Shown here: positions 1-64,000 of the stretch, in pieces | Layout of the letters: each line of letters starts with the position of its first letter | Numbering within the stretch: position 1 is the stretch's first letter | Source of the DNA: Escherichia coli | GTDB taxonomy: Bacteria; Pseudomonadota; Gammaproteobacteria; Enterobacterales; Enterobacteriaceae | Length of the DNA: 64,000 nt | Assembly (NCBI RefSeq): GCF_044324785.1 | Contig: NZ_CP172127.1 | Direction: 5' to 3' (one strand) | Notes under the pieces: model-generated | What the model was told of the DNA's origin: nothing | Databases searched by the model: none | Seen by the model: the letters and a program-made list of their open reading frames with translations, nothing else | Translations under genes and position numbers: made by a program

Positions 1-1
1 A

Positions 2-589
2 ATAAAAGCAGGCAAGCTATTTACCGATATGTGCGAAGGCTTACCGGAAAAAAGACTTCGTGGGAAAACGTTAATGTATGAGTTTAATCACTCGCATCCA
101 TCAGAAGTTGAAAAAAGAGAAAGCCTGATTAAAGAAATGTTTGCCACGGTAGGGGAAAACGCCTGGGTAGAACCTCCCGTCTATTTCTCTTACGGTTCCA
201 ACATCCATATAGGCCGCAATTTTTATGCAAATTTTAATTTAACCATTGTCGATGACTACACGGTAACAATCGGTGATAACGTACTGATTGCACCCAACGT
301 TACTCTTTCCGTTACGGGACACCCGGTACACCATGAATTAAGAAAAAACGGTGAGATGTACTCTTTTCCGATAACGATTGGCAATAACGTCTGGATCGGA
401 AGTCATGTGGTTATTAATCCAGGCGTCACCATCGGGGATAATTCTGTTATTGGCGCGGGTAGTGTCGTCACAAAAGACATTCCACCAAACGTCGTGGCTG
501 CTGGCGTTCCTTGTCGGGTTATTCGCGAAATAAACGACCGGGATAAGCACTATTATTACAAAGATTATAAAGTTGAGCCTTCAGTTTAA
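2..589 (+). CDS. lacA: galactoside O-acetyltransferase, 5'-truncated by window edge
   Basis: ORF 29..589 matches LacA C-terminal sequence (hexapeptide-repeat acetyltransferase, ends ...YKDYKVEPSV); frame continues open to position 2. Confidence 0.95.
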   Translation: MKAGKLFTDMCEGLPEKRLRGKTLMYEFNHSHPSEVEKRESLIKEMFATVGENAWVEPPVYFSYGSNIHIGRNFYANFNLTIVDDYTVTIGDNVLIAPNVTLSVTGHPVHHELRKNGEMYSFPITIGNNVWIGSHVVINPGVTIGDNSVIGAGSVVTKDIPPNVVAAGVPCRVIREINDRDKHYYYKDYKVEPSV

Positions 590-607
590 ATAAGCACTGA
601 AATAAAT

Positions 608-635
608 GTCGGATGCGCCACTGGGCACATCCGAC
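608..635. terminator. convergent hairpin between lacA and cynX (stem gtcggatg / catccgac)
   Basis: 8-bp inverted repeat with 12-nt loop read directly in sequence, lying between the stops of two convergent genes. Confidence 0.45.
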
Positions 636-676
636 AATAATTCACTCTTCCAATATCTGGCGAAACAAGCGTCGCA

Positions 677-1831
677 TCATGCCTCTTTGACCCACAGCGG
701 CGGAAAACGTGCTGGTGCAAAACGCAGGGTTATGATCATCAGCCCAACGACGCACAGCGCATGAAATGCCCAGTCCATCAGGTAATTGCCGCTGATACTA
801 CGCAGCACGCCAGAAAACCACGGGGCAAGCCCGGCGATGATAAAACCGATCCCCTGCATAAACGCCACCAGCTTGCCAGCAATAGTCGGTTGCACAGAGT
901 GATCGAGAGCCAGCAGCAAACAGAGCGGAAATGCGCCACCCAGACCTAACCCACACACCATCGCCCACAATACCGGCAATTGCAGCGGCAGCCAGATAAG
1001 GCCGCAGAAACCCACCAGTTGTAACGCCAGTGCCAGCATTAAAAGTTTCCGCCGATCCTGATGGCGAGCCATAGCAGGCATCAGCAATGCCCCTGCTGCT
1101 TGCCCAAGCGTCATCAATGCCAGCAAGGAACCGCTGTACTGCGCGCTGGCACCAATCTCAATATAGAAAGCGGGTAACCAGGCAATCAGGCTGGCGTAAC
1201 CGCCGTTAATCAGACCGAAGTAAACACCCAGCGTCCACGCGCGGGGAGTAAATACCACGCGAACCGGAGTGGTTGTTGTCTTGTGAGAAGAGGCGACCTC
1301 GCGGGCGTTTTGCCTCCACCAGGCAAAGAGCGCAACAACGGCAGGCAGCGCCCACCAGGCGAGTGTTTGATACCAGGTTTCGCTATGTTGAACTAACCAG
1401 GGCGTAATGGCGGCACCAAGTCCACCGCCGCCCATCAGAGCCGCGGACCACAGCCCCATCACCAGTGGCGTACGGTGCTGAAACCGCCGCTTAATTACCG
1501 AAGGCATCACCGCCTGAATGATGCCAATCCCCACTCCACCAAGCAGTGCGCTGCTAAGCAGCAGCGCACTTTGGGGGTAAAGCTCACGCATCAATGCACC
1601 GACGGCAATCAGTAACAAACTGATGGCGACGCTGCGACGTTCGCTGACATGCTGATGAAGCCAGCTTCCGGCCAGCGCCAGCCCGCCCATGGTAACCACC
1701 GGCAGAGCGGTCAACAGGGCAGCCACGCTAAAGCTCATTCCGCTTGCCTGGCGCAATTGCGGTAGCAGTGGCCCGACGGAGGTGAGCAGTGGTCGCATAT
1801 TAAGACCAATCAGCACCAGAACCAGCAGCAT
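677..1831 (-). CDS. cynX: cyanate MFS transporter
   Basis: ORF 677..1858 is a multi-pass hydrophobic protein matching CynX; start trimmed to ATG at 1831 giving 384 aa (the length I recall); ATG at 1858 is an alternative. Confidence 0.88.
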   Translation of the reverse strand: MLLVLVLIGLNMRPLLTSVGPLLPQLRQASGMSFSVAALLTALPVVTMGGLALAGSWLHQHVSERRSVAISLLLIAVGALMRELYPQSALLLSSALLGGVGIGIIQAVMPSVIKRRFQHRTPLVMGLWSAALMGGGGLGAAITPWLVQHSETWYQTLAWWALPAVVALFAWWRQNAREVASSHKTTTTPVRVVFTPRAWTLGVYFGLINGGYASLIAWLPAFYIEIGASAQYSGSLLALMTLGQAAGALLMPAMARHQDRRKLLMLALALQLVGFCGLIWLPLQLPVLWAMVCGLGLGGAFPLCLLLALDHSVQPTIAGKLVAFMQGIGFIIAGLAPWFSGVLRSISGNYLMDWAFHALCVVGLMIITLRFAPARFPPLWVKEA

Positions 1832-1863
1832 CGTGAACGTCTTTTGATGGTTACGCATGGCTG

Positions 1864-2352
<489 letters not shown>

Positions 2353-2363
2353 TTAAAATAAGG

Positions 2364-3023
2364 TTACGCTGCGGTCGGTTGGCGTAGCGGTATGGCACAA
2401 ACGCGAGGATTAGCGGCCAGTGGCACAAACTGGCGGGTTGCGCCGTCAAAAGCTGCGATGCTGCCGCTTTCAATGTCGTAGACCCAGCCGTGCAGGGCGA
2501 TCCGCCCCTCTTCGAGCGCCAGGCGCACCGATGGATGAGTTTGCAAATTAGCCAACTGAGCAATGACGTTTTCACGTACCATCGCCGCAGCTTTTGACGG
2601 TAAATCGGGAAGCGGGCGCGCCTCATTAACGACGCGGGCTGAATCGGCATAACGCAGCCAGTGGGAGACGGCAGGCATATGGTCCATGCACTGACAGCTG
2701 GCAATGGCGGTCATCGCGCCACAGTTGGAATGACCGCAAATCACAATGTCAGATACCCGAAGCGCAGCGACGGCATACTCCACCGAAGCAGAAACGCCAC
2801 CGGGTTCCGGCCCGTAGGAAGGGACGATATTGCCCGCGTTGCGAATAACGAACAGATCGCCAGGCTCACGTTGCGTCACCAGCTCAGGGACCAGACGGCT
2901 GTCGGAGCAGGAGATAAAAAGGGTGCGCGGGCTTTGCTGTGTCGCCAGCTGTTTAAACAAGGCTTCCCGCTTCGGAAATGCCTCGCGCTGGAATTTAAGG
3001 AATCCATCAATAATCTCTTTCAC
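2364..3023 (-). CDS. cynT: beta-class carbonic anhydrase
   Basis: 219-aa ORF matching CynT (CSDSR and HxxCG zinc-ligand motifs present). Confidence 0.95.
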
Positions 3024-3073
3024 CGTTAACCTCTGTCTGTCTCTGGAATGAGAGGCAGACTACTCGCCGATTG

Positions 3074-3099
3074 TCATAAGGTAAAAGTCTCATTTATGA
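3074..3099. promoter_or_regulatory. dyad TCATAA-N14-TTATGA in cynR/cynT divergent intergenic region; candidate LysR-type (CynR) site
   Basis: Inverted hexamers read in sequence between divergent cynR and cynTSX; LysR regulators typically bind T-N11-A-like dyads upstream of the divergent target. Confidence 0.25.
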
Positions 3100-3132
3100 T
3101 GAGTTCTATTGGATTTACTTATAGGTTGGCGA

Positions 3133-4032
3133 ATGCTCTCTCGACATATCAATTATTTTCTTGCCGTGGCTGAACATGGCAGCTTCACCCGTGCAGCCAG
3201 TGCGTTGCACGTCTCCCAGCCAGCACTTTCCCAGCAGATTCGCCAGTTAGAGGAGAGTTTAGGCGTGCCGCTGTTTGACCGTAGCGGGCGAACGATTCGT
3301 CTCACTGATGCAGGAGAAGTCTGGCGACAGTACGCCAGCCGGGCTTTACAGGAACTGGGGGCGGGTAAACGGGCGATTCATGATGTTGCCGATCTGACGC
3401 GAGGATCGCTGCGTATCGCCGTCACTCCCACCTTTACAAGCTACTTTATCGGCCCTTTAATGGCGGATTTCTATGCGCGCTACCCCGGCATCACGCTCCA
3501 GCTACAGGAAATGTCGCAGGAGAAAATCGAAGATCTGCTTTGCCGCGACGAGCTGGACGTTGGGATTGCCTTCGCGCCTGTGCATTCGCCGGAGCTGGAG
3601 GCAATTCCTTTACTGACAGAAAGTTTAGCTTTAGTCGTGGCGCAATATCATCCGCTGGCTGCCTGTGAACAGGTGGCGTTGAGTCGCTTGCATGATGAAA
3701 AACTGGTCCTGCTCAGCGCGGAATTTGCCACCAGAGAGCAAATTGACCACTACTGTGAGAAAGCGGGGCTACATCCACAGGTGGTCATTGAGGCGAACTC
3801 AATTAGCGCGGTTCTGGAGCTGATTCGCCGCACTTCCCTTTCCACATTGTTGCCAGCAGCGATTGCCACACAACATGACGGGCTTAAAGCTATATCCCTT
3901 GCCCCACCGTTACTGGAGAGAACGGCGGTTTTGTTGCGGCGGAAAAATAGCTGGCAGACAGCCGCCGCGAAGGCATTTTTACACATGGCGTTGGAGGAAT
4001 GTGCGGATGTTGGCGAGAATGAATCACGGTAG
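3133..4032 (+). CDS. cynR: LysR-family transcriptional regulator of cyn operon
   Basis: ORF 3109..4032 trimmed to ATG 3133 ([22 protein letters not shown]..., 299 aa); HTH at N-terminus; divergent from cynTSX. Confidence 0.93.
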
Positions 4033-4053
4033 CCACTGACACAGGTCAGTGGC
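4032..4053. terminator. bidirectional hairpin gccactgac-acag-gtcagtggc between cynR and codA
   Basis: Perfect 9-bp stem with 4-nt loop overlapping the cynR stop codon; convergent gene ends on both sides. Confidence 0.5.
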
Positions 4054-4071
4054 TCTTCAACGCAGAGGAAA

Positions 4072-5355
4072 TTACCGTTTGTAATCGATGGCTTCTGGCT
4101 GCTCCAGATATACGGTGGTTTGTGCTGGTTGGGTGCTGGCAATCACCTTACCGCCACGTACCGAATAGCGCACCGGAACCTGACGGCGCAGCGCATCAAA
4201 CCCATTTTCAGCCGGCAGGATAATCAGGTTGGCGCTGTTTCCGGCGGCAATGCCGTAATCCTGCAAATTCAACGTCCTGGCGCTATGGTGGGTGATTAAA
4301 TTCAGGCCGTCGTTAATCTGCCCGTAGCCCATCAACTGACAAACATGCAGCCCCATATGCAGCACTTGCAGCATATTCGCCGTTCCCAGTGGATACCACG
4401 GATCGAAGACATCATCGTGACCAAAGCAGACGTTAATGCCGGACTCCAGCATCTCTTTAACGCGCGTGATGCCGCGACGTTTTGGATAGGTATCGAAACG
4501 TCCTTGCAGATGAATATTGACCAGCGGGTTGGCGACAAAGTTAATACCGGACATTTTCAGCAAACGGAACAAGCGTGAGGTATACGCCCCGTTATAGGAG
4601 TGCATTGCCGTAGTGTGGCTAGCGGTGACTCGCGCGCCCATGCCTTCACGGTGCGCCAGGGCAGCAACGGTTTCGACAAAGCGCGACTGCTCGTCATCGA
4701 TCTCATCACAGTGAACGTCGATGAGACGGTCGTATTTTTGCGCCAGGGCGAAGGTTTTATGCAGCGACTCCACGCCGTATTCGCGGGTAAATTCAAAATG
4801 CGGAATCGCCCCCACTACGTCTGCCCCTAAGCGTAACGCCTCTTCCAGCAACGCTTCACCGTTGGGATACGACAAAATCCCTTCCTGCGGGAAGGCGACG
4901 ATTTGCAGATCAATCCACGGCGCGACTTCCTGCTTCACTTCCAGCATTGCTTTCAGCGCGGTCAGCGTTGCATCCGAAACATCGACATGGGTACGTACAT
5001 GCTGAATGCCGTTGGCAATCTGCCATTTCAGCGTTTGCCATGCGCGTTGTTTCACATCGTCATGGGTTAATAACGCTTTGCGCTCGGCCCAGCGTTCAAT
5101 GCCTTCGAACAGCGTGCCGGACTGATTCCAGTTCGGTTGTCCGGCGGTTTGCGTGGTGTCCAGGTGAATATGCGGCTCCACAAACGGCGGTAAAACTAAA
5201 CCTTGTTCGGCATCCAGGCTGTTTTCTGTTACGGGCATCACACCAGATTGCGTATCAATGGCGCTGATTTTTCCGTCGTGAAGATGAATCTGCCACAGCC
5301 CCTCTTTGCCGGGTAACCGGGCGTTAATAATTGTTTGTAAAGCGTTATTCGACAC
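4072..5355 (-). CDS. codA: cytosine deaminase
   Basis: ORF 4072..5370 matches CodA; start set to GTG at 5355 ([16 protein letters not shown]...), the known non-ATG start as I recall it. Confidence 0.94.
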
Positions 5356-6604
5356 TGTTAGCCTCCACATGCGTCATTGCTGCTGTCGTTTTACGATTCA
5401 AAATCGGGTTAAGGATCAGATAGCTCAGCGCGCCACCTAATACCGCGTTGACCGGAACAATTCCCGGTAACCAGTGGCCTGCGGCAATCCCCAGCGCGAC
5501 CGCCAGAATTGCCACCCAATTGACACTCATCATACGCGTGGTCGCAAAGTGCTCATAGCGGCGACGGTTCATCAGATAGTCAGCGATGATCACGCCCCCT
5601 ACCGGAGGAATAGCTGCCGAAAGGAAGGTCAGCCAGCCGACAAAATTGTTATACAGCCATAGTGCGCAGACCGTACCGATAATACCGTTGATTACCGAAA
5701 GGGTTTTGCTCGACATCCCGGTAATGTTGGCGAAACCTAAGCCCGACGCATAGAGCGCGTTATCGTTGGTGGTCCAGATATTCAGCCCCAGCACCACAAT
5801 CGCAGGCAGCAGCAGACCCTGAGCAATCATCACATCAGAGATATCCGCCATCCCCAGTGCCGCCGCGCCCGCTGCACCGAAAATAAACATCAACGAGTTG
5901 CCGAGGAAAAAGGCCACCATCGCCACCAGCACCGCCAGTTTGGCATTGCGACCAAACCGGACAAAGTCAGCGGTGAGCGTGCCCGCGCTGATAAATGACC
6001 CCACAACCAGCGCCAGTGCGACATTGAAATCTAACGGTTGTGCGGGAACGACCGCTTTTAATGCGTCCAGGCCGCCCATGCCATTAACAGCCAGCCACAC
6101 GGAATAACCGCCAAGGCAGGCGATAGCCGGAACCGCAATCACCGAAAGAACCGTCAGCGCCGAAATGCCAAAGAAGACGGTGACGGTCATCAGTAAACCG
6201 GAGACGGCAATCAGCAAATTAATATCCAGCCCGGTTGCCTTGCCCACCGGAATAGCAAACATCGCCACGCCAACGCCAAACCAGCCGACCTGAGTGCCGC
6301 CCAGCAGCAGTGAAGGCAGCCATGAGCCTTTAACACCAAACGAGAAGCGAGCAAGAAGATGAGTGGTCAGGCCGGTTTTTGCGCCAATGTAACCAAGAAA
6401 TGAAGTGTAAATACCGAGGAGAAGATTACCGATGAGGACTGCGAGGAAGAAATCATGATAGCTAAGACCGGTTCCGAGAGTGCCGCCGGTCCACATACTG
6501 GCGGAAAAGAAGGTTAATCCCAGCATGACGAACGTCAATGCCAATACCCCTTTCCGCGCCGACTGCGGGACTGGCCCCTGGCTAAAGTTGTTATCTTGCG
6601 ACAC
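5345..6604 (-). CDS. codB: cytosine permease
   Basis: 419-aa polytopic membrane protein matching CodB; 11-nt overlap with codA start indicates an operon. Confidence 0.95.
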
Positions 6605-6779
6605 GAAATTCCCCCTTTTTGCTGTTTGAAACCCAAAAAATCCGCCGCATTCTATTCATCTGAAGATAAAAAGCAATCGTTTTCGTGGGGAAATATATTT
6701 TTTATATGAATGAGTGCAAAAAGGTGGGGGAAAAATTATCGGTGTAAAAACAGTGGGTAGCCATAATAAGACGCGGTAA

Positions 6780-6834
6780 GCGTCGCATCAGGCATCGGCG
6801 CATGGTGTCGGATGCGCCAGGCGACGCATCCGAC
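6780..6834. repeat. REP-like palindromic element / terminator immediately downstream of prpE
   Basis: Nested inverted repeats (ggcgcat/atgcgcc and gtcggatgcg/cgcatccgac) read in sequence; GC-rich REP-like composition. Confidence 0.5.
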
Positions 6835-6840
6835 AATAAC

Positions 6841-8727
6841 CTACTCTTCCATCGCCTGGCGGATCTGATCCAACGACGCAGGATCATCAATGGTCGTCAG
6901 ATCCCCAGGATCGCGTCCTTCACAAATCGCCTGGATCGTGCGGCGCAGCATTTTTCCGGATCGCGTTTTCGGCAATTGCGAGACAAACCAGACGTGCGCC
7001 GGGCGACCAAAGTTGCCAATCTGGCTGTCCACCAGCGCCATAATCGCCTTCTCTTGCGAATGCGCCACATCACGATCTTCCAGACTGTCGCTCTCTTTCG
7101 GAATGACAAACGCCACCGCCACCTGCCCTTTCAGCGCATCTTTCACCCCAACCACCGCCACTTCGGCAACGCCCGGATGACTGGAGATACTCTCTTCAAT
7201 CTCGCGCGTCCCCAGCCGATGCCCGGCAACGTTAATCACATCGTCAGTGCGCCCGAGAATAAAGTGATAACCGTCAGCATCGCGGATACCCCAGTCAAAA
7301 GTGGCGTACACCGGACGGGAAAACAGCGACCAGTACGTCTTCACAAAGCGGTCGTCGTCGCCCCAAATGGTCTGAATACACCCCGGCGGCAGCGGCCCTT
7401 CCACCACCAGCATCCCTTTCTCGTTGACCCCGCACGGTTCGCCGGTAACTTCATTGAGCAACTGCACGTTGTAGCCATACATCGGCACGCCGGGGCTTCC
7501 CAGACGCGTCGGCCTGTCGTCCAGACCGCGAGCAATCGCCATAATCGGCCAGCCGGATTCGGTCTGCCAGTAGTTGTCGATGACCGGCACATCCAGCGTA
7601 TTGCTCACCCAACTGGCGGTCGGCTCGTCCAGCGGTTCTCCAGCCAGATAGAGCACTTCCAGCGACGAGAGATCGTGTTTGCGAATTTCAGCGGTAGGGA
7701 ATTTTTTCAGCACGCGAATGGCGGTCGGCGCTGAGAACATCCGGCTAACCTGATATTTCTCGACGATTTTCCACCACACACCGCAGTCCGGCCAGGTCGG
7801 CAATCCTTCGTAAACGATAGTCGCCATCCCCGCCAGCAGCGGCGCGTAGACGATATACGAATGCCCCACCACCCAGCCGATATCCGAAGCACAAAAGAAC
7901 ACACCGCCCGCTTTGCCGCCAAAAATGGTTTCCATCGAGGTCGCCAGCGCCACCGCATATCCGCCAACGTCACGCTGCACGCCTTTAGGTTTGCCGGTCG
8001 TGCCGGAGGTGTAGAGAATGCAGGAGGTTTCGTTGGATTCCAGCCACGCCACCGGTACCCGCGCGCCGATGTGTTGATGGCGCAACGACGCGAAATCGAC
8101 ATCCCGCCCGCTGACGCGTGCCATTTTCGCCAGCCCGCGATCCACCAGCAAAACATGGCGTGGCTGGTGCTGCGCCTGACTTATCGCATCGTCGAGCAAT
8201 TTTTTATAGGGAATGATTTTGCCACCGCGCGCTCCGGCATCAGCCGAGACAATCAGCACCGGTTTAGCATCATCAATTCGCGCCGCCACGCTGTGCGAGG
8301 CAAATCCACCAAACACCACCGAGTGAATAGCGCCAATGCGCGCGCAGGCCAGCAGAGTAATATGCGCTTCGGCAATCATCGGCATATACACCAGCACCCG
8401 ATCGCCACGCTGCACGCCCAATGAACGCAACATTGAGGCCACCGCGTTCACTTCGTCATGCAGCTGACGAAAGGTAAAGGTGCGCTCTTCTTCTGTTTCC
8501 GAAGAGACGGCAATCAGCGCCAGCGCCTCTGGCTGTTTCTCCAGCCAGCGGTCGATAGCGTTGTGACACAAGTTGGTTCGGCCTTCACAAAACCAACGGG
8601 CAAACGGCGGGTTGCTGTGGTCGAGCGTTTGCGTAAAGGGCGTCTGCCAGTCAATACGCCGGGCCTGCTCGGCCCAGAACTGCTCCGGTTCGTTAATCGA
8701 ACGCTGATAAAATTCGCTAAAAGACAT
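6841..8727 (-). CDS. prpE: propionate--CoA ligase
   Basis: 628-aa acyl-CoA synthetase matching PrpE (AMP-binding motif YTSGTTGKPKG). Confidence 0.95.
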   Translation of the reverse strand: MSFSEFYQRSINEPEQFWAEQARRIDWQTPFTQTLDHSNPPFARWFCEGRTNLCHNAIDRWLEKQPEALALIAVSSETEEERTFTFRQLHDEVNAVASMLRSLGVQRGDRVLVYMPMIAEAHITLLACARIGAIHSVVFGGFASHSVAARIDDAKPVLIVSADAGARGGKIIPYKKLLDDAISQAQHQPRHVLLVDRGLAKMARVSGRDVDFASLRHQHIGARVPVAWLESNETSCILYTSGTTGKPKGVQRDVGGYAVALATSMETIFGGKAGGVFFCASDIGWVVGHSYIVYAPLLAGMATIVYEGLPTWPDCGVWWKIVEKYQVSRMFSAPTAIRVLKKFPTAEIRKHDLSSLEVLYLAGEPLDEPTASWVSNTLDVPVIDNYWQTESGWPIMAIARGLDDRPTRLGSPGVPMYGYNVQLLNEVTGEPCGVNEKGMLVVEGPLPPGCIQTIWGDDDRFVKTYWSLFSRPVYATFDWGIRDADGYHFILGRTDDVINVAGHRLGTREIEESISSHPGVAEVAVVGVKDALKGQVAVAFVIPKESDSLEDRDVAHSQEKAIMALVDSQIGNFGRPAHVWFVSQLPKTRSGKMLRRTIQAICEGRDPGDLTTIDDPASLDQIRQAMEE

Positions 8728-8766
8728 AATGCTCTCCTGTTGAACTTACGCCTTACCGCCGTTTAC

Positions 8767-10218
8767 TTAAATGACGTACAGGTCGAGATACTCATTGACC
8801 GGCATCTGTTCCAGGCGAGTTCTGTCGAGAGAAACCTCCAGAATGCGCTGTTGCTGGCGAGTCGGGAACTGGCGCGCGAGATTGATTTTGAATTTATCGA
8901 CCAGTTTCGGAATACCATCCTGACGGCGGCGAGCATGACCAATGGGGTACTCCACCACCACTTCTTCAAATCGTGTGCCGTCGGTGAACTCAAGGGTAAT
9001 GGCATTGGCGATGGCGCGTTTTTCCGGGTCGTGGTAGTCAGCAGTAAATGCCGGATCTTCAAAGCAATTGATCTTCTCGCGCAGGGCGTCAATGCGTTTA
9101 TCTTGCGCAACGTTGTCCTCGTAATCTGCCGCCGTTAAGCGCCCGAATAGCAGCGGGATCGCCACCATGTACTGAATGCAGTGGTCGCGGTCAGCCGGGT
9201 TATTGAGCGGCCCTTTTTTGTCGATGATGCGAATACAGGCTTCGTGGGTGCGAATGGTCACTTTTTCGATATCCGCCGCCGTTTTGCCTGCTGCCTGCAT
9301 CTGTTCATAGAGCGTCATCGCCGCTTCAACTGCCGTCTGGGAGTGGAACTCCGCCGGGAAGGAGATTTTGAACAGCACATTTTCCATGACGTAAGAACCG
9401 TACGGGCGCTGGAAGCGGAACGACTCACCTTTAAAGGAGACGTCGTAGAAGCCCCACACAGGCGCAGTCAGGGCTGACGGGTAACCCATTTCGCCCGTTT
9501 TCGCCATCAGTGCCAGACGTACCGCGCGGGAAGTGGCATCGCCCGCCGCCCAGGATTTACGCGTGCCGGTGTTCGGCGCATGGCGATAGGTGCGCAGCGA
9601 CTGACCGTCCACCCACGCCAGCGAAACGGCGTTGAGAATTTCCTCGCGGGTCAGGCCGAGCATTTCGGCGACCACGGCGGTGGAAGCCACTTTCACTAAC
9701 AGAACATGGTCGAGGCCGACGCGGTTAAAGGAGTTTTCCAGCGCGATGCAGCCCTGAATTTCATGGGCTTTAATCATTGCGGTCAGCACCTGCTTCATGG
9801 TCAACGGCGCTTTGCCGCTGGCGACCGCGTTGCGCGAAAGCCAGTCCGCCGTTGCCAGAATGCCGCCGAGGTTGTCGGAAGGATGGCCCCACTCCGCCGC
9901 CAGCCAGGTATCGTTGAAATCGAGCCAACGGATCATCGCGCCGATGTTAAATGCCGCCTGGACGGGGTCGAGCTGGAACTGAGTTCCGGGGACGCGCACG
10001 CCGTTAGGTACGACGGTGCCAGGAACAATTGGCCCCAGCAGTTTTTTACAGGCCGGGTATTCGAGAGCTTCAAGACCGCAGCCGAGCGTGTCGAGCAGGC
10101 AGTAATGTGCGGTCTCGTAGGCCACTCTGGAGCTGATTTCGTAGTTCATGACGTAATCGACGATATCAACGATTTCACGATCAAATTCCGGGCGGATGTT
10201 GTTGATTTGAGCTGACAT
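8767..10218 (-). CDS. prpD: 2-methylcitrate dehydratase
   Basis: 483-aa ORF matching PrpD (MmgE/PrpD family). Confidence 0.95.
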
Positions 10219-10251
10219 TGGGTACGTTTCCTTATTGTTATTCGTAGAGGT

Positions 10252-11421
10252 TTACTGGCGCTTATCCAGCGCGACAAACTGGCGGTCTTCCGGTCCAACA
10301 TAATTGGCGGAAGGACGGATAATTTTGTTGTCCTGACGTTGTTCGATAATGTGCGCAGCCCAGCCAGTGACACGGGCGATAACAAACAGTGGTGTGAACA
10401 TCTCGGTGGGAACACCCATCATGTTGTAGGAAACAGCGGAGAACCAGTCGAGATTGGGGAACATCTTTTTGCTCTCCCACATCACCGTTTCCAGGCGATC
10501 GGCGATGTTGTACATCTTCAGCGAGCCGCCTTCCTGCGAGAGCTGCTTCGCCACGCGTTTGATCACCTGATGACGCGGGTCGGCGATGGTATAAACCGGA
10601 TGACCAAAACCAATGACCACTTCTTTGTTTTCCACCCGCTTGCGGATATCGGCTTCGGCTTCGTCCGGCGTTTCGTAGCGTTGCTGGATCTCCAGCGACA
10701 CTTCATTCGCTCCGCCGTGTTTCGGCCCGCGCAGTGCGCCAATTGCGCCAATAATGGCTGAGTACATATCAGAGCCGGTGCCCGCAATCACCCGGCTGGT
10801 AAAGGTGGAGGCGTTAAACTCGTGTTCGGCGTACAGCACCAGCGAAATATGCATCGCCTTTTCCCAGCTTTGCGACGGCTTTTCGCCATGCAGCAGATGC
10901 AGGAAGTGACCGCCGATGGAGTCGTCATCGGTTTCCGGCTGAATGCGTTCGCCGTTGTGGCTGTAGTGATACCAGTAGAGAAGAATCGAGCTAAGTGACG
11001 CCAGCAGTTTGTCGGCAATATCCCGCGCACCAGAAACGGTGTGCCCCTCTTTTTCTGGCAGCGTGCAGCCGAGCGCGGAAACGCCTGTGCGCATGATATC
11101 CATCGGGTGCGACGCCGCGGGTAAGGCTTCCAGCACGGTACGCACGTTAGCTGGTAAACCGCGCAGGGCTTTCAGTTTTGTTTTGTAAGCGGCGAGTTCG
11201 TCACGGGTCGGCAGTTTGCCGTGGATCAGCAGATGCGCCACTTCTTCAAATTCGCAATGTTCCGCCAGATCAAGAATATCGTAACCACGGTAATGCAAGT
11301 CATTGCCACTTTTACCCACGGTGCAGAGCGCCGTATTGCCCGCCGGAACGCCAGAAAGTGCTACCGATTTTTTCGGTTTAATGACATGGGTACTGTTTTG
11401 CAGGATCGTTGTGTCGCTCAT
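10252..11421 (-). CDS. prpC: 2-methylcitrate synthase
   Basis: 389-aa citrate-synthase-family ORF matching PrpC. Confidence 0.95.
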
Positions 11422-11465
11422 ATTGTCCTCGTCATTTGTAGGGTCGAGATATTTTTCGTTGTGTT

Positions 11466-12356
11466 TTATTTCACCTGGCTACGGGCAAACAGGTCGTCGA
11501 GCTTCTCTTCGTACTGGTAGTAGTTGATGCTTTCGTACAGCTCGTTGCGGGTCTGCATGGTGTCGATGACGCTTTTCTGCGTCCCTTCCTGACGCAGGAC
11601 GTTGTAGACATGCTCAGCGGCGCGGTTCATGGCGCGGAACGCTGAAAGTGGGTACAGCGCCATTGCGACATGGGCGCTGCGTAATTCGTCGGTGGTAAAC
11701 AGCGGTGTTGCGCCAAATTCGGTGATGTTGGCGAGGATCGGCACCTGCACCGCATCGGCAAACTGGCGGTACATGGCGAGTTCGGTAATCGCCTCCGGGA
11801 ACAACATCTCGGCACCCGCTTCAACATAGGCCTGCGCACGCTCAATCGCCGCATCCAGCCCCTCTACCGCCAGCGCATCGGTGCGCGCCATGATCACAAA
11901 ATCAGGATCGGTTTTCGCATCCACCGCCGCGCGGATCCGATCCACCATTTCTTCTTTCGAGACGATCGCTTTATTCGGGCGATGACCGCAACGTTTCGCA
12001 CCAACCTGATCTTCAATATGCAATCCTGCCGCACCGGCTTTAATCATCGATTTCACGGTGCGCGCCACGTTAAAAGCAGAAGAACCAAAACCGATATCCG
12101 CATCCACCAGCAGCGGCAGCGAACAAACGTCGGTGATACGGCGAATATCTGTCAGCACGTCATCAAGAGTAGAAATACCGAGATCGGGCAGCCCCAGCGA
12201 CCCTGCCGCCACGCCACCGCCGGAGAGATAAATTGCCTGATATCCGGCACGCTGCGCCAACAGCGCATGGTTGGCGTTGATGGTGCCGACAATCTGTAAT
12301 GGATTTTCTTTAGTCAGTGCAGCGCGAAACGCTTTACCTGGAGAGTGTAGAGACAT
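11466..12356 (-). CDS. prpB: 2-methylisocitrate lyase
   Basis: 296-aa PEP-mutase/isocitrate-lyase family ORF matching PrpB. Confidence 0.95.
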
Positions 12357-12403
12357 AGCCCATCCTTTGTTATCAACTTGTTATTTGCGTTGATAAACAC
12401 AAA

Positions 12404-12418
12404 GCAAGGGGTGTGCCA
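12404..12418 (-). promoter_or_regulatory. sigma-54 (-24/-12) promoter of prpBCDE: TGGCAC-N5-TTGC
   Basis: Reverse complement of 12404..12418 reads TGGCACACCCCTTGC, a near-consensus RpoN promoter about 50 bp upstream of prpB; PrpR is a sigma-54 enhancer-binding protein. Confidence 0.65.
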
Positions 12419-12493
12419 CAATTGCCTTAATAAAATTAAATGTTTAATTTCAATTTGTTAGCAATATAGTCATGAAGTAATCCGCAAATATGC

Positions 12494-22930: not shown

Positions 22931-23341
22931 CTACACAACGTCAATAAGGGCATATTCTTCAAAGATAACGTCCATTTCGGGTGAATAGCATCCTTCTGCC
23001 TGGAAAAAACGACGGTGTTCATTACGCCAATATTCAAGACTGAGGTCACCTTCACCTTCCTTACGGGCAAGCTCCGCGGTGACATCAGAAAAGCGCAGTA
23101 AATGCAGGCCAATCACTCTGATAACACAGACAGGCTCACCACGGCTATTTTCTACAATCTTATACTCACCAATCATCGGAAATGCGTTGTCTTCAATACA
23201 TCCCGCCAGCGAACCACAGGAAGCTGTTTTAACACCTGTCGCAATCAACGTTGCGAGGTGATCGGCCAACGCTGCTGAATCGCCAAAAGTACAAAAGGAA
23301 GCATGGGGATATTTTTGTGAGATTTTTTCTTTTATGGTCAT
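22931..23341 (-). CDS. ASCH/PUA-like domain protein
   Basis: ORF 22931..23374 (GTG) or from ATG 23341; GVKTAS motif typical of ASCH domains; no clear Shine-Dalgarno at either start. Confidence 0.55.
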   Translation of the reverse strand: MTIKEKISQKYPHASFCTFGDSAALADHLATLIATGVKTASCGSLAGCIEDNAFPMIGEYKIVENSRGEPVCVIRVIGLHLLRFSDVTAELARKEGEGDLSLEYWRNEHRRFFQAEGCYSPEMDVIFEEYALIDVV

Positions 23342-23637
23342 GAGAATATTTTCGCGATTACGGAAAAAAATCACATCTTAATTACTGTAGATAACCATCA
23401 GCAAGAGGATCATTGGTTTTCCTATGTTTAATCTTTTTTATCCGAAGCAGGTCACATTTATGGCTTGATAAATACCTTTGTTAAAACTCACTTTTGTGTA
23501 TTTCTCTCAAATAATCCCCTGGAAATTATGCCGGGAGATTATAAAGTTCAGGATCATTCATTAACAAACCATTCCCGCCCCACTCCCTGGGGCTTAAATC
23601 TCTTACGATTCACCGTTGCAGACATATCAAATGCGCA

Positions 23638-25020
23638 TCAACCTGCCACACTCCCCCACACCAGTTGCCCTTTATGGAACGTCGCCGTTCTCGGCGAGAT
23701 ACGCGCCACCGCCTCGGCGGAACAGGAGGCGTCCACCAGCACAAAGCTGGCGTCATCCTGCGCTTTAGGCCACACACGCTCGCCTTTTTCGTTGAGCGGC
23801 AATACATCGCCAGTGGCTAAAAACAGCGAACGGGAGAGGTTCTGTTCGTTAGGACGAATATAGAGCTGCGCGTAGAGATTGGCTTTTTCCAGCATGTCGC
23901 CCAGGCCGTAAGGCGACCAGTGGTCGATAACGCTGTCGGTGCCGGTCATCACTTTTACGCCTTTGTCGTGCAGTTGTTTAAGCGGCATATGTAGCGTGCC
24001 GATCGGCACCGTCGAGGCGATAGAAATTTGCTGCGCCGCCATCCGGTGCGCCAGTTCATCTACCTGTTGCTCATTGAGCGTTGCCAACGCAAAGGCGTGA
24101 CTGATGGTCAGCTTGCCCTTCAGTTGCGGCGTTTTCTCCACTGTTTCAACCATATAATTGATGGCCGCCACGCCTGCCGGAGTGGTTTCATGCAGGTGAA
24201 TATCGACGCCTTTGTCGTAGTCCAGCGCAATCTGGAACATGGTGTCGAGGGATTTTTCCATCGCGCCATCAACACTGGTTGGGTCCAGCCCGCCGACGTA
24301 ATGCGCCCCTGCCTGCATCGCTTCGCGCATTAAGGGTTCCGATTTCGACAGCAGCAAACCGTGCTGCGGGAAGGCGACGATTTCACACTCGAAGCCCGCC
24401 TGACGTCGCGCCAGCACCGCCTGCAAATTTTGCAGATTTTTCAGGCCGGAAACCGGTTCGATATTGCAGTGGCTGCGGGCAATGGTAGTGCCTTTCGACT
24501 GCAATAAATCGATCAGTTTTTCCGCCCTTTCCTGAGTGTACGGTTGCAACTCCGGCAGCATTTTCTGCTCGAGTTTGATCATGTCCTGGATGGTGGTGCC
24601 TGCCGGGCGATTGAGCGAGCGCCACGGCCCGCCGTAAAAGGTTTTGTCGAGATGAATATGCATGTCGCGGGTGGTGGGCAGCATCAGCTTACCGCCAGCG
24701 TCATAGTGCGGCAGCGTGGCGTCCGGATGCTGCTTGTTCTCGCGCAGGGCAACAATTTTGCCGTTCTGAATCTCTACGGTCTGGTGCGCCGTGCGGGTCT
24801 GTACCGCCACACCGTTTTCGTAGTCAAAACCGGTTTCCAGCAGCACGTTGTCGAGATAGTAGTGCGGGTCAGTGATTTTCATGGTGTTATTCGCGTCGCA
24901 GTTTAGGGTGCCAGAGACTGCCGCATGGGCGAGCGGCACAGAGGTACCAAACAGCGCGGCGGCGGTGACCATCTTACCGCTCTGGCTCAGAAACTCACGG
25001 CGGCTATTGTTTTTTTTCAT
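23638..25020 (-). CDS. yahJ: Tat-signal amidohydrolase (cytosine-deaminase-like)
   Basis: 460-aa ORF; N-terminal twin-arginine motif SRREFL followed by a hydrophobic stretch ending AHAAV; metal-dependent amidohydrolase fold; matches YahJ length. Confidence 0.88.
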   Translation of the reverse strand: MKKNNSRREFLSQSGKMVTAAALFGTSVPLAHAAVSGTLNCDANNTMKITDPHYYLDNVLLETGFDYENGVAVQTRTAHQTVEIQNGKIVALRENKQHPDATLPHYDAGGKLMLPTTRDMHIHLDKTFYGGPWRSLNRPAGTTIQDMIKLEQKMLPELQPYTQERAEKLIDLLQSKGTTIARSHCNIEPVSGLKNLQNLQAVLARRQAGFECEIVAFPQHGLLLSKSEPLMREAMQAGAHYVGGLDPTSVDGAMEKSLDTMFQIALDYDKGVDIHLHETTPAGVAAINYMVETVEKTPQLKGKLTISHAFALATLNEQQVDELAHRMAAQQISIASTVPIGTLHMPLKQLHDKGVKVMTGTDSVIDHWSPYGLGDMLEKANLYAQLYIRPNEQNLSRSLFLATGDVLPLNEKGERVWPKAQDDASFVLVDASCSAEAVARISPRTATFHKGQLVWGSVAG

Positions 25021-25029
25021 CTTACGTCC

Positions 25030-25980
25030 TTACGTTTTAATAATATGTGTGCCTGTTTCGCCGCGCAGCGCCGCAGGCAGGCATTCCGGCGTGGTGATAA
25101 TCACTTCTTTGCCGCCCTGCTCCAGGAACGTCAGGCTGGCGATGATTTTTGGCAACATGCTGCCAGGCGGGAAATGCCCTTCCTGCATATAGCGGGTCAT
25201 GGTGGCAATATCCACCCGATCCAGCGCCTGCTGCTGCGGCTTGCCAAAGTGAATACACACTTTTTCGACGCCGGTGGTGATCACCAGAATGTCGGCGTGA
25301 ATTTCACGGGCCAATAGCGCGGTAGAGAGATCTTTGTCGATAACCGCGTCCACGCTTTGGTAATCCCCCGCTTCACTGCACACCACCGGAATTCCACCGC
25401 CGCCCGCGCCAATCACCACAAAACCTTGTTGGATCAGCGCCTTAATGGCAGGTGCTTCGACAATACGTTTCGGTTCCGGCGAGGCGACCACGCGGCGATA
25501 GCCCCGTCCGGCATCTTCAACAAAACGCCAGTCAGGATTTGCCTTTTGTAATTCGTCACGCTGGCTGTCACTAAAGAATGCGCCGATGGGCTTGGTGGGA
25601 TGAGCAAATCCCGGATCGTTTTTATCCACTTCCACCTGAGTCACCACGGTGACGGCTTTTTTCTCGCCGTGACGCGCCAGCCGGTTGTTCAGCGCCTGTT
25701 GGATCAGATAGCCAATGCCGCCTTGCGTATCCGCCACACAGTTCGCCAGCGGCGTTAAGGGCAGCCCTTCGCGCTCGTGGGCAATCTCCGCGCGGCGTAA
25801 ATCCAAACCGACCTGCGGCCCGTTGCCGTGGGTCAGCACAATGTCGTAATCGGAAGCCAGCATTTCCAGCACCGTATCGGCCACGGCTTTCACCGCCTCC
25901 GCCTGATGCTCAATCGACTGGCTGGCGTTATCTTTGATAATGCTGTTGCCACCAATGGCAACGACCACAAGTTCTTTCAT
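25030..25980 (-). CDS. yahI: carbamate kinase-like protein
   Basis: 316-aa amino-acid-kinase-family ORF matching YahI; 9-nt gap to yahJ. Confidence 0.88.
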   Translation of the reverse strand: MKELVVVAIGGNSIIKDNASQSIEHQAEAVKAVADTVLEMLASDYDIVLTHGNGPQVGLDLRRAEIAHEREGLPLTPLANCVADTQGGIGYLIQQALNNRLARHGEKKAVTVVTQVEVDKNDPGFAHPTKPIGAFFSDSQRDELQKANPDWRFVEDAGRGYRRVVASPEPKRIVEAPAIKALIQQGFVVIGAGGGGIPVVCSEAGDYQSVDAVIDKDLSTALLAREIHADILVITTGVEKVCIHFGKPQQQALDRVDIATMTRYMQEGHFPPGSMLPKIIASLTFLEQGGKEVIITTPECLPAALRGETGTHIIKT

Positions 25981-26030
25981 GTTGTTATGTCCGCTACAGA
26001 GGGTGATGGGGTTATGACCAACGCCAGACT

Positions 26031-26202
26031 GCCTGATGCGCTACGCTTATCAGGCCTAGAATTCTCGTGCCATTCGTAGGCCGGATAAGGCGTTCACGCC
26101 GCATCCGGCAATGGTGACAAATGCCTGATGCGCTACGCTTATCAGGCCTACAGATTCTCGCGCCACTCGTAGGCCGGATAAGGCGTTCACGCCGCATCCG
26201 GC
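26031..26202. repeat. REP cluster (BIME): two tandem copies of an inverted REP pair
   Basis: gcctgatgcgctacgcttatcaggcctac and gtaggccggataaggcgttcacgccgcatccggca each occur twice (26031..26110 and 26123..26202). Confidence 0.88.
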
Positions 26203-26225
26203 AAAGACAACGCGCACTTTGCAGG

Positions 26226-27503
26226 TCAGACGCCGTAACGTTCGCACCAGCCAAGAATGGCTTTTTCGAAGCAGGCGAATGGTGGATGCACAATGCCCGC
26301 GCCAATCATGCCGATGCCCGCATCTTTATGAGCGATGGCGGTGTTGATCACTGGCAGAATGCCGCTACTGCCCACGCGGGTGATGTCGATTGCCGACGGC
26401 ACGCCCATAAAACCGAGCAGCGGAATGGTGACGTTGGGGTTTTCGCCGAGAGTGATTTCGCGCATCTGACGGGAGAAATCGATAGCTTCTTCCACCGTAC
26501 CGCCCACCAGCGCGACGATTGCAGGCGCGGTCGCCATAGCAAATCCGCCAATACCGTAGGTTTCGGTGATGGCACTGTCGCCAATATCCAATCCAGAATC
26601 TTCCGGCTTATAACCGGCAAACATCGGGCCGATCACCTGCTGCGCCGGACCGGAGAAGTAGTCGCTGCTGGCGACAAACTCAAACACTTCGCGCTGTTGC
26701 TCGACGGAATAGCCCGCCTGAATAATCCCCGGCGTCAGCGCCTGAATCAGCAACGTAGTCCCGGCGTTATTGCGGTTATGGCATTCATCGCCCATATGCA
26801 GCGCCTGCGCCAGCATCAAGCGCAGATCGATCTCGCCGATAATTTTCATTGCGTCACGCAGCATTGGCCCCTGCACATCGCGCATCCAGTTGAGGCGGTC
26901 AATCACGCTCTGGTCGTTAGCGCCCATACGCAAAATCTTCGCCATCTGCTCGCTCATGTTGGTATAAGCGATGTTGCCGTAGGTTTTGTTTTTTACGATG
27001 TGCATAAACATCGAGGCCGAGGTAACACCCGCCATCGATCCCACACAGTCGTGTTCGTGGCACGGCGAGAAGGTGATCTCCCCGGAGGCCGCCAGGTCAG
27101 CCGCCTCGTCGAGATCTTTCGCCAGTCCTTCGAACACCAGCGCTCCGGTGACCGCGCCTTTCATCGCGCCGCACATTTTTTCCCAGGTGATCGGCGGCCC
27201 GGCGTGAAGAATGGTTTTCGGCGTCATGCCCGGCACCACGTTAATCGCCTGATCAAAACCAATCAGCACCGGATGTGACTGAATAATGCGCTCCAGAGCC
27301 TGCTGATTAGCGGCGGCGATTTTGTCTGCCAGCGGCGAATCGGCAATGTTATCCAGCGCCTGCACCACCTGCATATTGCCCTGCCCCGGCGGCGTCCAGT
27401 CGAGTTGGGTCACTTCTACATGCTGCTTTTTCAGGTCATCGCTAAACATGGCGATGCCGACGTTAATAACGTTCAACGGTTGGCTAAACAGTGACTGGCT
27501 CAT
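26226..27503 (-). CDS. yahG: DUF1116 protein (YlbE-like)
   Basis: 425-aa ORF homologous in type to YlbE; start overlaps yahF stop by 1 nt. Confidence 0.85.
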   Translation of the reverse strand: MSQSLFSQPLNVINVGIAMFSDDLKKQHVEVTQLDWTPPGQGNMQVVQALDNIADSPLADKIAAANQQALERIIQSHPVLIGFDQAINVVPGMTPKTILHAGPPITWEKMCGAMKGAVTGALVFEGLAKDLDEAADLAASGEITFSPCHEHDCVGSMAGVTSASMFMHIVKNKTYGNIAYTNMSEQMAKILRMGANDQSVIDRLNWMRDVQGPMLRDAMKIIGEIDLRLMLAQALHMGDECHNRNNAGTTLLIQALTPGIIQAGYSVEQQREVFEFVASSDYFSGPAQQVIGPMFAGYKPEDSGLDIGDSAITETYGIGGFAMATAPAIVALVGGTVEEAIDFSRQMREITLGENPNVTIPLLGFMGVPSAIDITRVGSSGILPVINTAIAHKDAGIGMIGAGIVHPPFACFEKAILGWCERYGV

Positions 27504-29050
27504 CAGGCTTCCTCCCCTTTGCAGATAAATTCACGCGCCAGCAATCCGGTATTGGTGCTACTGCTGGCCAGAATCACTCCGCCATCAAGCAGCATCTGGC
27601 TTTGTTGTTCTAACGATGGCGTATCGAGATCGGTACCCAGAACATAGGCGAGAATGATCAACTCGCGCCCTTCGGCAGCGGCGATCGCTTTCGCCTCTTT
27701 GATCGCCTCGATGGTGGAACCGACCGGATCTTCATGCGATCCAAACCCGAGCACAAAATCCATCACGATCACCGCCACTTCTGGATCGCGCGCTTCTTCG
27801 ATCAACCGGCTGATACGGTTGGTGGGGTCAATCATTGGATGCGGCTTGCCGTTGGTGAAGTCGTCATCGCCAAAGTCGAGGAAGGTGTGTTTGATGCTGC
27901 GGTTGATATCTTGCAGGCGGAATTCAGGATCGGGCTGAATGTTGCTGTAGACATCGCCATGTTTTTCCATCACCGCGAACATGGTTTCGTCACACAGCGT
28001 ACCGCCGCAGAACAGGCCACGAATGTATTTCTGTTGCGGCTTCAGGCGAGCGCGCACGTCAGCAATCAATGGCTGGTTCAGGGTATGCAGATCGAGATGT
28101 TCCTGTTTCACGCCGGAGAGCATCACCGCTTTCAGCGCCGCTTCTTTGCTGCCGCGGGCAAACTTTAGCCCCTGCTCATCCACTGGCGTTTCGCCACGAC
28201 CGAGGAAGCAGACCACCACCGGCTTGCGGCAGGCGCGTGCGCGTTCCAGCACTTTGCGGGCCACCGCAGGCGCAGGCGGTTTGGAGATAAGCACAATAAT
28301 TTCAGTTTGCGGATCGTTTTCCAGCATCCCGATGGCGTCGAGCATCATCAGGCCGCCGATTTTCTCGCTCAGGTCGCGCCCGCCGGTGCCGATCAGTTGC
28401 GAAACGCCGCCGCCAAATTCATGGATACGGACGCTCAGCTCCTGGCTACCGGTGCCGGATGCGCCAACAATGCCGATGTTGCCGCGACGCACGGCGTTAC
28501 CAAAGCAGAGCGCCGCGCCGTTGATAATCGCCGTACCGCAGTCTGGCCCCATCATCAGCAGCCCTTTTTCGTGGGCCAACTGTTTGAGCGCCAGTTCATC
28601 TTCAACTGAGACGTTATCGGAAAACAGCATCACGTTAAGATCGTTTTGCAGCGCCTGACGCGCTTCGCGAGCGGCAAACAGACCGTTGACCGAAATCACC
28701 GCCAGGTTACTTTCCGGGATATGCTTTTTGGCGCTGGCAATAGTGGCATAGCGTGCTTCATGTGAACCAGTTTGAGCTTTGCTGTTGAACAGTTCTTCAA
28801 TCTCCACCAGCAACTGCTCGTTGTCCGCACCCGCTTTGCCGTTGATGACAATCATCAGGTCACCGTTTTTCGCCTGCTCCAGTTCCGGCGTCAGCAGTCC
28901 TAAATTCTTCAGCACGCCTTTGTTCATTTCGGTCGCCATCGCCACAAATGCCTGCTCGACGCCGTCGAGTTTATTTGCACGCGTGGAGATAGACATCAGC
29001 GAGACAGAATCAAAATAGGTATTCGGTTTAATGACTATTTTAACTGACAT
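27503..29050 (-). CDS. yahF: FdrA-like CoA-binding protein (succinyl-CoA-ligase-alpha-like fold)
   Basis: 515-aa ORF matching YahF length; overlaps yahE by 11 nt. Confidence 0.88.
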   Translation of the reverse strand: MSVKIVIKPNTYFDSVSLMSISTRANKLDGVEQAFVAMATEMNKGVLKNLGLLTPELEQAKNGDLMIVINGKAGADNEQLLVEIEELFNSKAQTGSHEARYATIASAKKHIPESNLAVISVNGLFAAREARQALQNDLNVMLFSDNVSVEDELALKQLAHEKGLLMMGPDCGTAIINGAALCFGNAVRRGNIGIVGASGTGSQELSVRIHEFGGGVSQLIGTGGRDLSEKIGGLMMLDAIGMLENDPQTEIIVLISKPPAPAVARKVLERARACRKPVVVCFLGRGETPVDEQGLKFARGSKEAALKAVMLSGVKQEHLDLHTLNQPLIADVRARLKPQQKYIRGLFCGGTLCDETMFAVMEKHGDVYSNIQPDPEFRLQDINRSIKHTFLDFGDDDFTNGKPHPMIDPTNRISRLIEEARDPEVAVIVMDFVLGFGSHEDPVGSTIEAIKEAKAIAAAEGRELIILAYVLGTDLDTPSLEQQSQMLLDGGVILASSSTNTGLLAREFICKGEEA

Positions 29051-29903
29051 AATTCCCTCCGTAGGTTTGGCTCAGCGCACAACCATCGGCCATGCCATAC
29101 AGCATGTCGCAGCCGGAACTGGAGCCAATATGTTTAATTTTTTCTATTGCCTGAGTTGCGTTCCCAGGGATGTCATAAATAATGTTATGAATAAAACGAT
29201 GAATATTTTCCCGGCAGCGTTGTTGTAATGCGGCTTCCAGCGTTATGGCACTTAATAACGTGGTATTATTTCTGCCGCGTTGCAGACCGAGATAAAATTC
29301 CTCTTTGTATTTTTCCGCCGGATGTCCGGAAATAAATAAAATAAGCGCCAGACCTGTTAAATAATCGTCAGCTGATGGCGTAAGGCCAATCCCTAAGCCC
29401 ATCATACTGGCGACTGCTGAGGCGATATTTTGTTTATCGTTTACGGCCTGAATAACTGCCCGTCGTTTAATATGTAATTCTTTATTTAACGCCTGATAAA
29501 ACGGATTATCGCCGCAATAATTAAACAGGGTTTCATTTTCCCCCAGGTGCTGATGAATAATGTCATGCCACTGTTGCCAGGCGATAAGGTGAAAATTCAC
29601 AGCGGTCATTTGCAAGGTTGGGGACAGCCAACGCCGACAACGACTCATCTCTATATGAAGATGTTGACCAACCGTAATGCCTTGATCGTCAAACTGAACC
29701 TTATCACCATGCCGGAACAGACCATCAAAGTGAGTGAGTGCCAACCGACAACTGTTTGGCGCATTGTCATACTCTTCACAAAGCAGCGTCAGCAACTGCT
29801 GGCGGGCCGGAAGTGCGATATTTACCGCTCTGGCAAAGACCTGTTCAACCTGTCCTTGCCCCCGCTGTGCCAGAAAATCCGCATCCGCAGTTAGCGCCCA
29901 CAC
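29040..29903 (-). CDS. yahE: DUF2877 protein (YlbF-like)
   Basis: 287-aa ORF matching YahE length and position. Confidence 0.85.
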   Translation of the reverse strand: MWALTADADFLAQRGQGQVEQVFARAVNIALPARQQLLTLLCEEYDNAPNSCRLALTHFDGLFRHGDKVQFDDQGITVGQHLHIEMSRCRRWLSPTLQMTAVNFHLIAWQQWHDIIHQHLGENETLFNYCGDNPFYQALNKELHIKRRAVIQAVNDKQNIASAVASMMGLGIGLTPSADDYLTGLALILFISGHPAEKYKEEFYLGLQRGRNNTTLLSAITLEAALQQRCRENIHRFIHNIIYDIPGNATQAIEKIKHIGSSSGCDMLYGMADGCALSQTYGGNYVS

Positions 29904-29942
29904 ACACCGTCTTTCTGGTGTGTCGATAACAAGCCTCCCGGT

Positions 29943-30548
29943 TTATGCACCTGCGGCAATCAGCAACTGCGCAATCTCTTCAAAGCCTCGTTCCCGCGCC
30001 AGTTCCAGCGGCGTTTTGCCATATTTATCCGTCATGTGCGGGCTGGCACCGTGTTCAAGCAATAACTGGACAATCGCCTGCTGTTTAATCCCGCCATCAT
30101 TAAGCACAATTGCTTCCAGTAGCGGCGTCCAGCCAACATAGTTGGTCTGGTTAACGTTAATCTCCGTATGCGCCAAAAGCTCTTTTACAATACTTAAATG
30201 GCCTTTTTCACAGGCAGGCGTCAGGCCGACACCGCCAAAACGGGTGACGCAATTAAGATCGGGTTTAGCCGGTAAAATAATCCGTAACAGGGTTAAATCG
30301 CCGGTCAGGCAGCTAATTAAAAAAGGATTTGAACATATTTGATCTTGCTTATTAATATCCGCTCCGGCATCAATTAATGCCTGAACGCAAGCATATTGCT
30401 GATATAAACTTGCCAGCGTAATTGCCGTTTTTCCCTGACGATCGCAGGTATTAATATCGACACCCAGCGCAAGGCAGGTTTTTACTTTATCGATATCACC
30501 CTGTTGCGCAGCCAATAAATAGTCGGCAGGTAGATTTTTTATAGTCAT
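29943..30548 (-). CDS. yahD: ankyrin-repeat protein
   Basis: 201-aa ORF with repeated ankyrin-type segments (…GADINKQD…, …LLEHGASPHM…). Confidence 0.85.
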   Translation of the reverse strand: MTIKNLPADYLLAAQQGDIDKVKTCLALGVDINTCDRQGKTAITLASLYQQYACVQALIDAGADINKQDQICSNPFLISCLTGDLTLLRIILPAKPDLNCVTRFGGVGLTPACEKGHLSIVKELLAHTEINVNQTNYVGWTPLLEAIVLNDGGIKQQAIVQLLLEHGASPHMTDKYGKTPLELARERGFEEIAQLLIAAGA

Positions 30549-30805
30549 TCACATTCCCCTGGTTTTTGTGGCTGTTTTCGATGAATTGAGAATAGCAACG
30601 ATAATCTGATAAAAGAACCCGCTTAAATTTAATTCGCCGTATTTCGCCTTTTTGTTGAATGATGTTCAACAATCTTTTCGCAGTGTGCGGTAGTGCAATA
30701 TTTGTTTCTTTGACCCGATACCCTTTCACTCAATCAGGTTTTATTTCTCTATAGTCTGCACATGTAAGAGTAGCTTTCGTCCATGTCTAACCAGAGGGGA
30801 ACAAG

Positions 30806-31303
30806 ATGAACGGACTCACGGCAACGGGTGTCACCGTCGGTATTTGTGCAGGGCTTTGGCAGTTAGTGTCTTCACATGTTGGGCTCTCTCAGGGATGGGA
30901 ATTATTAGGAACCATTGGCTTCGTCGCCTTTTGCAGTTTTTATGCCGCAGGCGGCGGTAAATCGGGGTTTATCAGAAGTCTGGCGGTTAATTATTCCGGG
31001 ATGGTGTGGGCGTTTTTCGCCGCGCTGGCTGCCGGCTGGCTGGCCTCGGTGAGTGGATTGTCCACGTTCTGGGCGAGCGTGATTATGACTGTACCCTTCT
31101 CGGCGGTGGTGGTCTGGCAAGGACGTTTCGGTTTATTGTCTTTTATTCCCGGAGGCTTTCTCGGCATGACGCTATTTTTTGCCAGCGGGATGAACTGGAC
31201 AGTGACATTACTGGGTTTTCTGGCGGGTAACTGCGTGGGGATAATTTCAGAATATGGCGGACAAAAATTAAGCGAAGCGACGACTAAACGCGACGGGTAT
31301 TAA
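30806..31303 (+). CDS. yahC: small inner-membrane protein
   Basis: 165-aa hydrophobic ORF at the expected position. Confidence 0.8.
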   Translation: MNGLTATGVTVGICAGLWQLVSSHVGLSQGWELLGTIGFVAFCSFYAAGGGKSGFIRSLAVNYSGMVWAFFAALAAGWLASVSGLSTFWASVIMTVPFSAVVVWQGRFGLLSFIPGGFLGMTLFFASGMNWTVTLLGFLAGNCVGIISEYGGQKLSEATTKRDGY

Positions 31304-31394
31304 AAGTTATTCAAAAATGATTATCTATCTTTAACCGATACCTCTACAGTCATGGCTGGAGAAATTCATATTCGATAATGGCGGGAATGGTTTA

Positions 31395-32327
31395 ATGAAC
31401 TCAATTTTTACCGAAGAGAATCTGTTGGCATTTACTACCGCTGCGCGTTTTGGCAGTTTCAGTAAAGCCGCAGAAGAGTTGGGTTTAACCACTTCCGCCA
31501 TTAGCTACACCATCAAGCGAATGGAAACAGGGCTGGATGTGGTGCTGTTCACTCGCAGTACCCGAAGCATTGAGTTAACGGAGTCCGGGCGTTATTTTTT
31601 CCGCAAAGCTACCGACCTGCTGAATGATTTTCACGCCATCAAACGCAGCATCGATACTATTTCGCAGGGTATAGAAGCACGGGTGCGCATTTGTATTAAC
31701 CAACTGCTTTATACGCCCAAACACACCGCACGCTTATTACAGGTACTGAAAAAGCAGTTTCCAACCTGCCAGATTACCGTGACGACCGAAGTGTATAACG
31801 GCGTCTGGGATGCGATTATTAATAATCAGGCGAATATTGCTATCGGCGCGCCCGACACACTGCTGGACGGCGGCGGCATTGATTACACGGAGATTGGCGC
31901 AATTCGCTGGGCTTTTGCTATCGCCCCGGATCACCCATTAGCCTTTGTGCCGGAGCCGATCGCCGAAAGCCAACTGCGTCTCTATCCTAATATCATGGTG
32001 GAGGACACCGCGCATACGATTAATAAAAAAGTGGGCTGGTTGCTGCATGGGCAGGAGTCGATTCTGGTGCCAGATTTCAACACCAAATGTCAGTGCCAGA
32101 TTTTAGGTGAAGGAATTGGTTTTTTGCCGGATTACATGGTCCGTGAGGCGATGGCGCAATCCCTGCTGGTTACCCGACAAATCCATAATCCGCGCCAGGA
32201 TTCACGCATGTTACTCGCAACTCAGCATTCTGCTACGGGTCAGGTGACGCAGTGGATTAAAAAACAATTTTCGCCAAATGGCATATTAACGGGGATCTAT
32301 CAGGATTTACTGCATCGGGAGAATTAA
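31395..32327 (+). CDS. yahB: LysR-family transcriptional regulator
   Basis: 310-aa ORF with N-terminal HTH (FSKAAEELGLTTSAISYTIKRME). Confidence 0.85.
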   Translation: MNSIFTEENLLAFTTAARFGSFSKAAEELGLTTSAISYTIKRMETGLDVVLFTRSTRSIELTESGRYFFRKATDLLNDFHAIKRSIDTISQGIEARVRICINQLLYTPKHTARLLQVLKKQFPTCQITVTTEVYNGVWDAIINNQANIAIGAPDTLLDGGGIDYTEIGAIRWAFAIAPDHPLAFVPEPIAESQLRLYPNIMVEDTAHTINKKVGWLLHGQESILVPDFNTKCQCQILGEGIGFLPDYMVREAMAQSLLVTRQIHNPRQDSRMLLATQHSATGQVTQWIKKQFSPNGILTGIYQDLLHREN

Positions 32328-32368
32328 TCGCTGCCAACCTCCCGATGCGCTGTGAATAGCGGTTTACA

Positions 32369-33457
32369 TCAACCACCAGCTTTCATTACCCATTCAGAAA
32401 CAAATTTATTACCTGGTACTGGCGGAGAGTACAAATAGCCCTGCAAAAAGTGAACGCCTTTACCGATCATTAAATCCGCCTGCTCCTGGGTTTCTACCCC
32501 TTCCGCCACGATACTCAGACCAGGCTTACGCGCCAGTTCGACAATATTGTCCACAATATGACCGGATATTTCGTCCACGCTCGCCATTTGCACAAACGAC
32601 TTATCGATCTTAATAAAATCGACCGGAAACGCCTGCAAATAACGATAGGTCGCATAACCCGTACCAAAATCATCCAGCGCAAAGGTAATGTTGTGCTGAT
32701 GAAGGCTGTCAAATATCGCTCTGGCTTCTGGCGTTACCGGAATAGGGTTACGTTCCGTTAGCTCGAGAACCAGTTTGATTTTATCGTTTCCTAATTTCTT
32801 GACCAGGTTCAGGCATTCTTTTTCAAATCCCGCGGCCAAAAAACAACCCGCCGAGACGTTGATGCCAATATGGAAATTATCCGGCAGCAAATGTTTTACC
32901 GGCATCAGAATATCCGCAGTCTGTTTCATCAACTGGCGAGTCATTATGACGATAAGACCAGATGACTCCGCCAGAGGAATAAACTGATCCGGTGGGATAA
33001 TTCCCGTTTGTGGATGTTCCCAGCGGACAAGCACCTCACAGCCCGTCAGTACCCCAGTCTGCGCGCAGAAAACCGGTTGGATCCACGGTTTAAATTCATG
33101 GTTTTCCAACGCCAGACTGATGGCTTCAGGCGTGACGATATGGTGATAGTGATTATCATTAATATATTTGTGACTATTATTACCCGTGGCGGATATGATC
33201 TCCGGATTGTACTGAAAGAAAATATCCCGCCAGAAAGTAATATCGCTCTGAATCCCCAGTTTCTCAAAGAGCTGTTTCTTTTGATGTGAAATGGTCTTTG
33301 CACTGCGATTTCTGTACTGTGATATTTCTGTTACAGACATTCCCTGCATCAGCAGCTTGAGTAGCAGTCGTTCTTTCTCGGATACGCTACCAGGCAATGA
33401 CAAATGAACCGTTGTACCGAACTCTTGCAGAAAAACACGAAAATCACATGAATTCAT
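32369..33457 (-). CDS. pdeL: c-di-GMP phosphodiesterase with LuxR-type HTH and EAL domain
   Basis: ORF 32369..33463 trimmed to ATG 33457 (MNSCDFRVFLQEF...); EAL motif region ELTE present; matches YahA/PdeL. Confidence 0.9.
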   Translation of the reverse strand: MNSCDFRVFLQEFGTTVHLSLPGSVSEKERLLLKLLMQGMSVTEISQYRNRSAKTISHQKKQLFEKLGIQSDITFWRDIFFQYNPEIISATGNNSHKYINDNHYHHIVTPEAISLALENHEFKPWIQPVFCAQTGVLTGCEVLVRWEHPQTGIIPPDQFIPLAESSGLIVIMTRQLMKQTADILMPVKHLLPDNFHIGINVSAGCFLAAGFEKECLNLVKKLGNDKIKLVLELTERNPIPVTPEARAIFDSLHQHNITFALDDFGTGYATYRYLQAFPVDFIKIDKSFVQMASVDEISGHIVDNIVELARKPGLSIVAEGVETQEQADLMIGKGVHFLQGYLYSPPVPGNKFVSEWVMKAGG

Positions 33458-34333
33458 GAACACACCTTTATCTTTTATCGCTGTTCAGTATGAGTGATTA
33501 CCTGTGGATTCCTGAGCACACATAAGGGGTAACCATAAACATCAGCGATGCCATACGCATAACATCCCACATCACTATCAAAAAGATTATCTTTACCTCT
33601 GATGCTCGCTCAAAAACAGTTACGCTAAATACCTTAAAAAGGTAATCACAAGTCAAACTCAGGAGATAATCACGCAAGAATGCAATATTAAAATTCAGAT
33701 ACTCATTTTTGGTAATAAAGAAGTAGTTGGACTATTTCAATATTTATAATTTCCCACTACGTATTGACGCCCATTCATGAGTAAAGGCGCATTATATGAA
33801 TTTAACAATCCAGATCAACTGAAAATACCTCAACCTCATAAACACATAGCGTCAACATTCAATGACATAATGAGTAAAGATGTTGGTTATGCATACACGT
33901 CATTACTCTATGCCTATCCCTTAACAACCTGCTTTTTAAGGCTGAATCCATTCAGCAATAGATAGCCAACATTATAACAATGACAATAAAAACAATATTT
34001 AAAACAATCAATAAAATATCAGACACAGACAATTAAACCTTAAACAACAAACAGTTACATTGATTTTAGTTGATTTGCGCTACGCGTTTCCCATGAATAA
34101 AGCGTCATTTCAAATTAGCACCAATATTTACATTAAATAAGACTAAGCTTATTGAACATTCACAACAGTCCAAGCGTAGGTTTTGGGCTTCAATAGTTCT
34201 TTTCTTTTTTATTATCTGTTGCCTGGCAATCATCAATCGATACTAAGGGCTTAACTGTACACAGATATAACGTATCAAGAGGTAAGAGAAACCGCGCCAT
34301 ATGCAGACATGGCGCGGTTTTATGCAATAACAA

Positions 34334-36367
34334 TCACGCGTCCGGGAACATCACGCTATGGCCCGGCGCTTCACGATGGAGATGGATAAAGTTAAGGTGC
34401 CGCTCGTACTGGTCGAGAATATCGGTGATCACCTGCTCTTTGCTGTAGTCCATCAGGTCGTTGCCCTGGCTGCCTTCTAACAGGAAAGTTTCCAGCCGGT
34501 AGTAGGTCGATTTACCGCTACGTGCGCGGTAGGTAAAGCCCGGCACCGAATATTGCTGCGGCCAAATCTGATAGACAAAGTTTTGCTCTTCGCCCATATG
34601 CACCAACAAATCCAGATGCCCCAACTGTTGTCCCTCTTCCGGCGGCAGGCTTTTTAGCTCCACGTACGCGCCGCGCAACCGCAGCTCCTGCGCCACTTCT
34701 TCCATTGCCGGGTAACAGACCGTCTCCATCATCTGTTTAGTGTAACGCGTGCCCGGATAATTCATCAGGCGCGAGAGACGTTTTTTCCAGCTCAGGCGAT
34801 CCTGAAGCCCCAGCGGTCGCGGCGCGGTATCACGGTTGGCACTTTCACGGCGGTAATCTTCTACCTTCAGAGATTTATACAACCCCGCCATCACGAAGAA
34901 AATCACAAAGCTGAACGGCAGCCCCATGATTACCGTGGTGTTTTGCAGCGCGGATATCCCGTTGGTCATCAGCATGCCAAGCGTCAGCAGACCAATCGCC
35001 ACCGACCAGAAGACGCGCAGCCAGCCGGGGGCGTCGCTGTTGATATCTTTAAGCTGCGAGGTGAAATTCCCCAGCACCAGCGCGCCGGAGTCCGCCGAGG
35101 TCACATAAAACAGCAGGCCAGTAATGGTGGCGACGGAGGCGCTAAAGGTAAACGCCGGATACTGCGCCAGCAGGCTGTAGAAGCCGCGCTCCGGATGGAC
35201 CATCGCTTCCTCGGCAAATGCCGCGCCGCCGTGGATGATTTCATACAGCGCGCTATTGCCGAACACCGAGAGCCATAACAGCGTGAAGGTAAACGGAATA
35301 ATCAACGTGCCCAGCACGAACTGGCGAATGGTACGCCCACGCGAGATACGCGCCAGGAACAGGCCGACAAACGGCGACCATGCCACCCACCATGCCCAGA
35401 AGAAGAGCGTCCAGTTATTCATCCACTCAACCGGACGGTCGAAGGCAAAACTGTTGAGCGTCATTCCCATAAAGCGATTCACATAGTCGCCAACGTTCAG
35501 CACCAGCGCATTAAGCAGGAACGAGGTGTCGCCCATAAACAGCACGAACAGGATCAGCCCCAGCGCCAGCGCAACGTTGAGTTCCGATAACACACGAATG
35601 CCCTTATCGACACCGGAGGTGACAGAGATCGTTGCGATGATCACCGACAAGGCGATCAGTGCCGCTTTTGCCGCCATCGAATCAGGAATATCAAACAGTA
35701 CGCTCAAGCCATAGTTAAGCTGCACCACACCGATACCGAGCGTAGTGGCAATACCGAAGATGGTGCCGATCACTGCTGCAATATCCACTGAGTGACCTAT
35801 CGGCCCGTTAATCCGTTTACCGAAGATCGGGTACAGCGCTGAGCGGATGGTGAGCGGCAAATTATAACGATAGCTAAAGTATCCGAGCGCCATGCCCATC
35901 AGCGCATACATCGACCAGCCGGTTAAGCCGTAGTGAAACAGCGTCCAGACCATCGCCTGACGCGCGGCCTCAATCGTCTGACCCGCGCCTTCCGGCGGCT
36001 GCATATACTGCGTTACCGGTTCGGCTACGGAGAAGAACATCAGGTCGATACCGATCCCGGCAGCAAACAGCATCGCCGCCCAACTCAGCAGACTGAACTC
36101 CGGTTTGGATTGTTCTGGCCCGAGCTTCACCGAACCAAAACGCGAACAAGCGATACAGACCACAAAGACAATATAGAGCGTTGCCGCCAGCAGATAGTAC
36201 CAACCGAAGGTTTTAGAGACCCAGTCCAGCGTGCGTCCAATCCACAGGGCCGAGAAGTCGCGAAACAGGATCGTTGTCAGGGAAAACAACAAAATCAGTC
36301 CGGCGGAAGTGTAAAACACCACCGGATTGATTTTGTCCTTTTCCCTGCTGTGTGAAAGGTCTGTCAT
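34334..36367 (-). CDS. betT: choline transporter (BCCT family)
   Basis: 677-aa polytopic ORF matching BetT. Confidence 0.95.
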   Translation of the reverse strand: MTDLSHSREKDKINPVVFYTSAGLILLFSLTTILFRDFSALWIGRTLDWVSKTFGWYYLLAATLYIVFVVCIACSRFGSVKLGPEQSKPEFSLLSWAAMLFAAGIGIDLMFFSVAEPVTQYMQPPEGAGQTIEAARQAMVWTLFHYGLTGWSMYALMGMALGYFSYRYNLPLTIRSALYPIFGKRINGPIGHSVDIAAVIGTIFGIATTLGIGVVQLNYGLSVLFDIPDSMAAKAALIALSVIIATISVTSGVDKGIRVLSELNVALALGLILFVLFMGDTSFLLNALVLNVGDYVNRFMGMTLNSFAFDRPVEWMNNWTLFFWAWWVAWSPFVGLFLARISRGRTIRQFVLGTLIIPFTFTLLWLSVFGNSALYEIIHGGAAFAEEAMVHPERGFYSLLAQYPAFTFSASVATITGLLFYVTSADSGALVLGNFTSQLKDINSDAPGWLRVFWSVAIGLLTLGMLMTNGISALQNTTVIMGLPFSFVIFFVMAGLYKSLKVEDYRRESANRDTAPRPLGLQDRLSWKKRLSRLMNYPGTRYTKQMMETVCYPAMEEVAQELRLRGAYVELKSLPPEEGQQLGHLDLLVHMGEEQNFVYQIWPQQYSVPGFTYRARSGKSTYYRLETFLLEGSQGNDLMDYSKEQVITDILDQYERHLNFIHLHREAPGHSVMFPDA

Positions 36368-36430
36368 CCAGTATCCCCACTGTTATTGTTACCATTTAAA
36401 ATCAAATTCGTAACAATTAAGACACATTTT

Positions 36431-36450
36431 ATATTGAACGTCCAATCAAT
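36431..36450. promoter_or_regulatory. dyad TATTGA-N8-TCAATA in betT/betI divergent region; candidate BetI operator
   Basis: Inverted repeat read in sequence between divergent betT and betIBA; TetR-family repressors bind short palindromes. Confidence 0.35.
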
Positions 36451-36495
36451 AACCGCTTTAATAGATAAACAACGCTGATGAATGGAGTGGCGAAA

Positions 36496-37083
36496 ATGCC
36501 CAAATTGGGGATGCAGTCGATCCGGCGCAGACAACTGATCGACGCCACGCTGGAAGCAATAAATGAAGTGGGCATGCACGATGCAACGATCGCGCAGATC
36601 GCCCGCCGTGCAGGCGTTTCTACGGGGATCATCAGCCACTATTTCAGGGACAAAAATGGTCTGCTGGAAGCAACCATGCGCGATATCACCAGTCAGCTGC
36701 GTGACGCGGTTTTGAATCGATTACATGCACTTCCGCAGGGCAGTGCAGAGCAGCGATTACAGGCGATTGTTGACGGGAATTTCGATGAATCGCAGGTCAG
36801 TAATGCTGCGATGAAAGCCTGGTTGGCGTTTTGGGCCAGCAGTATGCATCAGCCGATGCTTTACCGTTTGCAGCAGGTGAGCAGCCGCCGCTTGTTGTCG
36901 AATCTGGTGAGCGAATTTCACCGCGAGTTACCGCGCCAACAGGCACAGGAAGCGGGCTACGGCCTTGCCGCGCTGATTGACGGATTATGGCTGCGCGCGG
37001 CACTGAGCGGCAAACCGCTGGATAAACCTCTCGCACACTCGCTGACCCGTCACTTTATTACTCAGCATTTACCCACCGATTAA
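36496..37083 (+). CDS. betI: TetR-family choline-responsive repressor
   Basis: ORF 36478..37083 trimmed to ATG 36496 ([24 protein letters not shown]..., 195 aa). Confidence 0.95.
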
Positions 37084-37096
37084 CCGAGGAGACGTG

Positions 37097-38569
37097 ATGT
37101 CCCGAATGGCAGAACAGCAGCTTTATATACATGGTGGTTATACCTCCGCCACCAGCGGTCGCACCTTCGAGACCATTAACCCGGCCAACGGTAACGTGCT
37201 GGCGACCGTGCAGGCCGCCGGGCGTGAGGATGTCGATCGCGCCGTGAAGAGTGCCCAACAGGGGCAAAAAATCTGGGCGGCGATGACCGCTATGGAACGC
37301 TCGCGTATTCTGCGTCGGGCCGTTGATATTCTGCGTGAACGCAATGACGAACTCGCAAAACTGGAAACCCTCGACACCGGAAAAGCGTATTCGGAAACCT
37401 CAACCGTCGATATCGTTACCGGCGCGGACGTGCTCGAGTACTACGCCGGGCTGATCCCGTCGCTGGAAGGCAGCCAGATCCCATTGCGTGAGACGTCATT
37501 TGTCTATACCCGCCGCGAACCGCTGGGCGTAGTGGCAGGGATTGGCGCATGGAACTACCCGATCCAGATTGCCCTGTGGAAATCCGCCCCGGCGCTGGCG
37601 GCAGGCAATGCAATGATTTTCAAACCGAGTGAAGTCACCCCGCTTACCGCGTTAAAGCTGGCCGAAATTTACAGCGAAGCGGGCCTGCCGGACGGTGTAT
37701 TTAACGTGCTGCCGGGCGTAGGTGCGGAAACCGGGCAGTATCTGACCGAGCATCCGGGCATTGCCAAAGTGTCATTTACCGGCGGTGTCGCCAGCGGCAA
37801 AAAAGTGATGGCTAACTCGGCGGCCTCTTCCCTGAAAGAAGTGACCATGGAGCTGGGCGGTAAATCACCGCTGATCGTTTTCGACGATACAGACCTCGAT
37901 CTCGCCGCTGATATCGCCATGATGGCGAACTTCTTCAGCTCCGGTCAGGTGTGTACCAACGGCACCCGCGTCTTCGTTCCGGCGAAATGCAAAGCCGCAT
38001 TTGAACAAAAGATTCTGGCTCGCGTTGAGCGCATTCGCGCGGGCGACGTTTTCGATCCGCAAACTAACTTTGGCCCGCTGGTCAGCTTCCCGCATCGCGA
38101 TAACGTGCTGCGTTACATCGCCAAAGGCAAAGAGGAAGGCGCGCGCGTACTGTGCGGCGGCGATGTACTGAAAGGCGATGGCTTCGATAACGGCGCATGG
38201 GTTGCACCGACCGTGTTCACCGATTGCCGCGACGAAATGACCATCGTGCGCGAAGAGATCTTCGGTCCGGTGATGTCGCTTCTCACTTATGAATCTGAGG
38301 ACGAAGTGATTCGCCGCGCCAATGATACCGACTACGGCCTGGCGGCGGGCATCGTGACGGCGGACCTGAACCGCGCGCATCGCGTCATTCATCAGCTGGA
38401 AGCGGGTATTTGCTGGATCAACACCTGGGGCGAATCCCCTGCTGAGATGCCCGTTGGCGGCTACAAACACTCCGGCATTGGTCGCGAGAACGGCGTGATG
38501 ACGCTCCAGAGTTACACCCAGGTGAAGTCCATCCAGGTTGAGATGGCTAAATTCCAGTCCATATTCTAA
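37097..38569 (+). CDS. betB: betaine aldehyde dehydrogenase
   Basis: ATG 37097 preceded by GAGGA; [15 protein letters not shown]..., 490 aa; aldehyde dehydrogenase catalytic Cys region [11 protein letters not shown] present. Confidence 0.95.
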
Positions 38570-38582
38570 CCAGGAGGTTTAT

Positions 38583-40271
38583 TTGCAATTTGACTACATC
38601 ATTATTGGTGCCGGCTCAGCTGGCAACGTTCTCGCTACCCGTCTGACTGAAGATCCGAACACAACCGTGCTGCTGCTTGAAGCAGGCGGCCCGGACTATC
38701 GCTTTGACTTCCGCACCCAGATGCCCGCCGCGCTGGCATTCCCGCTGCAGGGTAAACGCTACAACTGGGCCTATGAAACGGAGCCCGAACCGTTTATGAA
38801 TAACCGCCGCATGGAGTGCGGACGCGGTAAAGGTCTGGGCGGATCGTCACTGATCAACGGCATGTGCTACATCCGTGGCAATGCGCTGGATCTCGATAAC
38901 TGGGCGCAAGAACCCGGTCTGGAGAACTGGAGCTACCTCGACTGCCTGCCCTACTACCGCAAGGCCGAGACTCGCGATGTGGGCGAGAACGACTACCACG
39001 GCGGTGATGGCCCGGTGAGCGTCACCACCTCCAAACCCGGCGTCAATCCGCTGTTTGAAGCGATGATTGAAGCGGGCGTGCAGGCGGGCTACCCGCGCAC
39101 GGAGGATCTCAACGGTTATCAGCAGGAAGGTTTTGGCCCGATGGATCGCACCGTCACGCCGCATGGCCGTCGCGCCAGCACCGCGCGTGGCTATCTCGAT
39201 CAGGCCAAATCGCGCCCTAACCTGACCATTCGTACTCACGCCATGACCGATCACATCATTTTTGACGGCAAACGCGCGGTGGGCGTCGAGTGGCTGGAAG
39301 GCGACAGCACCATTCCGACCCGCGCGGCGGCGAATAAAGAAGTGCTGTTATGTGCAGGCGCGATTGCTTCACCGCAGATCCTGCAACGCTCCGGCGTCGG
39401 CAACGCTGAACTGCTGGCGGAGTTTGATATTCCGCTGGTGCATGAATTACCTGGCGTCGGCGAAAATCTTCAGGATCACCTGGAGATGTATCTGCAATAT
39501 GAGTGCAAAGAACCGGTTTCCCTCTACCCTGCCCTGCAGTGGTGGAATCAGCCGAAAATCGGTGCGGAGTGGCTGTTTGGCGGCACCGGCGTTGGTGCCA
39601 GCAACCACTTTGAAGCTGGCGGATTTATTCGCAGCCGTGAGGAATTTACGTGGCCGAATATTCAGTACCATTTCCTGCCAGTGGCGATTAACTATAACGG
39701 CTCGAACGCAGTGAAAGAGCACGGCTTCCAGTGCCACGTCGGATCGATGCGCTCGCCAAGCCGTGGGCATGTGCGGATTAAATCCCGCGACCCGCACCAG
39801 CATCCGGGAATTCTGTTTAACTACATGTCGCACGAGCAGGACTGGCAGGAGTTCCGCGACGCAATTCGCATCACCCGCGAGATCATGCATCAACCGGCGC
39901 TGGATCAGTATCGTGGCCGCGAAATCAGCCCCGGTGTCGAATGCCAGACGGATGAGCAGCTCGATGAGTTCGTGCGTAACCACGCCGAAACCGCGTTTCA
40001 TCCGTGCGGTACCTGCAAAATGGGTTATGACGAGATGGCTGTGGTTGACGGCGAAGGCCGCGTACACGGGCTGGAAGGCCTGCGCGTGGTGGATGCGTCA
40101 ATTATGCCGCAAATTATCACCGGCAATTTGAACGCCACGACGATTATGATTGGCGAGAAAATAGCGGATATGATTCGTGGGAAGGAAGCGTTGCCGAGGA
40201 GCACGGCAAGATATTTTGTGGCAAATGGGATGCCAGTAAGAGCGAAAAAAATGAGTCGTGATTTGAACTAA
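38583..40271 (+). CDS. betA: choline dehydrogenase (GMC oxidoreductase)
   Basis: TTG start at 38583 ([14 protein letters not shown]...) 4 nt after AGGAGG; FAD-binding GxGxxG; 562 codons to stop; overlaps betB end. Confidence 0.92.
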
Positions 40272-40289
40272 CTCAGGAACCTATCAGAT

Positions 40290-40350
40290 TGAGAGTTACC
40301 GTTCTACTATGAGGACCGAATCCTTATATAAAACACTGAGGTAACTCTCA
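40290..40350. terminator. long hairpin (11-bp arms tgagagttacc / ggtaactctca, 39-nt spacer) downstream of betA
   Basis: Inverted repeat read in sequence, followed 30 bp later by ggTTTTTTg; possible betA terminator. Confidence 0.3.
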
Positions 40351-40464
40351 TGCTTCATATCCAGTATTCATGATGCTGGTTTTTTGCTGATATTTAACCC
40401 GAACACTCCTGATACAGACTATTAATTCATTTATCTGCGACAGATTTCATTTTCTGGATATATT

Positions 40465-41133
40465 ATGAGTGAACAAATCAAACAGGATATCGATCTGATT
40501 GAGATTTTATTTTATCTGAAGAAAAAGATTCGTGTTATCCTTTTTATTATAGCCATCTGTATGGCAATGGTGCTTTTATTTCTGTATATCAATAAAGATA
40601 ATATAAAAGTGAGTTACAGCCTAAAAATAAACCAGACAACACCAGGCATACTTGTTAACTGTGATAGCAATAATAACTTTGCCTGTCAGACCACAATGAC
40701 TGAAGATGTTATTCAGCGAATTACTACATTTTTTCACACCAGCCCAGATGTCAAGAACAGAGAAATAAAGCTGGAATGGTCAGGAGATAAGAGAGATTTA
40801 CCAACTGCTGAAGCGGAAATATCTCGCGTGCAGGCGTCTATTATCAAATGGTATGCGTCAGAATATCATAATGGCAGGCAAGTTCTCGATGAGATACAAA
40901 CACCTTCAGCAATTAACAGTGAGCTTTATACAAAAATGATATACCTGACCAGGAACTGGTCATTGTATCCGAACGGTGATGGCTGTGTAACTATAAGCTC
41001 ACCAGAAATAAAAAATAAATACCCTGCTGCCATTTGCCTGGCTCTGGGATTTTTTATAAGCATTGTAATTTCTGTAATGTTTTGCCTTGTCAAAAAAATG
41101 GTAGATGAATACCAACAAAACTCTGGGCAGTAA
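40465..41133 (+). CDS. ykgH: uncharacterized inner-membrane protein, AT-rich gene
   Basis: 222-aa ORF with N- and C-terminal hydrophobic segments at the position expected for YkgH. Confidence 0.8.
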   Translation: MSEQIKQDIDLIEILFYLKKKIRVILFIIAICMAMVLLFLYINKDNIKVSYSLKINQTTPGILVNCDSNNNFACQTTMTEDVIQRITTFFHTSPDVKNREIKLEWSGDKRDLPTAEAEISRVQASIIKWYASEYHNGRQVLDEIQTPSAINSELYTKMIYLTRNWSLYPNGDGCVTISSPEIKNKYPAAICLALGFFISIVISVMFCLVKKMVDEYQQNSGQ

Positions 41134-41375
41134 TAAACAGCATTCTGACAGAGAGTGCCTGTATAAAACTATAGTGACAATGACCGGGAAGGGAGCCCGT
41201 CTTCAGGAATGGATTCCTGTCTTTTTCACTGTAAATATCCTGGCATTATTAATGTCAGGATATTTACAGAAGAGCAGCATAACCATGACGGAACGGGGTT
41301 AAGTCAGGTTGTCCTTAACGCTATTCACAACCTCGTATGCCGCCTTCAGGTTTATGTCCAGACTTCATATCTCTC

Positions 41376-42071
41376 TCAGCAATCCTCAATAATCAGATAC
41401 ACCGCTTTCACCGGGCCATGAACCCCGACGACTTTGATAAGCTCAATATCCGCCGTTGAACTAGGGCCGCTAATGATGTTAATGCAGGACGGCATTCGTT
41501 CACCGGCCTGCGCTTTCTGATGCAATTTTTCTGCGAGTTGCGCTACACGCGGCAGGATAGTGCTTTTACGCAGGATAAAAAGAGAAGATTCCGGGAGCAG
41601 GCTCAATGAACGCCCGCGCCCGGCGGCGGAAAAAAGAACCACGCCTCCCGATTCGGTTAAACCATATTCAGCATACACTACGCCAACTTTAGCCTGCTCT
41701 GCCTGCGAGATATTCTCGGCACCTTTCGCCGGATCCCAAACAACGGCATTGCATTCCTGCTGCAAACGTTCGCTAATCCCCAATTCCTCCAGCCTCGTGT
41801 CACCGCTAATCACGATCGACTGATCTCCCAGCTCTTTACACAGACGTATTGCAGCTTCTGCGGCCTGCGCCTCGCTGGTCAGTTCACAGCGCGTCAACAT
41901 AACATCGCTGGCAAACTGGATAAACGCGTCACAGCGCTGCTGTTGGTTAAGTTCGGTAAGCCGCTCGTTAGCATAGTTGTTAAGCGGCGCATCTTCTGCT
42001 TGCGGTTCAAGTCGCAGCGGGCGACCCAGTGCCTGAGCAACGTTATTCAAAAATTCGCTCCGATTATCCAT
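41376..42071 (-). CDS. ykgG: LutC-like lactate-utilisation protein
   Basis: ORF 41376..42224 trimmed to ATG 42071 (MDNRSEFLNNVAQ..., 231 aa); 8-nt overlap with ykgF. Confidence 0.88.
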   Translation of the reverse strand: MDNRSEFLNNVAQALGRPLRLEPQAEDAPLNNYANERLTELNQQQRCDAFIQFASDVMLTRCELTSEAQAAEAAIRLCKELGDQSIVISGDTRLEELGISERLQQECNAVVWDPAKGAENISQAEQAKVGVVYAEYGLTESGGVVLFSAAGRGRSLSLLPESSLFILRKSTILPRVAQLAEKLHQKAQAGERMPSCINIISGPSSTADIELIKVVGVHGPVKAVYLIIEDC

Positions 42072-43491
42072 TCTTTTTCTCCTGCGCCTGATGTTTCTTA
42101 AACCAACTACGGAAACTCTCTCCGTCAGCTTCAGGAAGATCGCGTGCTTCCATCCAGTCGCTAATCGCGCCAAATTTGAGTGGTGTTTTGCCGCCATTGA
42201 TAAACCAGCTTGCCGCATGAGCACCGGCCATCATCCCGACTTTCCACAATCCTGGATGACTATTGGCATAAGCGAACATTTTTATCGCCCGTTGCTCTGC
42301 TTTTGCGGTGATCCCTTTTTCAGCCATCACCCGACGATGACGCAAAATCAGTTTTGACAGCGGAATACGCACCGGACACACGCTGTCACAAGCAGTGCAT
42401 AAAGAGCAGGCGTAGGGTAAATCTTTAAAATCTTTATAGCCGCCAAGTAGCGGAGAAATCACCGCACCAATTGGCCCTGGATAAATAGAGCCATATCCAT
42501 GACCGCCAATGTGGCGATATGCCGGACAAGTATTCATACAAGCCCCGCAGCGAATACAGCGCAGCACATCCCGAAATTCAGAGGCCAGCACCTCAGAACG
42601 CCCGTTATCGACAATAACCAGATGAAACTCTTCAGGACCATCAACGTGCCCCGCTTCGCGCGGTCCTGTCAGCCAGGTGTTGTATCCCGTCAAACGTGCA
42701 CCAACGGCACTGCGCGCCAGCATGGTGATCAATACATCTACCTCGGCAAACGTGGGGGCAATACGCTCCATTCCCATCACTGCAATATGCGTTTTAGGCA
42801 GCGTGGTACACATTCGCGCATTACCTTCATTGGTCACCAGGCATACCGAACCGGTCTCTGCCACCGCGAAATTACAGCCGGTAATACCTATTTCAGCACT
42901 GAGGAAATCTTCGCGGATTTTTTGCCGGATGAATAAGGTCATTGCTTCAGGCGTTTCCGACCCCTCATAGCCCAGACGTTCGTGTAGCACCCGACGGATC
43001 TGATGGCGATCTTTATGAATTGCCGGGACCACAACATGAGAGGGCGGATCTTGATCCAGCTGGAGAATGTATTCACCCAGATCGGTTTCAATCACCTGAA
43101 TGCCAGCATCCTGCAACACATGATTGACACCAATCTCTTCGGTCACCATCGATTTAGATTTCACCACCTTCCGGGCATTTTTGCGTTGGGCAACCTGTAA
43201 AATGTAGCGGGTAGCGTCTTCTTTGGTTTTTGCAAAATAGACGTGACCGCCGTTTTGCGTCACTTTTTCTGAGAGCTGGTACAGATAAGCGTCGAGATTA
43301 CTCAGAACATGATCACGTATCTGGGCGGCCCGATCGCGCCACTCCTCCCAGTGCCCCAATTCATCGACCATTTTTTGCCGATTTGCCCCGATACGCTGCT
43401 GCGCGTTTGCCACCGCTTTGCGCATGATCGGATCTTCAATTTGCTGACGGATGCGTGTCTTAAAATCTGTATTACTGGTTTTGATCGACAT
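42064..43491 (-). CDS. ykgF: LutB-like iron-sulfur protein
   Basis: 475-aa ORF with two CxxCxxC ferredoxin-type motifs. Confidence 0.9.
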   Translation of the reverse strand: MSIKTSNTDFKTRIRQQIEDPIMRKAVANAQQRIGANRQKMVDELGHWEEWRDRAAQIRDHVLSNLDAYLYQLSEKVTQNGGHVYFAKTKEDATRYILQVAQRKNARKVVKSKSMVTEEIGVNHVLQDAGIQVIETDLGEYILQLDQDPPSHVVVPAIHKDRHQIRRVLHERLGYEGSETPEAMTLFIRQKIREDFLSAEIGITGCNFAVAETGSVCLVTNEGNARMCTTLPKTHIAVMGMERIAPTFAEVDVLITMLARSAVGARLTGYNTWLTGPREAGHVDGPEEFHLVIVDNGRSEVLASEFRDVLRCIRCGACMNTCPAYRHIGGHGYGSIYPGPIGAVISPLLGGYKDFKDLPYACSLCTACDSVCPVRIPLSKLILRHRRVMAEKGITAKAEQRAIKMFAYANSHPGLWKVGMMAGAHAASWFINGGKTPLKFGAISDWMEARDLPEADGESFRSWFKKHQAQEKKNG

Positions 43492-43501
43492 CTTTATATC
43501 C

Positions 43502-44221
43502 TCAGCGGCTCATCAACACTTCAGCAATATGCATCACTTTGACTTTCTGCCCTTCCCGTTGTAATCGCCCACTGATGTTCAGCAGGCAACTCACGTCAGC
43601 ACCAATTAAATACTCAGGGCGGACTTCCATCAGGTGCGCAACCTTTTCTTTCACCATCTCGCCGGATATTTCGGCCATTTTGACCGAGAACGTGCCGCCA
43701 AATCCGCAGCAGGTATCCTGTTCAGCAAAGGTCAACAGCTCCAGTCCACGCACATTTTTCAGCAGCGTAAGTGGCTCGTCCTTCACCCCCAGCTTACGGG
43801 CCAGGCTACAAGATGGGTGATACACCGCTCTCCCTTGCAAACTGGCACCTACATCGACTACCCCTAATGTATTAACAATAAAAGAGGTGAGATCCTGCAT
43901 ACGCGCGGCAACCTTTTCGGCACGTGATGCCCATTCAGGTTCATCCGCCAGATACGTCGGGTAACTTTTTACGGCATAGGTGCAAGAGCCAGCCGGTGAA
44001 ATAATGGGATCGTCGTTATCCTCCAGTGCGGCGATCAGATTTTTCATCCCTGGAATCGCTTCTTTGATATAACCACTATTGATCGCAGGCTGACCGCAGC
44101 ATCCCTGTTTCTCCGGGAAATTTACGCGACAGCCGAGTTTTTCCAGTAGCAGCACGGAGTCTCGTGCCATTCTTGATTTCAGGGCGTCACCAATACAGGT
44201 GACAAAGAAATTGACATTCAC
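43502..44221 (-). CDS. ykgE: LutA-like cysteine-rich (CCG-domain) oxidoreductase subunit
   Basis: 239-aa ORF with CCG-type cysteine clusters; first gene of ykgEFG. Confidence 0.9.
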   Translation of the reverse strand: MNVNFFVTCIGDALKSRMARDSVLLLEKLGCRVNFPEKQGCCGQPAINSGYIKEAIPGMKNLIAALEDNDDPIISPAGSCTYAVKSYPTYLADEPEWASRAEKVAARMQDLTSFIVNTLGVVDVGASLQGRAVYHPSCSLARKLGVKDEPLTLLKNVRGLELLTFAEQDTCCGFGGTFSVKMAEISGEMVKEKVAHLMEVRPEYLIGADVSCLLNISGRLQREGQKVKVMHIAEVLMSR

Positions 44222-44747
44222 AACTAATACTCCATTACTTCATGCCCATTTATGCCCGATGGTTCCCCCCTTCCGGGGGATCAATCATCAATAAATATGG
44301 CGTTCTTTTTTAATTGGCTAGCAACATACCACCCCTCATTTGTATGACAAATGATAATCTTTCATCCAAACTTCAAATGCAATAACTAATTTTATTTCTT
44401 TCGGCATCGCTCACATTTTATAGGGAAATCGACGATCATTTTTGGCATAAGAAATCCATTTAAAAAGGCTACATCCCTTATACCTATTCAGTGCTACTTA
44501 TTCAGGGGTTATTGAGATATACACTGATGGTGTACAAACAAAATCACCAACAATAATTACGTATCAAGTAATAATCGGCATTTTATTTAATTGAAGCAAT
44601 TTAGTTTGCATTTTTATTTAAAAACTGAGCTAGAGTCCATCAGAAAAAATATATAAAGCCCAAACCACCGTTGGAAATAGAAATAGTTGAAAGGCTCACA
44701 ACTCCCGGAATGCGGATTATCTTTGCCCTGATTTCTGGCGGTTTTAT

Positions 44748-45602
44748 TCAGGGTGCAAGCTGTCTGACCCTTTCCCGATATTCTCCCGGAGTACAACCAA
44801 ACTCGCGGACAAACGCCTTGTGAAAAGAGGATTCACTGGCATAGCCTACTGACTCAGCGATCACCGCAACAGGGAGCGTTTCCCGGGAAAACATCTGGGC
44901 CGCTATTTGTAGACGCAACTTTGTTAATACAGACAGCGGCGTGGTTCCGGAAACATCACGGAAAAGCAGGGCAAAACTTGCCCGGGACATGTGGGCGATG
45001 CTGGCCAGCGATTCGACGGTCCAGGCGTGTCCTGGCATTTCCAGCATTTGCTGTATTACCGCACCAAGACGTGGATGCAGAAGCAAACTGAGAATGTTTT
45101 TCTCAGTATTAACCTGTGCAATCCACTCACGCACCGCGAGGATAAAGAATGTAGCGCAGATCTGGCTACACAGTGCATCCACTCCCGGCATTGCCGATCT
45201 GGATTCCTGTTGTAAAAACGGGATCGCCTCCCTCAGCCAGTTATATTCCACGCTGTGGTTAACCGGTGCTAAAAACAGCGTTTCCGGCAAAGACGTTAAA
45301 AAATAACGCGCCGAATGTTGCAGCCGAAGAGTGCCGCAGACAATACAGGTCGATTCATTATCGACATGACTCAGGCGATGAGCTGAATTTTGTGGTAGCA
45401 GGACCACATTTCCCGGGCGTAATGTAAAAATCTCCCCCGTCGGCATTTCCAGCTTCGCCGCTCCTTGCGTTAACGCATGCCAACGAATAACCGATAATTC
45501 CCCGGCACCATGTGGAAGCTGCCAGTCACTTCCTAACACGCAATTCTTATCGATCGTTCCTTGTGGAGCGTTAAGCATCAACAAACGGCTAAGGGCATCC
45601 AT
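44748..45602 (-). CDS. rclR: AraC-family reactive-chlorine-responsive activator
   Basis: 284-aa ORF with C-terminal AraC HTH, divergent from rclA; matches RclR/YkgD. Confidence 0.9.
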   Translation of the reverse strand: MDALSRLLMLNAPQGTIDKNCVLGSDWQLPHGAGELSVIRWHALTQGAAKLEMPTGEIFTLRPGNVVLLPQNSAHRLSHVDNESTCIVCGTLRLQHSARYFLTSLPETLFLAPVNHSVEYNWLREAIPFLQQESRSAMPGVDALCSQICATFFILAVREWIAQVNTEKNILSLLLHPRLGAVIQQMLEMPGHAWTVESLASIAHMSRASFALLFRDVSGTTPLSVLTKLRLQIAAQMFSRETLPVAVIAESVGYASESSFHKAFVREFGCTPGEYRERVRQLAP

Positions 45603-45827
45603 ATCAGACTCCTGAGTGGTTTTTGATTACAAACACCAACAATCTTACACAATAATTAATCTAATACCATCAAATGGTTAATCATGGTTATTGTTTTTTG
45701 ACTCTGATTAAGAAAAAGAAAATACCAGACGATAAGACAAAATATCAAGCGTTGTGAAGAAATGTTATTTGCTCTTTTGCGTCTATAGTCATGATGTCAA
45801 ATGAACGCGTTTCGACAGGAAATCATC

Positions 45828-47153
45828 ATGAATAAATATCAGGCAGTGATTATTGGTTTTGGCAAGGCTGGAAAAACATTAGCCGTCACGCTGGCAAAAG
45901 CAGGTTGGCGAGTGGCTCTCATCGAACAATCAAATGCAATGTATGGCGGGACCTGTATTAATATCGGCTGCATCCCAACCAAAACATTGGTTCATGACGC
46001 ACAGCAGCACACAGATTTTGTCCGTGCCATACAGCGTAAAAATGAAGTGGTTAATTTTTTACGTAATAAGAATTTTCATAATCTTGCGGATATGCCCAAT
46101 ATCGACGTGATCGACGGCCAGGCGGAGTTTATCAATAATCATAGCCTGCGTGTTCATCGGCCTGGGGGAAATCTGGAGATTCATGGCGAGAAAATTTTTA
46201 TTAATACCGGTGCACAAGCCGTGGTTCCGCCAATTCCTGGAATTACCACCACGCCTGGTGTATATGACAGCACCGGATTACTTAATCTAAAAGAATTGCC
46301 TGGGCATTTAGGTATTTTGGGCGGCGGATATATTGGCGTTGAGTTCGCCTCTATGTTCGCTAATTTTGGCAGCAAAGTAACCATTTTAGAAGCAGCTTCG
46401 CTGTTTTTGCCTCGGGAAGATCGGGATATTGCTGATAATATCGCGACGATTTTACGCGATCAGGGCGTCGATATTATCCTCAATGCCCATGTGGAGCGAA
46501 TCAGTCACCATGAAAATCAAGTGCAAGTGCATAGCGAGCACGCCCAACTGGCGGTGGATGCACTGTTAATAGCTTCCGGTCGTCAACCGGCTACCGCTTC
46601 GTTACATCCAGAAAATGCCGGTATCGCAGTAAACGAGCGCGGGGCAATTGTCGTTGACAAGCGATTACATACCACCGCAGACAATATTTGGGCGATGGGA
46701 GATGTTACCGGCGGGCTGCAATTTACTTACATATCACTGGATGATTACCGCATTGTACGTGATGAGTTACTGGGTGAAGGCAAACGTAGTACTGATGATC
46801 GGAAAAATGTGCCTTATTCCGTATTTATGACACCGCCCCTGTCCAGGGTTGGTATGACAGAAGAACAAGCCAGAGAGAGTGGTGCTGATATTCAGGTGGT
46901 GACATTGCCTGTAGCTGCAATTCCCCGCGCCAGAGTGATGAACGATACCCGTGGGGTATTAAAAGCGATTGTTGATAATAAAACCCAACGTATATTAGGG
47001 GCATCACTGCTGTGTGTTGACTCCCACGAGATGATTAATATAGTGAAAATGGTGATGGATGCCGGACTGCCTTATAGCATATTACGCGATCAGATATTTA
47101 CTCATCCGTCGATGAGCGAATCACTCAATGATCTATTTTCATTAGTCAAATAA
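45828..47153 (+). CDS. rclA: pyridine nucleotide-disulfide oxidoreductase
   Basis: ORF 45801..47153 trimmed to ATG 45828 (MNKYQAVIIGFGKAGKTLA..., 441 aa); redox-active CINIGC motif. Confidence 0.9.
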   Translation: MNKYQAVIIGFGKAGKTLAVTLAKAGWRVALIEQSNAMYGGTCINIGCIPTKTLVHDAQQHTDFVRAIQRKNEVVNFLRNKNFHNLADMPNIDVIDGQAEFINNHSLRVHRPGGNLEIHGEKIFINTGAQAVVPPIPGITTTPGVYDSTGLLNLKELPGHLGILGGGYIGVEFASMFANFGSKVTILEAASLFLPREDRDIADNIATILRDQGVDIILNAHVERISHHENQVQVHSEHAQLAVDALLIASGRQPATASLHPENAGIAVNERGAIVVDKRLHTTADNIWAMGDVTGGLQFTYISLDDYRIVRDELLGEGKRSTDDRKNVPYSVFMTPPLSRVGMTEEQARESGADIQVVTLPVAAIPRARVMNDTRGVLKAIVDNKTQRILGASLLCVDSHEMINIVKMVMDAGLPYSILRDQIFTHPSMSESLNDLFSLVK

Positions 47154-47163
47154 ACTCAAAATC

Positions 47164-47191
47164 AGACGCCAGAACAAATATTCTGGCGTCT
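47164..47191 (+). other. 11-bp-stem hairpin between rclA and rclB
   Basis: agacgccagaa-caaata-ttctggcgtct read in sequence; no following T-run, so may be attenuator/processing structure rather than terminator. Confidence 0.4.
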
Positions 47192-47261
47192 CAGAGAAAA
47201 GAATCTTATTAATTCTCTGTTACTCTATAAATTCTTAATCACTTCATTGATGGTATTTTAT

Positions 47262-47498
47262 ATGTTTAAAAAATCCGTTTTATTTGCAACACTATTATCT
47301 GGCGTTATGGCATTTTCCACCAATGCAGATGATAAAATAATTCTGAAACATATCAGCGTCTCGTCAGTATCAGCATCACCGACAGTTCTGGAGGATACCA
47401 TTGCTGATATAGCCAGAAAATATAATGCTTCATCCTGGAAAGTCACATCGATGCGAATTGATAATAATTCAACCGCAACAGCAGTATTGTATAAATAA
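47262..47498 (+). CDS. rclB: DUF1471 periplasmic protein
   Basis: ATG 47262 (MFKKSVLFATLLSG..., 78 aa) with signal peptide. Confidence 0.8.
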   Translation: MFKKSVLFATLLSGVMAFSTNADDKIILKHISVSSVSASPTVLEDTIADIARKYNASSWKVTSMRIDNNSTATAVLYK

Positions 47499-47509
47499 GG
47501 ATGTTCACA

Positions 47510-48103
47510 ATGGAAAAATACCTGCACCTGTTAAGTCGGGGAGATAAAATTGGCCTGACATTGATTCGTCTGAGTATTGCGATTGTTTTTATGTGGATTG
47601 GGTTATTAAAGTTTGTCCCTTACGAGGCAGACAGCATTACACCATTCGTCGCAAACAGTCCACTAATGTCGTTCTTTTATGAACACCCGGAAGACTATAA
47701 ACAGTATCTGACTCACGAAGGCGAATACAAACCAGAAGCAAGGGCATGGCAATCGGCCAATAATACCTATGGTTTTTCCAACGGTCTTGGCGTCGTGGAG
47801 GTGATTATTGCTCTGCTGGTTTTGGCTAATCCTGTCAATCGCTGGTTAGGTTTATTGGGAGGGCTGATGGCATTTACCACACCGTTGGTAACACTCTCAT
47901 TTTTAATCACCACCCCGGAGGCATGGGTACCCGCATTGGGTGACGCTCATCATGGTTTCCCTTATTTATCCGGTGCTGGTCGCCTGGTATTGAAAGATAC
48001 TCTGATGCTGGCAGGTGCTGTCATGATAATGGCAGATTCGGCGCGGGACATTCTTAAACAACGCAGTAATGAATCCAGTTCAACGTTAAAAACTGAATAT
48101 TGA
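47510..48103 (+). CDS. rclC: DUF417 inner-membrane protein
   Basis: ATG 47510 preceded by AAGGA (MEKYLHLLSRGDKIG..., 197 aa). Confidence 0.85.
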   Translation: MEKYLHLLSRGDKIGLTLIRLSIAIVFMWIGLLKFVPYEADSITPFVANSPLMSFFYEHPEDYKQYLTHEGEYKPEARAWQSANNTYGFSNGLGVVEVIIALLVLANPVNRWLGLLGGLMAFTTPLVTLSFLITTPEAWVPALGDAHHGFPYLSGAGRLVLKDTLMLAGAVMIMADSARDILKQRSNESSSTLKTEY

Positions 48104-48136
48104 TAATCCGAACACTGTCTGTTGTTCACTTTTTCA

Positions 48137-48174
48137 GGCGTCAGGCCCCCTTTCTGATGATGAAGCCTGACGCC
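48137..48174. terminator. bidirectional hairpin ggcgtcaggc ... gcctgacgcc between rclC and aldo-keto reductase
   Basis: Perfect 10-bp GC-rich stem with 18-nt loop between convergent gene ends. Confidence 0.45.
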
Positions 48175-48262
48175 ATATTACTGGAGATATGACAGAGTGA
48201 AGATCAATATCACTCCCCTGTTAAAAGATTCTTGTCGTCTCAGGTAAAATACATGATTAATA

Positions 48263-49147
48263 TCAATCATGTATTTTTACAGCAAGACAACCACGAACAA
48301 ATTCAGGATTAAAATGTTTTACCGACTCCCCAACATAACCCAAATCAAGCGAACTAATTTGTGCCATTTCTTTCTCTGTCAGTGAGAAATCCCAGATAGC
48401 AAAATTTTCTTCGATACGCTGTTGATGTGTCGATTTCGGAATAACGACCACTCCCCGTTGAATATTCCAACGCAGAATGACTTGAGAAATCGATTTTTGA
48501 TGGGCATCTGCAATACTCTGAAGCAGATTATTTTCAAAGGGTTTATGTCGTCCACCACCTAACGGAGCCCATGCTTCAGGCTGCACGTTATAATACTTCA
48601 TGGTTGCCAGCGCCTCTGGTTGGGCAAAATAGGGATGCAACTCGACCTGGTTGACCATCGGTTTAACTCTTACCGTTTCACAAAAGTTCGCCAGAACATG
48701 AGGATAGAAATTGGAAACCCCAATTGCTTTTAATTTGCCCTCTTCATAGGCATCTTCGAGTGCACGCCACGCACTGAAATAATCGCGCATAGCCTGGTGC
48801 AATAAATAGAGGTCGAAGTATTCTAGTCCCGATTTTTTTAATGACGCTTCAATACCTGCTTTTGCCGTATCCTGATTCAACATATCCTGCACCCACAATT
48901 TAGACGTTATAAATAACTCATCTCGGGTACATAAACCTTCAGATATAGCTTCACGAACGGCTTCACCGACGGCATCTTCATTACCGTATACCGCTGCAGT
49001 GTCGATGAGTCGATAACCCGTGCGGATAGCGTTCAACACTGACTGTTTGCACACGTTTTTATCGGTAACCTGAAAAACACCAAATCCCATCATCGGCATT
49101 TTCAGATTGTTACTTAATACGGAAAATTCCACTGTCAGTCCCTCCAT
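48263..49147 (-). CDS. aldo-keto reductase
   Basis: 294-aa ORF with AKR motifs ([20 protein letters not shown]); true start may be an internal Met (MPMMGFG...). Confidence 0.85.
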   Translation of the reverse strand: MEGLTVEFSVLSNNLKMPMMGFGVFQVTDKNVCKQSVLNAIRTGYRLIDTAAVYGNEDAVGEAVREAISEGLCTRDELFITSKLWVQDMLNQDTAKAGIEASLKKSGLEYFDLYLLHQAMRDYFSAWRALEDAYEEGKLKAIGVSNFYPHVLANFCETVRVKPMVNQVELHPYFAQPEALATMKYYNVQPEAWAPLGGGRHKPFENNLLQSIADAHQKSISQVILRWNIQRGVVVIPKSTHQQRIEENFAIWDFSLTEKEMAQISSLDLGYVGESVKHFNPEFVRGCLAVKIHD

Positions 49148-49380
49148 TAGGCATGAACAATGAGTCTACGTTAAAACGTAACCTCAAATTAGTATGTGGA
49201 TTTTGATATCACTTATGCAAAAAATTCATTAATAATGTAGGGTTGAAACCTCTCTATTTTCGGGGACAACGAAGCAGACGCTATCAGTGCTTTTGCCTTG
49301 CGCCTTGCTGTTTTTGATACACTTAGGGCCCAGGACATAACGAAAATGTGCGATATGACAAAGAATTAACGGAGAATGTG

Positions 49381-50238
49381 ATGATCAGGCAGAAGATTCT
49401 ACAGCAGCTCCTGGAGTGGATTGAGTGCAATCTTGAGCACCCTATTTCAATCGAAGATATCGCACAGAAATCTGGCTACAGCAGACGCAACATCCAGCTT
49501 CTGTTCCGAAATTTCATGCATGTGCCTTTGGGAGAATACATTCGCAAACGAAGGCTTTGTCGTGCCGCCATTCTTGTCCGGCTCACCGCGAAATCTATGC
49601 TTGATATTGCACTTTCTTTGCATTTTGATTCACAGCAGTCATTCAGCCGCGAATTTAAAAAGTTATTCGGCTGCTCTCCCCGTGAATACCGCCACCGTGA
49701 TTATTGGGATCTCGCAAATATCTTCCCTTCTTTTTTAATACGTCAACAACAAAAGACGGAGTGTAGATTAGTCAACTTTCCTGAGACACCTATTTTTGGC
49801 AACTCATTTAAATATGACATTGAAGTGTCGAATAAATCACCGGATGAAGAAGTCAAACTGCGACGTCATCATTTATCCAGATGTATGAATAATTTTAAGA
49901 CGGATATCTATTTCGTCTCCACGTTTGAACCGTCAACAAAATCGGTCGATTTGCTCACGGTTGAAACTTTTGCCGGTACGGTATGCAAACAAACCGATTC
50001 AGAGATGCCGAAAGAGTGGACAATTAACCGAGGACTGTATGCCTCTTTCCGCTATGAAGGTGAGTGGGAGCACTACCCTGAATGGGCGCGAAACCTCTAT
50101 CTGATGGAATTACCTGCCAGGGGGTTAGCCAGAGTGAACGGCAGTGATATTGAGCGGTTTTATTACAATGAAAACTTCGTCGAAATTGATAGCAATAACA
50201 TTGTTTGCGAAATTTTTATCCCCGTTCGTCCGGTTTAG
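49381..50238 (+). CDS. ykgA: AraC-family regulator with GyrI-like effector domain (Rob-like)
   Basis: ATG 49381 preceded by GGAG; N-terminal AraC HTH; 285 aa; intact here. Confidence 0.8.
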   Translation: MIRQKILQQLLEWIECNLEHPISIEDIAQKSGYSRRNIQLLFRNFMHVPLGEYIRKRRLCRAAILVRLTAKSMLDIALSLHFDSQQSFSREFKKLFGCSPREYRHRDYWDLANIFPSFLIRQQQKTECRLVNFPETPIFGNSFKYDIEVSNKSPDEEVKLRRHHLSRCMNNFKTDIYFVSTFEPSTKSVDLLTVETFAGTVCKQTDSEMPKEWTINRGLYASFRYEGEWEHYPEWARNLYLMELPARGLARVNGSDIERFYYNENFVEIDSNNIVCEIFIPVRPV

Positions 50239-50295
50239 TTGTCGCTAAATCTAAGTGAATATATAACGAGACTACTGTCAGGAAATTCAATAAAT

Positions 50296-50322
50296 AATGG
50301 CGTTGAATATGTCAACGCCATT
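50296..50322. terminator. bidirectional hairpin aatggcgttga-atatg-tcaacgccatt between ykgA and eaeH
   Basis: Perfect 11-bp stem read in sequence between convergent gene ends. Confidence 0.45.
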
Positions 50323-50358
50323 AATGTTTATTAGAATGCTACTTTCATATTCTTAAAA

Positions 50359-53300
50359 TTATTTCATCGCCTCCTCGTCCTTTGCCGTATCGGCATCCAC
50401 CGCGGTAATGGTCACCGTCACTGGCTTCATTTCGTACCCGCCATACGTCAGGGCGTTAAATGTGAACGTATAGACACCAGGCTTGCTGGTACTAAATTTA
50501 CGCGTGATTTTTCCGCTCACGAAATGGTCATTTTTCGACGGCAGGAATTGATAATCCTTCTCCGTCACTCCTTCCGGAGCCTCAATGTCGACCCACACAT
50601 TCCCGCCAACAGGGTTATTTGCCGAGAACAGGGTCACCTCCAGCTTCGCAGTCGATTTCCCATCCGCCACCAGCGATTGCACATCAGATGATGCGGTGAG
50701 CTCCGCGTTTTTATCATCCGCGACGAATTTAGATTCGGCAGTTTTCGTTGATACCTGACCGTTGGTCTGACTCACTTGCGCCTTGAGTGTGTATGTCGCC
50801 GCAACAGTAGTGGTAGCGGTGAAAATAGCCTGCCCTTGCTCATTCGTTGTCGCAGTGCCATTCGGTTCCAGGTTTAACGAAGCCGGGCTGGCAGTCAGCG
50901 TCACGTCGCTATCTTTCAACAGGTTGTTATTGGCATCAGTCACCGTAACTTTATACGTCTGTTTGGCTTTGCCGTCCGCCAGCGCATAGTTGCCAATCAC
51001 CTCAATACCGGAGACGGTTGCGGTAGTCTTATCGGCTACAAACGTTATAGTCTGCGTATTCGAAGGCTGGCTATTCCCTGCCGATGCCGTGATCTCATAC
51101 GTTCCGGCAGTCACTGAAACCACCTGCAACTCTGCTTTCCCCTCATCGTTGGCTTTCACCCAGACATTATCGCCAGTAAGCGGCTTGACACCCCGGGGCA
51201 GATTAAAGGTCACCAGAGTTCCTGGAACAGGGTTACCGTTTTTATCCTCAACGGTCGCCGTCAGCGTAAAGGCATCTTTGCCGTTTGCCACTTTTTGAAC
51301 GGCGGTGTCTACCTGCAGGTTTGCCTGACCGGTGCTGGCATCCGCGTTGAATTTCACCGTGACCGTCTTCTGAGAGTTTTTCACCACGGCCGCGATTTCA
51401 AGTTCCCCTGCAACGGTTGATATCAACTCAATATCCGCTTTCCCTGCCGCATTGGTTGTTACTGTATTCCCCGTCTTGCTGGTCACACCCTGCGGTAAAG
51501 TCAGCGTAACTTCTTGCCCCTGCAACGGGTTACCATAGCTGTCCACGACGGTCAGGGTTACCTGGTTAGCAGACTGTCCATTTGCCAGTTGGTTATTCAC
51601 CTTCACCGCCATATCACTGATCACTGCCCGGGAAGCGTCGCCTGCAACATTCAGCACCAGTGGCTGAGCAACGGCATTTTGGCCGTTCACGCGCGGCATG
51701 ACTGATAGCTGACCTGCAGCCGATCCCAGCGTTAAGGTCGCCACGTAGACCCCATTACTTTGCTCTGTCCAGCTTCCTGCTGAAGGTCGCGCTGATCCCG
51801 TGCTGGCGGCACCGCTAAACACTGGTGCATCTGGCTTCAGCCCGGTGACCGGGTTCCCGTACGCATCCTTCACGGTGAAGGTGAGTTCCGTCGTCGTTTT
51901 AACCGTTGGAGTCTTATTGTCCGCAACAAGCGTAGAGTTCGCTGATGACATCTCCCCGGCGATGACCGTCAACTGCGCGGCTTCGGTGGCTGCTGGCTGG
52001 CCGTTGAAGAGAGGCATGACACGAAGCTCGCCCGTCTTTCCGCCTGTGGTCAACGTAGCAACATAGTAACCGTCACCTTTTTCGGTCCAACTGGAAATAG
52101 TCGCCCCTTCAGAGGCGGTCCCCGTCAAACTTGCCGACAACGAAAGACCACTGATAGCGTTGCCATGCGCATCTTTCGCCACCAGCGTCACGGTTGTGCT
52201 TTCGCCTGCTTTTACGCGATCTGCGGCTACAGACACTGTCGACTGGCCTGAAGATAACGCATCAGCCACCACGGTTACTTTTGCCGCGTTTGCTGCCGCA
52301 TCCTGTCCATTTAGCTTCGGCATAACTTCTAATTCACCCGCCGTAGAGCCGAGAGTAATCTGCGCAGTCCACGTCCCATCACCATTATTTGTCCAGCCAG
52401 ATGCCGTAGAACCTACAGCAGCGGCACCCGCTAATGACGGCGCTTCCGGCGTGAGGCTGGTCACAGGGTTGTCATTGGCATCTTTTGTCGACCAGATTGC
52501 CGTAAGCGTACCGCCGACCACCGGTTTATCAGGATTCAGGGTGATGGACGAATGTGCTGCATCAAGCGGCCCGGCAACAAACTTCAGCGTTTGTTGTAAT
52601 GTGCCCAGCTGATACTGCTCGCTGAAGGCACGCACAACAACGTTTCCGGCACGGGTCGAAGAAACCGTGGCGCTGTAAACCCCAGGTTTTATTTCCGAAA
52701 TGGCACCAACGGTAACACCATTAGTGTCTTGCGGAACAAGTCGCAGGCGGCTGGCTTCTCCCGTCACCGGATTACCCTCGGAGTCCACCGCAGTCAGCGT
52801 CAGCGTGTAGGCTTGCTGACCATCAGCAACCACGTCACCTGACGGCTCGTTAGCGCTCAGGGTGGAGTTTGCCACATCCATCATCGTGGCCCGCAGTTCT
52901 GCAGTGACGGTTTTGCTCATGCCATCAACGCTAACAGTAATCGTTGCCTCACCTGACTGCGTTCCGGTCGTAAAGACAGACTGGTACACCCCTGCTTCAG
53001 TTTCGGTGAACTCACCCAGTGTGGGCTGTGCCTGTGATTTAGTGGCCTTCAGGGTACGAGTCACAATATTTCCAGCCGGTTTGAAGGTTAGTTCAGTCTT
53101 GATCTGCTCCTTCATGCCCGTGACTGGCTGGCCCTCGGCGTCGCGCAGAGACAGCACCAGCGGCTTTTGCTCATTACCGTTAGCAAGCATTTGAATACGG
53201 CTCTGACCGTCAAGCGTTAACGCCGTGCGATCGGCGCTCATACCAGCTCCGGTAATAACCACTTCTGTCTGCACACGTTTCGAGGCATTACCTTTCTTAT

Positions 53301-64000: not shown

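Follow-up and report, generated by a model that had tools for sequence, protein, structure and literature searches.

The cynR and codA genes of Escherichia coli converge, in the genome studied here, on a spacer of 39 bp, and a perfect palindrome runs into it from the stop codon of cynR. The window, by which we mean the whole 64-kb stretch of DNA that was analysed, is colinear with E. coli strain N3 (99.4% identical at the locus), running through lacA, cynXST, cynR, codAB, prpEDCB and onward, and RefSeq annotation of matching E. coli genomes bears out the gene names cynR and codA. ORF coordinates and annotation agree on the 39-bp gap between the convergent genes that an earlier note on this DNA had described. 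The features of the locus, with the source of each, are as follows.

3133..4032, plus strand: cynR, LysR-type regulator of the cyanate operon (ORF list; RefSeq annotation of strain N3)
4031..4054, both strands: perfect 10-bp inverted repeat, giving the same stem-loop in cynR-sense and codA-sense RNA (sequence, RNAfold, list of the window's perfect hairpins)
4033..4071, between convergent cynR and codA: 39-bp intergenic spacer in its short form, without a BIME (sequence); other E. coli lineages have a REP pair (BIME) here, with or without tandem amplification
4054..4069, plus strand: weak 5-bp second stem (UCUUC-AACGCA-GAGGA), predicted in cynR-sense RNA only (MFE structure of 4025-4075)
4072..5355, minus strand: codA, cytosine/isoguanine deaminase (ORF list; RefSeq annotation)

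Expression of cynR, an autoregulated regulator gene, is weak, and that of codBA depends on conditions. The start of codA is placed at an ATG at 5370 by the ORF list (432 aa) and at 5355 by RefSeq (427 aa), and both versions overlap the end of codB (stop 5345-5347). Over positions 3700-4400 the window is 96-97% identical to most E. coli genomes, and identity reaches 99% or more in just 3 of 5,234 matching records (best, N3, 99.4%); because close relatives are so few, and identity to most E. coli so low, this stretch would appear to belong to an uncommon lineage or to be a recombinant segment.

A perfect hairpin common to both transcripts

Positions 4032-4053 read gccactgac-acag-gtcagtggc, with 9-bp arms at 4032-4040 and 4045-4053, exactly as the earlier note had it, and the stem is in fact longer: A4031 pairs with T4054, which makes a perfect stem of 10 bp (4031-4040 with 4045-4054) around the loop ACAG at 4041-4044. 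The sequence of 4030-4055 is tagccactgacacaggtcagtggctc. The overlap with the cynR stop that had been noticed is likewise there, since the TAG at 4030-4032 enters the 5' arm, with its G inside the 9-bp arm and both A and G inside the 10-bp stem (an overlap of 1-2 nt). On the codA side the stop codon TAA occupies 4072-4074 (minus strand), and the hairpin begins 17 nt past it in codA-sense RNA.

Folding with RNAfold gives the hairpin 26-mer -17.7 kcal/mol on either strand (z = -5.86 and -5.84, with 0 of 200 shuffles as stable), so that it is equally stable in both transcripts. The 64-kb window has 8 perfect hairpins whose stem is at least 10 bp long and whose loop is 3-8 nt, where 100 dinucleotide shuffles average 0.44 +/- 0.62, an excess of about 18-fold, and the chance of such a perfect stem arising in this neighbourhood of about 60 nt is about 4e-4. 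Given z-scores near -5.8 and 8 perfect stems in the window against 0.44 in shuffles, the hairpin at 4031-4054 is a real, non-chance structure. Its sequence is single-copy, with a median of one place per genome, and in the short-form spacer it is the only strong structure present; the second stem at 4054-4069 is predicted, in cynR-sense RNA, to compete with the 10th pair of the main hairpin. An Rfam covariance-model scan of 3000-5000, with E up to 10, gave no match at the hairpin.

The window contains several other palindromes. At 1545-1570 a perfect 11-bp hairpin, AGTGCGCTGCT-AAGC-AGCAGCGCACT (-19.5 kcal/mol), lies within the coding region of cynX, away from the gene end; the closest genome, N3, has cynX annotated with a frameshift. 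Two related hairpins begin TGTCGGATGCGCC and end ATCCGACA. That at 607-636 stands in the convergent gap between lacA and cynX and has, on the cynX-sense strand, a tail rich in T (d = +23.6); that at 6806-6835 comes shortly after the prpE stop. These two look like a small REP-related family, judging from their sequences; the strict pattern GTAGGCC[GT]GAT detects neither. Between yahI and yahG, at 26076-26203, there are three canonical REPs (a BIME cluster). The annotation of strain N3 sets a 192-nt "hypothetical protein" CDS over them (26054-26245), probably a false gene call on REP sequence. Finally, directly after the rclC stop and facing a convergent aldo/keto reductase gene, 48243-48280 forms an AT-rich perfect 13-bp palindrome, AAAATACATGATT-AATATC-AATCATGTATTTT, whose flanking A and T runs belong to the stem itself.

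The hairpin does not resemble an intrinsic terminator

An intrinsic terminator combines a stable, GC-containing stem-loop with a U-rich tract of about 7-9 nt, which for a bidirectional one must follow on each strand. The stem-loop is present at this locus, but the tails, UCUUCAACG on the plus strand and UACCGUGAUUC on the minus strand, form no U-tract on either, and there is no A-tract upstream of the hairpin on either side. A consensus terminator scan (stem plus T-run) left the hairpin uncalled on both strands. On a d'Aubenton-Carafa-type discriminant, the formula of which was checked on two controls, rrnB T1 (+14.6) and trpA t (+26.9), the hairpin scores -15 (9-bp stem) or -29 (10-bp stem) on the plus strand and -31 or -46 on the minus strand. 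Its T-scores, plus and minus, are 1.8 and 1.1 with the 9-bp stem and 1.0 and 0.2 with the 10-bp stem, versus 3.4-4.2 for the controls. The one call that the scan made nearby on the minus strand lies inside cynR, at 3966-3953, where codA-sense RNA has its sole T-run past the hairpin; we considered it as a codBA terminator and rejected it, its folding being no better than that of shuffles (z = -0.27).

Position also matters: according to Li et al. (PMC4824070), a model intrinsic terminator set a few bp after a gene was almost fully repressed in vivo, owing to the trailing ribosome. On the cynR side, with TAG in the 5' arm, the hairpin is not clear of the terminating ribosome; on the codA side the distance is 17 nt.

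True bidirectional intrinsic terminators do occur behind distant cynR orthologues, as at locus L040, which carries AAAAAGGGCC...GGCCCTTTTT, and likewise at L054, L057 and L069. The 3' contexts of the distant orthologues (80 loci among the matches listed, at most 72% protein identity) are unrelated and permit no nucleotide-level comparison. Closer to hand, the window has seven convergent gaps in its first 50 kb. The stem at cynR/codA ranks with the strongest in these gaps and is the sole perfect one, with a good tail on neither side; U-less or absent stems are the norm among these local gaps, because a good T-tail stem is found only at lacA/cynX, and there on one strand only (d = +23.6).

Variation of the spacer among E. 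coli genomes

We compared the spacer across 5,426 complete E. coli genomes, 5,231 of which gave a match of any kind and 4,139 of which have cynR and codA together. The polymorphism was read by setting window 4033-4071 against loci L001 (633-970), L002, L003, L086, L087, L088 and L089. The main forms are listed here.

Short 39-bp form, as in the window (IAI1, O26 and O111 types): perfect stem; about 1,700 genomes
K-12 type: gccgctgac-acag-gtctgcggc, mismatched at one pair (T·T) and followed by tgga and a REP pair (BIME); about 1,663 genomes
O157:H7 type: cynR ends in TAA, the hairpin has its left arm (ccactgacaca) but no right arm, and the BIME follows directly; about 762 genomes
No cynR beside codA, lacA-BIME-codA: about 1,090 genomes (an estimate, 5,231 minus 4,139; one example read, L088)

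The stem is invariant across the roughly 1,700 short-form genomes. One rare short-form genome, Z1323PEC0010 (L094), carries a second perfect stem, gccGctgac-acag-gtcagCggc, which differs by a double change from A·T to G·C. In the O157 type the loss of the right arm amounts to 14 nt and affects about 18% of cynR-bearing genomes. Altogether, the 5,426 genomes and 39 metagenome contigs yielded five sequences with four stem haplotypes; the metagenome scan added no new stem haplotype. Counted pair by pair over these four haplotypes, one pair has changed on both sides and two haplotypes each lose one pair, and a covariation test gave no significant signal (119 of 500 in the shuffle control).

No spacer form seen in E. 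coli is without a stable stem-loop between the two stops, be it the hairpin or REPs. The pattern of sequences suggests that the stem is kept where it is the only strong structure of the spacer and relaxed or truncated beside REP hairpins. Constraint on the hairpin's own stem would nonetheless seem to be weak, because about 18% of the cynR-bearing genomes do without the right arm.

K-12-type genomes have 1, 2 or 3 copies of a unit of about 200 bp that takes in the final 84 bp of cynR along with the hairpin and the BIME, and the extra copies read gccgctgac-acag-atcagcggc. PGAP labels the repeated cynR fragments in the tandem units as partial "hypothetical protein" pseudogenes. The left edge of the amplified unit is agctggcagac inside cynR (window 3949-3960; L001 750, L003 750/950), and its right end, aaacta|agctcgctg, has AGCT-GC-G in common with the left edge; because both ends have this motif, the sequence suggests a microhomology-mediated duplication junction. 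BIME amplification that captures a cynR fragment, in the codA-cynR flank, has already been cited (Ton-Hoang et al. 2012, PMC3333891). The strains without cyn genes in our sample agree with the reported absence of cynRTSX from phylogroup B2 (Touchon et al., PMC2617782).

Relation to REP elements

Is the hairpin simply a degenerate REP? We tried this identification and rejected it: an nhmmer REP profile picks up the two REPs that flank it in the K-12 form (E = 1e-14 and 6e-11) and does not find the hairpin, even with E up to 100 and filters off. REPs are multicopy, imperfect palindromes with a GTAG head followed by GCC[G/T]GAT..., and the hairpin has only the GTAG head in common with them. There is nevertheless a likeness to REP/BIME elements between convergent genes, which are extragenic palindromes of 3' UTRs and for which a role in two-way termination or in blocking decay has been put forward (PMC3333891; Harris et al. 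2026 preprint), and K-12- and O157-type strains have a BIME in this same spacer, beside the hairpin or in place of its right arm. GTAG precedes the stem as it does in REPs, but the hairpin is shorter, a perfect palindrome and single-copy.

Discussion

What might such a palindrome do? The reading that we favour, and to which we would give about an even chance of being right, is that it forms a U-less, very stable 3' stem-loop of the cynR and codBA mRNAs, an exonuclease barrier or pause site, with release by Rho downstream. The hairpin alone probably does not release RNA polymerase, which would pass it, perhaps after a pause, into the antisense strand of the opposite gene. The antisense read-through RNA is untranslated, so Rho could load on C-rich sequence there and terminate, after which PNPase and RNase II, moving 3' to 5', would trim the transcript back to the stem-loop and leave a defined, protected mature 3' end. 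Since the palindrome is perfect and sits in a 39-bp spacer, one element could serve both genes, and in lineages with an inserted REP pair the REP hairpins may take over, which would free the stem to decay or to lose an arm. Support comes also from the spacer forms of E. coli, each with a stable stem-loop, and from the two perfect stems, in which a pair changed on both sides with pairing kept, though covariation at one pair among four haplotypes is not significant. Pausing at the hairpin, the involvement of Rho and exonuclease trimming are inferred.

A class of such transcript ends was described by Dar & Sorek (2018, PMC6061677), who found that Rho-dependent E. coli transcripts end just past stable stem-loops with energies like those of intrinsic terminators. 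The stem-loops have neither U- nor A-tracts, C is enriched over G just downstream, and their main role is to stop PNPase and RNase II once termination has taken place farther downstream; the same work reports stable 3' stem-loops at nearly all E. coli mRNA ends and more Rho dependence among weakly expressed genes (PMC6061677). The cynR/codA hairpin likewise is a stable stem-loop without a U-tail or an A-tract just past a coding region, at the end of a transcription unit, and it resembles these elements in the C-over-G composition downstream on the codA-sense strand and in the weak expression of its genes. The differences are that a single palindrome here would serve two convergent mRNAs and overlaps one of the stops, and that a clear rut-like signal is found on one strand only. 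The tracts in question are these.

3953..4030, minus strand: C-rich, G-poor tract, candidate Rho-utilisation region, directly downstream of the hairpin in codA-sense RNA and antisense to the 3' end of cynR
4133..4210, plus strand: C>G tract 80-155 nt downstream of the hairpin in cynR-sense RNA, antisense to codA, C/G 1.65

On the minus strand, 4030-3953 has 36% C and 19% G (C/G 1.87) with 16 YC dimers, which places it at the 95th-97th percentile of 78-nt windows, and at about the 95th even among windows antisense to genes; C>G is somewhat expected anyway in RNA antisense to genes, where the mean C-G fraction is +0.027. On the cynR-sense strand the first 78 nt past the hairpin (4055-4132) are G-rich (C/G 0.65), so that the rut-like signal is one-sided. 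Among the published K-12 3' ends and Rho regions of Adams 2021 there are none at cynR/codA/codB, b0337/b0338 or coordinates 35698x-35701x, and the TERMITe supplements have no entry for cynR, codA, b0337 or b0338. A caution as to function comes from the Harris et al. 2026 preprint, in which terminal REPs had no global effect on half-life, so it should not be assumed that stems of this sort always stabilise mRNA.

A different division of labour is imaginable, in which the hairpin pauses polymerases arriving from both sides, they collide at a fixed place, and trailing polymerases dislodge them, which would give precise, overlapping 3' ends with neither a U-tract nor Rho. Work from the Liu laboratory (Wang et al. 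preprint) describes bidirectional terminators between convergent genes that are unlike intrinsic terminators and do not need Rho; a hairpin pauses the polymerases, head-on and trailing collisions bring about release, and efficiency is greater in highly expressed pairs. A hairpin present on both strands between convergent genes, and unlike an intrinsic terminator, is just what that description calls for, and a 2026 structural preprint has nascent hairpins positioning bidirectional termination sites. In the overlapping terminators such as ynaJ-uspE (Ju et al. 2019; Wang et al. 2022/2023), too, the hairpin lies between convergent genes, occurs in both transcripts and has a non-intrinsic look, but they depend on frequent head-on and trailing RNAP collisions and favour highly expressed pairs. 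For the mechanism to work, polymerases must often arrive from both sides at once, and it does better where expression is high. Weak expression of cynR and conditional expression of codBA speak against it, as do the K-12 data of Adams 2021 and TERMITe, which list no 3' ends at the locus, and the roughly 762 genomes that have no right arm. We regard this account as unlikely, if worth keeping in view, and prefer the protective stem-loop to it because of the C-rich tract in codA-sense RNA and the low or conditional expression of cynR and codBA.

It may also be that the palindrome has no selected function, being a mutational by-product that persists neutrally in some lineages, for example an inverted duplication, templated or by fold-back, of what follows the cynR stop, or a mark left by REP/BIME insertion, deletion and amplification at this spot. 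The spacer is certainly a structural hot-spot, found short, with the BIME once, twice or three times, with half a hairpin and a BIME, or as lacA-BIME-codA, and the capture of the codA-cynR flank by BIME amplification has its precedent (PMC3333891). Five sequences and four stem haplotypes are few for 5,426 genomes and 39 metagenome contigs, and the distant cynR orthologues (80 loci among the matches listed) have nothing in common here. Template switching at quasi-palindromes is a known mutational route, and the apparent compensatory change could come from it instead of from selection. Set against this, two distinct perfect 10-bp stems, together with invariance in about 1,700 short-form genomes, exceed what would be expected of a decaying scar, and the short form offers no other strong structure in the spacer, while stable 3' stem-loops are reported to be nearly universal at the ends of E. 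coli mRNAs (PMC6061677). Neutral persistence therefore strikes us as rather unlikely.

The earlier note had taken the hairpin for an efficient, compact bidirectional terminator, that is, an autonomous Rho-independent one that insulates each gene from antisense read-through. Part of this survives, in that the hairpin is shared by both mRNAs; efficient autonomous termination in both directions is improbable. In its favour are a strong GC-containing stem with a tetraloop at -17.7 kcal/mol on both strands, a plus-strand tail that begins U-C-U-U, a minimal proximal U content, and the suggestion that weak-U stems may be inefficient intrinsic terminators with Rho as a backup (Dar & Sorek, PMC6061677). 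A compact GC-containing stem-loop common to convergent genes is indeed what canonical bidirectional intrinsic terminators look like, but these have the A-tract and U-tract that the hairpin lacks. The scan was silent, d ranges from -15 to -46 against about +15 and +27 for the controls, and the cynR stop lies within the stem, a placement at which a terminator is reported to have been repressed in vivo (PMC4824070). The stem is halved or mismatched in most other E. coli lineages, and the real bidirectional terminators at distant cynR orthologues (L040, L054 and L069, in Pseudomonas and Chromobacterium, and also L057) look quite unlike it.

With its GTAG head, the palindrome at the cynR stop could in principle be a REP-like target of a REP-associated transposase (TnpA-REP/RAYT), an idea that we consider very improbable. 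If true, it would explain why the BIME joins at the 3' edge of the hairpin in the K-12 type or inside the loop in the O157 type, why every amplified 200-bp unit includes a copy of the hairpin, and why the spacer has at least five structural forms, and the hairpin would then seed local genome plasticity and would not be, or not only be, an RNA element. That the palindrome is instead a DNA-level operator for a dimeric protein is extremely unlikely, for although it is a perfect 10-4-10 palindrome and single-copy in the genome, it lies between two stop codons with no promoter-like site found nearby in a scan, and about 762 genomes have a half-site only. We know of no motif that matches the palindrome at 4031-4054; a LexA box, which is spaced CTG-N10-CAG, was considered and rejected on the spacing of the inner CTG-N8-CAG.

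To return to the protective 3' stem-loop, the hairpin is most likely an ordinary 3' element of a known kind in a known BIME hot-spot, with little import beyond annotation. For annotation, it means that when a perfect hairpin lies between convergent genes, the U-tracts and the distance to the stop codon should be checked before it is called a bidirectional terminator. For E. coli itself, the locus provides a natural allelic series within one species, comprising a perfect stem, a mismatched stem with a BIME, half a stem with a BIME, and tandem amplifications, and this series could be used to gauge the roles of a U-less stem-loop and of a REP pair in forming 3' ends, in the stability of the mRNAs and in read-through that enters cynR and codA in antisense.

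Follow-up and report, generated by a model that had tools for sequence, protein, structure and literature searches.

A probable REP-derived hairpin downstream of prpE in Escherichia coli, its paralogue between lacA and cynX, and rearrangement at the surrounding repeats

Introduction

REP and BIME elements at the ends of operons are a textbook feature of Escherichia coli. The E. coli REP transposase requires both a GTAG tetranucleotide and a bulge in the stem, and 'corrected' perfect stems lose activity (PMC3333891, PMC8266576). Thus, TnpA_REP activity was severely affected by the 'corrected' G12C13 mutant (PMC8266576), while the B268TT mutant lost activity and a similar result was mentioned, as data not shown, for B268GC (PMC3333891). 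Length polymorphism of BIMEs between strains is likewise well known (PMC2817692, PMC3333891). At the RNA level, REPs have been described as partial Rho-dependent terminators and as mRNA stabilisers or exonuclease barriers, according to context; most have no U-tract and are at most partial terminators of the Rho-dependent kind, and genome-wide their effects on half-life and termination are context-dependent and often absent (bioRxiv 10.64898/2026.03.23.713779). [quoted passage not shown] (2015) as cited in PMC12306157.

Here we analyse a 64,000-nt stretch of DNA (hereafter the window) which carries a palindrome immediately downstream of prpE. A sequence-only reading had described this as a REP-like, nested palindrome serving as the prpE terminator, with similar elements after lacA and prpR, and had seen in such shared palindromes potential points of rearrangement. 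We refer to the elements after prpE and lacA as P2 and P1, respectively.

Results

Gene order and REP content of the window

An 801-nt stretch around the palindrome finds a match in 5,257 of 5,426 complete genomes, with a best identity of 99.6%, and the window is from an Escherichia coli strain other than K-12. Open reading frames, annotated relatives and translated gene ends together give the order lacA, cynXSTR, codAB, prpEDCB, prpR. The 3' part of lacA (29-589, plus strand) converges on cynX (677-1858, minus strand); cynS and cynT, also on the minus strand, lie between cynX and cynR (3109-4032, plus strand). There follow, on the minus strand, codA (4072-5370), codB (5345-6604) and the propionate--CoA ligase gene prpE (6841-8727), whose 3' end abuts P2, then prpD, prpC and prpB on the same strand and finally prpR (12583-14181, plus strand).

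A census in which REP consensus sequences were used to seed and align recovered six units only in the 64 kb: a degenerate long Z-type REP (6757-6794, plus strand), a degenerate Y-type REP (14184-14217, minus strand) and four canonical units at 26030-26203. These last, which match 29-35 of 30-35 consensus positions, make up a canonical BIME cluster of two tandem units with short Z-type and Y-type REPs alternating, the sole other REP cluster in the window. The RefSeq annotation of the corresponding K-12 region contains no repeat features, including at 5000-6500, where a REP/RIP annotation was expected, and so does not serve to classify the elements.

The hairpin after prpE

The 10-bp palindrome had been positioned exactly, its arms lying at 6807-6816 and 6825-6834. 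The pattern GTCGGATGCG(N8)CGCATCCGAC has a single occurrence in the window, at 6807-6834, with none expected from 100 dinucleotide-preserving shuffles. The complete element P2 (6806-6835, minus strand) is a 30-nt hairpin that starts 5 nt past the prpE stop codon (6841-6843, UAG). In prpE-sense RNA its stem comprises 13 bp (UGUCGGAUGCGUC / GGCGCAUCCGACA), with one U·G pair, and is closed by the tetraloop GCCU. It folds much better than shuffled sequence does, with z values of -3.9 as RNA and -4.3 to -4.9 as DNA.

The second, 7-bp stem exists, GCGTCGC at 6780-6786 being complementary to GCGACGC at 6821-6827, but the description of the two stems as nested does not survive. The 3' half of the shorter stem overlaps the 3' arm of the longer (6825-6834) by 3 nt, so that both cannot form together, and the 7-bp stem is absent from the predicted folds. 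The complementarity arises because 6780-6786 is part of the inverted Z-type REP at 6757-6794, which shares the REP core GATGCGACGC.

This Z-type unit, the inverted partner of P2, retains GTAG at 6757-6760 and has a damaged outer stem, with GCCATAAT in place of GCCTGAT. It is joined head-to-head to P2 by the 11-nt linker TCGGCGCATGG (6795-6805), a sequence that recurs between the units of longer arrays in other strains. The locus thus has the composition of a BIME, with palindromic units in opposite orientation, Z on the plus strand and P2 on the minus, across a short linker. It also has the strain-variable unit number of a BIME, since over eight strains the prpE-codB spacer contains from 1 to about 9 units: one in the window, strain 7/2 and E. 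coli B, two in K-12, O111:H8 and CD306, 5-6 in EC31 and 8-9 in AHM8C212RI. Inside these arrays, canonical Y units (TGTCGGATGCGGCGCGAGCGCCTTATCCGACCTAC) and Z units alternate. The prpE-adjacent unit is P2 in the compared arrays, with the exception of CD306-type strains, where a canonical Y, its GTAG overlapping the prpE stop codon, takes the terminal place.

Comparison of P2 with the local Y variant (GTCGGAT) gives agreement at 28 of 35 positions, the alignment gap falling at the bulge. Against the 35-nt y consensus (GTAGGCCGGATAAGGCGTTCACGCCGCATCCGGCA) there is agreement at 24 of 35 positions with gaps, and the score of 10 is equalled by 60 of 2000 shuffles; P1 matches the same consensus at 23-26 of 35 positions. 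In both P1 and P2 the AA/GC mid-stem bulge is missing: there are 10 perfect pairs (13 with G·U) and GC stands where Y has AA. Neither has GTAG directly 5' of the stem foot. The sole GTAG at P2 is that of the prpE stop context, 6 nt away (GAGTAGGTTATTGTCGG), and P1 has GTGA at its foot. High dispersed copy number was not found for P-type sequence in the 5,426 genomes, which have matches at a median of one place and a maximum of three, confined to the cynX-lacA spacer and the prpE end. The extragenic 3'-end location typical of REPs is shared by P2 after prpE, by P1 between the convergent lacA and cynX and by the third element after prpR.

As a label, 'REP-like' is therefore apt for the BIME context and the 28/35 match to the local Y variant, but not for the bulge and stem-foot GTAG that P1 and P2 lack. 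Given the poor scores against the general Y consensus, it is chiefly their context and the match to the local Y variant that lead us to infer descent of P1 and P2 from a REP; P2 would be the prpE-proximal unit of a BIME and a bulge-less derivative of a Y-type REP. Since both of the features that it lacks are needed by the transposase, P2 is probably a hairpin of REP origin which the transposase no longer accepts as substrate.

A 56-nt direct repeat after lacA

The gtcggatg/catccgac motif noticed at 608-635 is present, and the element containing it is related to P2 more closely than had been claimed, being a 56-nt copy in collinear arrangement, the last codons of prpE included. The hairpin itself, P1 (607-636, minus strand), lies in the lacA-cynX spacer, 17 nt from the lacA stop codon and 40 nt from that of cynX; read in the cynX sense, its stem is of 13 bp, one of them G·U, and its loop is CAGU. 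The direct repeat comprises 607-662 and 6806-6861, 79% identical and 6,199 nt apart, and is the longest and top-ranking in the first 16 kb. It contains the last 21 nt of prpE and brackets exactly codBA-cynRTSX. The right-hand part of copy 2 (6836-6861, minus strand) consists of an AATAA spacer (6836-6840) and the stop and last six codons of prpE (6841-6861, ...RQAMEE*). Its counterpart in copy 1 (637-662, minus strand) is a non-coding relic of the prpE 3' end, AATAA plus CGCCAGATATTGGAAGAGTGA, to be compared with CGCCAGGCGATGGAAGAGTAG in prpE.

The similarity of P1 and P2 extends 26 nt past the palindrome, with 19 of 26 anchored positions matching (P = 1.3e-6). Local alignment to the right of the repeat detected no homology beyond the 56 nt, yielding only an off-register 11-mer that is not significant (29 of 1000 shuffles). 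Compared with the 5,426 genomes, the P1 region has matches at two places only, its own locus and the end of prpE. By these alignments P1 and P2 are specific paralogues, a two-copy repeat and not a dispersed family. The relic variants of other strains keep different ancestral positions (O111, CCATCATCTGGCG; strain 7/2, CCATTATCTGGCG; prpE, CCATCGCCTGGCG), which supports real homology of P1 and P2, and a stop codon occupies the homologous position in three variants (TGA, TGA and TAA). A coding remnant within the relic was considered and set aside, as the sequence is in a different frame from cynX and too short for a coding test.

Variation in this spacer is considerable. P1 is present in about 1,146 of the 5,426 genomes (~21%); the window type of lacA-cynX spacer, with P1, accounts for 614 and the K-12 type, with a Z+Y BIME in place of P1, for 3,049. 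A Z-like half-REP (663-679; GATGCGACGCTT; GGCATGATGCGACGCTT) encloses the cynX stop codon and is conserved between window-type and K-12-type spacers, the rest up to lacA being different. The relic at 637-662 differs from the O111-type version (locus L004, 7037-7062) at 8 of 27 positions, a divergence far above that usual in this species, and of the three versions (window, O111 and prpE) no two are clearly closer to each other than to the third. An old polymorphism could be the cause, as could partial conversion from P2, repeated over time, or import from another lineage. Copies of P1 and P2 identical to those of E. coli 7/2 are also found on a 12-kb contig from a metagenome-assembled genome labelled 'Citrobacter sp.' (DXKH01000124.1, locus L093), which is probably a mis-binned E. 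coli contig.

The element after prpR

The degenerate REP reported at 14184-14215 is real, and alignment to the Y consensus gives it a span of 14184-14217 (minus strand), starting 2 nt after the prpR stop codon. It keeps the bulge, seen as a 2x2 internal loop in the predicted fold, has TATG for GTAG and is identical in sequence in K-12. Pairwise alignment and REP classification, the comparisons that the sequence-only reading had suggested, separate the three elements. P1 and P2 align with a score of 25, reached by none of 2000 shuffles, whereas P2 and the prpR element score only 10, equalled by 31 of 2000. The prpR element falls in the canonical Y class, with 29 of 35 positions matching and a score of 24 (0 of 2000 shuffles). 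As judged by alignment, it is an independent, ordinary degenerate Y-type REP and no member of the P1/P2 pair. Of the 'similar elements' after lacA and prpR, then, the former is a specific paralogue of P2 and the latter is related to it at the family level only.

Features at the transcript level

The designation of P2 as the prpE terminator is not borne out. In the prpE sense its tail is CCATGCGCCG, with CCATGCGCCGAT following the hairpin, which is to say that the U-tract of a Rho-independent terminator is lacking, and a terminator scan does not pick P2. A weak terminator-like site is found just downstream of it, at 6789-6770 on the minus strand, within the Z-type REP. The tail of P1 in the cynX sense is TTTATTTCAG, with TTTATTT; together with its 13 pairs this makes P1 the top terminator-like site in 16 kb.

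Seven distinct P1/P2 variants were compared for pairing on the two strands. On the minus strand 100% of the stem cells of the alignment pair, and the four pairs that vary are all G·U; read from the plus strand, these become C·A and 89% of cells pair. Confinement of stem variation to G·U is suggestive of selection on an RNA hairpin in the prpE- and cynX-sense transcripts, the asymmetry resting on four variable positions (about 1 in 16 by chance) with no compensatory double changes.

As the first element of the prpBCDE 3' UTR, a 13-bp hairpin 5 nt past the stop codon, P2 would be likely, by analogy with published REPs, to act as a barrier to 3'->5' exonucleases. The same analogy makes it a likely pause site or partial attenuator, probably Rho-dependent, that would shield codBA from prp read-through. 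P1, presumably copied from P2 together with the last 21 nt of prpE and since diverged, probably marks the end of cynTSX transcription, to judge from its U-rich tail in the cynX sense. As regards distance to a stop codon, P2 (5 nt) and the prpR REP (2 nt) both lie within the 16-nt limit mentioned above, and P1 lies outside it with respect to both of its neighbours.

Rearrangements at the repeats

The suggestion that these palindromes are points of rearrangement is upheld by natural variants whose junctions lie at the repeats. In 532 of the 5,426 genomes (~10%) lacA is absent, giving the order lacY-P1-cynX, and the junction falls in AATGTCGGATGCG, common to the lacY-lacA Y-REP and P1. E. coli O111:H8 08-4455 is of this kind (locus L004, 6998-7077), a hybrid of the lacY-lacA REP and P1 being found 8 nt after the lacY stop codon. 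In a further arrangement, observed in 986 of the 5,426 genomes (~18%), cynRTSX is absent and lacA is separated from codA by a BIME, the left half of which matches the one after lacA and the right half the one after cynR. In E. coli CD306, for example (locus L128, 4602-4723), cynRTSX is gone entirely, and a single BIME separates the convergent lacA and codA. The locus shows, in this way, that 11-13-bp REP arms and whole BIMEs yield common presence/absence polymorphisms of real genes. At the DNA level the repeats would act as short-homology recombination substrates, leading to copy-number changes and deletions in the E. coli population.

Other spacers of the region vary too. Between cynR and codA the window has 39 nt (4033-4071) with a small hairpin, GCCACTGAC ACAG GTCAGTGGC; in K-12 (locus L001, 12455-12792) and E. 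coli B the spacer is of about 336 nt and contains a tandem duplicate of the cynR 3' end together with a Z+Y BIME. The annotation of E. coli B shows this stretch as an incomplete hypothetical protein. The prpB-prpC spacer measures 44 nt in the window (11422-11465) and 440 nt in K-12 (locus L001, 4573-5013), where it holds four tandem BIME units whose Y units are of the GTCGGATG...ATCCGAC variant. E. coli 7/2, the haplotype of which is otherwise as in the window, has an IS200C transposase gene between lacZ and lacY (locus L003, 4413-4871), and the annotation treats its codA, which has an internal stop, as a pseudogene (10478-11761 of the same locus).

The locus in related species

A pattern scan of contigs for CGGATG-N10-14-CATCCGACAAT, having 17 fixed bases, returns many random matches and may miss other Escherichia; E. 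albertii and one E. coli-like contig from a metagenome-assembled genome are among the matches listed. E. albertii has a P2-type hairpin at the same distance from the prpE stop codon, followed by TTTAT. From its position we conclude that the hairpin predates E. coli, and from the TTTAT that the ancestral hairpin may have been a better prpE terminator. Its lac-side flank is A/T-rich (ATAAAT), a feature found in E. coli at P1 and not at P2. REP-type sequences occur after prpE in more distant relatives also: Salmonella salamae has the 5' half of a Y-type REP (GTAAGCCGGATAAGCCGCG) 2 nt after the prpE stop codon and Citrobacter koseri has a REP pair after the gene. In E. albertii (LacZ 88% identical) and C. 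koseri (82%), lacZ converges directly on prpE without cod or cyn genes between them.

The closest cynX outside Escherichia is that of Yokenella, 82% identical and in an unrelated context; no related hairpin was found at that locus. An 'E. coli' CynX of 84% identity was rejected as an outgroup, the assembly being error-ridden with fragmented genes.

Discussion

The account that we consider probable is that P2 is a 3'-UTR hairpin derived from a BIME unit, that P1 is its copy, that the prpR element is an independent Y-REP and that the repeats are recombinogenic; the functions we infer. The idea that the three elements are unrelated GC-rich palindromes resembling one another by chance could draw on the score of 10 that P2 attains against both the prpR element and canonical Y, equalled by dozens of shuffles in either case. 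It is, even so, extremely improbable, P1 and P2 being similar well past the palindrome, the prpR element aligning with canonical Y at a score unmatched among shuffles and P2 sitting in a BIME array whose other units are canonical; for the P1/P2 pair and for the Y-class membership of the prpR element it is refuted. Very unlikely, though somewhat less so, is that P1 and P2 are active REPs, mobile through TnpA_REP and current substrates of this REP transposase (RAYT). Both lie in or beside BIMEs and share their foot and 3' arm (GCGCATCCGACA) with the Y units of the arrays, but the GC that replaces the bulged AA in their perfect stem is the very change made in the G12C13 mutant, GTAG is displaced from the foot in P2 and absent from P1, and there are only two copies per genome. 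That P2 is a classical Rho-independent terminator of the prpBCDE operon has more to commend it, namely a strong GC-rich hairpin directly after the last gene, the orthologous E. albertii hairpin with TTTAT in the prpE sense, a terminator-like paralogue in P1 and the weak site at 6789-6770. We nevertheless regard it as unlikely for want of a U-tract after P2, which the consensus scan leaves uncalled, and in view of the general finding that most REPs lack a U-tract and terminate at most partially and with Rho (bioRxiv 10.64898/2026.03.23.713779).

One further explanation concerns how P1 arose, and can stand beside the main account of hairpin function. P1 and P2 might be scars of a duplicative insertion in which the hairpin at the end of prpE was the point of entry, between prpE and lac, of the 6.2-kb codBA-cynRTSX block and was duplicated together with the last 27 nt before it; Campbell-type integration of a circle and BIME-associated capture are examples of how this might have happened. 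We advance this tentatively, as possible but doubtful. It would explain why the 56-nt repeat brackets exactly these six genes and why copy 1 holds a non-coding relic of the last prpE codons. It agrees with the convergence of lacZ on prpE in E. albertii and C. koseri, with the ATAAAT flank that the E. albertii hairpin shares with P1 and with the unrelated, hairpin-free context of cynX in Yokenella. REP-adjacent capture of gene 3' ends has, moreover, been reported (PMC2817692), and the tandem cynR 3' end and BIME of K-12 lie nearby. Against this, the E. albertii and C. koseri arrangements are equally explicable by deletions, both species also lack lacY and lacA, on which the model is silent, and the shared left flank amounts to only six A/T-rich bases. 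P1 is, besides, found in only about a fifth of genomes, so that it may instead have arisen later, from P2, by ectopic gene conversion. The hallmarks of an att-type scar are likewise incomplete: direct repeats with a gene 3' end are present, but no integrase or transposase is encoded among the six genes codBA-cynRTSX and the reciprocal P1 x P2 excision junction occurs in none of the 5,426 genomes. To go on to treat the repeat as the footprint of the arrival of codBA-cynRTSX, the REP-derived hairpin having been the site of recombination or capture and P1 the original prpE-lac terminator reused for cynTSX, is similarly speculative.

Returning to P2 as a REP-derived 3'-UTR hairpin with P1 as its copy, the kind of element involved is already known, namely the ordinary REP/BIME type of E. 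coli repeat, here with two REP hallmarks lost. No prior discussion of the P1/P2 repeat was found in the literature and supplements searched for these gene names. The additions specific to this locus are modest, consisting of the bulge-less derivative, the 56-nt copy with the prpE end and the frequent repeat-bounded deletions. They do provide a natural series, from a canonical bulged Y with GTAG on the prpE stop codon (CD306-type strains), through a bulge-less form with displaced GTAG (the window, K-12 and E. albertii), to P1 with its U-tract. Such a series could separate the RNA-level roles of REP hairpins (stability, attenuation and stop-codon proximity) from transposase recognition.

Comparison with known systems

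Rho-independent terminators resemble P1 and P2 in having a stable GC-rich stem-loop after the last gene and, in the case of P1, a U-rich tail in the cynX sense, but P2 in the window strain has no U-tract in the prpE sense. Stop-proximal REPs that stall terminating ribosomes (Liang, Rudd & Deutscher 2015, as cited in PMC12306157) would be comparable to P2 and the prpR REP by analogy of distance; P2 differs in not being a canonical REP and P1 is too far from the stop codons. With the gene 3' ends that BIMEs have captured between their REPs (Nunvar et al. 2010, PMC2817692) the locus shares the duplication of a gene-end piece together with a REP-type hairpin, the comparable cases here being P1 with the last 21 nt of prpE and the tandem cynR 3' end with a BIME in K-12. 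P1 and P2 differ from those captures in lying 6.2 kb apart around six unrelated genes and not as adjacent units of an array.

The closest resemblance is to E. coli Y-type REPs and BIMEs (Gilson/Bachellier nomenclature; Ton-Hoang et al. 2012, PMC3333891; Corneloup et al. 2021, PMC8266576). P1 and P2 are like Y-type REPs in their extragenic position at gene 3' ends and in forming a GC-rich hairpin of about 30 nt with foot GTCGGAT...ATCCGAC, and the prpE-codB spacer is like BIME arrays in the alternation with Z units across short linkers and in the strain-variable tandem number. They differ in the perfect stem without AA/GC bulge, in the GTAG not at the foot and in being present in two copies per genome where REPs number hundreds, and P1 differs from a BIME in being solitary, with no Z unit beside it. 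Of the other units, those at 14184-14217 (after prpR) and 6757-6794 (Z) belong plainly to the family, in degenerate form. The prpE locus can also be set beside REP325/naRNA4 (Rfam RF02564), for which partial Rho-dependent termination and mRNA stabilisation have been demonstrated (bioRxiv 10.64898/2026.03.23.713779). The number of units is one as against six in REP325, and the Z+P2 pair, at 35.2 bits (E = 0.004), stays under the gathering score of 59.5. Both consist, however, of a Z+Y hairpin pair in a 3' UTR, the window sequence at 6759-6835 aligning to the full 77-nt model, and by analogy the pair in the window would likewise serve in exonuclease blocking and attenuation.

Follow-up and report, generated by a model that had tools for sequence, protein, structure and literature searches.

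The yah gene cluster of Escherichia coli as a probable version of a widespread AllFGH-type carbamoyltransferase module

Organization of the yah locus

The window analyzed is a stretch of 64,000 nt from an E. coli contig (NZ_CP172127.1). The genes yahD, yahE, yahF, yahG, yahI, and yahJ all lie on its minus strand and, yahG excepted, have the lengths given in RefSeq. The first of them, yahD (29943–30548), encodes an ankyrin-repeat protein, as indicated by its ankyrin matches. It is followed by yahE (29040–29903), yahF (27503–29050), and yahG (26226–27503), for the AllH-like, AllF/FdrA-like, and AllG-like subunits. An overlap of 11 nt joins yahE and yahF, and the stop codon of yahF shares 1 nt with the start of yahG. 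Next on the same strand, 245 nt beyond yahG and past a REP/BIME spacer (the "yahH" region, 25981–26225, no strand), comes the carbamate kinase paralogue yahI (25030–25980), and yahJ (23638–25020) encodes an amidohydrolase with a Tat signal.

The neighbors of these genes in the window are yahB (31395–32327, plus strand), which encodes a LysR-type regulator; yahC (30806–31303, plus strand), annotated in RefSeq as a small DUF1097 membrane protein and divergent from yahD; an ORF with an ASCH domain; a four-gene sugar-type (CUT2) ABC transporter cassette; and yahK. The ASCH ORF (22931–23341 or 23374, minus strand; Pfam ASCH, E 8.4e-22) was absent from all 66 orthologous loci described below and from K-12, and was judged to be outside the yah module. 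The first-pass annotation of this DNA had extended the yah region down to this ORF, which is no yah gene.

YahE, YahF, and YahG are related to the subunits of AllFGH

AllFGH was shown experimentally in 2024 to be an oxamate carbamoyltransferase (PMC11326118), a role that the first-pass annotation had given as a proposal in the literature. The enzyme converts oxalurate and phosphate to oxamate and carbamoyl phosphate; its activity needs all three subunits, and its genes share an operon with a carbamate kinase gene (PMC11326118). Its architecture of separate AllF/FdrA-like, AllG (PF06545), and AllH (PF11392) subunits was found again in YahF, YahG, and YahE. YahE matched Pfam AllH (formerly DUF2877; E 3.6e-28) and YahG matched Pfam AllG (formerly DUF1116; E 6e-53). 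YahF scored 489 bits on the NCBIfam FdrA model (cut-off 433) and has the domains HMA_AllF_N, CoA_binding, and Ligase_CoA. It also matched PDB 3DMY (FdrA; E 8.9e-82), and YahG matched PDB 3CLQ (E 2.5e-195). In BLASTP searches against the All proteins of K-12, identity was 38% for YahF and AllF (E 1e-101), 45% for the intact form of YahG and AllG (E 8e-120), 25% for YahE and AllH (E 1e-10), and 38% for YahI and AllK (E 1e-57), and these matches are far beyond chance.

The annotation had also taken the yah genes to be the same four-gene set as fdrA-ylbE-ylbF-ybcF and had proposed profile searches with AllG/DUF1116, AllH/DUF2877, FdrA, and carbamate kinase as a check. All four families were matched, and the equivalence of the sets is confirmed by the profile searches and by BLASTP at 25–45% identity. 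Judged by the same comparisons, yahEFG and yahI are paralogues and not orthologues of allFGHK, because identity reaches only 25–45% and the yah genes form a separate clade with partners of their own. Within this clade, identity is 62–99% across phyla, and K-12 carries both sets. The yah locus does not lie beside allDCE, and no allantoin-pathway genes adjoin it within the window.

YahI and YahJ

With yahI, the three subunit genes share a gene string with one for a carbamate kinase of the catabolic type. YahI scored 646 bits on the carbamate kinase subfamily model NF009007 (cut-off 266) and 345.4 bits on the arcC equivalog TIGR00746, slightly under the cut-off of 358.25. A search of the literature found no published carbamate kinase assay of YahI.

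The family score and motifs of YahJ place it in the cytosine deaminase/AtzC branch of the amidohydrolases. It reached 716 bits on the amidohydrolase model NF005312 (cut-off 447) and only 70–103 bits on cytosine deaminase models (cut-offs 403–483). The best PDB match was the AtzC-type structure 6NBO (E 3.9e-44), followed by AtzC and then CodA; E values ranged from 3.9e-44 to 1e-29 for AtzC-type structures and from 1e-16 to 1e-19 for CodA. The metal-binding motifs DMHIHLD, HLHE, SHAF, and GTDSV are invariant among orthologues. YahJ carries a twin-arginine motif (SRREFL or GRRAFL), a hydrophobic stretch, and an AxA site (AHA, AYA, or APA), all conserved in the orthologues of E. coli, Atlantibacter, and Morganella, and it is among the listed Tat substrates (PMC7549933). 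The conserved signal implies that deamination by YahJ would be periplasmic and would precede uptake.

An internal deletion in yahG

YahG has 425 aa in this strain instead of the 472 aa of the reference, owing to an in-frame deletion of 141 bp that removes 47 aa. The junction was defined by alignments to strain 2014C-3075 and the near-identical strain N3, and it lies at 26646–26653 (minus strand), where CCGGTCCG, one of the copies of an imperfect direct repeat of 8 bp, is retained. The Pfam AllG match is split and lacks model positions 142–185 of 215, so that the domain is not intact, and the 47-aa gap appears against every reference. None of 5,426 complete E. coli genomes had the junction; the same allele was found in four other public contigs.

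At 19 of the 47 positions lost, conservation is 90% or higher, in AllG as well, and a structure model of moderate quality (mean pLDDT 64) shows this stretch as one helix and three strands. With these 47 conserved residues gone, the transferase is probably inactive in this strain, a prediction that rests on conservation.

Orthologous clusters in other bacteria

Each of the 66 orthologous loci encodes a YahG of 60% identity or more and is flanked on either side by 6 kb or more of sequence. The typical gene order, found in many phyla, is ankyrin (YahD)-E-F-G-permease-carbamate kinase; in many cases a deaminase gene comes next. An AllF-like gene was present at all 66 loci and an AllH-like gene at 58 or more; a carbamate kinase gene occurred at 58 and was missing at eight, the Enterococcus locus among them. 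An ankyrin or ankyrin-TPR gene was found at 56 loci, a permease gene at 47, a deaminase gene at 36, and a YahB-like LysR gene beside the module at 22. On this distribution YahD is a conserved accessory component of the module. Only four loci had yahC, all of them without the permease gene (those of Escherichia albertii, two Pseudocitrobacter, and Kluyvera), and the membership of yahC in the module is uncertain.

The permeases are of several types. One is an NCS1 protein resembling allantoin permease (435 bits); others are CodB-like NCS1 and NCS2 proteins. A further type of 517–520 aa has no Pfam match, and its model (pLDDT 89.6) shows the 7+7 fold common to SVCT1, AZG2, UraA, and SLC26; since this is also the fold of the SLC26 anion transporters, a nucleobase substrate is not proven by the model. 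The deaminases are non-homologous and occupy one and the same place in the cluster: Proteobacteria have the YahJ type, and Firmicutes a guanine-deaminase-like protein of the CDA fold that matches 1WKQ (E 1.5e-31).

YahB had its best NCBIfam matches to AllS (268 bits, cut-off 372) and PunR (239 bits) and is a probable regulator of the module. Firmicute clusters have a PucR-family regulator instead, and by these family matches the regulators of the module are of a purine type.

In the window, the gap between yahG and yahI is occupied by REP/BIME repeats, read directly from the sequence, with a match to the REP-derived Rfam family naRNA4 (78 bits at 26079–26148). The y-ome paper likewise reports that REP sites fill yahH. 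This is the position of the permease gene in the orthologous clusters, and tblastn found no permease remnant in the window. As judged from this comparison of gene order, the dedicated permease is lost in Escherichia and the REP/BIME element stands in its place. That YahD is a conserved ankyrin partner, that the orthologous clusters carry a permease gene, and that yahG has a deletion had not been noted in the first-pass annotation.

Interpretation of the cluster

Taken together, we consider it fairly probable that yahB/yahDEFG-(REP)-yahIJ is the Escherichia version of a widespread, highly conserved catabolic module that yields ATP through carbamoyl phosphate released from a nucleobase-like ureide. 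YahE, YahF, and YahG, whose homology is described above, would form a three-subunit carbamoyltransferase of the AllFGH type, probably together with YahD. By analogy with AllFGH, the enzyme would use phosphate to cleave the acyl-ureide bond of a nucleobase-like compound and release carbamoyl phosphate, and YahI, as its family membership suggests, would convert this with ADP to ATP, NH3, and CO2. YahJ, predicted to be exported by the Tat system, would act before uptake, deaminating an amino or imino form of the compound in the periplasm. In most other bacteria a gene for a nucleobase-type or UraA-fold permease lies between yahG and the kinase gene; in Escherichia this permease would have been lost to the REP/BIME element. 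Neither the adjacent sugar ABC cassette nor the ASCH gene would belong to the module, and in the strain analyzed here the yahG deletion would probably silence the transferase. Formation of carbamoyl phosphate from a ureide with recovery of ATP, already suggested in the first-pass annotation, is still the best reading of the module. The order given there, uptake and then hydrolysis, is contradicted by the conserved export signal of YahJ (PMC7549933).

The annotation had further linked the module to the adjacent ABC transporter. The cassette does adjoin the yah genes, at 18244–22680 on the same strand, and in Escherichia, which lacks the permease of the orthologous clusters, a neighboring transporter could in principle substitute for it; the substrate would then be imported by the cassette, hydrolyzed by YahJ, and phosphorolyzed by YahEFG in the cytoplasm. 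The adjacency stands and the link is not supported, as the following results argue against it. The binding protein matched only the general sugar-binding family Peripla_BP_4; identification as an AI-2 (LsrB) or rhamnose (RhaS) transporter was rejected, with scores far under both equivalog cut-offs (111 bits for LsrB, cut-off 384; 137 bits for RhaS, cut-off 342). The cassette was found beside none of the 66 orthologous clusters, and its orthologues in Atlantibacter and Yersinia stand alone in unrelated contexts. It was complete in 2,213 of 5,426 E. coli genomes (41%) and yahG was present in 5,065, so that at least 2,850 genomes keep yahG without the cassette. AT-rich spacers of about 250–260 nt separate it from yahJ, the GC content differs between the two, and strain ERL06-2497 has an ABC ATPase pseudogene beside intact yahD-J. 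Together with the Tat signal of YahJ, these results make import by the cassette very improbable, and we judged the cassette to be unrelated to the yah module. A different function for YahF is suggested by its RefSeq product name, acyl-CoA synthetase FdrA, by its homology to the succinyl-CoA synthetase alpha subunit (E 3e-17), and by its CoA_binding and Ligase_CoA domains; in that case the cluster would activate an organic acid. However, YahF scored only 71.5 and 64.5 bits on the alpha models (cut-offs 336 and 353), and in a single pairwise alignment the phosphohistidine loop GHAGA of 2YV2 falls opposite a gap in YahF. The closest characterized relative, AllF, is a carbamoyltransferase subunit, and the frequent company of a carbamate kinase gene also speaks against a synthetase, which we regard as extremely unlikely.

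It is also conceivable that YahEFG duplicates the oxamate carbamoyltransferase function of AllFGH and acts on the same substrate, oxalurate, under different regulation. The 38–45% identity of the two large subunits to the All proteins and the AllS-like regulator are consistent with this, as are the Firmicute clusters, which have PucR, the allantoin-permease-like NCS1 and, in five loci, an M20 enzyme of the allantoate amidohydrolase family. The Enterococcus locus is of the yah type, and a reference listing traces the first description of oxamate transcarbamylase activity to streptococci and enterococci. Deletion of allF, allG, or allFGH, however, leaves E. coli without oxamate formation (PMC11326118), so that the chromosomal yah genes apparently do not replace the all genes under those conditions. 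Moreover, the allantoin route does not need the ankyrin partner, permease, and deaminase of the yah clade, and no allantoin-pathway genes lie beside yah at the Enterococcus locus or in the window; we hold isofunctionality to be unlikely. That the Escherichia cluster is a functionless, decaying remnant stranded by the loss of its permease is suggested by the REP/BIME element, by the continued listing of the genes as an uncharacterized y-ome cluster, by the yahG deletion in this strain, and by frameshifts of yahB and yahC in another strain. Against this, comparisons with E. albertii and with another E. coli gave dN/dS values of 0.03–0.06 for yahF, yahG, yahI, and yahJ, 0.06–0.13 for yahD (0.055 against E. 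albertii), and 0.17–0.28 for yahE, and by these values purifying selection acts on the yah genes in Escherichia. The wide distribution of yahG among E. coli genomes, the full length of every other yah gene in the window, and a competition assay in mice in which a yahJ deletion was mildly attenuated (CI 0.70, p = 0.02; PMC7549933) likewise oppose decay, which we think quite unlikely. For the reading that we favor, retention of the genes under selection without a dedicated permease is a difficulty unless another transporter serves.

The catabolic module that we favor does not explain how an imported nucleobase-like compound would become an acyl-ureide, because the conserved genes of the yah-type modules include none for a ring-opening hydrolase. 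This and the nucleobase-type permeases leave room for a new type of ring or acyl-urea cleavage, in which the AllFGH-type enzyme and its ankyrin partner would direct phosphate at the acyl-ureide bond of the imported heterocycle itself. We put this forward only as a speculative, rather unlikely idea. Candidate substrates would be xanthine, uracil, a creatinine-derived hydantoin such as N-methylhydantoin, parabanate, or a triazine-type compound. In some cases YahJ or the guanine-deaminase-like enzyme would first deaminate an amino form, and the carbamoyl phosphate, or an N-substituted carbamoyl phosphate, would give ATP via YahI. Such a reaction, if real, would open the ring with a gain of ATP, as an alternative to opening it by hydrolysis or at the cost of ATP.

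Comparison with known systems

The closest known system is AllFGH with AllK (Kim and Kim, 2022, 2024), which shares with yah the three subunit families at 25–45% identity and a carbamate kinase encoded alongside; the AllS-like LysR regulator next to yah is a further likeness to the allantoin system. The two sets differ in gene order, which is H-like, F, G, and then the kinase in yah and F, G, H, K in all. YahG has an N terminus about 60 residues longer than that of AllG and is internally deleted in this window. Unlike AllFGH, the yah module has a conserved ankyrin partner and, in other taxa, a permease of its own and in many cases a deaminase, and it lies outside allantoin gene surroundings as a separate clade, with both sets in one genome.

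The Firmicute modules resemble the Bacillus puc genes in their PucR-family regulator, their NCS1 permease similar to PucI (the allantoin permease), and their GuaD-like deaminase of the CDA fold. This resemblance is at the family level only, under the equivalog cut-offs, and the core of the modules is of the AllFGH type; we know of no AllFGH-type enzyme placed in the puc regulon of B. subtilis. YahJ shares the deaminase fold of the amidohydrolase superfamily and the metal-binding motifs with AtzC (N-isopropylammelide isopropylaminohydrolase) and CodA, and differs from both in its Tat signal and predicted periplasmic location. Finally, in the arginine deiminase (ArcB/ArcC), agmatine deiminase, and YgeW/YqeA systems, a carbamoyl compound is also phosphorolyzed and a carbamate kinase then makes ATP. 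The transferases of those systems are single-gene enzymes of the ATCase/OTCase fold, whereas the putative yah transferase is of the unrelated three-subunit AllFGH type.

Organization of the yah region

The window carries the yah region of the E. coli chromosome in reverse orientation, and its longest matches among 5,426 complete E. coli genomes were ~98% identical. On the minus strand, yahD (29943-30548) is followed by yahE (29040-29903), yahF (27503-29050), and yahG (26226-27503), with an 11-nt overlap between yahE and yahF and a 1-nt overlap between yahF and yahG. A REP/BIME spacer of 245 nt separates yahG from yahI (25030-25980). Beyond yahI lie yahJ (23638-25020), an ORF with an ASCH domain (22931-23341), and a four-gene ABC transporter (18244-22680), all on the minus strand, as is yahK. 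The genes yahC (30806-31303) and yahB (31395-32327) are divergent from yahD, on its upstream side. All yah genes other than yahG are full length. Promoter and terminator scans of positions 22500-31500 gave counts not above those of shuffled sequence, so operon boundaries are not claimed from them.

The GC content is ~0.56-0.57 from yahJ to yahF (23500-29050) versus ~0.47-0.48 in yahE and yahD (29050-30550). Between E. coli and Pseudocitrobacter, dS was 0.22-0.35 for yahF, yahG, yahI, and yahJ versus 1.4-3.9 for yahB, yahC, yahD, and yahE. This GC step and the contrast in dS suggest that the yahF-J segment was exchanged horizontally between the two lineages in recent times.

Homology to the allantoin-regulon enzymes

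The first-pass annotation had likened yahEFG and yahI to the fdrA-ylbE-ylbF-ybcF set of the allantoin regulon, and our searches confirmed this for each protein. YahE matched the Pfam family AllH, the renamed DUF2877 (E 3.6e-28), and YahG matched AllG, the renamed DUF1116 (E 6e-53); YahF scored 489 bits with the NCBIfam FdrA model (cut-off 433). A subfamily model assigns YahI to the predicted carbamate kinases (646 bits, cut-off 266), and YahJ was recognized as an amidohydrolase (716 bits, cut-off 447). Identities to the K-12 allantoin-gene proteins were 38% for YahF-AllF, 45% for YahG-AllG, 25% for YahE-AllH, and 38% for YahI-AllK, with E-values from 1e-10 to 8e-120. The resemblance to the all genes is real and is already present in current Pfam and RefSeq names.

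The oxamate carbamoyltransferase role, at first a proposal in the literature, has since been settled experimentally (PMC11326118). The fdrA-type allantoin genes were proposed by CanOE in 2012. Kim and Kim showed that YbcF is the catabolic carbamate kinase (PMC9843812) and that purified AllF-AllG-AllH is an oxamic transcarbamylase for which all three genes are required (PMC11326118). The AllFGH, AllK, and CanOE papers make no mention of the yah paralogues, and a 2024 survey still placed yahC, E, G, H, I, and J within one of the dense uncharacterised clusters of K-12, spanning yahC to yahJ (PMC11551758).

A conserved module across taxa

Six of the loci we inspected had precomputed Pfam annotation, and eighty came from species-representative genomes. 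Identity to YahG is 84-99% for the orthologues of most Enterobacterales (~76% for Shimwellia), and orthologues from Bacillales, Actinomycetes, Burkholderiales, Bosea, Vibrio, and Shewanella keep 62-76%; the yah set is a separate and unusually conserved clade. To this clade also belongs PDB 3CLQ, a structural-genomics entry named "uncharacterized protein" (E 2.5e-195).

The genes recur in the order ankyrin protein, AllH-like, AllF-like, AllG-like, permease, and carbamate kinase, with a deaminase often following. Gene content was counted in 66 loci with a YahG at least 60% identical and a flank of at least 6 kb on each side. An AllF-like gene was present in all 66, an AllH-like gene in at least 58, a carbamate kinase in 58 (absent from 8), and the ankyrin gene in 56, followed by the permease (47/66) and the deaminase (36/66). 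A conserved ring-opening hydrolase is absent from the module. An Enterococcus sp. cluster flanked by fab genes and efp consists of PucR, the E, F, and G genes, an ankyrin-TPR protein, an NCS1 permease, and a CDA deaminase, with no carbamate kinase within 8 kb.

Regulators were a YahB-like LysR in 22 loci and PucR in 17. Among curated models, the yahB product scored best with those of two purine-related activators, AllS (268 bits) and PunR (239 bits), without reaching the cut-off of either. CynX/CynR-like genes occurred in one locus, and an M20 carbamoylase-family enzyme, of the allantoate-amidohydrolase family, recurred in five Bacillales loci; as clues to the substrate, these extras are suggestive, not decisive. 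A riboswitch that might hint at the ligand was sought in seven Firmicute yah-type loci and in window positions 15000-35000, and only an unrelated c-di-GMP riboswitch and the REP-derived naRNA4 were found. The former, a c-di-GMP-I riboswitch of Paenibacillus fonticola (73.9 bits, positions 4461-4557 of locus L008), stands upstream of CheW and chemoreceptor genes that adjoin the yah-type cluster, and is probably unrelated to the module.

Permeases and yahC

Three types of permease occupy the clusters: an NCS1 protein that most resembles allantoin permease (435 bits, below cut-off), CodB-like NCS1 and NCS2 proteins, and, the commonest, a membrane protein of 517-520 aa. The last (11540-13093 in locus L005, with orthologues in the proteobacterial clusters L004, L006, and L007) had no sequence match in Pfam, NCBIfam, or PDB and was classified solely by fold search. 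Its high-confidence model (pLDDT 89.6) has the 7+7 fold common to SVCT1, AZG2, UraA, and SLC26, a fold that covers nucleobase transporters but anion transporters too. With ~2,200 relatives among 50%-identity representatives, it represents an undescribed transporter family.

Within the Enterobacterales, the permease is missing only from Escherichia, Pseudocitrobacter, and one Kluyvera; the same loci, and no others, have yahC, which encodes a DUF1097 membrane protein. It was found only in the four loci without the 517-520 aa permease (Escherichia albertii, two Pseudocitrobacter, and Kluyvera) and in none of the other 82. YahC may have taken over the transport role; equally well, one rearrangement in a common ancestor of these four closely related loci may explain the pattern. 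REP/BIME repeats stand in the permease position of the window, and no permease remnant was found anywhere in the 64 kb. This yahG-yahI spacer, 245 nt here and 421 nt in K-12, gave hits to Rfam naRNA4 (RF02564, a REP-derived nucleoid-associated RNA) at 26079-26148 (78 bits, gathering score 59.5) and 26172-26227, and is most likely simply a BIME.

Deaminases and YahJ

The deaminases are non-homologous yet occupy the same position in the clusters. In Proteobacteria the enzyme is a YahJ-type amidohydrolase; Firmicutes and some Actinomycetes have a CDA-fold protein whose closest match is the guanine deaminase of B. subtilis (E 1.5e-31). The closest structures to YahJ are of the AtzC type, followed by cytosine deaminase.

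YahJ begins with SRREFL, a hydrophobic stretch, and AHA. Its Atlantibacter and Morganella orthologues retain GRRAFL and an AxA site, with no variation in the metal-binding motifs. YahJ has been listed among Tat substrates of unknown function, and in mice a yahJ deletion mutant showed a mild competitive disadvantage (CI 0.70, p = 0.02; PMC7549933). The conserved export signal indicates that YahJ would act outside the cytoplasm, and deamination would then precede uptake. The order of uptake followed by hydrolysis, as first suggested, is for this reason unlikely.

A deletion in yahG

YahG has 425 aa in the window, compared with 472 aa normally. The gene carries an in-frame deletion of 141 bp between imperfect copies of an 8-bp direct repeat, CCGGCCCG and CCGGTCCG. 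The flanks are identical to strain N3, whose yahG is intact, over the 181 bases compared. The junction had no match in the 5,426 complete genomes, where every best hit spanned the extra 141 bp. The identical 425-aa protein was found on four other public contigs, which rules out an assembly artefact and shows that the allele is real but rare. The deletion removes positions 142-185 of the 215 of the AllG model. Conservation across the clade and in AllG reaches 90% or more at 19 of the 47 lost residues, and a model of moderate quality (mean pLDDT 64) places one helix and three strands in the lost stretch. The YahG-type enzyme is probably inactive in this strain, and its yah copy broken.

Discussion

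By analogy with AllFGH, YahE, YahF, and YahG, probably with YahD, would use an acyl-ureide as the carbamoyl donor and phosphate as the acceptor. YahI, as a member of its family, would recover ATP from the carbamoyl phosphate. The genomic context points to a nucleobase-like N-heterocycle or its ureide as the substrate, whose range the deaminase may extend to the amino form.

A second oxamate carbamoyltransferase with the same function as AllFGH would also account for the purine-type regulators, the PucI-like permease, and the allantoate-amidohydrolase-family enzyme of the five Bacillales loci. We consider it less likely, though not negligible, since deletion strains of allF, allG, or allFGH form no oxamate (PMC11326118) and the partners of the yah clade are superfluous to the allantoin route. 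In the same study, oxamate formation returned to 7% of the wild-type level when the allFGH triple mutant was supplied with allFG alone, and to 16% with allGH alone (PMC11326118, Table 3); a speculative explanation is that the chromosomal paralogues YahE or YahF cross-complement weakly. The RefSeq name "acyl-CoA synthetase FdrA" would make YahF an acyl-CoA synthetase, a weak alternative that curated cut-offs do not support. YahF does not resemble a working succinyl-CoA synthetase: scores were far below cut-offs, and the phosphohistidine loop of 2YV2 aligned to a gap. YahF and AllF share a loop, G(K/R)PHPMIDPT, which is a candidate functional site.

Uptake of the substrate by the adjacent ABC transporter, as the first-pass annotation suggested, is likewise a weak proposal and fails on conservation, binding-protein type, and distribution. 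The binding protein (21694-22680) is of the CUT2 sugar type, and the cassette adjoins none of the 66 yah-type loci; neither the binding protein nor the ASCH gene was found near any of them. The cassette and the ASCH gene are complete in 2,213 of the 5,426 E. coli genomes, K-12 lacks the cassette, and yahG is present in 5,065. In Atlantibacter and Yersinia, orthologous cassettes (binding proteins 74-79% identical) occur on their own, with flagellar and fimbrial genes or pdu and cob genes as neighbours. The loss of the permease could also mean that the Escherichia module is a decaying remnant. This reading is weakened by dN/dS values against E. albertii of 0.03-0.06 for yahD, F, G, I, and J and 0.17 for yahE: despite that loss, the Escherichia yah genes are under purifying selection.

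The RefSeq name of the binding protein, "autoinducer 2 ABC transporter substrate-binding protein", is not supported at curated cut-offs either; RhaS (137 bits, cut-off 342) scored above LsrB (111 bits, cut-off 384). Strain N3 is 100% identical to the window over the cassette. Genomes without the cassette match two short pieces of 18244-23374, ~205 nt in total and annotated as a hypothetical protein, and this residue suggests that the cassette was deleted in the K-12-type arrangement and did not arrive as an insertion in the other genomes. The bovine E. coli ERL06-2497 (NZ_CP032797.1) had appeared to carry the cassette without yahDEFG. Its match was merely interrupted at the REP region; the strain does have yahD-G and so gives no independent evidence on the cassette. 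A stop codon interrupts its ABC ATPase gene and frameshifts affect yahC and yahB, with yahD-J annotated intact; decay hits different parts of the yah region in different lineages.

For the yah cluster, the label "unknown function" can be replaced by a short, testable list of substrates. Citrobacter and Enterobacter, among others, have the whole cluster and are therefore better test organisms than E. coli. The yahG allele of the window's strain is probably dead. The AllFGH type of enzyme was identified only in 2024, and one substrate is known. The yah locus is a distinct, conserved variant of this AllFGH and carbamate kinase system, in a clade accompanied by nucleobase-type permeases, deaminases, and purine-type regulators.

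Follow-up and report, generated by a model that had tools for sequence, protein, structure and literature searches.

The window analysed here is a stretch of 64,000 nucleotides of Escherichia coli DNA. Its minus strand carries, in gene order, yahD-E-fdrA(yahF)-G-I-J, a gene for an ASCH-domain protein (below, the ASCH gene), a four-gene ABC transporter and yahK. The features that bear on the ASCH gene are the following.

18244..22680, minus strand: aauABCD (Z0415-Z0419, O-island 17), a D-ribulose/L-arabinose ABC importer, assigned from the 9I1M match and Pfam
21694-22680, minus strand: aauA, a Peripla_BP_4 binding protein of monosaccharide type, 250 nt downstream of the ASCH gene
22681..22930, minus strand: ASCH-aauA spacer, 250 nt, 34% GC, given as context and outside the ASCH unit
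22931..23341, minus strand: ASCH-domain coding sequence, 136 aa, assigned from PF04266, a PGAP coding sequence with the same coordinates, orthologue length, dN/dS and the AF2 model
23015..23059, minus strand: subfamily signature E95-G-E97-G-D99 ... W105 ... H109, with E95, G96, E97, W105 and H109 conserved in 61 of 61 relatives
23213..23236, minus strand: ASCH "octapeptide" G36-V-K38-T-A-S41-C-G43, placed by the alignment of 61 relatives and by hhalign
23342..23374, minus strand: in-frame 11-codon extension to GTG 23374, specific to the N3 allele and not the real start, as judged by the spacing in O157:H7 and E2593
23342..23637, minus strand: yahJ-ASCH intergenic region, 296 nt, 37% GC
23538..23567, minus strand: candidate sigma-70 promoter TTGTTA-N18-TATAAT, predicted only, with 10 of 12 consensus matches
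23638..25020, minus strand: yahJ, amidohydrolase/deaminase-like with a Tat signal (PRK06846), 296 nt upstream of the ASCH gene

The minus-strand open reading frame runs from either GTG 23374 (147 aa) or ATG 23341 (136 aa) to a TAG stop at 22933-22931, and the gene has a GC content of 45%. The interval between the ends of aauA and yahJ (957 bp) matches E. coli strain N3 (NZ_CP031609.1) with 100% identity, and RefSeq/PGAP annotates there an "ASCH domain-containing protein" (WP_000152768.1) of 136 aa starting at ATG 23341. Purifying selection acts on the gene, as dN/dS is 0.14-0.23 (0.14 against the O157:H7 allele and 0.21-0.23 against the 90%-identical orthologue of Escherichia sp. E2593, from a cryptic clade), and these low values indicate a selected protein-coding gene. 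The ORF at 22931-23341 is a genuine coding gene, and one that is already annotated.

A preliminary description of this DNA had left the start uncertain between the same two codons. Both codons are there, and a choice between them can be made. Of the homologues listed (n=120), nearly all have a length of 136-137 aa, and the alignment of orthologues from 14 genera begins at the methionine of ATG 23341. The GTG and ATG codons are 33 nt apart here but 35 nt apart in Escherichia sp. E2593 and the O157:H7 allele. This 2-nt indel puts the GTG out of frame in both; compared with these two, only the N3 allele has the extension in frame. Because the PGAP choice, the lengths and alignment of the orthologues and the out-of-frame GTG all point the same way, the start of the ASCH gene is ATG 23341, giving a protein of 136 aa.

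Neither candidate start has a recognisable ribosome-binding site, in agreement with the preliminary description. The best anti-Shine-Dalgarno duplex energy was 0 kcal/mol for ATG 23341 and -2.5 kcal/mol for GTG 23374, compared with -3.2 to -10.8 kcal/mol for the neighbouring genes and a median of -5.2 kcal/mol for 44 orthologues, most of which have an AAGG, AGGG or GAGG box upstream. Around the initiation site the RNA is rich in A and U and folds only weakly (-8.4 kcal/mol over 69 nt). It had also been suggested that expression might be coupled, but translational coupling to yahJ is excluded, since the yahJ stop lies 296 nt upstream of the ATG. No intrinsic terminators were predicted around the ASCH gene, including in the yahJ-ASCH intergenic region, and for that reason read-through transcription from yahJ into the ASCH gene could still occur. 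The predicted promoter in this region, ∼200 nt upstream of the gene, is a candidate for serving a monocistronic ASCH transcript; the scanned region should hold ∼2 matches of this kind by chance alone. Among N3, O157:H7 and E2593 its -10 box is invariant, its -35 box differs by one base, and the region upstream of the ASCH gene is highly conserved. An Rfam search of 21500-24500 with permissive E-values yielded no RNA elements. The two arms of an imperfect inverted repeat of 13 nt lie on either side of the ASCH ORF, but a mobile cassette was rejected and the repeat ascribed to chance: a rough estimate puts the number of such pairs expected in the region at ∼0.4, and neither O157:H7 nor E2593 shares the upstream arm. 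In E. coli the ASCH gene is accessory and probably monocistronic, and its start lacks a Shine-Dalgarno sequence.

The binding protein encoded downstream is essentially identical to AauA (PDB 9I1M, E=1e-213), and the aau genes match the Pfam families Peripla_BP_4, ABC_tran (twice) and BPD_transp_2 (twice). AauA binds D-ribulose with a Kd of 2 μM and L-arabinose with a Kd of 0.6 mM, and Aau is the "accessory L-arabinose uptake" system of EHEC, induced by L-arabinose only, via AraC (PMC12307932, PMC11127945); the ASCH gene is not mentioned in these Aau papers. The preliminary description had placed the ASCH gene between a deaminase-like gene and a sugar/nucleoside-type transporter; Aau is a pentose/pentulose importer. 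A reporter with ∼300 bp upstream of Z0415 suffices for AraC-dependent induction by L-arabinose (PMC11127945), indicating an independent aau promoter within the 250-nt spacer 3' of the ASCH stop. In EHEC RNA-seq data, "Z0414, hypothetical protein" was 3.7-fold up with L-arabinose, Z0415 and Z0417 were 26.5-fold and 43-fold up, respectively, and many nitrogen-limitation genes were also up (PMC11127945). By tag order, Z0414 is probably this ASCH ORF.

On the upstream side, YahJ matches NCBIfam PRK06846 with 716 bits, and its nearest solved structures are AtzC-type N-isopropylammelide amidohydrolases, followed by cytosine deaminase. Its N-terminus, MKKNNSRREFLSQSGKMVTAAALFGTSVPLAHA, reads in the translation as a twin-arginine signal (SRREFL...AHA); this makes YahJ periplasmic, in a different compartment from the ASCH protein, which has no signal peptide. 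The yahDEFGIJ operon encodes AllFGH-like proteins, a carbamate kinase and an amidohydrolase. The ASCH gene neither continues this operon nor has a conserved association with yahJ, because the 296-nt spacer contains a candidate promoter, K-12 carries yahJ without the ASCH gene, and in the other genera examined the orthologues are never adjacent to a yahJ-like gene.

Among 5426 complete E. coli genomes, the ASCH region was present in 2209 and aauA in 2215, a near-perfect co-occurrence. The ASCH gene is absent from ∼59% of complete genomes, and in ∼2800 of the 5426, including K-12 and B strains, it has been deleted with a scar. K-12 and B strains, in which yahJ is followed by yahK, lack both the ASCH gene and Aau, and Escherichia sp. 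E2593 has yahJ-ASCH-yahK without Aau. The co-occurrence within E. coli reflects physical linkage in one indel/variable region; with a separate aau promoter and an E2593 locus devoid of Aau, the ASCH gene is neither co-transcribed nor co-inherited with aauABCD. The 136-aa protein was found on at least 1000 contigs, and its intact 136-aa cluster (1491 members) is the dominant form, with occasional frameshifted alleles (P0011 and P0012).

A scan of 100,044 species genomes, made with a closer alignment, supplied 80 orthologous loci, which fell into 42 synteny groups when clustered by shared ORFs. No neighbour family was shared across the 80 loci beyond local synteny, and no YahJ-like or Aau-like neighbour occurred in any of the 42 contexts. 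The commonest partner, an IclR regulator at 10 loci, belongs to a single Klebsiella/Raoultella/Enterobacter synteny group. Look-ups of the exact-protein context (n=6, the E2593 locus included) placed the gene, outside Escherichia, after lysS in Yersinia canariae and beside arsC and lac genes in Pseudenterobacter. In Kosakonia it has mgtE and an MCP gene on its two sides, in Erwinia it follows a metallophosphatase gene, and in Edwardsiella prophage remnants adjoin it. Tightly adjacent same-strand partners were equally varied (IclR, Asp/Glu racemase, GNAT, cupin, SMR, DinB, LysR, MgtC, isocitrate dehydrogenase, C5 DNA methylase, threonine dehydratase and glyoxalase). A conserved gene neighbourhood was rejected, as neither the six look-ups nor the 80 loci revealed a constant partner.

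The fold of the protein is clear. Residues 38-144 of the 147-aa form match Pfam ASCH (PF04266) with E=8.7e-22 and 78.2 bits against a cut-off of 21.2, and an AF2 model built on 61 diverse relatives reached a pLDDT of 97.2 and a pTM of 0.88. Sequence searches of the PDB with phmmer recovered EF3133 (1T62, E=6e-19) and a Lactobacillus "ASCH domain" protein (3S9X, E=2.6e-16). In Foldseek, 3S9X and 1T62 took ranks 1-3 (TM 0.83-0.86), followed by YqfB (9KYF/9KYH; rmsd 2.0 Å, target TM ∼0.8, 14% identity) and then by ZmASCH and PH0355; the significant PDB matches were ASCH proteins without exception. The ASCH/PUA-like fold proposed in the preliminary description is thereby borne out, and AF2 and Foldseek gave no sign of a structure outside that superfamily.

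Within the superfamily, the protein belongs to the EF3133/YhfF branch (COG4405, formerly DUF984), together with EF3133 of Enterococcus faecalis, 3S9X of Lactobacillus crispatus and the YhfF-type proteins of Bacillus subtilis. It shares with 1T62 and 3S9X the motif G-x-K-T/R-A-[TS]-C-[SG] and the EGEGD..W..H signature; it differs from them in having only 26-29% identity by structural alignment and in lacking ∼15-25 extra N-terminal residues. An exhaustive HMMER search returned 1,756 clusters of EF3133/YhfF-like representatives at E<=1e-3 (50%-identity clusters), and JGI names the homologues "uncharacterized protein YhfF". No NCBIfam model matched the ASCH protein, nor did any PADLOC or PHROGs family of defence or phage proteins. 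Our literature search found no functional study of YhfF, EF3133, DUF984 or COG4405, and 1T62 appears only as a modelling template for YqfB (PMC6972931). Because 1T62 and 3S9X are structural-genomics deposits without an assigned function, membership of the subfamily does not supply a mechanism.

Residue conservation was examined in 61 diverse relatives of 29-90% identity. L29, L32, K38, E95, G96, E97, W105 and H109 are invariant; position 41 (Ser in our protein) is Thr in 49 and Ser in 12, and position 43 (Gly in our protein) is Ser, Gly, Trp, Cys, Met or Ala and never Arg. Of the ASCH octapeptide, G-x-K-x-x-[E/T/S]-x-R, the Gly, Lys and Ser are present here and the terminal Arg is absent. The signature that we derived, K-T-A-[TS]-C plus E-G-E-G-D-x-S-L-x-Y-W-R-x-x-H, is complete in the window protein, invariant or nearly so in the 61 relatives, and visible also in the alignments with 1T62 and 3S9X. 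The protein has a pI of 4.93, and all 61 relatives have a pI below 6 (median 4.64), as does YqfB (4.68); the acidity of every member examined favours a small-molecule role over a nucleic-acid role.

YqfB had been named earlier as the characterised comparator, and the choice was a good one: its catalytic Lys, Thr(Ser) and Glu positions are conserved as K38, S41 and E95. A weak hhalign alignment (probability 35%, E=4e-4) equates G36, K38, S41 and G43 with G19, K21, T24 and R26 of YqfB and E95 with E74, and it agrees with the Foldseek superposition. The two proteins share the ASCH beta-barrel (YqfB structures 9KYF/9KYH and 1TE7), with an rmsd of 2.0 Å over ∼107 columns, and both are acidic and monomer-sized. 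They differ in length (136 aa, with an extra N-terminal helix-strand, versus 103 aa), in the replacement of Arg26 by Gly, and in the invariant E97, W105 and H109 that are additional here. YqfB H70 is not conserved, as it aligns with L91, a variable position (F, L or H among the relatives), and YqfB Tyr89 falls outside the aligned region. In YqfB, Arg26 forms the oxyanion hole, H70 and Tyr89 recognise the substrate and E74 is the general acid. Of the YqfB variants, K21A, T24A and R26A have lost their activity, E74A works 100-1000-fold more slowly, and T24S is close to wild type (PMC6972931). Judged by its alignment, then, the ASCH protein is not a YqfB-type enzyme, the equivalent of Arg26 being Gly here and never Arg in the subfamily.

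Taken together, these data lead us to favour, tentatively and as a reading that falls a little short of probable, a stand-alone, single-domain cytoplasmic amidohydrolase-like enzyme of 136 residues. As a small hydrolase it would split an amide (N-acyl) bond of some small molecule, with Lys38 as the base, Ser41 as an activating residue or nucleophile and Glu95 as the acid, the counterparts of Lys21, Thr24 and Glu74 of YqfB. We infer both catalysis and the type of bond, as we do the promoter and the expression level of the gene. Because YqfB R26A is inactive and the subfamily is without that Arg, hydrolase activity is not to be assumed. The substrate or the stabilisation of the transition state probably differs from that of YqfB, given the absent Arg and the subfamily's own invariant Glu97, Trp105 and His109. 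The gene is physically linked to the Aau importer but would have no functional tie to Aau or to the yahD-J operon.

The main rival is an eraser of ac4C from tRNA or other RNA, or an amidohydrolase of free ac4C, which would make the protein a second, accessory ac4C deacetylase in E. coli; we regard this as possible but doubtful. In a recent preprint, 19 of 19 diverse ASCH proteins tested deacetylated ac4C-tRNA in vitro; the essential residues were the octapeptide Lys and Glu/Thr, and EOLA1 could do without the Arg (10.64898/2026.02.27.708502). Lys38 and Ser41 are conserved in our protein, and YqfB is the closest functionally characterised structure. However, the same preprint recognised a bacterial "not R" octapeptide class and explicitly left it out of the assays (10.64898/2026.02.27.708502), and the loss of activity in YqfB R26A, together with the variable residue at the H70 position, speaks against an ac4C activity of the YqfB kind. 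In addition, E. coli already has yqfB, the ASCH protein is strongly acidic, and no RNA-modification genes recurred in the neighbourhoods of the 80 loci. The GKER-type ASCH proteins (TthASCH 2DP9, EOLA1, TRIP4-ASCH and ZmASCH) resemble ours in superfamily and in the octapeptide Lys, and those tested all deacetylated ac4C-tRNA in vitro, but they have Glu where the EF3133/YhfF-type proteins have Ser/Thr, mostly keep the terminal Arg, and matched our model with Foldseek E-values of 2e-3 or weaker. Several of them are basic proteins that bind nucleic acids, and ZmASCH acts as a ribonuclease.

Fusion proteins offer hints about function. Roughly a sixth of the 150 top-ranking representatives are fusions, and among 20 that were scanned, an N-terminal GNAT acetyltransferase occurred in 4; the other partners were GATase, PLP enzymes, cupin, histidine phosphatase, RidA, glyoxalase, GT2 glycosyltransferase, an LPG-synthase membrane domain, a ferredoxin domain, DUF2007 and DUF4286. 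The GNAT-ASCH fusion of Alcaligenaceae is present in several isolate genomes and forms a 19-member cluster, whereas the other architectures are mostly singletons at 90% clustering. GNAT, cupin, glyoxalase and PALP also recur as close neighbours of ASCH genes. In a suggestive, not a statistical, way, the fusions and neighbours favour small-molecule enzymology, possibly deacylation opposite an acetyltransferase. A more specific and speculative form of the amidohydrolase-like reading, which we consider unlikely as it stands, is that EF3133/YhfF-type ASCH proteins form a class of their own of Arg-less Lys-Ser/Thr-Glu amidohydrolases that act on an N-acetylated or N-acylated metabolite or xenobiotic other than ac4C and serve as "eraser" partners of GNAT enzymes, with the E. 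coli copy as an accessory deacylase whose expression rises mildly along with the arabinose/nitrogen response. The "eraser" element comes from the GNAT neighbours and from fusions of GNAT with ASCH that arose independently in Alcaligenaceae and Lactobacillaceae.

Whatever the family does elsewhere, the gene might be a poorly expressed passenger in E. coli that is heading for loss. The start without a Shine-Dalgarno sequence, in which it departs from most orthologues, the GC content of 45% with flanking spacers at 34-37%, the scarred deletions and the frameshifted alleles would all fit such a course. We nevertheless think it improbable: the low dN/dS extends to the 90%-identical cryptic-clade orthologue, the intact 136-aa form predominates, the upstream region is highly conserved and, if the tag mapping is right, Z0414 was both detectable and differentially expressed (PMC11127945). 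Because the gene has no Shine-Dalgarno sequence and is missing from more than half of the complete genomes, its contribution in E. coli may even so be little.

A non-catalytic role is less likely again. Some ASCH, EVE and YTH domains have been proposed to be readers or binders, and the PUA-like fold would allow our protein to read or bind RNA or DNA with modified bases; in Moraxella canis, moreover, the last 4 bp of a C5 cytosine DNA methylase gene overlap the orthologue. We consider this very unlikely, because the protein and all 61 relatives are acidic, the invariant Lys, Ser/Thr, Glu, Glu and His resemble an active site, PADLOC and PHROGs gave no match, and the methylase link is confined to that one locus. 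The least tenable proposal is that of the preliminary description, in which the ASCH protein joins YahJ and/or the downstream transporter in the salvage of modified nucleosides or nucleobases: same-strand adjacency, co-occurrence with aauA and the induction of Z0414 by L-arabinose speak for it, but it is left unsupported, and largely refuted, by the sugar specificity and separate AraC-dependent promoter of Aau, the separability of the genes in E2593 and K-12, the 42 contexts with neither neighbour, the periplasmic location of YahJ and the linkage in one indel region that accounts for the co-occurrence.

Much at this locus was already known, as the gene is annotated, its family has two crystal structures, and both the substrate and the regulation of the adjoining transporter appeared in print in 2024-2025. 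The worth of the present result is that the start codon has been assigned and that the nucleoside-salvage story drawn from the neighbourhood proves unfounded, the neighbours YahJ and Aau saying nothing reliable about the substrate of the ASCH protein. The EF3133/YhfF branch, as the one large bacterial ASCH class that stands outside the ac4C assays, keeps the Lys, Thr(Ser) and Glu of YqfB without its essential Arg, and it thereby provides a test case for ASCH enzymologists.

A twin-arginine signal (SRREFL ... AHA) is clearly recognizable at the N terminus of the product of yahJ (23638–25020, minus strand), the gene on one side of the ASCH gene, which makes YahJ a periplasmic amidohydrolase. Among proteins of solved structure, it is closest to AtzC-type N-isopropylammelide amidohydrolases (E = 4e-44); cytosine deaminase is more distant (E = 1e-19) and is not the nearest solved relative. 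Upstream of yahJ, yahEFG match the Pfam AllH/AllF/AllG (oxamate carbamoyltransferase-like) families. The former yahH region between yahG and yahI (26012–26305) contains ORFs with repeated 'CRMRRERLIRPT' and 'GCGVNALSGLR' translations, which are typical of REP/BIME repeats. A small hypothetical protein is called by PGAP in this interval, and ribosome footprints on ORF X002 within it were reported from EHEC translatomics (PMC4765031).

Two elements were found upstream of and around the ASCH ORF.

23378–23413, minus strand: upstream ORF of 11 codons (MILLLMVIYSN*), ending 36 nt before the ASCH ATG
22923–22935 and 23386–23398: 13-nt inverted repeat, 12 of 13 positions complementary (ATAGTTATCTACA / TGTAGATAACCAT), flanking the ASCH ORF

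The upstream ORF is preceded by an AGGA box in strain N3, is retained without AGGA in O157:H7, and is extended to 22 codons with non-conservative changes in Escherichia sp. E2593; it is probably fortuitous. By our own rough estimate, ∼0.4 inverted-repeat pairs of this kind are expected by chance in the 1.1-kb ASCH region, and neither O157:H7 nor E2593 conserves the upstream arm of the repeat.

An AraC half-site has the form TAGC-N7-TCCATA. Reading the ASCH-aauA spacer (22681–22930, minus strand) by eye, we noted TGCC-N7-TCCATA within ...TGCTGCCCGTTTTGTCCATATTT..., which resembles this form and which we take to be a putative AraC-like half-site. Such a candidate is in line with the AraC dependence that has been published for aau.

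AauA (21694–22680, minus strand) is named "autoinducer 2 ABC transporter substrate-binding protein" in RefSeq. Its score against the LsrB model was 111 bits (cut-off 384) and that against the RhaS model 137 bits (cut-off 342), both below threshold, and its published ligand is D-ribulose (PDB 9I1M). The RefSeq label is therefore misleading. When the PGAP coordinates (NZ_CP031609.1) were mapped to the window, aauB-D were shifted by 1 base relative to aauA and the ASCH gene. This shift would point to a 1-bp indel in the aauA-aauB spacer (21645–21694) that distinguishes the window from the RefSeq sequence, or else to a start/coordinate quirk.

The two closest ASCH orthologue loci outside Escherichia, those of Yersinia canariae and Pseudenterobacter timonensis, have different surroundings apart from a DUF6998 gene, which lies within ∼1.5–2.5 kb of the ASCH gene in both (L003 9843–10736 and L005 5641–6519, respectively). 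DUF6998 and ASCH may form a small co-mobile island. In Moraxella canis (L085 3982–5354), the first 4 bp of the ASCH orthologue overlap the end of a C5 cytosine-specific DNA methylase gene. This overlap is intriguing because the characterized relative of the family acts on N4-modified cytosine; it was seen at this single locus, and the ASCH neighbors differ at L084 and L090, which are related loci from Moraxella.

The yahK-yahJ spacer of K-12 (Origami2, L002 2200–2760) is a deletion scar that contains three remnants.

window 18244–18315: 3′-terminal 72 bp of aauD (99.6% identity)
window 22909–22978: 3′-terminal 48 bp of the ASCH gene and the 22 bp that follow it (94%)
yahJ side: first ∼60 bp after yahJ

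PGAP annotates a partial pseudogene at the aauD piece. The same aauD remnant is present in Escherichia sp. E2593 (L011 8382–8700), where the ASCH gene is retained. 'O-island 17' has been described in the Aau papers as acquired by EHEC. The remnants in the K-12 scar, together with the E2593 locus, suggest that 'O-island 17' (ASCH and Aau) may have been lost from Aau-negative lineages, in no fewer than two deletion events, and not simply gained by EHEC.

Follow-up and report, generated by a model that had tools for sequence, protein, structure and literature searches.

YahJ of Escherichia coli is found in published lists of Tat substrates generated with TATFIND (PMC3027627) and TatP (PMC7549933), and its Tat signal is thus already known. 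The TatP prediction was made for the near-identical YahJ peptide of PCN033, MKESNSRREFLSQSGKMVTAAALFGTSVPLAHA, and an extra-intestinal pathogenic strain was slightly less fit in mice when yahJ was deleted, with a competitive index of 0.70 (PMC7549933). The yah cluster has been listed among the densest blocks of uncharacterised genes in K-12 (PMC11551758). Tat export has been reported for another metalloenzyme of the amidohydrolase superfamily, the organophosphate hydrolase (phosphotriesterase) of Brevundimonas diminuta (Gorla et al. 2009, PMID 19700527). This enzyme resembles YahJ in carrying a twin-arginine signal and in acting outside the cytoplasm, the latter being a prediction in the case of YahJ. 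The organophosphate hydrolase differs from YahJ in its binuclear metal centre, its subfamily and its substrate, and in being membrane-associated.

The solved structures closest to YahJ are those of AtzC (N-isopropylammelide isopropylaminohydrolase; 2qt3 and 4cqb) and the Burkholderia protein 6nbo, with phmmer E values of 4e-44 to 3e-30 and target-normalised Foldseek TM scores of 0.84–0.89. These proteins have an HxH...H...H...D mononuclear site in common with YahJ. However, they are only 21–28% identical to it and lack a signal peptide; their solved chains begin at approximately YahJ residue 50–60. The cytosine deaminase CodA has the same fold, and all of its metal and catalytic residues align with those of YahJ, but the two are just 25% identical; CodA lacks a signal peptide, and its partner is the cytosine permease CodB. 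Directly after the metal-binding Asp, YahJ has S363, AtzC has N and 6nbo has G, and CodA has D314 at this position.

For the genes that accompany yahJ, the closest described system is the oxamate carbamoyltransferase AllFGH, which acts with a carbamate kinase in anaerobic allantoin degradation; the yah genes are not mentioned in the paper describing it (PMC11326118). In Pfam, YahE belongs with AllH, YahF with the AllF-type proteins and YahG with AllG, and YahI is a carbamate kinase, as in the AllFGH system. The allantoin route includes no Tat-exported enzyme, whereas the yah cluster is predicted to encode one. A Tat substrate gene in an operon with a dedicated translocase is known from Bacillus (phoD-tatAd-tatCd), whereas no dedicated Tat genes are found at the E. 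coli yahJ locus.

The DNA examined here, referred to as the window, is a 64,000 nucleotide stretch of the E. coli contig NZ_CP172127.1. In it, yahJ is the last gene of a yahD-E-F-G-I-J operon that is divergent from the LysR gene yahB. The relevant features are:

4072–5370, minus strand: codA, cytosine deaminase gene, next to codB
18244–23341, minus strand: strain-variable ASCH/ABC cassette, outside the yah system (Pfam, NCBIfam, distribution)
18244–19200 and 19197–20168, minus strand: cassette permease genes (Pfam, NCBIfam)
20161–21645, minus strand: cassette ATPase gene (Pfam, NCBIfam)
21694–22677, minus strand: cassette binding protein gene, CUT2 sugar-type (Pfam, NCBIfam)
22931–23341, minus strand: ASCH gene of the cassette (Pfam)
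23638–25020, minus strand: yahJ, encoding a 460 aa amidohydrolase-family precursor (ORF and translation)
23641–24921, minus strand: predicted mature YahJ, residues 34–460, with a linker to about residue 49 followed by a CodA/AtzC-type barrel
24922–25020, minus strand: YahJ Tat signal peptide, residues 1–33 (n-region, SRREFL, h-region and AHA c-region)
24922–24930, minus strand: A31-H32-A33, predicted signal peptidase I site with the cut between AHA and AV (alanines conserved in most orthologues)
24988–25005, minus strand: YahJ twin-arginine motif, S6-R7-R8-E9-F10-L11 (conservation in 84 species)
25030–25980, minus strand: yahI, carbamate kinase family (NF009007, 646 bits), directly upstream of yahJ in the same operon
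26226–29903, minus strand: yahG, yahF and yahE, encoding paralogues of AllG, AllF and AllH (Pfam AllG, CoA-ligase/CoA_binding and AllH)
29943–30548, minus strand: yahD, encoding a 201 aa ankyrin-repeat protein with no signal peptide (Pfam Ank families, sequence)
30806–32327, plus strand: yahC, encoding a DUF1097 membrane protein, and yahB, encoding a LysR regulator, both divergent from the yahD-J operon (Pfam)

This context differs from that of yahJ in K-12 in the presence of the ASCH/ABC cassette and in a 141 bp in-frame deletion in yahG, which has removed 47 residues (alignment A1).

The yahJ gene in the window is 100% identical to that of E. coli N3 and 97% identical to K-12 b0324. It starts with the ATG at 25020, 9 nt downstream of the yahI stop codon, and a Shine-Dalgarno sequence, AAGGA, is found at 25027–25031. 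The N-terminal sequence of YahJ is MKKNNSRREFLSQSGKMVTAAALFGTSVPLAHAAVSG, and the predicted cut lies between MKKNNSRREFLSQSGKMVTAAALFGTSVPLAHA and AVSG. From residue 5 on, the signal peptide is identical to that of PCN033, and the n-region contains K3 and N4 where the published YahJ has E3 and S4. A preliminary description of this locus had reported an SRREFL motif near the N-terminus and a hydrophobic stretch ending in AHA followed by AV. Both were confirmed, with the motif at residues 6–11 and the hydrophobic stretch at M17–A33, of which residues 31–33 are AHA. The motif lies at the n/h boundary, within the first approximately 35 residues, and conforms to the S/T-R-R-x-F-L-K consensus except that S12 replaces the K. 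When the 221 ORFs of at least 60 aa in the window were searched for [ST]RRxF[LI] in their first 40 residues, YahJ was the sole match, which, with the conservation described below, indicates that the motif is not a chance occurrence. The h-region (M17–A33) is 17 residues long with zero charge, and its mean Kyte-Doolittle value is 1.31, compared with 1.68 for the Sec signal of the cassette binding protein. It is therefore like the h-regions of Tat signals, which are uncharged, moderately hydrophobic and about 12–20 residues long. In the c-region, A31-H32-A33 is of the A-x-A form recognised by signal peptidase I.

Other properties of the signal are less typical. No K or R is present across residues 17–40, and the c-region thus lacks a basic "Sec-avoidance" residue, which is common in Tat signals but not obligatory. 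The NCBIfam model TIGR01409 (TAT_signal_seq) matched residues 6–33 over its full length, but the score of 14.6 bits is under the curated cut-off of 16.7; the Sec signal of the cassette binding protein was not matched by this model at all. The Pfam TAT_signal family was not matched in a scan of the first 45 residues of YahJ, and short models of this type miss many true Tat signals. The possibility that YahJ is a lipoprotein was considered and rejected, as there is no lipobox and Cys41, which is preceded by L-N, is only 58% conserved.

Conservation of the signal was profiled using orthologues from 84 distinct species. R7, R8 and F10 were 100% conserved (84/84 species), as was L or I at position 11, while K16 was 99% conserved. 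At the cleavage site, alanine was retained at A31 (−3) in 89% and at A33 (−1) in 96%. Residues 1–5 and 35–46 were free to vary (1.6–3.1 bits of entropy), and the approximately 12 residues past the AxA site are hypervariable. Comparison of the twin-arginine codons revealed CGC, CGT, CGA and AGA for the first Arg and CGT, CGA, AGA, CGC and CGG for the second, including switches between CGN and AGA. As the arginines have been kept despite the use of four and five codons, selection has acted on the amino acids. The signal was equally conserved where the ABC cassette is absent. The same RR-type motif recurs in homologues from other phyla that are 36–62% identical to YahJ, and Bacteroidota-type homologues retain S-R-K-D-F-L/I-K. 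No signal was found in most relatives at 46% identity or less, or in CodA from the same window. Together with the published TatP and TATFIND predictions, the conservation of the signal supports the assignment of a Tat signal to YahJ.

The enzyme that follows the signal scored 716 bits against NCBIfam NF005312 (PRK06846 amidohydrolase subfamily; cut-off 447) and matched Pfam Amidohydro_3 and Amidohydro_1. When aligned with CodA, YahJ H121, H123, Q219, H275, E278, H308 and D362 correspond to CodA H61, H63, Q156, H214, E217, H246 and D313, respectively. The alignment predicts H121, H123, H275 and D362 as metal ligands and H308 and E278 as catalytic residues. Across 85 homologues, H121, H123, Q219, H275, H277 and D362 were invariant, and the HxH, two His and Asp of strands 1, 5, 6 and 8 (H121/H123/H275/H308/D362) were invariant or nearly so. 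An AlphaFold model of YahJ (pLDDT 92, pTM 0.88) and its Foldseek comparison revealed a (beta/alpha)8 barrel with an accessory beta-sandwich; residues 1–47 were of low confidence or unstructured, and folding begins at approximately residue 50. The best solved matches found with Foldseek and phmmer were 6nbo, AtzC and CodA, each with a Foldseek probability of 1.00. Judged from its sequence, YahJ is an intact CodA/AtzC-type mononuclear amidohydrolase, and the earlier suggestion of a metal-dependent amidohydrolase is supported by the intact metal ligands. Neither of two more specific identities was accepted. For cytosine deaminase, YahJ scored 69.9 bits with the equivalog model NF005759 (cut-off 403), 82.6 bits with the subfamily model NF006685 (cut-off 483) and 103.3 bits with the subfamily model NF005748 (cut-off 438). 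AtzC was rejected because the identity to the solved matches is 21–28%.

Gene neighbourhoods in distant genera also point to export. In Priestia, tatA and tatC come 30 bp behind the gene for a homologue that is 52% identical to YahJ and has an SRRRF motif, apparently in one operon with it, and the homologue gene is faced by one for a xanthine/uracil-family permease. The arrangement resembles the Bacillus phoD-tatAd-tatCd operon, though the cargo differs. The Caulobacter homologue lies 30 bp behind a gene for a TonB-dependent receptor. We conclude that YahJ very probably works in the periplasm, because a Tat-type cleavable signal precedes a folded, metal-binding amidohydrolase. The conserved signal, the Priestia tatA-tatC operon, the TonB-dependent receptor neighbour in Caulobacter and the published predictions agree with the periplasmic location put forward in the preliminary description. 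The comment that this location is unusual for the enzyme class was a fair one, as most relatives at 46% identity or less, and CodA, are without a signal. Of more interest than the known signal is what a cytosine-deaminase/AtzC-like enzyme would do in this compartment in E. coli and related species.

Alternatively, the signal could be served by Sec or by both pathways, or could remain uncleaved and anchor YahJ at the outer face of the inner membrane. Partial routing through Sec may occur, because the c-region has no basic residue; in addition, the TIGR01409 score is under threshold, with unfolded reporters many Tat leaders of E. coli behave promiscuously, and the Tat-exported organophosphate hydrolase of the same superfamily remains membrane-associated. 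However, Sec does not need an RR-x-F that is invariant over 84 species, a dedicated tatA-tatC pair adjoins the Priestia homologue, and a metal-loaded barrel is typical Tat cargo. As the AxA site is also conserved and there is no lipobox at Cys41, these possibilities taken together appear unlikely. A reading in which the RR motif is fortuitous, or in which translation truly starts at M17, would make YahJ cytoplasmic, as are most relatives at 46% identity or less, and codon 17 is indeed an in-frame ATG. But in 84 species the amino acids of residues 6–16 have been kept while codons have turned over, and the same motif is found in homologues 36–62% identical from other phyla. Moreover, a good Shine-Dalgarno sequence precedes codon 1, and a protein initiated at M17 would begin with a bare hydrophobic stretch. 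A cytoplasmic YahJ is therefore extremely improbable, and Tat export to the periplasm is preferred.

The preliminary description also had YahJ acting before uptake by the neighbouring ABC transporter. In such a model, periplasmic YahJ would make the substrate for the importer and the two would form one functional unit. The cassette is directly downstream of yahJ in the same orientation; the binding protein that it encodes carries a Sec signal and so would meet YahJ in the periplasm. An ASCH-domain gene lies between yahJ and the transporter genes, and some ASCH proteins hydrolyse N4-acylcytidines. A search of the minus strand after yahJ found no strong terminator, and read-through into the ASCH gene is thus possible, but the 296 bp gap between yahJ and the cassette contains a promoter-like site (10/12). 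The distribution of the two argues against a unit: of 5426 complete E. coli genomes, 5033 contain yahJ but only 2213 contain the cassette, and in K-12 the cassette is absent and deletion scars are left. In 80 other species, no homologue of the cassette was found closer than 10 kb to yahJ, and it was not seen in the yahJ neighbourhoods of Klebsiella, Erwinia, Aeromonas, Pragia, Priestia or the Bacteroidota type. At the Caulobacter locus, the only ABC system is an unrelated one of the branched-chain-amino-acid type, approximately 5 kb away. RhaS and LsrB are the nearest families for the binding protein, a CUT2 sugar-type protein that scores far under the cut-offs of both, and conservation of the Tat signal is independent of the presence of the cassette. 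We conclude that the cassette is an E. coli-only insertion/deletion whose placement beside yahJ is accidental, and a functional unit of YahJ and the ABC importer is very unlikely. The earlier interpretation, which began from a feature that is real and, though it did not mention this, already in the literature, is thus partly supported.

Examination of yahJ loci in other species identified a different set of partners. The synteny of yahI and yahJ reaches a homologue of just 36% identity, and at the locus of the 36% identical homologue with an RR signal the order is membrane protein, ankyrin, AllH, AllF, AllG, carbamate kinase and YahJ. In most species, yahB adjoins the cluster. A 515 aa membrane protein is a conserved partner of yahJ in most genera but is absent in Escherichia, and yahC was found only where the gene for this protein is missing. 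The 515 aa protein returned no sequence matches in Pfam, NCBIfam or PDB and was left as an unclassified polytopic membrane protein. Nine species, including Erwinia, Pragia and Cedecea neteri, retain only yahB-yahD-yahJ, while Xenorhabdus and Shewanella morhuae retain yahJ alone; the link of YahJ to YahEFG and YahI is not obligatory. The conserved partners of yahJ are YahB, YahD, YahEFG, YahI and the 515 aa unclassified membrane protein. Attention thereby moves to them from the ABC cassette, and they represent a concrete starting point for assigning a function to the yah cluster.

The overall explanation that we consider likely is that Tat-exported, periplasmic YahJ is the outside-first step of a catabolic route encoded by the yah cluster. 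YahJ would fold and load a single divalent metal in the cytoplasm, with H121, H123, H275 and D362 as ligands like those of cytosine deaminase and AtzC. TatABC would recognise S-R-R-E-F-L and carry the folded enzyme over the inner membrane, with export dependent on Tat in vivo, and signal peptidase I would cut after A31-H32-A33. Once in the periplasm, the mature enzyme of approximately 427 residues, on a flexible linker of about 15 residues, would catalyse hydrolytic deamination or de-alkylamination, with some amino-substituted N-heterocycle as its probable substrate. The most likely logic would be that of nitrogen-heterocycle or ureide catabolism begun outside the cytoplasm, with the later cytoplasmic steps performed by the AllFGH-like carbamoyltransferase YahEFG and the carbamate kinase YahI, yielding ATP. 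The periplasmic and cytoplasmic enzymes would be linked by a dedicated secondary carrier, not by the adjacent ABC cassette. Most genera would use the 515 aa membrane protein as this carrier, a role that YahC may have in Escherichia. The sub-threshold TIGR01409 score, the lack of a Pfam TAT_signal match in the first 45 residues, the c-region free of basic residues, the species that have yahJ but not yahEFG and yahI, the yahG deletion in the window and the missing 515 aa membrane protein in Escherichia count against this explanation.

YahD could extend the scheme, and a search of the literature returned nothing on its function. YahD and YahJ might be extracytoplasmic partners, with the signal-less YahD of Enterobacterales hitch-hiking via Tat. 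The pair would then provide entry to an undescribed N-heterocycle/ureide pathway that proceeds through the 515 aa proteins, as a new family of carriers, and the AllFGH-like carbamoyltransferase and carbamate kinase to ATP. We regard this as tentative and rather doubtful. An AlphaFold model of a YahJ-linker-YahD fusion did not support YahD docking on YahJ or serving as its chaperone, as it gave no confident docking (pTM 0.64 versus 0.88 for YahJ alone), with the YahJ signal peptide still disordered and no gain in confidence; this is a weak test, as the model was of a single chain with 14 paired rows (shallow pairing) and came without an error map. Xenorhabdus and Shewanella have yahJ without yahD, which also counts against a partnership. 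Overall, yahD is missing despite adequate upstream sequence in approximately seven loci (five Xenorhabdus, one Shewanella and one Cedecea), while 70 of the 86 loci considered for this count have a complete yahD adjoining yahJ. Among distant loci, YahD-like neighbours are present in L088, L093 and L094, and YahD-like genes adjoin YahJ homologues that are 62%, 47% and 36% identical. In 30 of 80 Bacteroidota-type loci, a YahD homologue (40% identical, E value 2e-46) adjoins the YahJ homologue. Of 120 Bacteroidota-type YahD homologues, 103 have a hydrophobic signal-like N-terminus, and in 95 of these 103 a cysteine is placed as in a lipoprotein, which indicates that they are exported there.

The window is E. 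coli chromosome. Its stretch around yahJ (23400-25300) is 100% identical to strain N3 and was found in 5033 of the 5426 complete E. coli genomes searched. Matches lie at 5203 places, including 116 in plasmid records, and in 107 records the identity is only 80-90%. The features of the window needed here are:

4072-5370, minus strand: codA
23638-25020, minus strand: yahJ, annotated ORF with a 460 aa product
30806-31303, plus strand: yahC (DUF1097)
Downstream of yahJ, in order: an ASCH-domain gene, a binding protein gene, an ATPase gene and two permease genes, then yahK

A Shine-Dalgarno sequence stands before the yahJ ATG, which begins 9 nt after the yahI stop. The stop and start codons are 12 nt apart in one reading frame, so mutating a single base of the stop would leave the twin-arginine (Tat) signal of YahJ in the interior of a fusion protein. 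Three single-member metagenome proteins (P0001-P0003, 779-780 aa) are in-frame YahI-YahJ fusions (...TYGRKMKENNSRREF...) and are possibly sequencing errors.

Translation of the ORF gives the N-terminus MKKNNSRREFLSQSGKMVTAAALFGTSVPLAHA/AVSGTLNC, and the signal anatomy set out in the preliminary description is all present: SRREFL (residues 6-11), a run of 17 residues without charge, and AHA with AV after it. Among the 221 ORFs of at least 60 aa in the window, yahJ is the only one with [ST]RRxF[LI] near its start. The curated model TIGR01409 aligns over its full length to residues 6-33, but its score of 14.6 bits stays under the cut-off (16.7), which is sub-threshold support. The Sec signal of the binding protein encoded nearby was not matched by it, and Pfam had no match to the YahJ signal. 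When 84 distinct orthologue sequences were aligned, with 80 loci taken from different species, R7, R8 and F10 were invariant, position 11 was always L or I, K16 was kept in 99%, and alanine was found in 89% at -3 and 96% at -1. Residues 1-5 and, most of all, 35-46 vary freely. The codons for the two arginines are of four and five kinds, CGN/AGA switches included, so selection is on the peptide and not the DNA. Among the 120 closest database proteins, RR is present wherever the N-terminus is intact, bar one Xenorhabdus sequence with RH.

That YahJ has a Tat signal is already in print, and the feature is real. One study applied TatP to an extra-intestinal pathogenic strain and includes YahJ in its list, with the peptide MKESNSRREFLSQSGKMVTAAALFGTSVPLAHA; in mice, deletion of yahJ gave a competitive index of 0.70 (p = 0.02) (PMC7549933). 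The gene (b0324, 'putative deaminase') is also listed as a predicted E. coli Tat substrate without a Salmonella counterpart (PMC3027627), and a 2024 survey placed yahC, E, G, H, I and J within a dense cluster of uncharacterised genes (PMC11551758).

YahJ scores 716 bits with NCBIfam NF005312 (cut-off 447). Assignment as a cytosine deaminase was rejected, as scores fall far under the cut-offs of the cytosine-deaminase models. The closest solved relatives are, in order, the Burkholderia 'N-isopropylammelide isopropylaminohydrolase' (6nbo, E 4e-44), AtzC and CodA. Aligned with CodA, every metal and catalytic residue is present (YahJ H121/H123/Q219/H275/E278/H308/D362 for CodA H61/H63/Q156/H214/E217/H246/D313), but CodA D314 is replaced by S363. 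Across 85 homologues, with identities as low as 25%, H121, H123, Q219, H275, H277 and D362 never vary. In the AlphaFold model built from the 85-homologue alignment (pLDDT 92, pTM 0.88), the first 47 residues lack structure and folding starts near residue 50; Foldseek with this model returned 6nbo, AtzC and CodA. From the intact active site, the family score and the fold, YahJ is predicted to be a mononuclear amidohydrolase of the CodA/AtzC type that is catalytically competent and carries a signal and a flexible linker at its N-terminus.

Among representatives of 50%-identity clusters of YahJ homologues, Tat-like N-termini occur in a few branches, and most relatives that are 46% identical or less begin straight at the catalytic domain.

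Homologues with a Tat-like N-terminus (identity to YahJ)
P0122, Alphaproteobacteria-type: 62%
P0123, Priestia: 52%
P0134, Caulobacter: 51%
P0126: 48%
P0145: 36%
P0215: 33%

In Priestia (Bacillaceae), tatA and tatC follow 30 bp after the YahJ homologue in an apparent operon (locus L089 8001-10438; L090 3668-6105), and a xanthine/uracil-family permease gene faces it. Bacillus has operons that pair a Tat substrate with its translocase, and the Priestia arrangement is like these. The Caulobacter homologue lies 30 bp after a TonB-dependent receptor gene. Bacteroidota-type homologues (80 metagenome loci, L096-L175) keep S-R-K-D-F-L/I-K, with Arg-Lys replacing the twin arginine. The Priestia, Caulobacter and Bacteroidota-type loci provide independent genomic evidence for export. 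With a conserved signal under selection and these homologue neighbourhoods, the periplasmic location first proposed for YahJ is well supported.

The further proposal, that YahJ acts before uptake by the neighbouring ABC transporter, is not supported. The cassette of ASCH and transporter genes is strain-variable, present in 2213 of 5426 E. coli genomes, and in K-12, where it is absent, yahK follows yahJ directly. The K-12 spacer (locus L002 12509-12884) still holds the ends of two cassette genes: 70 bp from the 3' end of the ASCH gene (window 22909-22978) and the 3' part of the final permease gene (18097-18315). As these are cassette remnants, the K-12 state is a deletion, and the cassette-free state (about 59% of E. 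coli) is, judging from these sequences, a deletion of an older insertion. In 80 other species no homologue of a cassette gene was found up to 10 kb from yahJ, nor was one present in the annotated neighbourhoods inspected, and Tat signal conservation is equal with and without the cassette. The periplasmic binding protein belongs to the sugar (CUT2) type; RhaS and LsrB come nearest, but it scores far under their cut-offs. The 296 bp that separate yahJ from the ASCH gene include a 10/12 promoter-like site, and no terminator was detected there.

The set that does recur, in Enterobacterales, Aeromonas and beyond, is yahB (LysR, divergent), yahD (ankyrin), yahE/F/G, yahI (carbamate kinase) and yahJ. 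By Pfam, the yahE/F/G products are AllH, CoA-ligase and AllG, respectively; PMC11326118 describes the oxamate carbamoyltransferase to which they are paralogous. Nine species retain just yahB-yahD-yahJ, and yahJ alone is kept in five Xenorhabdus species and Shewanella morhuae.

A gene for a 515 aa polytopic membrane protein, absent from the window, sits between yahG and yahI in 52 loci from most genera (e.g. L005 7300-8847). The protein is 82-87% identical among Enterobacterales and had no match in Pfam, NCBIfam or PDB sequences. In the distant locus L093 it is 69% identical (228-1763) and so better conserved than YahJ (36%); the order there is membrane protein, ankyrin, AllH, AllF, AllG, carbamate kinase, YahJ, adjoining PucR- and LysR-type regulators. 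The genera without it are Escherichia, Klebsiella, Kluyvera, Raoultella and Pseudocitrobacter, and exactly those 11 loci, and only those, carry yahC. This mutual exclusion suggests that yahC and the 515 aa protein gene replace each other.

In 70 of 86 loci a whole yahD gene could be extracted next to yahJ, and in only about seven is it absent although enough upstream sequence is available. YahD-like genes also adjoin YahJ homologues that are 62%, 47% and 36% identical. No signal peptide was found in YahD. Its Bacteroidota-type homologue (40% identical, E 2e-46; L094 6135-6803, minus strand) begins MKTLLLLSLMGLFPSC and adjoins the YahJ homologue in 30 of the 80 loci. A hydrophobic signal-like N-terminus is present in 103 of its 120 closest homologues (P0298-P0417), 95 of which also have a cysteine where a lipoprotein would have one. 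An ankyrin partner bearing targeting information, as in the Bacteroidota-type loci, would be exported. When YahJ-(GGGGS)7-YahD was modelled with AlphaFold, on an alignment of 14 paired rows to which YahJ relatives were added unpaired, confidence was good for each domain and the signal peptide was below pLDDT 55; the pTM of 0.64 is about the value of two undocked domains, and this weak test lends no support to a complex.

What the analysis shows is the Tat signal and the selection on it, the active site and fold of YahJ, and the gene neighbourhoods. By established Tat biology, YahJ would fold and load its metal before export, TatBC would recognise its signal, and signal peptidase would cleave after AHA. 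Mature YahJ would be a metallo-amidohydrolase, soluble in the periplasm, and its reaction would be the deamination or de-alkylamination of an amino-substituted heterocycle outside the cell. Going only by synteny, the product may enter through the 515 aa carrier, or YahC, and may feed an AllFGH-like carbamoyltransferase and carbamate kinase. The parts worth following are the YahD partnership and the unclassified 515 aa membrane protein.

Relative to N3 and K-12, yahG (26226-27503, minus strand) has a 141 bp in-frame deletion of 47 residues in the AllG/DUF1116 domain, with a junction near 26650 and CCGGA in common at the breakpoints. In the best 6 of 5072 matching records, which are complete E. 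coli genomes, the junction aligns as two segments over a span of 342 bp, so the deletion is missing in all six. The window is accordingly from a strain other than N3, even though the two yahJ genes are 100% identical. The yahI-yahG spacer (25981-26225), which corresponds to the doubtful K-12 ORF yahH, is filled with REP-type repeats (GCCGGATAAGGCG...). In Leclercia adecarboxylata NCTC13032 (L086), where the cluster looks partly decayed, yahD is reduced to a 21-codon ORF (about 3358), yahE and yahF gave no match, and the 515 aa protein gene matches from residue 165 only.

What the first reader, a model, noticed from the sequence alone, without database searches (positions are those of the whole stretch)
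26031..26202. Tandem REP cluster immediately 3' of yahG that generates phantom ORFs
Two near-identical copies of an inverted REP pair lie 24 bp past the yahG stop. ORF-track entries 26012..26305 and 26056..26247 are translations of this repeat and should not be annotated. REP clusters bind gyrase and IHF and stabilise upstream mRNA, so this probably delimits the yahEFG transcript from yahI-yahJ.
Basis: partly seen in the sequence, partly recalled or inferred. Interest (0 to 1): 0.2.

Follow-up and report, generated by a model that had tools for sequence, protein, structure and literature searches.

The report
Known REP repeat cluster between yahG and yahI
This is an ordinary, already catalogued E. 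coli intergenic repeat (K-12's "REP23", the source of the phantom gene yahH), here present as two copies. It is best read as non-coding hairpin DNA/RNA inside an operon, not as a gene and not as a proven transcript boundary.

Summary
Window 26030-26204 holds two tandem units (92 and 93 nt, 95% alike). Each unit is a Z-type REP, a linker and an inverted Y-type REP. The cluster starts 23 nt after the yahG stop codon and ends 49 nt before the yahI start codon.

It is K-12's REP23, where four units carry the discredited ORF yahH. The window's 63-aa ORF is the two-unit version of YahH. RefSeq still annotates it in the matching strain N3.

The evidence favours hairpins over a peptide:
- 98.8% of stem positions pair across 16 distinct units.
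- Two stem pairs changed compensatorily, and that change alters the peptide.
- Variable sites show no third-codon-position excess.
- A 1-nt linker indel breaks the frame.
- Unit number ranges from 0 to 5 across E. coli.

The long ORFs exist because the 93-nt period equals 31 codons and two frames have no stop codons.

- The Z hairpin is the 29-nt Z1 form with no L linker, so this is an "atypical BIME".
- The IHF claim fails, and gyrase binding is untested at this site.
- No terminator or yahI promoter is detectable, so an intra-operon attenuator and stabiliser is likelier than a transcript boundary.

This is already known and of low interest.

The parts
26030..26059 (.). Z1-type REP, unit 1 (stem 26031-26055; foot CTAG instead of CTAC)
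   Evidence: The 29-nt form equals z1 by the lengths given in PMC8266576.
26060..26075 (.). Foot-to-foot linker, unit 1. It is 16 nt, 1 nt shorter than in unit 2, and this indel ends the YahH reading frame.
26076..26110 (.). Y-type REP, unit 1 (GTAG foot plus stem 26080-26109). It keeps T11, the A12A13/G26C27 bulge and G32.
26111..26121. Short linker between Y and the next Z1 (ATGGTGACAAA), homologous to the 'l' linker of REP325
26122..26151 (.). Z1-type REP, unit 2 (stem 26123-26147, CTAC foot)
26152..26168 (.). Foot-to-foot linker, unit 2 (17 nt)
26169..26203 (.). Y-type REP, unit 2 (GTAG foot plus stem 26173-26202). It is the first hairpin met by the yahG transcript.
26203..26225 (-). 23-nt spacer between the yahG stop codon and the first REP stem. 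This is the N3-type junction; the K-12-type junction is 13 nt.
26226..27503 (-). yahG (AllG/DUF1116 family), the upstream gene. In this window it carries a private in-frame 141-bp deletion.
25030..25980 (-). yahI (carbamate kinase family), the downstream gene. Its ATG lies 49 nt after the last REP.
26056..26247 (-). 63-aa ORF, the two-unit version of YahH (same frame as K-12 b0322). Strain N3 annotates it as hypothetical protein WP_157916458.1. Judged to be a by-product of the repeat.
26012..26305 (-). 97-aa ORF in the second stop-free frame of the repeat (…CRMRRERLIRPT…). Judged to be a by-product of the repeat.

Best explanation
The feature is a non-coding 'atypical' BIME. It consists of two tandem [Y REP - short linker - Z1 REP - linker] units and is the two-unit allele of K-12's REP23 locus. 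It sits in the 245-nt gap between the co-oriented genes yahG and yahI.

Shown:
- It is one of the dispersed E. coli REP/BIME elements.
- It is old at this exact site.
- Its unit number varies from 0 to 5 among strains.
- Its sequence variation preserves the hairpins, not a peptide.
- The long ORFs arise mechanically. The 93-nt period is 31 codons, and two of the three sense frames contain no stop codon.

Inferred, by analogy with REP325 and older REP work:
- The cluster is transcribed as part of a yahDEFG-IJ message.
- Its four stable hairpins block 3'-to-5' exonucleases, which protects the upstream yahEFG part.
- It causes partial, probably Rho-dependent, attenuation that lowers read-through into yahI-yahJ.
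- It therefore sets the upstream-to-downstream expression ratio inside one operon rather than separating two independent transcripts.
- Unit number and stop-to-REP distance are the variables that differ between strains.
For: Identity:
- searches give the anatomy.
- searches show 0 matches expected by chance.
- one search shows REP-containing matches at a median of 33 places per E. coli genome.
- searches show K-12 has four units at the same site, named REP23 and yahH.
- one search gives the lengths (y 35 nt, z1 29 nt, z2 37 nt), so the Z form here is z1.
- searches give the definitions under which a tandem Y/Z1 array is 'atypical'.
- one search shows the unit is 81% identical to a REP325 unit, differing by a 7-nt deletion in the upper Z stem.
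- one search shows the Rfam naRNA4 alignment with that same deletion.

Non-coding:
- 98.8% of 336 stem cells pair, and two pairs changed G-C to A-U on both sides. No shuffle reaches the paired fraction or the covariation score, and slid controls pair at 25-42%.
- variable columns are 6 of 42 paired (4 of them compensatory) against 9 of 25 in the linker. Variable sites fall 7:5:5 across codon positions. The compensatory change alters the peptide (GVNAL to DMNVL). A 1-nt indel breaks the frame in 5 of 16 distinct units.
- no curated family passes threshold.
- the 93-nt period leaves two stop-free frames, whereas REP325's 100-nt period has stops in all three.

Structure:
- the sense-strand RNA folds at -105.5 kcal/mol, z = -4.55.
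- Y hairpins -20.5 and Z1 hairpins -11.5 kcal/mol.

Operon context:
- no terminator-like or promoter-like site on the - strand in the gap.
- a REP-free allele with a 94-nt gap occurs in 378 genomes.
- the flanking genes are AllF/AllG-family proteins plus a carbamate kinase.
- Neuhaus et al. read the locus as one operon, yahDEFGIJ.

Mechanism by analogy:
- REP325, a tandem array between co-oriented operon genes, lowers the downstream gene about 8-10-fold and stabilises the upstream mRNA, with partial Rho dependence.
- REP-containing tandem gene pairs have upstream-biased expression genome-wide.

Variation:
- document 0, 1, 2, 3, 4 and 5 units.
- Assemblies labelled E. albertii and a cryptic Escherichia clade share the same insertion point.
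Against: - No transcript, RNA 3'-end, half-life or Rho data for this locus were found, so the whole RNA-level mechanism is transferred from another locus.
- The same preprint stresses that REP effects depend on context, and that REPs do not lengthen mRNA half-lives in general.
- This cluster is inverted relative to transcription compared with REP325. Rfam scores 78 bits on the + strand and only 53.9 bits on the transcribed - strand.
- It has 4 hairpins rather than 12, and Z1 rather than Z2.
- The simple promoter scan could miss a weak or non-sigma-70 promoter for yahI.
- The compensatory change probably reflects a single event carried by three distinct units, so the covariation evidence is thin.
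Confidence: 0.7

Rival explanations
1. Transcript boundary. The REP cluster ends the yahEFG transcript, and yahI-yahJ form a separate unit with their own promoter.
For: REPs often lie at the 3' ends of transcription units, and some act as partial Rho-dependent terminators. REP325 lowers downstream expression about 10-fold. A 245-nt gap is long for an intra-operon junction.
Against: No hairpin plus U-tract and no sigma-70-like promoter lie on the - strand in or near the gap. Only 49 nt separate the last REP from the yahI ATG. The gap is 94 nt in REP-free strains. The flanking genes look like one pathway. The only published reading of the locus is a single operon, yahDEFGIJ.
Confidence: 0.2
2. 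Real small protein. The YahH-type ORF (63 aa here) is translated and functional, as proposed for EHEC.
For: Neuhaus et al. 2016 report ribosome footprints on the five-unit yahH ORF of EDL933 (RPKM 56, coverage 0.61). RefSeq annotates 'protein YahH' or 'hypothetical protein' at this site in many genomes, including this exact ORF in strain N3. The ORF is on the same strand as the operon.
Against: - No mass-spectrometry signal is listed for it in that paper.
- Footprints on a repeated, strongly structured RNA are ambiguous.
- The length ranges from absent to about 150 aa with unit number, and the start codon and start position differ between strains.
- 7% of genomes lack the sequence altogether.
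- 1-nt indels break the frame, codon positions vary 7:5:5, and compensatory stem changes alter three residues.
- No Pfam or NCBIfam family passes threshold.
- No Shine-Dalgarno-like sequence is evident before the GTG start, which lies inside yahG.
Confidence: 0.04
3. Mainly a DNA-level element. It could be a gyrase binding and cleavage site or supercoil insulator, or a source of HU-binding 'naRNA' that organises the nucleoid.
For: Gyrase cleavage sites are enriched in BIME-2 and fall mostly in Y-type REPs, which this cluster contains. One unit passes Rfam's gathering score for naRNA4 (78 against 59.5). Qian et al. 2015 linked such RNAs to HU and nucleoid condensation.
Against: Most listed BIME-2 intervals had zero cleavage sites. 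No interval near 340 kb appears in either the BIME-1 or the BIME-2 list of the Topo-seq study. This cluster is Y/Z1, not Y/Z2. The Rfam match passes only on the strand antisense to the operon. The 2026 follow-up found that REP325 and naRNA4 do not measurably compact the nucleoid and that REP-REP contacts are not HU-dependent.
Confidence: 0.15
4. Selfish or neutral passenger. The array persists and changes length through the REP-associated transposase (RayT/TnpA-REP) and unequal recombination, with no host function at this site.
For: Unit number varies from 0 to 5, and strains without it exist. Both Y REPs keep the positions contacted by TnpA-REP: the GTAG foot, T11, the A12A13/G26C27 bulge and G32. 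[quoted passage not shown]
Against: This rival is not exclusive of a regulatory side-effect. The element is retained at the same insertion point in assemblies labelled E. albertii and in a cryptic Escherichia clade. The REP-free allele has its own 11-bp hairpin at the same place, which hints that some 3' structure is wanted there.
Confidence: 0.3

Closest known systems
REP23 / yahH locus of E. coli K-12 MG1655 (339,744-340,164)
   Same: Same genomic site, same left junction, and the same Y and Z1 REPs and linkers. The window's 63-aa ORF is in the YahH frame and aligns with K-12 YahH over 47 residues with only two differences.
   Different: The window has two units where K-12 has four. The yahG-side junction is a different type: 23 nt from stop to REP here against 13 nt in K-12.
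REP325 (yjdM-yjdN, K-12), the experimental model for tandem BIMEs and the source of Rfam naRNA4 (RF02564)
   Same: A tandem array of Y-linker-Z-linker units between two co-oriented genes. The unit is 81% identical, including both linkers. One unit scores 78 bits against the Rfam model.
   Different: REP325 uses the 37-nt Z2 form and has a 100-nt period, 6 units and stops in all frames. The window cluster uses the 29-nt Z1 form and has a 93-nt period, 2 units and two open frames. It is also inverted relative to transcription.
BIME-1 (RIP/RIB elements)
   Same: Same pair of REP types, Y plus Z1. For example, K-12 138,700-138,797 carries the same short Z form.
   Different: BIME-1 is a single copy with a roughly 34-nt L linker that carries the IHF site. 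The window cluster has tandem copies, short linkers and no IHF core.
BIME-2 (for example araD-araA and sucB-sucC)
   Same: Tandem, copy-number-variable arrays with short linkers. The Y REPs are the preferred gyrase cleavage targets.
   Different: BIME-2 is defined by Z2. The window cluster carries Z1.

Membership tests
E. coli REP / palindromic unit, Y type | About 35 nt: a GTAG foot followed by an imperfect palindrome with the conserved A12A13/G26C27 mismatch and conserved T11 and G32 | tested here: met
   Both Y copies read GTAGGCCGGATAAGGCGTTCACGCCGCATCCGGCA (35 nt) with all of these positions. The definition is in PMC8266576.
E. coli REP / palindromic unit, Z1 type | The 29-nt form (Z2 is 37 nt) | tested here: met
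   GTAGGCCTGATAAGCGTAGCGCATCAGGC is 29 nt. The long form is seen in REP325 and in araD-araA. Rfam shows the 7-nt deletion relative to the Z2-based model.
REP family in general | Extragenic location and high copy number in the genome | tested here: met
   The cluster lies wholly between yahG and yahI. A query containing it matched a median of 33 places per E. coli genome.
BIME-1 | One Y and one Z1, as a single copy | tested here: not met
   The composition is right, but there are two tandem pairs here and up to five in other strains.
BIME-1 | Long L linker carrying an IHF binding site | tested here: not met
   The linkers are 11 and 16-17 nt. No WATCAANNNNTTR match occurs in the gap, even with one mismatch. 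A true L linker is shown.
BIME-2 | Composed of Y and Z2 REPs | tested here: not met
   The Z REPs are the 29-nt Z1 form.
BIME-2 | Multiple tandem copies with short linkers, and copy number variable between strains | tested here: met
   Two units here and 0-5 across strains. The linkers are homologous to those of REP325.
Atypical BIME | Any other association of Y, Z1, Z2 and linkers, occurring in multiple copies | tested here: met
   Tandem Y/Z1 with BIME-2-type linkers. The locus is absent from both the BIME-1 and BIME-2 tables of Sutormin et al., which is consistent but not proof.
Rfam RF02564 naRNA4 | Score at or above the gathering threshold (59.5 bits) | tested here: inconclusive
   78 bits at 26079-26148 on the + strand, but 53.9 bits on the - strand, which is the strand transcribed with the yah genes. 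The model in effect recognises a Y-linker-Z unit.
Rfam RF02564 naRNA4 | A discrete, HU-associated RNA product | not testable with these tools
   No expression data. The nucleoid role of naRNA4 is itself now disputed.
Intrinsic (Rho-independent) terminator | GC-rich hairpin followed directly by a U-tract | tested here: not met
   No terminator-like site on the - strand in the gap. The sequences after each hairpin lack a T run.
Protein-coding gene (YahH) | Reading frame, start codon and length conserved among strains, and substitutions biased to third codon positions | tested here: not met
   Frame-breaking indels, a 7:5:5 codon-position spread, variable starts and lengths, and 378 genomes without the sequence.
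Protein-coding gene (YahH) | Membership of a curated protein family, or homologues outside the repeat context | tested here: not met
   Nothing passes threshold in Pfam or NCBIfam. All but one named hit are Escherichia. Those checked lie in this same gap (P0019, P0058, P0024, P0007) or at another BIME (P0097).
Protein-coding gene (YahH) | Direct evidence of a translated product | not testable with these tools
   There is a literature claim from ribosome footprints in EHEC, with no mass-spectrometry entry for it.

The most novel reading that the evidence does not exclude
The natural alleles of this BIME act as a heritable expression dial for the yah pathway. The alleles differ in unit number (0 to 5) and in junction type, which places the first hairpin 13 nt or 23 nt after the yahG stop codon. 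Unit number would set how much transcription reaches yahI-yahJ and how long yahEFG mRNA survives. [quoted passage not shown] The 23-nt junction of this window would not.
Probability: 0.2. Interest if true: 0.35.

Novelty: already known. Interest (0 to 1): 0.12.

Why it matters
The practical value is for annotation. The 63-aa ORF and the 'protein YahH' entries are translations of a repeat. They are still propagated in RefSeq, and some copies are even misnamed as EntD. The 93-nt (31-codon) period explains why this particular BIME looks like a gene. The case also shows that generic statements about REPs, such as binding IHF or gyrase, depend on subtype. This site is a Y/Z1 'atypical' BIME, for which neither has been shown. 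The 0-5 unit series at one operon junction would make a convenient natural test of the terminator-plus-stabiliser model recently proposed for REP325. That would extend known biology rather than add a new kind of element.

Tried and rejected
1. I first labelled the short Z hairpin 'Z2' and the cluster 'BIME-2' from memory. The Rfam alignment, REP325, the listed BIME-1 and BIME-2 loci and the explicit lengths in PMC8266576 showed that it is Z1, so I dropped the BIME-2 label. The sources are inconsistent here. Messing et al. label the MG1655 REPtron hairpins z1, yet their sequence is the 37-nt form.

2. I assumed that hits named '4'-phosphopantetheinyl transferase EntD' came from a BIME near entD. 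Context look-ups placed P0019, P0058, P0024 and P0007 in this same yahG-yahI gap. Of the hits checked, only the weaker P0097 came from another locus. The top homologues are therefore positional equivalents, not independent occurrences.

3. I searched the Topo-seq supplement of Sutormin et al. for gyrase cleavage at this site. There is no yahG/H/I entry and no BIME interval between 258 kb and 374 kb, so the result is uninformative.

4. Literature searches for transcript ends or operon mapping of yahG and yahI found only the operon suggestion in Neuhaus et al..

5. Searches for an IHF core motif in the gap, strict and with one mismatch, found nothing.

6. I tested whether the 57-nt sequence of the REP-free allele is another repeat family. 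It occurs once per genome, and its fold is not significantly more stable than shuffles (z = -1.4).

7. The original paper on REP distance from the stop codon is not in the held library. The rule is cited second-hand from PMC12306157.

Full report
**What is there.** Window 26030-26204 contains two head-to-tail units, the first 92 nt and the second on a 93-nt period. Tandem Repeats Finder reports 1.9 copies, 95% matches and score 320. Each unit is a short REP hairpin (GCCTGATGCGCTACGCTTATCAGGC with a CTAC foot), a 16-17-nt linker, and an inverted longer REP (GTAG foot plus GCCGGATAAGGCGTTCACGCCGCATCCGGC). An 11-nt linker joins the two units. Each REP type matches only at these four positions in the 64-kb window, with zero expected in shuffles. 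A looser scan and a whole-window Rfam pass found no other complete REP. On either strand the region folds far better than shuffled sequence. The transcribed strand gives -105.5 kcal/mol at z = -4.55, and the other strand gives z = -4.02.

**Context.** All neighbouring genes are on the - strand: yahF 27503-29050, yahG 26226-27503, yahI 25030-25980 and yahJ 23638-25020. The region 25700-26520 is 100% identical to E. coli strain N3, whose annotation confirms the gene names. The cluster starts 23 nt after the yahG stop codon and ends 49 nt before the yahI ATG.

**It is a known locus.** K-12 MG1655 has four units of the same repeat in the same gap. There the ORF yahH (b0322, 106 aa) lies entirely within them. 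The literature calls the element REP23. It describes yahH as 'filled with REP23 sites', and as an ORF that was annotated and later rejected because of its repeat structure. The window's 63-aa ORF (26056-26247, -) is in the YahH frame, with one 93-nt unit encoding one 31-residue repeat. RefSeq annotates exactly this ORF in strain N3 as hypothetical protein WP_157916458.1. It also annotates 'protein YahH' in many other genomes.

**Which kind of BIME.** I first called the short hairpin Z2, which was wrong. The Rfam naRNA4 alignment showed a 7-nt deletion in the second hairpin relative to the model. REP325 and the araD-araA BIME-2 carry the long form. Corneloup et al. give the lengths explicitly: y 35 nt, z1 29 nt, z2 37 nt. 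The window's hairpin is 29 nt, so it is Z1. By the published definitions, BIME-1 is one Y plus one Z1 around the L linker that binds IHF. BIME-2 is a tandem array of Y plus Z2. All other associations are 'atypical' BIMEs, which also occur in multiple copies. This cluster is tandem Y/Z1 with short linkers, so it is an atypical BIME. Architecturally it is a REP325-type unit with Z1 in place of Z2. The two periods align at 81 of 100 columns, linkers included. Consistent with this, the locus appears in neither the BIME-1 nor the BIME-2 table of the gyrase Topo-seq study.

- IHF binding is a property of the BIME-1 L linker. No L linker is present, and no IHF core match occurs in the gap, even with one mismatch. 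The IHF statement does not apply.
- Gyrase cleavage is documented for BIME-2, mostly within Y REPs, and only at a subset of sites. Most listed intervals had no cleavage. Gyrase binding here is possible, because Y REPs are present, but it is untested.

- Neither ORF, nor K-12 YahH, reaches a curated threshold in Pfam or NCBIfam.
- Database searches returned 113 and 27 short proteins. All but one of the named hits are from Escherichia. None has a Pfam domain. Their lengths range from 34 to 162 aa.
- I expected many of these to come from other BIMEs. In fact four that I checked lie in this same gap, including one misnamed as a phosphopantetheinyl transferase. One weaker hit lies at an unrelated BIME next to a tRNA methyltransferase gene.
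- The 'homologues' are therefore the same repeat at the same place, not independent evidence for a protein.

I then aligned 16 distinct units from eight alleles.
- Of all stem positions, 98.8% pair, against 25-42% when the partner columns are slid.
- Two pairs in the Y upper stem changed G-C to A-U on both sides.
- Variation is concentrated in the linker: 9 of 25 columns, against 6 of 42 paired columns, four of which are the compensatory ones.
- Variable sites fall 7:5:5 over the codon positions of the YahH frame.
- The compensatory change rewrites GVNAL to DMNVL.
- A 1-nt linker indel ends the frame in 5 of the 16 distinct units.
- Start codons and lengths differ between K-12, O157, Nissle and this window.

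This is the pattern of a constrained hairpin, not of a constrained peptide. The covariation probably reflects a single event, so it is supportive rather than strong.

The long ORFs have a simple cause. The 93-nt period is 31 codons, and two of the three sense frames of a unit contain no stop. REP325's 100-nt period meets stops in every frame. One paper argues from ribosome footprints that the five-unit yahH of EHEC is translated, but it lists no mass-spectrometry signal for it. I treat translation as unlikely but not excluded.

**Variation between strains.** A flank-only query found the locus in 5,048 of 5,426 complete genomes. In 58 chromosomes sampled evenly down the ranking, the spans fall into discrete classes:

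| Units | Chromosomes |
|---|---|
| 0 | 6 |
| 1 | 24 |
| 2 | 5 |
| 3 | 1 |
| 4 | 18 |
| 5 | 3 |
| odd span | 1 |

I verified each class by sequence. The REP-free allele has a 94-95-nt gap with an unrelated single-copy 57-nt segment that forms an 11-bp hairpin. It is present in 378 genomes. There are two junction types on the yahG side, which place the first REP 23 nt (this window) or 13 nt (K-12) after the stop codon. Assemblies labelled E. albertii (yahI 94-95% identical to the window) and a cryptic-clade Escherichia carry two units at the same insertion point. One unit in the cryptic-clade assembly has a longer, Z2-like hairpin. The element is therefore old at this site and keeps changing in unit number. 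[quoted passage not shown]

**How it most likely works.** No transcript data exist for this locus in the material I could search, so this step is inference.
- The gap has no hairpin plus U-tract terminator and no sigma-70-like promoter on the gene strand.
- REP-free strains have only 94 nt between the genes.
- The flanking genes look like one pathway: AllF-like YahF, AllG-family YahG and the carbamate kinase YahI.
- The one published reading is a single operon, yahDEFGIJ.

The best experimental analogue is REP325, a tandem array between two co-oriented operon genes. It lowers the downstream gene about 8-10-fold through partly Rho-dependent attenuation and stabilises the upstream mRNA. REP-containing tandem gene pairs also show upstream-biased expression genome-wide, with large context dependence.

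I therefore favour an intra-operon attenuator and 3' stabiliser over a boundary between two independent transcripts.

Caveats: this cluster is inverted relative to transcription compared with REP325, and it has 4 hairpins rather than 12. [quoted passage not shown]

**Verdict.** The IHF claim is rejected. Gyrase binding is untested, and the transcript-boundary idea is weaker than an intra-operon role. The element is already known (REP23/yahH) and the overall interest is low.

Noticed in passing
window 26226-27503 (junction near 26653): yahG here is 425 aa instead of 472 aa. There is an in-frame 141-bp deletion between the short direct repeats CCGGACCGG and TCGGGCCGG, which removes 47 residues of the AllG domain. 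A 50-nt query across the junction was matched in full by none of 5,426 complete E. coli genomes.
   Followed up: partly
window 22700-29700 compared with L001 (strain N3): The window is 100% identical to strain N3 up to about 26653, then only 98.1% identical beyond it. The source is therefore not N3, and a recombination breakpoint or strain difference coincides with the yahG deletion.
   Followed up: partly
window 26121-27278 (+) and 25828-26079 (+): Two more repeat-linked ORFs lie on the antisense strand. A 385-aa ORF starts at an ATG inside the second Z1 REP and runs antisense through yahG. An 83-aa ORF ends inside the first unit. Both look like shadow ORFs.
   Followed up: no
P0019, P0046, P0052, P0078 (hits); L009 2501-2734: Several database entries for the YahH-type repeat ORF are named '4'-phosphopantetheinyl transferase (EntD)'. 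P0019, the one checked, lies in the yahG-yahI gap, so that name is an annotation error that has been propagated.
   Followed up: partly
L005 and L008 (REP-free alleles), gap between yahI and yahG: About 7% of genomes (378 of 5,426) carry a unique 57-nt segment with an 11-bp hairpin (CCCTTCTCCCT…GGGGAGAGGGG on the sense strand) in place of the BIME. It occurs once per genome. Some of these alleles have flanks only 92-94% identical to the window.
   Followed up: partly
L016 gap (Escherichia sp. E2593), second unit: At the same locus one Z hairpin has the longer form GCCTGATGCGCTACGCTCGCGCGTCTTATCAGGC. It is intermediate between Z1 and Z2, which suggests the two types can interconvert in place.
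   Followed up: no
L022 963-1137 and 1636-1858 (K-12 rayT flanks): The BIMEs flanking the REP-associated transposase gene carry the 37-nt Z form. Messing et al. 2012 label them z1, while Sutormin et al. list them under BIME-2. The Z1/Z2 naming is used inconsistently in the literature.
   Followed up: partly
L007 911-1369 (E. coli Nissle 1917): In Nissle 1917 the yahG next to the three-unit BIME is annotated as an incomplete pseudogene that lacks its N-terminus. This is another case of yahG damage at this locus.
   Followed up: no
whole window 1-64000: The yahG-yahI cluster is the only complete REP/BIME in 64 kb. This is sparse compared with the genome average of about 355 annotated REP loci in 4.6 Mb.
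   Followed up: partly

Follow-up and report, generated by a model that had tools for sequence, protein, structure and literature searches.

The 876 bp that separate betT from pdeL (formerly yahA) in the 64,000-nt stretch of E. coli chromosome analyzed here (hereafter the window) very likely constitute the K-12-type allele of the E. coli betT–pdeL spacer, that is, the regulatory region and the leader of pdeL. PdeL is the c-di-GMP 'digitiser' for motility, biofilm and phage sensitivity, and the switch by which it acts is built in the betT–pdeL spacer, as established for K-12. The spacer is already known as H-NS-type regulatory DNA of pdeL, and what we see in the window is essentially what the K-12 literature describes. 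To this our analysis makes three modest additions: the window strain has a second haplotype, the regulatory segment as a whole is accessory, and a Cra/PdeL-box/P1 module is common to the promoter of the adhesin gene ehaA. We infer that the length of the interval reflects the leader of 328 nt, an architecture in which two sites are looped together, and the unconstrained AT-rich filler of a dimorphic locus, with no further gene or RNA.

The K-12 pdeL region is the nearest known counterpart of the spacer. The synteny betT-yahV-pdeL is the same, the Cra box, the distal PdeL box (CIB), the -35 and -10 elements of promoter P1 and the ribosome-binding site (RBS) are identical, the spacer measures 874 bp in K-12 vs 876 bp in the window, and the leaders are 97% identical. 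In contrast, the upstream half is about 10% diverged, and differences affect 5 of the 14 positions of the PdeL box dependent on Cra (CDB) and 7 of the 24 residues of YahV.

The locus and its composition

Table 1. Features of the betT–pdeL spacer, with block-wise identity of the window to Escherichia sp. E1V33 and to the divergent lineage L005 for the four conserved islands
Feature	Position in window	Strand	Description	Identity to E1V33 / L005
betT stop codon	34334-34336	minus
betT–pdeL spacer	33458..34333		876 bp; E. coli chromosome; both flanking genes on minus strand
betT intrinsic terminator	34280..34320	minus	14-bp GC-rich hairpin (34320..34289), then U-tract; UUUCUCUU
AT-rich segment	33472..34291		820 bp; one of two alternative inserts
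CIB, distal Cra-independent PdeL box	34136..34153		palindrome AATAAG-N6-CTTATT; centre about -360 from TSS	90% / 83% (core)
yahV homologue	33952..34026	minus	GTG start, 24 codons; product MSDILLIVLNIVFIVIVIMLAIYC, hydrophobic single-helix peptide
Cra box	33942..33956		GCTGAATGGATTCAG; centre about -164 from TSS	100% / 100%
CDB, Cra-dependent PdeL box position	33928..33941		adjoins Cra box; K-12 CDB set by oligos 4695/5028
62-aa ORF	33777..33965	plus	antisense to P1 and Cra box
pdeL promoter P1	33791..33818	minus	-35 TTGATC (33818-33813), 16-bp spacer, -10 TATAAT (33796-33791)	91% / 89%
pdeL leader (5' UTR)	33458..33785	minus	328 nt; TSS by homology to K-12 Cappable-seq
Last ~50 nt of leader with RBS				92% / 92%
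pdeL Shine-Dalgarno	33463..33468	minus	AAGGTG, 5 nt before ATG 33457; read off sequence
pdeL start	33457	minus	ATG; RefSeq start, 362 aa

The features of the spacer are collected in Table 1. A RefSeq genome 99.8% identical to the window carries annotations for betT and pdeL, and nothing in between. The longest pdeL ORF (364 aa) would begin at a GTG at 33463, 6 nt upstream of the annotated ATG; the ATG at 33457 is favoured because this GTG falls inside the AAGGTG Shine-Dalgarno sequence.

A reading made from the window sequence alone (hereafter the sequence-only reading) had singled out the interval as an unusually long AT-rich gap upstream of pdeL, with coordinates that prove exact: its GC content is 34.8% vs 50.1% across the window, and equal AT-richness is reached in only 0.7% of 876-bp windows. 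It had also recognized in this DNA, and in its A/T tracts, the hallmarks of regulatory regions bound by H-NS. The AT-richness supports this view; the tracts are not significantly enriched over what the composition alone yields (7 tracts of at least 5 nt observed vs 4.7 +/- 2.1 in shuffles). Only two 10-mers within 2 mismatches of the high-affinity H-NS motif TCGATAAATT occur in the spacer. The anticipated H-NS binding and complex control of pdeL match published K-12 work, but complexity alone does not explain the length: the transcribed leader accounts for 328 nt, and the bulk of what remains behaves as filler in its evolution.

Other markedly AT-rich stretches of the window lie at about 56380-60310, 39720-40990, 13710-16880 and 43580-50170, and the GC minimum of the window (32.6%, near 59481) is below the GC content of the betT–pdeL spacer.

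At the betT end of the spacer, the RNA fold of the intrinsic terminator (-22.7 kcal/mol, z = -4.9) was equalled in stability by 0 of 200 shuffles. Its hairpin is common to the genomes that carry ehaA at this locus (ehaA-type genomes, see below), and homology with them stops at 34292, within the 3' arm of the hairpin.

Promoter P1 and the pdeL leader

By homology to K-12, pdeL is preceded by a 328-nt leader that starts from P1, an assignment that rests on K-12 Cappable-seq, on the consensus match and on the design of K-12 constructs. P1 matches the sigma-70 consensus at 10 of 12 positions, is identical in K-12 and lies inside the fragment used for RNA polymerase (RNAP) recruitment in the K-12 study (oligos 4695-4283). 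Transcription start sites (TSSs) of K-12 were taken from the Cappable-seq list in U00096.2 coordinates (PMC4782308 supplement), in which the consecutive entries 330673, 331267, 331353, 331503 and 331853 are all on the pdeL strand. The strongest, 331267 (score 8.9), is located 6 nt past the P1 -10 element and, by a gap-free alignment in which the K-12 ATG is at 331595, corresponds to 33785 in the window, one base off the P1 prediction; the minor sites 331353 and 331503 correspond to 33699 and 33549. A second promoter-like site, at 33613..33586, was rejected, as no K-12 TSS corresponds to it.

In ChIP-chip data, RNAP is present at the yahA regulatory region without entering the coding region (PMC1636352), which fits a promoter located 328 nt upstream of the gene. 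The same observation would also agree with post-initiation control in the leader, through an H-NS/Rho roadblock, premature termination or a structure hiding the ribosome-binding region, although we consider such control rather unlikely. The leader is 64% AT, its last ~50 nt and the RBS are 92% identical across clades vs 72-85% for the rest of the leader, and a pairing between UGAACAGC and GUGUGUUCA around the Shine-Dalgarno sequence and AUG is predicted in all five sequences compared. Nevertheless, the leader fold is not significant (z = -1.47), and compensatory changes affect only 1 of 84 pairs in the five-sequence consensus. Neither an Rfam family nor a terminator-like site was found in the leader, and its RNA strand contains more G than C, unlike typical Rho-utilisation sites. 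Furthermore, a shared recombination history can explain why leaders are nearly identical within E. coli, since the low-divergence block concerned includes the 5' end of pdeL.

Insertions of IS1 are found in the spacer of at least six complete genomes (Ec-U14-1, AZ 187, QL57EC, NZ_OX030701.1, A23 and JX21CE33). The three insertion points that were mapped all differ, falling at window positions of about 33604-33612 (L049), 33701-33712 (L052) and 33896-33903 (L051). Two of them interrupt the leader and the third separates the CDB from P1; in every case pdeL is uncoupled either from P1 or from the boxes upstream of it.

The PdeL and Cra boxes and the proposed switch

Earlier work on the K-12 pdeL (yahA) regulatory region is reportedly due to Reinders et al. 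in 2016 and to Yilmaz and Schnetz. In K-12, pdeL is silenced by H-NS and activated by Cra and PdeL via two PdeL boxes; hns derepression, competition between H-NS and PdeL at the CIB, co-activation by Cra and PdeL, and the requirement of Cra for binding of PdeL to the CDB have all been described (bioRxiv 10.1101/2021.10.01.462762). Repression of pdeL by H-NS is independently stated by the Schnetz laboratory. By ChIP-chip, the yahA regulatory region is among the few sites bound jointly by FIS, H-NS and IHF (PMC1636352).

We placed the K-12 sites on the window by means of the EMSA and mutagenesis oligos that Reinders et al. list in their supplement (bioRxiv 10.1101/2021.10.01.462762). The CIB palindrome has 0 mismatches in the window and lies within the K-12 CIB EMSA fragment (oligos 4991/4997); the identity of its core to the sister clades E1V33 and L005 (Table 1) compares with 51-64% for the flanking background. 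The Cra box is identical at 15 of 15 positions to the K-12 'CB' (EMSA oligo 4695), which was altered by mutation to give the CB- reporter strain, and is 100% identical in the five lineages compared as well as in the ehaA-type and E. whittamii-type spacers. The TGA stop codon of yahV sits within it. In the window as in E1V33 and L005, 196-197 bp separate the CIB from the Cra box. The CDB is CCTTAAAAAGCAGG in the window vs TCTTAATGAGTGGG in K-12, with 9 of 14 positions identical, 5 of 14 different and the CTTAA core retained, and its block is poorly conserved (83% identity to K-12, 52% to E1V33 and 66% to L005). The Cra-dependent step of PdeL binding at this diverged box may be different or weaker in the window strain.

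Since the Cra box, the CIB, P1 and the RBS are identical to those of K-12, the K-12 mechanism probably operates in the window strain as well, with the reservation of a difference of about 10% in the CDB and in the ~500 bp around it. First, the AT-rich DNA would be coated by H-NS, together with Fis and IHF, leaving P1 silenced. Second, binding of Cra to its box would enable PdeL to bind the adjoining CDB and, at low c-di-GMP, a PdeL tetramer would also engage the CIB, probably looping the ~200 bp in between. This tetramer would then displace H-NS and recruit RNAP. Finally, high c-di-GMP would break the PdeL tetramer, and the outcome would be a bistable positive-feedback switch. The Cra box, given its position (Table 1), is unusually distant from the promoter for direct recruitment of RNAP.

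Loci of the bgl and proU type are the classical examples of H-NS-silenced genes that can be activated by insertion sequences. pdeL resembles them by the AT-rich DNA, a putative silencer, on both sides of its promoter, by its specific anti-silencing activator and by the IS1 insertions of natural isolates. Unlike in these loci, the anti-silencer of pdeL is the gene's own product, is gated by c-di-GMP and depends on Cra.

Divergence and conservation

The divergence of the window from K-12 is about 10% in the upstream half (33785-34290) vs about 3% in the leader. At the population level, the leader is at least 95% identical in essentially all carriers (~3,770 genomes). For the upstream half the distribution has two modes, 1,615 genomes being at 80-90% identity. 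It exists within E. coli as two haplotypes that differ by about 10%, and the window strain carries the second haplotype, including its diverged CDB and YahV. Constraint on the leader, as could be read from the identity of at least 95%, was withdrawn: the low-divergence block extends over the 5' end of pdeL, patches of 10-12% divergence occur elsewhere, as at the 3' end of betI, and the identity of the leader to the sister clades (82-83%) is no better than that of pdeL third-codon positions (82-88%).

Patches diverging by 7-12% from K-12 are found at 36762-37061 (3' end of betI), 31062-31161 (yahC) and 35462-35661 (betT), in surroundings that diverge by 1-4%. As far as sequence comparison can tell, such short patches look like a recombination mosaic.

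Across clades, only the four islands of Table 1 are conserved, and the rest, yahV included, drifts; background blocks outside the islands, among them yahV and the CDB block, are 51-80% identical to E1V33 and L005. On this basis, what is functional in the 876 bp comes down to four short islands, including the last ~50 nt of the leader.

YahV, other reading frames and small RNAs

The sequence-only reading recognized no credible ORF in the interval. This view cannot be maintained, as an intact homologue of K-12 yahV lies at 34026..33952 on the minus strand. Its product, MSDILLIVLNIVFIVIVIMLAIYC, is identical to K-12 YahV, MCDILLNVLNIVFIGIAIILVIIC, at 17 of 24 residues and differs at 7 of 24. The homologue resembles its K-12 counterpart (b4730) in position, frame, length, GTG start, stop and hydrophobicity, and is preceded by an SD-like AAGG. 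K-12 YahV, a protein of 24 aa, was detected on immunoblots by chromosomal SPA tagging (VanOrsdel et al., 2018, PMC6001520). It is annotated in K-12, whereas the window variant is unannotated in the closest RefSeq genome, in which PGAP does not call it, and shows no sign of selective constraint.

The region could have the encoding of a functional small membrane protein, YahV, as its main function and not as a by-product, a proposal that we view with doubt. In its favor, the 24-codon frame is preserved in each of the three E. coli haplotypes that we compared, along with the start, the SD-like AAGG and the stop, the tagged K-12 protein is visible on immunoblots, and all variants are uniformly hydrophobic. 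However, T-rich DNA yields hydrophobic codons by default, and yahV of the window differs from that of K-12 by 8 nonsynonymous vs 0 synonymous changes (P = 0.14 under neutrality), so that purifying selection on YahV is not detectable. Both Escherichia sp. E1V33 and L005 have a broken frame, and the identity of their yahV DNA (64% and 58%, respectively) is at background level. In addition, the K-12 Cappable-seq list contains no TSS between 330673, inside betT, and yahV.

The K-12 sense TSS 330673 corresponds to about 34381 on the minus strand of the window, in the 3' end of betT and 47 nt before its stop codon. The list gives no other TSS upstream of yahV. A yahV mRNA would have to start at this site or come from betT, and in both cases to read through the betT terminator.

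The 62-aa ORF of the plus strand had been dismissed for its lack of a ribosome-binding site, rightly so, as the bases before its ATG are cccattc and include no Shine-Dalgarno sequence. We also rejected it as a gene on the grounds that the K-12 list holds no TSS on the strand opposite to pdeL and that stops and a frameshift interrupt it in E1V33/L005; the conservation of its N-terminal part is attributed to the overlap with P1. Two ORFs of the leader were likewise rejected: that of 59 aa is interrupted in E1V33 as well as in L005, that of 31 aa in L005 only.

As for the unannotated small RNA that had been offered as another explanation of the interval, its presence is highly improbable. The minor sense TSSs of the leader, at 33699 and 33549 by transfer from K-12, could in principle yield short transcripts. 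Against this, Rfam returned 0 matches at E<=10 on either strand of 33000-34800, a scan of 33300-34500 gave no intrinsic terminator-like site, the K-12 list includes neither a TSS on the opposite strand nor one upstream of P1 within the spacer, no significant structure was detected, and the RefSeq annotation of K-12 places only yahV in the spacer.

Two alternative inserts between betT and pdeL

The AT-rich segment is one of two sequences that alternate at this site. When the window was compared by blastn (word 7) with an ehaA+ genome, the only matches were 32300-33471 and 34292-34600. Homology of the two forms ends at 34292 on one side and, on the other, at 33471, 14 bp before the ATG of pdeL, these 14 nt being the only pdeL-side part of the spacer common to ehaA-type genomes. 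The AT-rich segment occurs in about 3,775-3,814 of 5,426 complete E. coli genomes, in one copy each, and a sensitive search revealed no paralogue elsewhere in E. coli. The ehaA-type sequence occupies the same site in 1,402 of the 5,426 genomes (~26%). It begins with an AT-rich spacer of 572 bp, continues with ehaA, an autotransporter adhesin gene of 3,984 bp, and ends with 141 bp, after which pdeL follows. This alternative insert, a 4.64-kb segment, corresponds to the O-island 15 already described (PMC8565820). As a whole, the regulatory segment of the window is accessory, and about a quarter of E. coli carries ehaA instead, behind a homologous Cra/PdeL-box/P1 module.

The autotransporter form is also found in E. 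albertii and in E. whittamii-type genomes, and the AT-rich form in Escherichia sp. E1V33 and in L005. Both forms are thus spread over several Escherichia lineages and must therefore be old. Orthologues of pdeL itself are found in Escherichia only, the next best matches being EAL proteins about 48% identical. We rejected the view of the AT-rich segment as a decayed remnant of ehaA, since blastn (word 7), nhmmer and Smith-Waterman alignments with shuffles detected nothing significant beyond the Cra-to-P1 module.

The length of the spacer could result mostly from its evolutionary history, that is, from an ancient alternative insert in which, apart from the four islands, H-NS-coated filler drifts neutrally. 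We give this proposal, which complements the main explanation, a little less than an even chance. It is consistent with the lack of detectable similarity to the ehaA-type locus beyond the Cra-to-P1 module, with a background identity to the sister clades that lies under that of pdeL third-codon positions, with the decay of every ORF of the segment in the sister clades, with the two haplotypes of the upstream half within E. coli, and with the tolerance of IS1 insertions at three or more sites. Conversely, the four islands are clearly conserved, the similar distance between the CIB and the Cra box in the window, E1V33 and L005 suggests that spacing, if not sequence, matters, and AT-richness is itself functional in silencing by H-NS (bioRxiv 10.1101/2021.10.01.462762).

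A module shared with the ehaA promoter

The O-island 15/ehaA region of EHEC O157:H7, of other ehaA+ E. coli and of E. whittamii-type genomes is, like the segment of the window, AT-rich (31.8% GC) and located between the betT terminator and the RBS of pdeL. Common to both are a Cra box, a PdeL-type palindrome, a P1-like promoter and nearly equal spacing. In the ehaA-type spacer of E. coli strain 118 (L048 5471..6042), the Cra box is identical, the PdeL-type palindrome AATAAGACGATTCTTATA is found 23 nt downstream of the box (0.5-1% of shuffles would contain one by chance), and the P1-like promoter TTGATT-N16-TATAATGCGC matches the consensus at 10 of 12 positions. The Cra-to-promoter spacing is nearly equal in the two forms (136 vs 138 bp), and the 172-nt block from the Cra box to the TSS is collinear between them, with an alignment score of 51, whereas shuffles score 28.4 +/- 4.4 and 42 at best (z = 5.2). 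In the E. whittamii-type spacer (L053 4941..5865), the module is located at the same distance from ehaA.

The two loci differ in other respects. The palindrome of the window lies about 200 bp upstream of the Cra box rather than downstream of it, and in the ehaA form the module precedes the 4-kb ehaA, yahV and the 328-nt pdeL leader are lacking, and pdeL follows 141 nt after ehaA. The leader and the part from the CIB to yahV have no significant similarity to the ehaA locus; an apparent homology stretching into the first ~110 nt of the leader failed the shuffle test (z = 1.8 and 0.5). In the 141-nt ehaA-pdeL spacer (L048 1346..1486), we found a strong 12-bp hairpin with a weak U-tail, and recognized no sigma-70-like promoter site.

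Taken at the sequence level, these features suggest that in ehaA-type strains the Cra/PdeL/H-NS module would control the adhesin, and that pdeL would be without its own autoregulatory promoter. We tentatively extend this to a broader proposal, plausible though somewhat more doubtful than not, in which the ~170-bp module from the Cra box to P1 would be an ancient portable cassette that, in E. whittamii-type genomes and in ~26% of E. coli (O157:H7 among them), drives ehaA rather than pdeL directly. Surface adhesion by EhaA would then be under the control of Cra, PdeL, c-di-GMP and H-NS, and pdeL would be expressed by read-through from ehaA only. If so, much of the species would have the K-12-type bistable PdeL switch in another wiring, or would lack it. 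We found no description of the control of ehaA by Cra or PdeL in open-access text, and the module offers a testable hypothesis tying the adhesin to the Cra/PdeL circuit.

The betT side of the locus varies as well. E. whittamii-type genomes (L053 about 5260-5335) are devoid of the bet operon and retain a betT 3' remnant with the terminator hairpin beside ykgG, and in Escherichia sp. E1V33 (L004 about 2093-2131) ykgG is followed by a similar hairpin and then by the AT-rich segment. The loss or gain of bet has therefore been independent of the dimorphism between ehaA and the AT-rich segment.

Follow-up and report, generated by a model that had tools for sequence, protein, structure and literature searches.

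The window, a stretch of 64,000 nucleotides of Escherichia coli DNA, carries the bet locus, in which betT is read from the minus strand and betI, betB, betA and ykgH are read from the plus strand; the open reading frames and the RefSeq annotation of the identical locus in strain N3 agree on this order. This places betA in its bet operon context (betT divergent; betI-betB-betA). The betA gene occupies 38583..40271 on the plus strand, with a TTG start, 562 sense codons and a TAA stop at 40269-40271; its downstream neighbour ykgH lies at 40465..41133 on the same strand. The same 1689-nt betA coding sequence is annotated by RefSeq in strain N3 and in O157:H7. The predicted protein matches the Pfam domains GMC_oxred_N (PF00732; E 8.6e-63, 212.5 bits) and GMC_oxred_C (PF05199; E 2e-40, 139 bits), both far above the cut-offs, and the second domain ends at residue 523. 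A GxGxxG FAD fold (IIIGAGSAG, residues 6-14) is present, which together with the domains assigns the protein to the GMC choline dehydrogenases, and the top PDB match is the choline dehydrogenase 9lq0 (1045 bits). The betA gene of the window is a normal E. coli choline dehydrogenase gene.

The first-pass annotation placed the betA start at TTG 38583, four nucleotides after AGGAGG. The start holds; the Shine-Dalgarno sequence AGGAGG lies at 38572..38577 on the plus strand, which leaves a spacer of 5 nt rather than 4, and K-12 is identical here. It falls within the 13-nt gap between the betB stop (38567-38569) and the TTG, a distance that suggests translational coupling of betB and betA. The K-12 annotation of b0311 uses this TTG too, and AGGAGGTTTAT precedes it there as well. 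At the best 80 of 395 BetA relatives, each a species locus, the homologous start codon is TTG in 33 and ATG in 44, and it is always followed by the same Rossmann motif sequence, opening with (Q/E)(F/Y). Pseudocitrobacter, Enterobacter, Klebsiella, Raoultella and Citrobacter are among the genera with TTG, and GGAGG is kept at the same upstream position (33 enterobacterial loci); Pantoea, Rosenbergiella and others have ATG. By virtue of the K-12 annotation and this codon comparison, the TTG start of betA is both annotated and supported by comparison. After the upstream in-frame stop at 38523 there is one further in-frame TTG, at 38538. It was rejected as the start, since it lies inside the 3' end of betB and lacks a properly spaced Shine-Dalgarno sequence, and since the ATG of homologues falls at the position of 38583. 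Literature searches on the betA TTG start returned nothing.

Of 5216 matching E. coli records, strain N3 (NZ_CP031609) alone is 100% identical to the window over 38500-40480, and the remaining records reach at most 97.4% identity, a pattern pointing either to a rarely sequenced lineage or to an unusual bet allele. The body of the gene comes nearest to alleles of the B2 type, differing from VTB97074v, CH4811 and E2348/69 at 34-42 positions per 1650 nt. Its last ~40 nt (CCAGTA...A7...GATTTG) are a haplotype otherwise found mostly in O157:H7 records. The combination of a B2-type body and an O157:H7-like end suggests that a short patch at the 3' end is recombinant. K-12 betA (b0311, NP_414845.1) shares with the window the synteny, the TTG, the Shine-Dalgarno sequence and a downstream hairpin and terminator; it differs in having 63 differences in the first 1650 nt, another hairpin loop allele, a run of six instead of seven A's near its end and a stop six codons earlier. 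At the protein level, the BetA of Pseudocitrobacter is surprisingly close for another genus (97% amino acid identity); it was the best match in the genome contig search, in which no Escherichia species stood among the best 80 of the 395 BetA relatives.

Two hairpins follow betA in the gap before ykgH. The first is a perfect inverted repeat with arms of 11 bp, TGAGAGTTACC (40290..40300, plus strand) and GGTAACTCTCA (40340..40350, plus strand), inside which lies a weakly conserved 8-bp stem-loop, UAUGAGGA / UCCUUAUA (40308..40328, plus strand). The 76-nt hairpin region has a folding energy of -26.2 kcal/mol (z = -5.1), which was not equalled by any of 200 shuffles. The second, CCAGTATTCATGATGCTGG with its T6, spans 40361..40385 on the plus strand; its hairpin (40361-40379) consists of eight pairs and a loop of 3 and runs directly into the T6 at 40380-40385, the form of an intrinsic terminator. 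A terminator consensus scan returned 2 sites against 0.2 expected in shuffles. An inverted repeat with 11-bp arms at 40290..40350 and a T-run had both been noticed earlier in this gap, and both are present; the T-run, however, belongs to the separate small terminator and not to the long hairpin, whose arms enclose 39 nt and have no T-run within 2 nt. The small hairpin with its T6 is likely to serve as the betIBA terminator in strains without the PAI-X island described below, and in strains with the island it lies beyond hyxB, on the ykgH side. Published tables of K-12 transcript 3' ends, the one dataset checked, list none in the betA-ykgH gap (PMC7815308). Within the betA coding region, ~60 nt before the stop, there is another terminator-like site (40191-40209; TTGCCGAGGAGCACGGCAA then GATATTTTGT), which is probably a chance match.

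As for the identity of the long hairpin, a cmscan search of 38300-40700 gave no Rfam match at E <= 1, and the K-12 annotation has no repeat feature in the betA-ykgH gap; no match to REP/BIME, ERIC or Rfam elements was found. The answer came from homology to an insertion sequence. Positions 40252..40358 on the plus strand are the degenerate left end of a 1201-bp IS481-family element (BLAST, 77% identity over 110 nt, E 2e-19), window 40251-40359 aligning to IS positions 4-112. This remnant comprises what is left of the terminal repeat, the leader and the first three transposase codons, and it provides betA codons 557-562 and the stop. In a multiple alignment, the TG at 40252-40253 corresponds to the IS terminus and is followed by a 4-nt gap, after which AGTCGTGATTTGAACTAAC matches AGTCGCGACTTGATCTGAC of the terminal repeat; these first bases can be aligned either in this way or with three substitutions, which leaves the junction uncertain by about 4 nt. 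The decayed terminal repeat holds not only codons 557-562 and the TAA of the window but also the TGA of K-12.

At the other end of the remnant, ATG CTT CAT (M L H; 40350..40358, plus strand) is the vestigial transposase start, where the IS homology ends in the window strain. It is all that is left of the transposase at the bet locus; unrelated flanking sequence follows instead of an intact transposase gene, and BLAST against the full-length IS found neither an IS right end nor a target duplication there. Compared with a full-length element, the window thus keeps ~107 nt and has no transposase gene, right end or target duplication, and the former terminal repeat now serves betA as coding sequence and stop codon. 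The vestigial ATG opens a 7-codon reading frame, MLHIQYS* (40350-40373), that runs into the terminator hairpin and is almost certainly meaningless.

Full-length copies of the element were found on E. coli and E. albertii plasmids (e.g. CP099096.1, NZ_CP099872.1) and on 67 phage-like contigs. Ten of the 16 copies with both ends detected measure 1201 bp, with TGT...ACA ends (TGTATTAG...CTAATACA), and the target duplications read at four full-length copies are of 7 bp and AT-rich (TCTTAAT, ATTTACC, AATTAAC, ATTGATT). On NF033577 (cut-off 224), the 346-aa transposase of a full-length copy reaches 293 bits, and it is by DNA homology to the end of an element passing this family model that the remnant belongs to IS481. 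The order in full-length copies is left terminal repeat, ~17 nt, TGAGAGTTACC, 38-39 nt, GGTAACTCTCA, transposase ATG. Terminal repeat, stem, Shine-Dalgarno sequence and ATG CTT CAT of the 1201-bp element, and likewise of a remnant at ylbG, align to 40252-40358, and the arms are identical.

Searched with window 40283-40358, 5341 E. coli genomes contain this sequence in 8284 places, with a median of 2 and a maximum of 9 per genome; 117 places are on plasmids. The K-12 lineage has a second copy immediately before the pseudogene ylbG, whose 122 residues match the IS481 transposase model (E 2e-25). Although annotated only as a 'helix-turn-helix domain-containing protein' pseudogene, ylbG (locus L092, 3001-3430, next to mnmH and an RhsD element) is the first 122 codons of an IS481-family transposase, with terminal repeat and leader hairpin intact upstream. 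On the pINV plasmid of strain RMDEC465 (locus L093, 3001-3035), a half-copy of the leader, with the 3' arm and the transposase start, lies among IS debris by ospZ and ospD3, which implies that the element decays on virulence plasmids too. Literature searches on ylbG and IS481 returned nothing.

The course of events at the bet locus would be as follows. An IS481-family element once jumped into A-rich sequence at the extreme 3' end of betA, and only its left ~107 nt (40252-40358) survive in the window strain. Since the A-run is the host sequence directly flanking the IS end and fits the AT-rich 7-bp target preference, it is likely the 7-bp target of the IS.

The long hairpin is the insertion sequence's own leader stem, with the transposase ribosome-binding site and start codon in its 3' arm. 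In the window, the 3' arm overlaps the vestigial transposase Shine-Dalgarno sequence GAGG (40338-40341) and the A of the ATG; in full-length IS copies, GAGG stands at the start of the 3' arm and the A of the transposase ATG is its last base. Our alignment of 25 distinct copies took in four remnants on the betA side, the one at ylbG and 20 from phage-like contigs, the latter with transposases sharing 70-97% identity with the query. Across these 25 copies, 95.6% of the cells of the 11-pair outer helix are paired. Three outer-helix pairs carry double changes, in two lineages: one from A-U to U-A (L122, L141) and two from A-U to G-C (L129, L130, L134). None of 500 shuffles attained the observed covariation score, and sliding the register always lowered it strongly. 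Support for the inner helix is weak (71% of cells paired in the 25 copies).

In the folds of every lineage the Shine-Dalgarno sequence and the AUG lie in the 3' arm. The modelled stem, kept by covariation, would sequester both, the hallmark of fold-back inhibition. In IS10/Tn10, IS50/Tn5 and IS200, the translation of transposase on read-through transcripts is reportedly inhibited by fold-back of this kind. The IS481-family stem resembles these in that, close to the IS end, a segment further upstream pairs with the ribosome-binding site and start codon of the transposase, a structure conserved through compensatory changes; it differs in belonging to another IS family, in being described here from sequence and folds, in having no internal promoter in a consensus scan and in having no Rfam match. 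In live copies, the stem would block transposase translation on transcripts entering from outside, as in IS10, IS50 and IS200, and we infer by analogy that such a block on read-through transcripts is its function. The consensus scan covered the leader of a live IS copy and found no sigma-70 promoter, so that a native transcript without the 5' arm is unsupported. Literature searches on IS481 leader structures returned nothing.

The same hairpin could in principle have evolved in place as a transcription terminator or 3'-end stabiliser of betA, acting together with the T-run. It lies on the betA strand, only 19 nt after the stop, folds strongly (z = -5.1), and is conserved: ten E. coli alleles from the betA side show no change at the 22 arm positions but variation in 20 of the 91 remaining columns (p = 0.012). 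An origin in place is nevertheless improbable, because live IS481-family copies on plasmids and phage-like contigs carry this stem too, along with its flanks and the transposase start codon, as does the copy upstream of ylbG, and because no T-run directly follows the long stem, the T6 having its own hairpin and lying ~6 kb away in PAI-X strains. Moreover, a similarity search found the sequence absent downstream of betA in 80 other species, on which ground we also rejected the hairpin as a conserved element of the bet operon.

Taking the hairpin as an IS leader stem, the invariance of its arms is unexpected, since nothing obvious would make a dead IS leader preserve its stem. Compared with a live IS, none of the 22 arm positions has changed, against 31 of the 91 others (~34%; p = 4e-4), and the hairpin loop occurs in at least four distinct alleles in the window and nine other E. 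coli alleles. The bet operon may have adopted the stem to stabilise its mRNA or to act on it as a barrier; beside PAI-X, it could for instance shield the 3' end of the betIBA transcript or stop read-through. A bolder version, to which we give a rather low chance, is that the leader stem is an undescribed conserved cis-regulatory RNA, that its dead bet copy is kept for a host purpose and that the A-run acts as a recurrent plus-or-minus-one switch of the BetA C-terminus.

The end of the remnant coincides with the site of a pathogenicity island. PAI-X (ipbA/fimX-hyxR-hyxA-hyxB) is located between ykgH and betA (PMC12928451), and its prevalence has been reported (PMC7545054). About a third of the records match 38500-40480 with an interruption at query 1859/1860, that is window 40358/40359. 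O157:H7 strain 86-24 and VTB97074v have betA and the hairpin followed by ipbA (fimX), hyxR, hyxA, hyxB, the small terminator and ykgH. The island is ~6 kb long and starts directly after 40358 in other strains; the window has the exact island site as a junction only, without the island. At the right end of PAI-X in VTB97074v (locus L005, 6380-6426), just after hyxB and 9 nt before the right junction, there is a strong GC-rich palindrome, CCTGCAGGCAGCAGTATGCTGCCTGCAGG, probably the hyxB terminator.

In all the island-bearing strains examined, the island boundary is 8 nt from the end of the stem, which could mean that the hairpin is the recognition or attachment site of PAI-X integration and the island-free window the ancestral empty site. 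However, in island strains the IS similarity runs on for ~53 nt of DNA past ATGCTTCAT, with weak tblastn matches up to transposase residue 89, which sets the boundary inside the IS gene and not at an attachment site; the junctions, moreover, share no direct repeat beyond 2 nt, and we regard this explanation as very improbable. Because the IS homology continues into the island side, the island-free junction (CTTCAT|ATCCAG, in the window and K-12) would most simply be a ~6-kb deletion with 2-nt microhomology.

The opposite end of the remnant accounts for the length of BetA. The A7 run at 40245..40251 (plus strand) is a polymorphic homopolymer, A6 in K-12, at the junction of native betA and IS-derived DNA. 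The first-pass annotation had described the 562-codon frame as six codons longer at the C-terminus than the 556 aa it gave for K-12, and had suspected that either the 3' end or the downstream junction differs between strains. The frame to TAA 40269 is indeed of that length, and 556 aa is correct for b0311 (NP_414845.1; 325577..327247 complement, 1671 nt), which shares neither the C-terminus nor the length of the window protein. The K-12 tail reads GCG AAA AAA TGA (556 aa); that of the window reads GCG AAA AAA ATG AGT CGT GAT TTG AAC TAA (562 aa, ending MSRDLN). Direct comparison with K-12 identifies A6 versus A7 at 40245-40251 as the sole cause of the length difference. The 3' end thus does differ, but the downstream junction is not the reason: its variation is independent of 556/562, and we rejected a link between A-run length and the presence of PAI-X, as A6 and A7 each occur with and without the island. 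The decayed terminal repeat would supply whatever follows the A-run, namely MSRDLN and TAA after A7 and an immediate TGA after A6.

Both alleles are widespread. The A6 allele (exact 42-mer, K-12 haplotype) occurs in at least 3751 of 5216 E. coli records and the A7 alleles together in at least 728, comprising 346 records of the CCAGTA haplotype (exact 52-mer; that of the window and of most sampled matches from O157:H7) and 382 of the CCGGTG haplotype (exact 52-mer), these counts coming from exact-match probes, none of which matched the remaining ~14% of the records. One flanking haplotype was seen both with A6 (E2348/69, CH4811) and with A7 (VTB97074v), and the A7 of O157:H7 is on another haplotype. 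The occurrence of A6 and A7 on the same haplotype, and of A7 on different ones, means either repeated slippage of the run or its transfer by recombination. BetA ranges from 554 to 569 aa across genera (80 species loci), and the MSRDLN tail lies outside the Pfam domains, past the end of the GMC C-terminal domain at residue 523; from its position, a functional effect of the tail is unlikely. The 556/562 polymorphism is a plus-or-minus-one homopolymer slip at the gene/IS junction that affects only a non-conserved tail.

Homopolymer runs are prone to sequencing error and to slippage, and efficient slippage usually needs runs longer than seven A's. With a difference of one A in a run of 6-7, an assembly error, or production of both forms everywhere by transcriptional or ribosomal slippage, might come to mind, but it is scarcely credible given that A7 is fixed in a haplotype common to 346 records, most of those sampled being O157:H7, that the exact A6 is found in 3751 records from many platforms and that PGAP annotates the 556- and the 562-aa forms both as intact genes without frameshift flags.

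It is highly probable that the tail, the stop and the hairpin of betA all derive from the decayed left end of an IS481-family element, with the A-run slipping at the gene/IS junction and the hairpin being the leader stem of the IS. The gene, its TTG start and both protein lengths were already public; what is new is the slip mechanism at the A-run and the recognition that the hairpin, which borders the PAI-X site, is the leader stem of an IS481-family element. For annotation, this explains why BetA has 556 aa in some E. coli and 562 aa in others, both being real alleles and not errors, and it identifies an IS scar in the K-12 betA-ykgH gap that had not been annotated. As a by-product, a subgroup of the IS481 family gains a covariation-supported leader structure, which could enter RNA family collections. 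The left boundary of PAI-X, an island associated with uropathogens, is fixed inside the IS scar, which suggests that island-free strains have lost the island. Finally, betA is a case of a core metabolic gene that takes its stop codon from the end of an insertion sequence.
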